Shown: positions 1 to 14,248 of the stretch, one piece after another
Layout of the letters: the number at the start of each line of letters is the position of its first letter
Numbering within the stretch: position 1 is the first letter of the stretch
Source: Anaerolineae bacterium
GTDB lineage: Bacteria > Chloroflexota > Anaerolineae > S140-20
Reading direction: 5' to 3'
Length of the DNA stretch: 14,248 nt
Assembly: GCA_027021705.1 (NCBI GenBank)
Contig: JALUTT010000041.1
Location: 1-14,248, forward strand
Made by a program: the position numbers and the translations under genes
The notes under the pieces: generated by a model
Databases searched by the model: none
The model's input: only the letters and a program-made list of their open reading frames with translations
What the model was told of the DNA's origin: nothing

Positions 1-842
1 TCGTAAAATCCCCGTCCGCTCTTGCGTCCCAGGTAGCCGGCGGTCACCATCTGGCGCAGCAGGGGCGGCGCGGCGTAGCGGGGATCGCGGAACTCTTCGT
101 ACATCGCGTCGGCGATGAAGAGCGCCGTGTCCAGGCCCACGAAGTCCAGCAGCGTGAGCGGTCCCATCGGGTGGTTCAGCCCCAGCTTGATGGCCGTGTC
201 AATGTCCTCGCGGGTCGCCAGGCCGTCCTGGAGCAGGCGGACGGCGTCGAGCAGGTAGGGGACCAGCAGCCGGTTGACGATGAAGCCGGGCATATCCTTG
301 GAGACGACCATCGTCTTGCCCAAGGACTCGCCGAACTGACGGGCCACGTTCATCGTCGCCTCGTCGGTCAGGATGGTGCGCACGATCTCCAGCAGGGGCA
401 TCACAGGCACCGGGTTGAAGAAGTGGAGCCCCAGCACCTGGTTGGGCCGGCCAGTGACGGCCGCCATCGTGATGATGGGGATGGAGGAGGTGTTGCTGGC
501 CAGGATGGCGTGGGGCGGGCAGATGTCGTCCAGGGCGGCGAAGACCTCTTTCTTCGTCTCGGCGTTCTCGATGACGGCTTCGATGACGATGTCTGCTTGG
601 GAGAACGCCTCCAGGCTGACGGTGCCGGTGATGCGGGCCAGCGCAGCGTCCATCTCCTCCTGGGTCAGCTTCCCCCGGCTGACCCCTTTGCTCATCGAGC
701 GGTGAATGCGGTCCAGCCCCTTCTGGAGCAGCTCGTCGTTGATCTCCCGCACGACGACGTCATAGCCGGCCCGGGCGCAGACCTCGACGATGCCTGAGCC
801 CATCAGGCCGCAGCCAACCACACCCACGGTTTGGATCTTCAT
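1..842 (-). CDS. hbd: 3-hydroxybutyryl-/3-hydroxyacyl-CoA dehydrogenase (3' end runs off the window)
   Basis: Not in the ORF track, translated by hand. ATG at 842 with GGAGGGAG SD; MKIQTVGVVGCGLMGSGI (Rossmann GxGxxG), EAVIEN, ASNTSS, GLHFFNPVPVMPLLEI, PGFIVNRLL, HPMGPL, GRKSGRGFY. Confidence 0.93.
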   Translation of the reverse strand, partial: MKIQTVGVVGCGLMGSGIVEVCARAGYDVVVREINDELLQKGLDRIHRSMSKGVSRGKLTQEEMDAALARITGTVSLEAFSQADIVIEAVIENAETKKEVFAALDDICPPHAILASNTSSIPIITMAAVTGRPNQVLGLHFFNPVPVMPLLEIVRTILTDEATMNVARQFGESLGKTMVVSKDMPGFIVNRLLVPYLLDAVRLLQDGLATREDIDTAIKLGLNHPMGPLTLLDFVGLDTALFIADAMYEEFRDPRYAAPPLLRQMVTAGYLGRKSGRGFY

Positions 843-878
843 CGTTCTCCCTCCAGCTTCGCGCTTGGTTGTTGGGAA

Positions 879-905
879 TCACGGATTGCACGGATGGCCC
901 GGCTA
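879..905. repeat. Degenerate 9-bp tandem micro-repeat (3 units: tcacggatt/gcacggatg/gcccggcta)
   Basis: Read directly in the hbd-NUDIX spacer; the third unit is poorly conserved. Confidence 0.35.
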
Positions 906-913
906 GAGCCCCG

Positions 914-1450
914 CTAGCTCGAACCTTCGCCTTCGGACGCGGCCAGGCGGGCGACGCGCCACTCGTGGACGGCCTGGTCGTGGCCGCCGCCGGCCAGGTC
1001 CGAAGGGAGCCTCTGGGGCGGGAAGAAGGTCGGTGTGAGCCCTTCGTCGCTAGCCTTCGGCTCGCCCCCCAGGATGCGGCACCGATAGACGAGGAGGATA
1101 CCGTTGCCCCGGGGGTCGTCGTCGAAGTAGTAGACGTTGACCAGGCCGCCCACATCCACTTGCAAGCCCGTCTCTTCCTGTACCTCTCGCCGCGCTGCCT
1201 CGGCGGGGTGCTCGTCGGCCTCCACGTAGCCGGCCGGCAGGTTCCAGCATCCCTGGAAGGGAGGGCGCGCCCGTTGGAGGAGGAGCAGCTTGCCGTCCTG
1301 CTCGATGAGGGCGCCGGCACCTACCTTCAACTGGGCGTAGTGGATCCAGCCGCACTCAGGACAGATGGAGCGCCTGCGTGCTTCGATCTCCCCAACGGTC
1401 AGCGTTGCACCGCAGAGAGGGCAGTAGCGGAAGGCACTGCGAGCATGCAT
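914..1450 (-). CDS. NUDIX hydrolase with N-terminal zinc ribbon (ADP-ribose pyrophosphatase/YjhB-like)
   Basis: CPLCG...CPECG ribbon; Nudix box GYVEADEHPAEAARREVQEETGL. ATG at 1450 is well spaced from GGAGAG; alternative GTG at 1456. Confidence 0.9.
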   Translation of the reverse strand: MHARSAFRYCPLCGATLTVGEIEARRRSICPECGWIHYAQLKVGAGALIEQDGKLLLLQRARPPFQGCWNLPAGYVEADEHPAEAARREVQEETGLQVDVGGLVNVYYFDDDPRGNGILLVYRCRILGGEPKASDEGLTPTFFPPQRLPSDLAGGGHDQAVHEWRVARLAASEGEGSS

Positions 1451-1492
1451 CCCCACGACTCTCCGAACTTCCGAGTCTTCGATTCGGCGGGC

Positions 1493-2029
1493 CTATGACC
1501 CTGCGGTCCCGTCGCCCCACAGTTCGTCGAAGATGGGGCGCAGCCGCCGGTAGGTCTCCTCCAGCATCTCCGGGATCACCCGCGTCTCGCCGATGATGGG
1601 CATAAAGTTGGTGTCGGCCCGCCAGCGGGGCACGATGTGCAGGTGGACGTGTTCGGCGATCCCTGCGCCGGCCGCTTCACCCAGGTTGATGCCCAGGTTG
1701 AAGCCGTGGGGATTGTAGGCCCGGCGCAGGACGGCCAGGCTCAGGTTGGCCAGGACCATCATCTCCGTCAGGGCTGGCGTTTCCAACTCTTCGGTGCTGG
1801 CAACGTGGCGATAGGGGATGACCATCAGGTGACCGTTGTTGTAGGGGTACTTGTTGAGGGTGACGTAGCAGTGCTGACCCCGGCAGAGGATGTGCTCGGC
1901 TTCGTCGGAAGCCTGGGGCTTGGCGCAGAAGATGCAGCCGCTTGGGAGGTCCTCGCCGGCCTGACGGTCTTCGCCGCGCAGGTAGGGCATGCGCCAGGGG
2001 GTCCAGAGACGTTTCATCGTGAGGTCCAT
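1493..2029 (-). CDS. HIT-family nucleotide hydrolase/transferase (Ap4A phosphorylase-like)
   Basis: RLWTPWRMPY, CIFC, NKYPYNNGHLMVIP, histidine triad HVHLHIVPRW. The start may be the ATG at 2017. Confidence 0.92.
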   Translation of the reverse strand: MDLTMKRLWTPWRMPYLRGEDRQAGEDLPSGCIFCAKPQASDEAEHILCRGQHCYVTLNKYPYNNGHLMVIPYRHVASTEELETPALTEMMVLANLSLAVLRRAYNPHGFNLGINLGEAAGAGIAEHVHLHIVPRWRADTNFMPIIGETRVIPEMLEETYRRLRPIFDELWGDGTAGS

Positions 2030-2040
2030 CTTGTCGTGTG

Positions 2041-2120
2041 TGGTCCGTTGGTCGGTTGGTCCGTTGGTCAGGTGGTCGGGTGGTCAGGTAGTCGAGTGGT
2101 CGGGTGGTCGGGTGGTCTGG
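2041..2120. repeat. Ten tandem 8-bp units, consensus TGGTC(G/C/A)G(G/T)
   Basis: tggtccgt tggtcggt tggtccgt tggtcagg tggtcggg tggtcagg tagtcgag tggtcggg tggtcggg tggtctgg. Confidence 0.9.
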
Positions 2121-2139
2121 GTCTCCAGGACCGGTCCTT

Positions 2140-2168
2140 ATTGTACTCCAAAAGGGCGAGAGGGGCAA
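2140..2168 (-). promoter_or_regulatory. Putative sigma70 promoter for the HIT-NUDIX-hbd genes
   Basis: Minus strand TTGCCC (2168-2163), 17 nt, TACAAT (2145-2140). Confidence 0.6.
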
Positions 2169-2175
2169 AGAGACG

Positions 2176-2204
2176 TTGACGAAGCGGCCTCTCAAAGGTA
2201 CAAT
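2176..2204 (+). promoter_or_regulatory. Putative sigma70 promoter for the histidine kinase
   Basis: TTGACG (2176-2181), 17 nt, TACAAT (2199-2204), about 45 nt upstream of the ATG with GGAGG SD. Confidence 0.7.
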
Positions 2205-2247
2205 GCACATACCAGGTCACGAGGGCCCCGGTTGATTCGGAGGGGAG

Positions 2248-5200
2248 ATGAACGATCACGAGACAGCTTATCGGCAGGTCTTCGAGAGGAGCCGTGATGC
2301 GCTGTTCATTGTGGATGAGGAAGGGCGCTATCGCGAGGTCAACGCTGCAGCTCTGTCTCTGACAGGGTACAGCCGGGAAGAACTGCTGGCGATGCGTGTT
2401 ATGGACCTACTGGCCCCGGAGATGCGTCCGGGTGCAGAAGAGCGGCTGCGCACGCTGCTGGCTCAGGGTGGGGGGGTTCAGGAGACCAAGATCCGCACCA
2501 AAACGGGGGAGGTGCTGACCATCGAGCTGAGCGTGAGTCGCATCACCTATCAGGGCAAGCCGGCGCTTCTGGGCGCGGCCCGGGAGATCGGCTGGCGCAG
2601 GGAGACGGAAGCGCGGCTGGCGTGGCTCAACCGAATGCTTCGCACCATCAGCACCATCAACCAACTCATCGTCCGGGCCGAAACCCCCCAGCAGCTTCTC
2701 ACCGAAGCCTGTCACCGTCTGGTGGAGGCCGGACGATACCGTCTGGTCTGGATCGGCCTGATCGCCGAGGGGGATCCCGTCGTTCGACCGGTGGCCGTTG
2801 CCGGTGAGGTTCCTGGGTACGTCGAGGAGATCGAGGTCCGCTGGGACCTGTCGCCCCTGGGCCATGGTCCCACCGGCACCGCTATCCGTACCGGTCAGCC
2901 TTCCCTGTTCTCCGACTTCATCCGGGACCCTCGGGCCGCTCCCTGGTGGGAAGCGGCCCGACGCCACCACCTCGCCTCGGCGTTGAGCCTACCCATCCGC
3001 CGGCGTGACCGCACCTGGGGAGCGCTCACGGTGTACGCCGACCATCCGCACGCCTTTGACGACGAAGAGGTGGCCCTGCTGCACGAGCTGGCCGGCGACC
3101 TGGGGCTGGCTCTGGACCACCTGGAGGCCGTTGAGGCACAGCAGCAGTACATCGCCCGATTGGAGACCCTGCACGAGGTTGATCACGCCATCCTGGCTGC
3201 TCGTTCTCCCCAGGAGATCGCCCAGGCGGTCCTGACCCATATCCGTCGGCTGGTCCCCTGCGACCGGGCCAGTCTTCTCCTCTTTGACTTCTTGGCCGGC
3301 GAAGCTGAGGTGATGACGGTGGACGTCAACGGGGTGACCGAGCTCGACGCCGGACTGCGGATCCCCTTGCAGAAGATCCACGCCCTAGAAACCTTGCAAG
3401 CCCGGCAGGTCTATCAGGTGACGGACCTCGCTGCCCAGGAACTGCTCAGCCCCACGGAGCGCCAACTGATGGCCGAGGGCGTCCGCTCGCTCCTGGTCTT
3501 CCCCCTTACGGCCCGGGGGCGTCTGCTGGGGTCCCTCAATCTGGGCCGGAAGGAGCCTCGAGCCTTTACCGCAAGGCAGTTGGACATCATCCGGGAGGTG
3601 GGCGATCACCTAGCCGTCGCCCTGGAGAACCTGCAGTTGTACGAGGACGAGCGGAAGGCTCGCCTTCTGGCCGAGGCCCTGCACGAAGCGACGGCCGCGG
3701 TCAGCAGCACCCTGGACTTCGAGGAAGTCCTGGACCGCATCCTGGAGCAGGTCAGCCGGGTCGTCCCCAACGATGTGGCCAACGTGATGCTCGTCGAGGG
3801 GGACTGGGTGCGGGTCGTGCGCTGGCGGGGGTATGAGCGCTTCGGCGTCGAGGAGATCGTGGCTTCAGCGACGTTCTCTCTCACGCGGACGACCAACATG
3901 CGCTGGATGCTGGAGACCCGCCAGCCGATGGTCATTCCCGATACGACCCGTTATCCCGGATGGGTTTGTCTCCCTGGGATGGAGTGGCTGCGCTCTTACG
4001 CTGCTGCGCCCATCTGCTTGCGGGATCGTGTGCTGGGGTTCCTCAACGTGGACAGCGCGACCCCAGGCTTCTTCACCATTGCCCACGCCCGCCGCCTGCA
4101 AGCGTTCGCCAATCAGGTGGCCATCGCCTTGGAAAACGCCCGGCTCTACCAGGAGTTGAGGCAGTATAGCACCCATCTGGAGGAGATGGTCCAGGAACGC
4201 ACCCAGGCTCTGCGGGATCAGCAGGCCCGCGTCCAGGCCATCCTGGATGCGGCGGGCGAGAGCATCTTCTTCACCGATCGGGAGGGCACCATCCTCTACG
4301 CCAACCCGGCGACCACCCGGCTGACCGGATACGCGCTGGAAGAGATCGTCGGGCGGACGTTGCAGTTGTGGCAGGATGACCAGGATGCCCAGACGCGCCG
4401 CAAGGCGATGTGGGAGACCCTGCGTCAGGGCCATCTCTGGCGGGGGGAGACGGTGAACCGGCGCAAGGATGGCACCTACTACGACGCTCTGCTGACCCTG
4501 GCCCCCATCCAAGATGAGCGGGGAGAGATCACCGGCTTCGTGGGTGTGCAGCAGGAGATTACCCACCTGAAGGAGCTGGACCGGCTGCGCACCCAACTGA
4601 TCTCCAACGTTTCCCACGAACTGCGCACGCCTCTGACCAACCTGAAGCTCTACCTTCGGCTGTTGGAGCAGGGAAAGCCCGATCGGCGGGCCGATTACCT
4701 AGAGACCCTGCACCGAGAAGCCGATCGGCTCCACCGCCTCATCGAGGACCTGCTCTACCTTTCCCGGCTGGAATTGGAGGGCGAGGAGGTCCACCTGCGT
4801 CCTATGGACCTCAACCGATTGGTCCAGGTGCTGGTGGAAGACCGCACGATGCTGGCGGGGCAGAAGGGGCTGGTTTTGCGGATGGAGTTACAGGAGCCGC
4901 TCCCCCTGGTGTTGGGCGATGAGCGGTTGCTCGGGCAGGTGTTGACCAATCTGTTGACGAACGCGATGCGCTACACGCCGTCGGGCGGCGAGATCGTCCT
5001 GGGTACGGCGCTGGTGGAGCAGGAGGGGGAGCGATGGGTGACGGTCTCGGTGACCGATACCGGCTTAGGGATTCCCTCCGAGGAGTTGCCTCACCTCTTC
5101 GAGCGTTTCTTCCGGGGCGAAGCCGCCCGTCAGACAGGGGCTCCAGGCACCGGGTTGGGATTGGCCATCTGCCAGGAGATCGCCGACCGCCACGGCGGAC

Positions 5201-5265
5201 GGATCACGGTGCAGAGCAGGCCGGGAGAGGGCAGCACCTTCACCGTCTGGTTGCGTCCGGCGTAG
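2248..5265 (+). CDS. Cytoplasmic multi-sensor histidine kinase (PAS-GAF-GAF-GAF-PAS-HisKA-HATPase)
   Basis: PAS (DALFIVDEEGRYREVNAAA; ESIFFTDREGTILYANPA), three GAF-like repeats, H-box SHELRTPL, N-box NLLTNAMRYT, DTGLGI, FERFFR, GTGLGL; no transmembrane segment or receiver domain seen. Confidence 0.93.
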   Translation: MNDHETAYRQVFERSRDALFIVDEEGRYREVNAAALSLTGYSREELLAMRVMDLLAPEMRPGAEERLRTLLAQGGGVQETKIRTKTGEVLTIELSVSRITYQGKPALLGAAREIGWRRETEARLAWLNRMLRTISTINQLIVRAETPQQLLTEACHRLVEAGRYRLVWIGLIAEGDPVVRPVAVAGEVPGYVEEIEVRWDLSPLGHGPTGTAIRTGQPSLFSDFIRDPRAAPWWEAARRHHLASALSLPIRRRDRTWGALTVYADHPHAFDDEEVALLHELAGDLGLALDHLEAVEAQQQYIARLETLHEVDHAILAARSPQEIAQAVLTHIRRLVPCDRASLLLFDFLAGEAEVMTVDVNGVTELDAGLRIPLQKIHALETLQARQVYQVTDLAAQELLSPTERQLMAEGVRSLLVFPLTARGRLLGSLNLGRKEPRAFTARQLDIIREVGDHLAVALENLQLYEDERKARLLAEALHEATAAVSSTLDFEEVLDRILEQVSRVVPNDVANVMLVEGDWVRVVRWRGYERFGVEEIVASATFSLTRTTNMRWMLETRQPMVIPDTTRYPGWVCLPGMEWLRSYAAAPICLRDRVLGFLNVDSATPGFFTIAHARRLQAFANQVAIALENARLYQELRQYSTHLEEMVQERTQALRDQQARVQAILDAAGESIFFTDREGTILYANPATTRLTGYALEEIVGRTLQLWQDDQDAQTRRKAMWETLRQGHLWRGETVNRRKDGTYYDALLTLAPIQDERGEITGFVGVQQEITHLKELDRLRTQLISNVSHELRTPLTNLKLYLRLLEQGKPDRRADYLETLHREADRLHRLIEDLLYLSRLELEGEEVHLRPMDLNRLVQVLVEDRTMLAGQKGLVLRMELQEPLPLVLGDERLLGQVLTNLLTNAMRYTPSGGEIVLGTALVEQEGERWVTVSVTDTGLGIPSEELPHLFERFFRGEAARQTGAPGTGLGLAICQEIADRHGGRITVQSRPGEGSTFTVWLRPA

Positions 5266-5291
5266 CGGGCGGTCCCCAGGGGACAATCGGG

Positions 5292-5321
5292 TTGGGCGGT
5301 AATGGAGGGGTGTGCTATACT
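5292..5321 (+). promoter_or_regulatory. Putative extended -10 promoter for selD
   Basis: TG-c-TATACT (5313-5321) with a weak -35 TTGGGC (5292-5297) at 18 nt spacing. Confidence 0.6.
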
Positions 5322-5324
5322 TCT

Positions 5325-5443
5325 GGCGTGAGGCGTGAGGCGTGAAACGTGAGGCGTGAGGCGTGAAGCGTGAAACGTGAGGCGTGAGGCGTGAGGCGTG
5401 AGGCGTGAAGCGTGAGGCGTGAAGCGTGAGGCGTGAAACGTGA
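5325..5443 (+). repeat. 17 tandem heptamers, consensus RRCGTGA (GGCGTGA/AGCGTGA/AACGTGA)
   Basis: Counted directly: uninterrupted 7-bp period from 5325 to 5443 with invariant CGTGA. Confidence 0.97.
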
Positions 5444-5466
5444 GGACGCACGGAGAGAAGGGAGCG

Positions 5467-6516
5467 ATGGCACCAGGACGGCAAGTGCGCTTGACAACGC
5501 TGGCTTCGTGTGCCGGCTGAGCGTCGAAAATGGCCCCCGAGGCCCTGGCGCAGGTTCTGCGCCCTCTACAAGACCTGTTCGATCCTCAGGACTACCCGGA
5601 CCTGCTGGTGGGGTTAGGGAGCCCCGACGACGCAGCCGTCTACCGGATGGACCGGGATCGGGCGCTCATCGTCACCACCGACTTCTTCACGCCCATCGTG
5701 GACGAGCCCTACGAGTACGGGGCCATCGCCGCGGCCAACGCCCTGAGCGACGTCTACGCGATGGGAGGACGGCCTTTGCTCGCCCTGAACGTCGTGGCCT
5801 TCCCCGCCGACCTGCCCTCCGAGGTCCTGGCCGAGGTGATGCGGGGAGGGGCGGAGAAGGTGCGGGAGGCCGGCGCAATCTTGGCCGGCGGTCACTCCAT
5901 CACTGACCCAGAGCCCAAGTATGGGTTGGTGGTGGTGGGCGACGCCCACCCGGACCGTCTGCTGACCAAGGCCGGTGCTCAGGTCGGTGACCTCCTCGTC
6001 CTCACCAAGCCCCTGGGTTCCGGGGTGATCACGACGGCGGTCAAGCGGGGCGTTGCCCGAACCGAGGAGGTTGCCGCGGCGGTTGCCTGGATGGCGCGTC
6101 TCAACCGGCGGGCTGCTGAGCTGGCCGTCGAGTTCCACCTGCGGGCGGCCACCGACATCACCGGCTTTGGCTTCCTGGGCCACGCGATGGAGATGGCCGT
6201 GGCCAGCGATGTTCGCTTCCGATTTCACTATGAGGCCATCCCTTGGATGGAGGGGGCGACGCGCCTGGCTCAGGAGTGGGTCTTCCCCGGCGGTTCCCAG
6301 AACAATCGTGCCTTCTACAGCCCCTTCGTCACCTTCGCTAACGGGCTGGTGGAGTGGCAGCAGATGCTCCTCTTCGACGCCCAGACCTCCGGGGGGCTGC
6401 TGCTGGCCGTGCCCCCCGACCGGCTGGATCGCTTCCTGGCCCGGGCCAAGGCCGTGGACCAGCCCCTCTGGGTAGTCGGCGAAGTGGTCGAGGGGGAAGG
6501 GATAGAGATTGTGTAA
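5467..6516 (+). CDS. selD: Selenide, water dikinase SelD, selenocysteine-containing (UGA at 5518-5520 = Sec18)
   Basis: ATG 5467 after a GGGAG SD is in frame with track ORF 5530. It reads MAPGRQVRLTTLASCAG-U-ASKMAPE, placing UGA at the catalytic Cys/Sec position before the conserved Lys. Motifs DDAAV, TTDFFTPIVD, ANALSDVYAMGG, GGHS, TDITGFG, DAQTSGGLL. Confidence 0.95.
5539..5566 (+). promoter_or_regulatory. Bacterial SECIS-like hairpin
   Basis: Stem GGCGCAG (5547-5553) / CTGCGCC (5557-5563) closing a G-first loop about 33 nt after UGA, extendable by GAG/CTC; resembles the GCAGGUCUGC apex of the E. coli fdhF SECIS. Confidence 0.7.
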
Positions 6517-6542
6517 GGTACTACGCACAAGGAGAATCAGCG

Positions 6543-6812
6543 ATGGAACTCCACGAATTGGTCATTGAGATGAAGCTTCTGGAGCGTCGTTTGACCCTCT
6601 ACGAGGAAAAGTACGGTATCCTCAGCGAGGATTTCTACGCGGCTTTGATGTCGGGCAAGCTGGCCCGATATGACGAGTTTGATGAAACACGCGCCGATTT
6701 CAGCCGCTGGAAGGGCATCTACGAGACGTGGCTGCGTCGTAAGGAGGCCTACACCGCTCAAATTCAACAACACGACCTGGCCGAGGTCCTACGCTTTCAA
6801 CCTGCTTACTGA
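6543..6812 (+). CDS. Putative antitoxin, TumA-like (89 aa)
   Basis: AAGGAG SD then ATG 6543, inside track ORF 6354; [14 protein letters not shown]...G...DF.RW pattern; directly upstream of a DUF6516-like gene. Confidence 0.65.
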
Positions 6813-6820
6813 GTGTGGAT

Positions 6821-7261
6821 ATGTCTCCTCTGCGATCGCTTGCCGATTACAGCCGTTTCGTGGCGCATTGGCTTGATCGGCCTACAATCGAGCGCTCCAC
6901 CGTGGTGGTCTGGTCTACCAGTCCTTACACGGGAGTTGCTGAGGGGGAGGTCTTCTTCTCGGGAGAATTCCGGCTGCGGATGAGGGAGGAGCTAGATTTT
7001 GATGCGGGCTTGATTACTTCGTATGGATATGAGGTGTACCGAGGCCAGGAGCGGCTGTACTGGTACGATGACTTTCCACATCCCGATGATCCGGCGTTAG
7101 CGTCAACCTATCCCCATCACAAGCACATTCCCCCCGACATCAAGCGCCATCGCATTCCGGCGCCGGAGATGAGCTTTACTCGGCCCAACTTGCCGGTTAT
7201 CATCCGGGAGATCGAAGCGTTGATAGAGCACGGGGAGGCTTCTCAGAAGACCTCTCCTTGA
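6821..7261 (+). CDS. DUF6516/TumE-like toxin
   Basis: SYGYEV...YWYDDFPHP...STYPHHKH motif typical of DUF6516; ATG 6821 (alternative GTG 6815) lies 8 nt after the antitoxin stop. Confidence 0.75.
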
Positions 7262-7277
7262 TGGGGAAGGGCGGAGG

Positions 7278-9278
<2,001 letters not shown>

Positions 9279-9350
9279 GAGGGCAGTACGTGAGGTATTG
9301 GCCTCTGGAAGGCGGTTGATCCCAAGGTTCGCGAAACATAGGAGGCAACG

Positions 9351-9794
9351 ATGAGCCTGAAGGCGAAGCTGCAACAGGACCTCAAGGAGGCGTTGCGTCA
9401 GCGCGATGAGGTGCGCAAGCGGGTGCTGCGTATGGCGCTGACCGCCATCAAAAACGCTGAGGTTGAGGCCAGGGGCGAGCTGACCGAGGATCAGATCCTG
9501 ACCCTCTTGCAGAAGGAGGCGAAGAAGCGAGAGGAGACGCTGGAGGCCCTGGCCGGCGCGGACCGGCCCGATCTGGTGGTCCAGGAGCGGGCGGAGTTGG
9601 AGGTGCTGCGCAGCTACCTGCCCCGCCAGCTCAGCCGGGAGGAGATCGAAGCGGCAGCCCGGGAGGTGATCGCCCAGGTCGGAGCCAGCGGTCCGCGCGA
9701 CATCGGCAAGGTGATGGGGCCGCTGATGGCCCAGCTGCGGGGCCGGGCCGATGGCCGGCTGGTCAACCAGGTCGTCCGAGAGCTCTTGGGGTAG
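9351..9794 (+). CDS. GatB/YqeY domain-containing protein
   Basis: AGGAGG SD; LK..L..DLKEAL, KKREE, ELEVL..YLPRQLS, DIGKVMG...GRADG. Confidence 0.92.
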   Translation: MSLKAKLQQDLKEALRQRDEVRKRVLRMALTAIKNAEVEARGELTEDQILTLLQKEAKKREETLEALAGADRPDLVVQERAELEVLRSYLPRQLSREEIEAAAREVIAQVGASGPRDIGKVMGPLMAQLRGRADGRLVNQVVRELLG

Positions 9795-9842
9795 CCGAGG
9801 AAGAGGCTGGCCCTTGGACCTGGCACCAGGTATGTCAACGGT

Positions 9843-11972
9843 ATGATCGCTCAAGGGACAACTTCTCCCCCCGGCAAGCGAAGAGAGCGGTGGCGGCGGC
9901 TGCGCCTGCTGGCCCTGGGGCTGGCCTTCAGCCTGGCCATGGCCGCCATCCTCATCGTCCCCCTGCTCCCCTCCAACCGGGTGACGCTGGAGGTGGGGGA
10001 TGTGGCCCCCACGGACATCCGCGCCCCCCGCCGGGTCACCTACATCAGCAAGATCGAGACGGCGCAGGAGGAGGAGCGAGCCGCCGCGGCCGTCCAGCCC
10101 ATCTACGGGCCGCCGGAAACCCGGATCGCCCGCCAGCAAGTGGCCCGCGCCTATCAGGTCCTCGACTTCCTGACCTCGGTGCGGGCCGATTCGTATGCCA
10201 CCGCCTACCAGAAACGGCAGGCCATCGCGGCCATCGTGGACCTGGAACTGCCACCCGAGGTGGTCAGCGCTCTGCTGGCCCTGAGCGACGCTTCGTGGAA
10301 GCGGGTGCGCCAGGAGACGATCAACGTCTTGGACCAGATGATGCGCCGGCCGATCCGGGAGGACGCGATGGACGAGGCCTACCGGCAGGTCTCCAGCCTC
10401 ATCTCCCTCGCCCTGAGCGACCAGGAGGCAATGGTGGTGGAGGGGCTGGTGCGGGGGCTGCTGGTGCCCAACACCTTCTACGACGCCGAGGCGACGGAAG
10501 CGGCCCGTCAGGCGGCCCGCGAGGGAGTCGCTCCCGTCGAGCACACCTTGCTACCCGGTGAAGTGATCCTGCGCAGCGGCGAGATCGTCACCGACCTGGA
10601 CCTGGAGGCGTTGGAGGCGGTAGGGCTCCGCCAGCGGACGGCCCGCTGGGGGGAGATCGGGGGGACGGCCCTGCTGGTCCTGCTGACTACGGTGAGCATG
10701 GGCCTCTCCATCCGTCGCTTTCACCCCCACGTCTGGCAGCGGGAGCGAAACCTGGCGCTGGTGGCCTTTCTCTTCGTCTTTTTCGTCCTCGTCGCCAAGG
10801 TGATGATGCCGGGGCGGACGGTGTTGCCCTACCTCTTCCCGGCGGCAGCCCTGGCGATCTTCGTCTCGGTGCTGTTGGGGCCGGCGCTGGCCGTCATCGT
10901 CGGCATCCTGTTGGGGGCCATCGTCGGCTTCATCACCCAGGGGTCGTTGGAGTTGGCCGCCTACGTGGCCCTGGGCAGCCTGGTGGCCGCCCTGGTGTTG
11001 GAGCGGGTGGAGCGGGTCAACGCCTTCTTCTGGGCCGGCATCTACGTGGCCCTGACCAACATCGCCGTCGTCCTCGCCTTTCGGCTGCCGGAGGGGGCGA
11101 CGGATACGGTGGGGATGGTAACGCTGGTGGCGGTAGGGGTGCTCAACGGGGCGCTCTCGGCCAGCCTGACCCTGGCCGGCCTCTTCGTCGTCGGCAACCT
11201 CTTCGACATCACCACGTCGCTGCAGCTGTTGGAACTGGCCCGCCCCTCCCACCCCTTGCTCAGCGAGCTGCTGCACAAGGCGCCGGCCACCTACCACCAC
11301 ACGGTGATGGTCGCCAACCTGGCCGAGCAGGCCGCCGAGCGCATCGGGGCCAACCCCTTGCTCACCCGGGTGGGGGCCTTCTACCACGATATTGGCAAGA
11401 TCGTGCGCCCCCACTTCTTCAGCGAGAACCAGATGGATGGGGTCAACATCCACGACCGGCTGGATCCCTACACCAGTGCCGAGATCCTCATCAGCCACGT
11501 CACCGATGGGCTGGAGCTGGCGAAGAAGTACCGGTTGCCCAGCCGGGTGCGGGCCTTCATCCCGGAGCACCACGGCACGATGCGGGTGAGCTTTATGTAC
11601 CAGAAGGCCCTTCAGGAGGCCGGGGGCGATCCCTCGAAGGTGGACGAAGCCCGCTTCCGCTATCCGGGGCCGAAGCCTCAGAGCAAGGAGACGGCCATCC
11701 TGATGCTGGCCGATGGTTGTGAGTCGGCGGTGCGGGCTGCCCGTCCCACCTCGGTGGAGGAGATTGAGAAGATCGTGCGCAAGATCGTGGAAGCCCGCCT
11801 GGCCGATGGGCAACTGGACGAGTGCGACCTGACGCTGCGGGAGCTGAAGCAGGTGGCCCAGTCCTTCGTGGAAACGCTACGGGGGGTCTATCACCCTCGG
11901 GTGAAGTACCCGGAGCCGGAGGAGCGTCAGGGCTTGAAGCACAGTGCCGGTGCTGCCCATTCTACCGGCTAA
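9843..11972 (+). CDS. 7TM-HD (HDIG) phosphohydrolase, PgpH/YqfF-like cyclic dinucleotide phosphodiesterase
   Basis: N-terminal TM, extracellular domain, several TM helices, then APATYHHTVMVANLAE, YHDIGK, HVTDG, EHHGT, FRYPGPKPQSKE, MLAD. Confidence 0.9.
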   Translation: MIAQGTTSPPGKRRERWRRLRLLALGLAFSLAMAAILIVPLLPSNRVTLEVGDVAPTDIRAPRRVTYISKIETAQEEERAAAAVQPIYGPPETRIARQQVARAYQVLDFLTSVRADSYATAYQKRQAIAAIVDLELPPEVVSALLALSDASWKRVRQETINVLDQMMRRPIREDAMDEAYRQVSSLISLALSDQEAMVVEGLVRGLLVPNTFYDAEATEAARQAAREGVAPVEHTLLPGEVILRSGEIVTDLDLEALEAVGLRQRTARWGEIGGTALLVLLTTVSMGLSIRRFHPHVWQRERNLALVAFLFVFFVLVAKVMMPGRTVLPYLFPAAALAIFVSVLLGPALAVIVGILLGAIVGFITQGSLELAAYVALGSLVAALVLERVERVNAFFWAGIYVALTNIAVVLAFRLPEGATDTVGMVTLVAVGVLNGALSASLTLAGLFVVGNLFDITTSLQLLELARPSHPLLSELLHKAPATYHHTVMVANLAEQAAERIGANPLLTRVGAFYHDIGKIVRPHFFSENQMDGVNIHDRLDPYTSAEILISHVTDGLELAKKYRLPSRVRAFIPEHHGTMRVSFMYQKALQEAGGDPSKVDEARFRYPGPKPQSKETAILMLADGCESAVRAARPTSVEEIEKIVRKIVEARLADGQLDECDLTLRELKQVAQSFVETLRGVYHPRVKYPEPEERQGLKHSAGAAHSTG

Positions 11973-12651
11973 CTACTGGGGAAGCGCGGTCCAGGGGACA
12001 GCGACTTGGGGATGGACAGGATCCAGGCTTCACTTCCCCCCTGCCCGTAGATGACGATCTCGAGCTGAACGCTGGAGACCCGCCGTTGCCCTCCAGGCCG
12101 GTTTTCGCGATGAAGGCCGGACGCCGGCCGACACGCCCCTCCCCCACGATGATGGCCTGGTTGGCGTGTACCCTGCGCTCCAGTTCGGCCGGGGCCAGGA
12201 AGGGGACGCTGGACAGGCCCAGCCAACGGGGGAAAGAGCCCTCGCCCGCGTGGGGGCGAGGCGGGAACTCGCCTTCGTAGATATGCAGGTGGTTGGAGGC
12301 CCGGACGTAAGGGGCCTCCATCTGCCCGTTGAAGACGAGGATGAGGGACGGTTCCCCCCGGTCGCCGACTCCCCGCTCCTCAATGCGCATCCGACGAGGA
12401 GGCATATACCAGACCCTTGCGATGGAGCGTCCGGATGGTCTGATAACTTCACAGGTGGCGATGAAACGGCGGGATTCGGTCTCCCGCGCTCCGGGCGTGG
12501 GGGTTCCGATTTCCTGCGAACTTTCTGGGGGAGCCCGCCACCTCCCGTGGCTGATTGTGAGATCCCCTCGGGACACCTTGCCGGGGTCCCGGCCTGCACC
12601 TGTCACCAGCACGGCGGTCAGCACGGCAAGCGCCAAGAGGCCCATCTTCAA
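11962..12651 (-). pseudogene. Secreted LolA-like/outer-membrane lipoprotein-sorting fold protein, probably frameshifted near 12090
   Basis: Signal-like start MKMGLLALAVLTAVLVTGA; RVWYMPPRRMRIEE, LVFNG and GEGRVGRRPAFI resemble LolA-family strands. The low-complexity tail after KTGLEG is paralleled by a more protein-like alternative frame (VQLEIVIYGQGG...AWILSI, stop 11969). Confidence 0.45.
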
Positions 12652-12750
12652 CCTATGTGGTGTACTGTTTTCCGCCTCTTTCCGATCTTCTCAGCTTCTC
12701 TCTCACCCGCCACGATGCGCCGGTGACCTCTTGTCCGCAAGCTCCTTCAA

Positions 12751-12812
12751 TGATAACGGTTTGCGCTTCACCTGGGCCGCGGAGCGACGTCAGGTGCAAG
12801 CGCTGGTTGGCA
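12751..12812 (-). mobile_element. Integron attC-like recombination site (62 bp)
   Basis: Minus strand: TGCCAAC cagcg CTTGCACC tgacgtcgctccgcggccca GGTGAAG cgcaaacc GTTATCA. AAC/GTT ends; the arms GCGCTTGCACCTG and CAGGTGAAGCGC pair with one extrahelical base. Confidence 0.8.
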
Positions 12813-12902
12813 GCGCCTCCCTCGTAAGAACCGCCAGGGCTTAATGCCGTCCAACGCTCTTACTTTATAGGGCATACCGCTGGCCAGCAAGTTGTCTCTA
12901 GC

Positions 12903-13421
12903 TCAACACCAGCCTTCATTCCAATACCAACGGCAAATCCATGTCGAACCAGCATACAACCATTGATAGCAGGCGAAACTGGGTACATAGATCTGGCTCC
13001 CGGTGAATTGTATATGCACGTGTACGCCTCTCGAACAACTGCAGGCGCAATCAGGGGGAAGCTCACCGATCTTCAGGGTGCGCACATTGCGTACACCGTC
13101 GCTGACTCGATTTCTCACATGACCGTATCCCACACTGCCGATGTAACATTGCCCATTGGGTTTAGCGAAGAAATCTACCACAACCCCATCGGTCCACGGA
13201 GCAGGATCCACTCGACAAACTCCGGAGACCCGCCTTGTCCTAATGCTTTGGATTACCGAGCTTCCGTAAAAGTACAGGGAGTTACCTGCCGAGCCACTGA
13301 TGTCAATCGGGCAACACCCGCCTAACACGCTTACCACTGGATGTGGCTGACCATTACTGCAGTATGTAGCCTGGCCCCAGTTTTGCCCTGTGACCGGTGC
13401 ATAGACATAAACGTAAGGCAT
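12903..13421 (-). CDS. Cys-rich protein with M23A (LasA/beta-lytic)-type Zn-metallopeptidase motifs, 172 aa
   Basis: Start at ATG 13421 after AAAGGAAGG SD (Met43 of the track ORF); H27-X12-D40, YGH101V, KIGEL, SRGVH134VH136IQF; 11 Cys; no signal peptide. Confidence 0.6.
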   Translation of the reverse strand: MPYVYVYAPVTGQNWGQATYCSNGQPHPVVSVLGGCCPIDISGSAGNSLYFYGSSVIQSIRTRRVSGVCRVDPAPWTDGVVVDFFAKPNGQCYIGSVGYGHVRNRVSDGVRNVRTLKIGELPPDCACSCSRGVHVHIQFTGSQIYVPSFACYQWLYAGSTWICRWYWNEGWC

Positions 13422-13450
13422 AGCAACCCTTCCTTTACCATATATAGTTG

Positions 13451-14115
13451 TTAGTTGTGGTTTGCGGCCAATGTCAATAAAGACGCGAGAGCCAACGCCT
13501 CTTCGCGGGATGGACCAAGTTCTGCTATCAGTGTATAAGAACGTCATTTCTGATCCAATGAAAGACTGCCCCTTGTCGAGTGGCTACCATGACGCCAGGT
13601 GATGGAAGAAAGTCCACCTTTTCTGGAACTACTGCAGGACCACCAGGCTCAACAGGATCACTCGACCAGAGAGGGAATGGTTTTGGGAACTCCGGTTGTG
13701 CCCAGATACTCACCTTGGTTTCTAAATCTCCAGAGCGTTCGTTATGCGACTGAAAGTCAACCAAAGCAGCGAACACCTCGCCTGTCTCATATCTGATGAG
13801 AGTTGCTCCGGCCTGTCGCAGCCTTTCGGGCAACTTGCTGAATGTGTAGACAGGGAAATCCACCTCTTTTGCCAGCTCTGCAGCGGTGCTGAACGATTGG
13901 TTGATTGCTGTCGGCACAGGGCCATCACGCCCGGCTCCCACGCCACAAAAGGTGGGCATCCCACGTTCAGGATACTTGACGTTCGGCGGGACAGGTGCCC
14001 CGTCGGGGAGAAGCAAGAACCCTGCATAGATCTCACCGAGCGAGGATGTTTGAGGCAATAGCGTCTCTGGTGGTCCCCAGGAAACATGCTTGTTGAAAAA
14101 GTCTAGCTTCCTCAA
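13451..14115 (-). pseudogene. Hypothetical (DUF4367-like) protein with apparent 1-nt deletion near 13538
   Basis: Track ORF 13528-14115 ends abruptly at FHWIRNDVLIH*. Restoring one base gives NDVLYTLIAELGPSREEALALASLLTLAANHN* ending at TAA 13451, just before the SD of the next gene. AELAKEVDFPVYTFSKLPE and the W...Y.L...EEAL..A.L end resemble DUF4367-type domains. The start is uncertain. Confidence 0.5.
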
Positions 14116-14248
14116 TTTATTGGAGCGTGACCAAAAACGGTTGGAGCGGGTGACTCAGGCGACCATTGTGAAGACCGCTGCCTCGGCGTCCGGTGAAGCT
14201 CTCCCCCAAGAGCCATAGAGACGCCGATGCTGACGGCGGCGACGGAAA

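Follow-up and report, generated by a model that had tools for sequence, protein, structure and literature searches.

The closest described systems to the element reported here are the attC sites of class 1 integrons and, at the level of whole elements, the CALIN (Cury et al., PMC4889954) and the SALIN (10.1101/2022.09.11.507474). An attC site is described as having an R'' AAC and an R' GTT core, L''/L' inverted repeats, a length of 55-141 nt and spacers of at most 10 nt (PMC7370490). Chloroflexi are counted among the integron-bearing phyla (PMC4889954), and Chloroflexi integrons also appear in PMC8618304; none of the 11 attC models of PMC8352920 is for Chloroflexota, and the main text of the SALIN preprint contains 0 occurrences of Chloroflexi, the supplements of this preprint and of PMC4889954 being places that may list Chloroflexi elements. 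In the literature searched, outside of which lay most subscription papers and all supplements, we found no paper whose subject is cassettes of Anaerolineae or an M23 enzyme carried by Tat. The window, by which we mean the whole stretch of 14,248 nucleotides analysed, is the complete contig C41 of an Anaerolineae assembly (5.19 Mb, 183 contigs, 94.9% complete).

The window contains an integron attC site (R''-L''-loop-L'-R') at 12751..12812 on the minus strand, recognised by its anatomy and by covariance-model matches. Along this strand, the site consists of R'' TGCCAAC (12812-12806), the 5-nt spacer CAGCG, the 8-nt L'' CTTGCACC (12800-12793), a loop of 20 nt, L' GGTGAAG (12772-12766), the 8-nt spacer CGCAAACC and R' GTTATCA (12757-12751). 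From established attC knowledge, we take the crossover to be at G|TT, between 12757 and 12756. With 62 nt, AAC and GTT cores, spacers of 5 and 8 nt and L arms that pair at 7/7 positions after one base is flipped out, it falls within the published description of attC sites, and its core flanks deviate from RYYY/RRRY. The first-pass annotation, made from the sequence alone, had already reported an attC-like 62-bp imperfect palindrome with AAC...GTT ends and a 5-nt R''-L'' spacer, all of which is borne out; it had also described an 8-nt L'' opposite a 7-nt L' with one extrahelical base, which is correct, but had missed a second one. On the plus strand, the bottom and recombining strand, T12790 and C12797 are both extrahelical and six apart (T-N6-C), a spacing at which excision by IntI1 is efficient (PMC3053210). 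Class 1 attC sites of the aadA / aac(6')-IIa type are alike in box lengths, in the 5-nt left spacer, in the flipped fourth L'' base and in a 20-nt loop with a GAC..GCTYCGC core; unlike in these sites, the right spacer has 8 nt, three of which pair, and the bottom-strand extrahelical base is C, not G. The L'-R' spacer, singled out earlier as longer than in classic sites, does exceed the 5-7 nt found in ten class 1 attC sites; it is not unusual within its own family, as 11/12 other sites of alignment A2, a set picked by similarity, also have 8 nt.

A covariance-model check had been proposed for the site, and both models used here match it. Model R1 contains ten attC sites, exclusively from class 1 integrons at four plasmid loci (six loci were fetched, two of which were repeated dfrA14), and gave a single match in the window, over the full length of 12751-12812, with 23.2 bits and an E-value of 0.0012 (E-values are rough). 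Genome-wide, with 150 of 2700 candidates scored, R1 returned 3 sites among the matches listed, the window site not being one of them; the window site is a modest match for R1. Model R2 draws on 17 attC sites in other loci of the Anaerolineae type, none from this genome and several originally found by their likeness to the window site, and scored the site at 52.7 bits (E 3.5e-10). A strict anatomy rule, composed after seeing the window site, was satisfied by 2/1000 shuffled windows and by 16 sites in the genome (15 attC-like by eye) as opposed to 0, 1 and 0 in three shuffled genomes; a looser anatomy scan of the genome, with 1585 candidates, was too unspecific and served only to choose seeds. 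Over the 17 sites, double changes occur in 11/22 arm pairs, a value as high being reached in 0/500 shuffles, and the covariation score is 0.305 against at most 0.095 in slid controls, a difference that related sequences can inflate. An Rfam search yielded one chance-level match, Chlorobi-1, with 16.3 bits versus 50 and away from the site.

The same hairpin could in principle be a chance palindrome, a terminator or a host repeat, a reading we regard as exceedingly improbable. Folding by itself is weak evidence for an attC, with a z of merely -1.77 on the bottom strand (-3.18 on the top strand), blastn of the site against plasmids gave no match, and single attC matches may be false (PMC4889954). 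The R1 and R2 matches, the arm covariation and the shuffled-control counts speak against chance, a T-run is absent and the terminator search called none at the hairpin, so that the terminator-only outcome considered in the first-pass annotation did not materialise. Finally, a homologous site occupies the same place in arrays, and the homologous cassette copies refute all three variants of this reading.

The attC almost certainly ends a promoterless three-gene unit of ~2.4 kb, which encodes a beta-propeller-like lipoprotein, a Tat-signal protein and a signal-less M23-fold protein. Next to the attC, and likewise on the minus strand, lie a 3' trailer (12813..12902), which is kept in the loci L037, L044 and L045 and not in copies without attC, and the last gene of the cassette (12903..13421), intact and coding for a Cys-rich protein of 172 aa with no export signal recognisable by eye. 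The middle gene is present as a broken copy of a 245-aa twin-arginine-signal gene (13451..14122, minus strand), whose 5' end is cut by an insertion sequence and which carries a 1-nt frameshift near 13539. This insertion sequence, of which the right end and the transposase 3' end are present (14123..14248, minus strand), belongs to the ISKra4 family (NF033572, 247 bits, cut-off 205), runs on into contig C168 and masks the cassette start. A GTTGGCT near 13495 was rejected as a cassette start, as it sits within the true frame of the Tat gene. The cassette genes have a GC of 0.52-0.53 (GC3 0.52-0.53) compared to 0.66-0.68 (GC3 0.90) in host genes, and the GC of the window drops from ~0.66 to 0.50-0.54 past 12750.

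Searches with the 172-aa protein found 3 genome and 7 metagenome loci, and the window protein is 94-97% identical to the cassette copies. Three loci were left out of our counts: L040, which is the window contig itself, L099, identical in sequence to L037, and L039, with a match of 22 residues. Four other loci (L029, L037, L044 and L045) contain the same cassette with attC. L044 holds the whole unit between two attC sites: an attC at 290-361, the genes for a lipoprotein of 323 aa that weakly matches PD40, for a protein of 245 aa with a weak match to a Tat signal and for the 172-aa protein (frameshifted there), and an attC at 2764-2833. Its cassette starts with GTTGGGC and its own R'' GCCCAAC is the complement, as a circularising cassette predicts. 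In L037 and L029, the unit also starts after an attC with GTTGGGC, the closing site of L037 being present as a left arm only, where the contig ends; in L045, it is closed by an attC in a three-site array and followed by two more cassettes. Because the unit is bracketed by attC sites in these homologous loci, the window site is almost certainly the cassette's own attC. A site of the same attC family with an 8-nt spacer is the first array site beside a full IntI in the genome G110 (L051). In L037, an 89-base stretch opening with an attC left arm occurs twice (1914-2121 and 4490-4578, 94%), the first copy running into a complete second attC.

On the other side of R', the DNA has a different character. 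The first-pass annotation had expected R' to be completed by the next cassette, of which the sequence gives no sign: no attC is present in the downstream DNA, which more closely resembles a chromosomal target. About 100 bases from G|TT lies the remnant of a gene for a 424-aa LolA/RseB-like secreted protein (11969..12657, minus strand; P0138, 72% over 199 aa), with ~190 codons deleted and a host-like GC of 0.66, whose stop overlaps that of the convergent 7TM-HD phosphodiesterase host gene (9843..11972, plus strand), also in the sequencing runs X2 and X3. We take the latter to be PgpH-like; the names PgpH, ybeY, dgkA, proS, uvrB and selD are used here as presumptive labels. R1 detected no attC on the contig downstream of the LolA-like remnant. 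The similarity to the cassette copies ends exactly at the G|TT of R', as IntI recombination predicts. R' extends to GTTATCA, and in the other 28 listed sites the GTT is followed by a purine and a G or C, most often as GTTAGG, although some true cassette starts (GTTATGC, GTTATGT) deviate too. Two further candidates at this border were discarded: a 34-codon frame from R', considered as an interrupted gene, has no homologue in the genome or in the fetched loci, and no attC accompanies the GTTAGCC at the stop of the HD gene, considered as a second junction. An empty allele, i.e. the target without the cassette, was found in none of 60 relatives or 4 runs. The LolA-like gene has 1 homologue and occurs in 0/400 other genomes of the class, and because it is so rare, it could itself be foreign. 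By eye, a ybeY-like gene comes after the HD gene in 15/19 loci of relatives, as a listed ORF in 12 and recognised from the start of the DNA in 3; the remaining 4 loci are arranged differently. The HD-ybeY-dgkA order is split here; as ybeY is located on contig C26 behind other host genes, with its own upstream region, this order does not date the insertion.

These features likely reflect a solitary insertion at a chromosomal GWT. An integrase would recombine the folded bottom strand at G|TT, as for any cassette, and excise or re-insert the unit as a circle. Most likely, the cassette landed off any integron platform at a chromosomal GTT ~100 bases upstream of the LolA-like gene, in an insertion of the attG type, for which only GWT is required (10.1101/2022.09.11.507474). 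The result would be a SALIN, whose integrase has since been lost or was supplied in trans, and the cassette would now be stranded and decaying. We consider this account as a whole, from the attC of a cassette through solitary insertion and decay to the cargo described below, to be reasonably probable. The locus is like a SALIN in having an apparently single attC behind a coding sequence, in lacking an integrase and a further att site on the contig, in a junction at a GTT, which fits the GWT motif, and in the presence of several such sites per genome; it is unlike one in its cargo of three genes, in a contig that ends 1.4 kb upstream and in the absence of an empty allele from the 60 relatives and 4 runs. 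It resembles a CALIN in its attC sites and in a genome without intact intI (PMC4889954), and differs in that ~30 sites are spread over 14 contigs rather than forming a single cluster, with the window site alone on its contig.

The attC could be genuine and nevertheless be the tail of a longer array (CALIN) continuing past the insertion sequence, and/or the LolA-like remnant could be a cassette that lacks its attC. The contig extends for only 1.4 kb upstream and ends in the insertion sequence, with the cassette 5' end beyond it and C168 offering no onward link, so that further cassettes may lie there; the same cassette stands within arrays in L029, L037, L044 and L045, arrays of 2-5 sites exist in this genome (C8, C22, C39, C45, C83, C102, C120, C126), and draft assemblies are known to overcount integrase-less elements (PMC9024848). 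What makes us rate the longer array as rather unlikely is the lack of a second attC on the contig, the downstream gene with its host-like GC and its stop-to-stop arrangement with the HD gene, kept in X2 and X3, and the exact end overlaps, which tie C41 to C105 and C168 only and not to array contigs. A passive move of cassette and attC in place of IntI, either by the insertion sequence or through recombination with a homologous non-cassette operon already resident here, appears improbable. An ISKra4 element does abut the cassette and dozens of such ends are present in the genome, non-cassette copies of the operon exist, disagreeing gene trees indicate recombination among copies, and the HD-ybeY order was already broken at the locus; however, the insertion sequence sits within a cassette gene and does not flank the unit, and the likeness to the cassette copies halts exactly at the G|TT of R'.

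The signs of decay in the cassette comprise the insertion sequence, the frameshift, the lost R'' base and two stem substitutions. R'' has lost one C compared with GCCCAAC in the sister cassette copies, and private substitutions at 12787 and 12775 break pairs next to the extrahelical T, where they weaken the stem; at one of these positions, 16/16 other sites have C-G. The stem substitutions and the lost base would speak against full attC activity. The lipoprotein gene was not found in the assembly. In the runs X2 and X3, which come from a single study, contigs of a population variant match the window between the HD gene and 12147 and then pass into sequence like the 3' end of the lipoprotein gene, with 26/30 letters matching the L029 gene by eye. 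The lipoprotein gene would accordingly seem to belong to the window locus, and the X2/X3 strains appear to have deleted everything between it and 12147, i.e. the Tat gene, the M23-fold gene, the attC and half of the LolA-like gene; X2 also has a 151-base piece spanning the attC at a depth of 2. In contigs of X2 and X3, the left end of an ISKra4-type element is joined head-to-head to the right end in the window (14111-14140), across the 9 bases flanking the element in the window; this arrangement resembles the junction of an IS circle or two IS copies in tandem. X2 further has 36 extra in-frame bases between CGG repeats at the 3' end of the HD gene (window 11966-11968). None of the runs listed as containing the window is an RNA run, and the run X1 may be where this DNA comes from. 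Elsewhere in the window, a low-GC insert of two genes (6564-7261) with a TumE toxin match (PF20126) and no attC beside it is a probable toxin-antitoxin pair, and intergenic tandem repeats with 8-base and 7-base units are located at 2040-2127 and 5304-5459, respectively.

In the genome, R2 found 26 sites at E 0.5, and profile and rule searches add five candidates, giving a total of ~30 attC-like sites on 14 contigs. Six contigs have a single site: besides the window, where the earlier description as a solitary attC or array tail agrees with the sole attC on a 14.2-kb contig, these are C36, C42, C70, C139 and C152, with one each among the 29 listed. A uniform family of 126-nt attC sites on C22, C39, C45, C102, C120 and C126, often followed by an apparently ORF-less GC-rich cassette of ~400 bases starting with GTTAGGAAYGG, is possibly one large fragmented array. 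On C8 (67426-69350, L031), a two-cassette insert lies between a two-component system and archease/rtcB-like genes; its first unit, a Cys-containing secreted protein and a lipoprotein, ends in the closest sister of the window attC. No IntI above the cut-off was detected in the genome (best 88.5 bits versus 265), in line with the earlier remark that no integrase was in view. An intI remnant on C176 (3706-4017) consists of two pieces; compared with the IntI of a relative, residues 1-93 and 161-276 are missing, approximately. It is located just upstream of a proS-like gene (L001) near low-GC genes that point away from it, no attC was detected there, and it is possibly a dead integron platform. A complete integron, with intact intI and attI beside an array, was not found, the remnant lying on another contig; an intact intI may be unassembled in this 94.9%-complete MAG.

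A search for related attC sites and intI, as had been suggested, was productive in relatives. IntI above the TIGR02249 cut-off occurs in 46/151 genomes (150 relatives and this one) and attC matches in 42/61 (this one included), in both cases with kin that are not independent. Together with the published Chloroflexi integrons, these counts do not sustain the rarity that had been implied for an under-studied lineage. Of 14 IntI loci, many of them cut off by the end of a contig, 3 gave sites in the strict scan and 8 with a profile containing the window site.

For the 172-aa cargo protein, 136 relatives were found in a set of cluster representatives, with H27, D40, H101, H134 and H136 invariant. 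Its predicted model (pLDDT 95.9) has an M23 fold of the LytM/LasA type (VIA Z 10.3, rmsd 3.0, 117 residues aligned to 9gy1), and 16 of the 18 best structural matches are M23/LytM-type, so that both the fold and the zinc-ligand pattern of M23 are present. However, EIIA (3our) ties for the first structural rank, and the fold alone therefore does not prove peptidase activity. Pfam returned no family at E 0.1, PF01551 included, and a PDB sequence search no solved-structure match. The protein has the fold and the invariant H..D and HxH in common with the M23 metallopeptidases LytM, LasA and beta-lytic protease; unlike these enzymes, it has no signal or pro-peptide, no Pfam or PDB sequence match and a separate Tat-signal partner gene.

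This Tat gene precedes the M23-fold gene in 13/14 loci examined and was found in 11/400 other genomes of the class. Distant Tat homologues in L063, L064, L067 and L100 have ~100 extra N-terminal residues with a CxxC before the twin arginines. The predicted complex of the M23-fold protein with the Tat chain of L044 reached an ipSAE of 0.91 versus 0.02 for the best of 3 controls, with at least 87% of contacts shared between runs and a partner pLDDT of at least 90; in a benchmark, the mark was reached by 116/157 solved and 2/215 mismatched pairs, counts that apply only roughly to the present prediction with our own alignments. The predicted interface includes H27, D40, H134 and H136, four of the five invariant residues, and the Tat protein is thus predicted to bind the M23-fold protein across its metal site. 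The Tat protein probably keeps the M23-fold protein inactive and carries it through Tat, and the models support such an inhibitory carrier that would export the enzyme via Tat.

Most copies of the module have no attC: the best R2 scores are 16.4 bits (16 loci) and 14.1 bits (14 loci) versus 53-92 bits in cassette loci, the flanks of some non-cassette copies being short (363 bases up and 237 down in L041), while L043 has 12.5 kb. In the single-contig genome G016, four module copies are far from its one attC match, and several non-cassette copies stand behind response-regulator genes. Since all deep tree branches are non-cassette (with a midpoint root only), the module family probably began on the chromosome. 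Its GC is low whether or not it stands in a cassette, and for this reason the non-cassette copies may also be acquired. One copy, L041, is syntenic with the complete cassette at 80% DNA identity over 2.1 kb, without attC. It lies between LuxR-type genes behind a perfect TTGACA-17-TATACT promoter and reads GTTAAAC-AGTCAGC where the cassette in L037 starts with GTTGGGC-AGTCAGC (11/14 match); its 3' end is a terminator-like hairpin framed by AAAC and GTTT, which was dismissed as an attC with no R2 match at E 10.

The cassette copies group together in the tree of the M23-fold gene (92/94 for protein, 71/95 for DNA, not starred). For the Tat gene, their monophyly is rejected (p-AU 0.006), and it was not found in the lipoprotein gene tree; L041 nests among the cassette copies for both genes, with the reservation that the Tat genes of the window and L037 are damaged and that of L029 is partial. 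One scenario is that a regulator-linked Anaerolineae operon acquired an attC and shed its promoter and terminator, with L041 near the precursor and a so far undescribed Tat piggy-back pair as cargo, in which the carrier blocks the active site; we put this forward tentatively and consider it unlikely in its entirety. The opposite course fits two of the three gene trees equally well; L041 would then be a cassette that came to lie behind a promoter and whose attC disappeared. At shallow depth, the trees allow either direction, and L041 is a candidate case of cassette origin. For the integron-borne sul4, an origin in a Chloroflexi chromosome has been proposed (PMC5732528), and the intron model of cassette formation is likewise a proposal (PMC7923331, PMC3053210). 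According to a 2021 survey, no resistance gene of confirmed origin is a cassette, and synteny is rarely useful for tracing origins because neighbours are not co-mobilised (PMC7782503).

As an attC alone, the site is of little importance: it is well supported and of an ordinary kind, integrons being known in Chloroflexota and looking common in Anaerolineae. What is new here are the syntenic operon copies without attC, the candidate case of cassette origin and the confident predicted Tat-M23 complex. A three-gene cassette with syntenic non-cassette relatives allows the boundaries to be compared base by base, and this comparison could bear on how cassettes form. The cargo, in turn, is a concrete test case for whether a wall hydrolase without a signal can be co-exported through Tat by a carrier that inhibits it.
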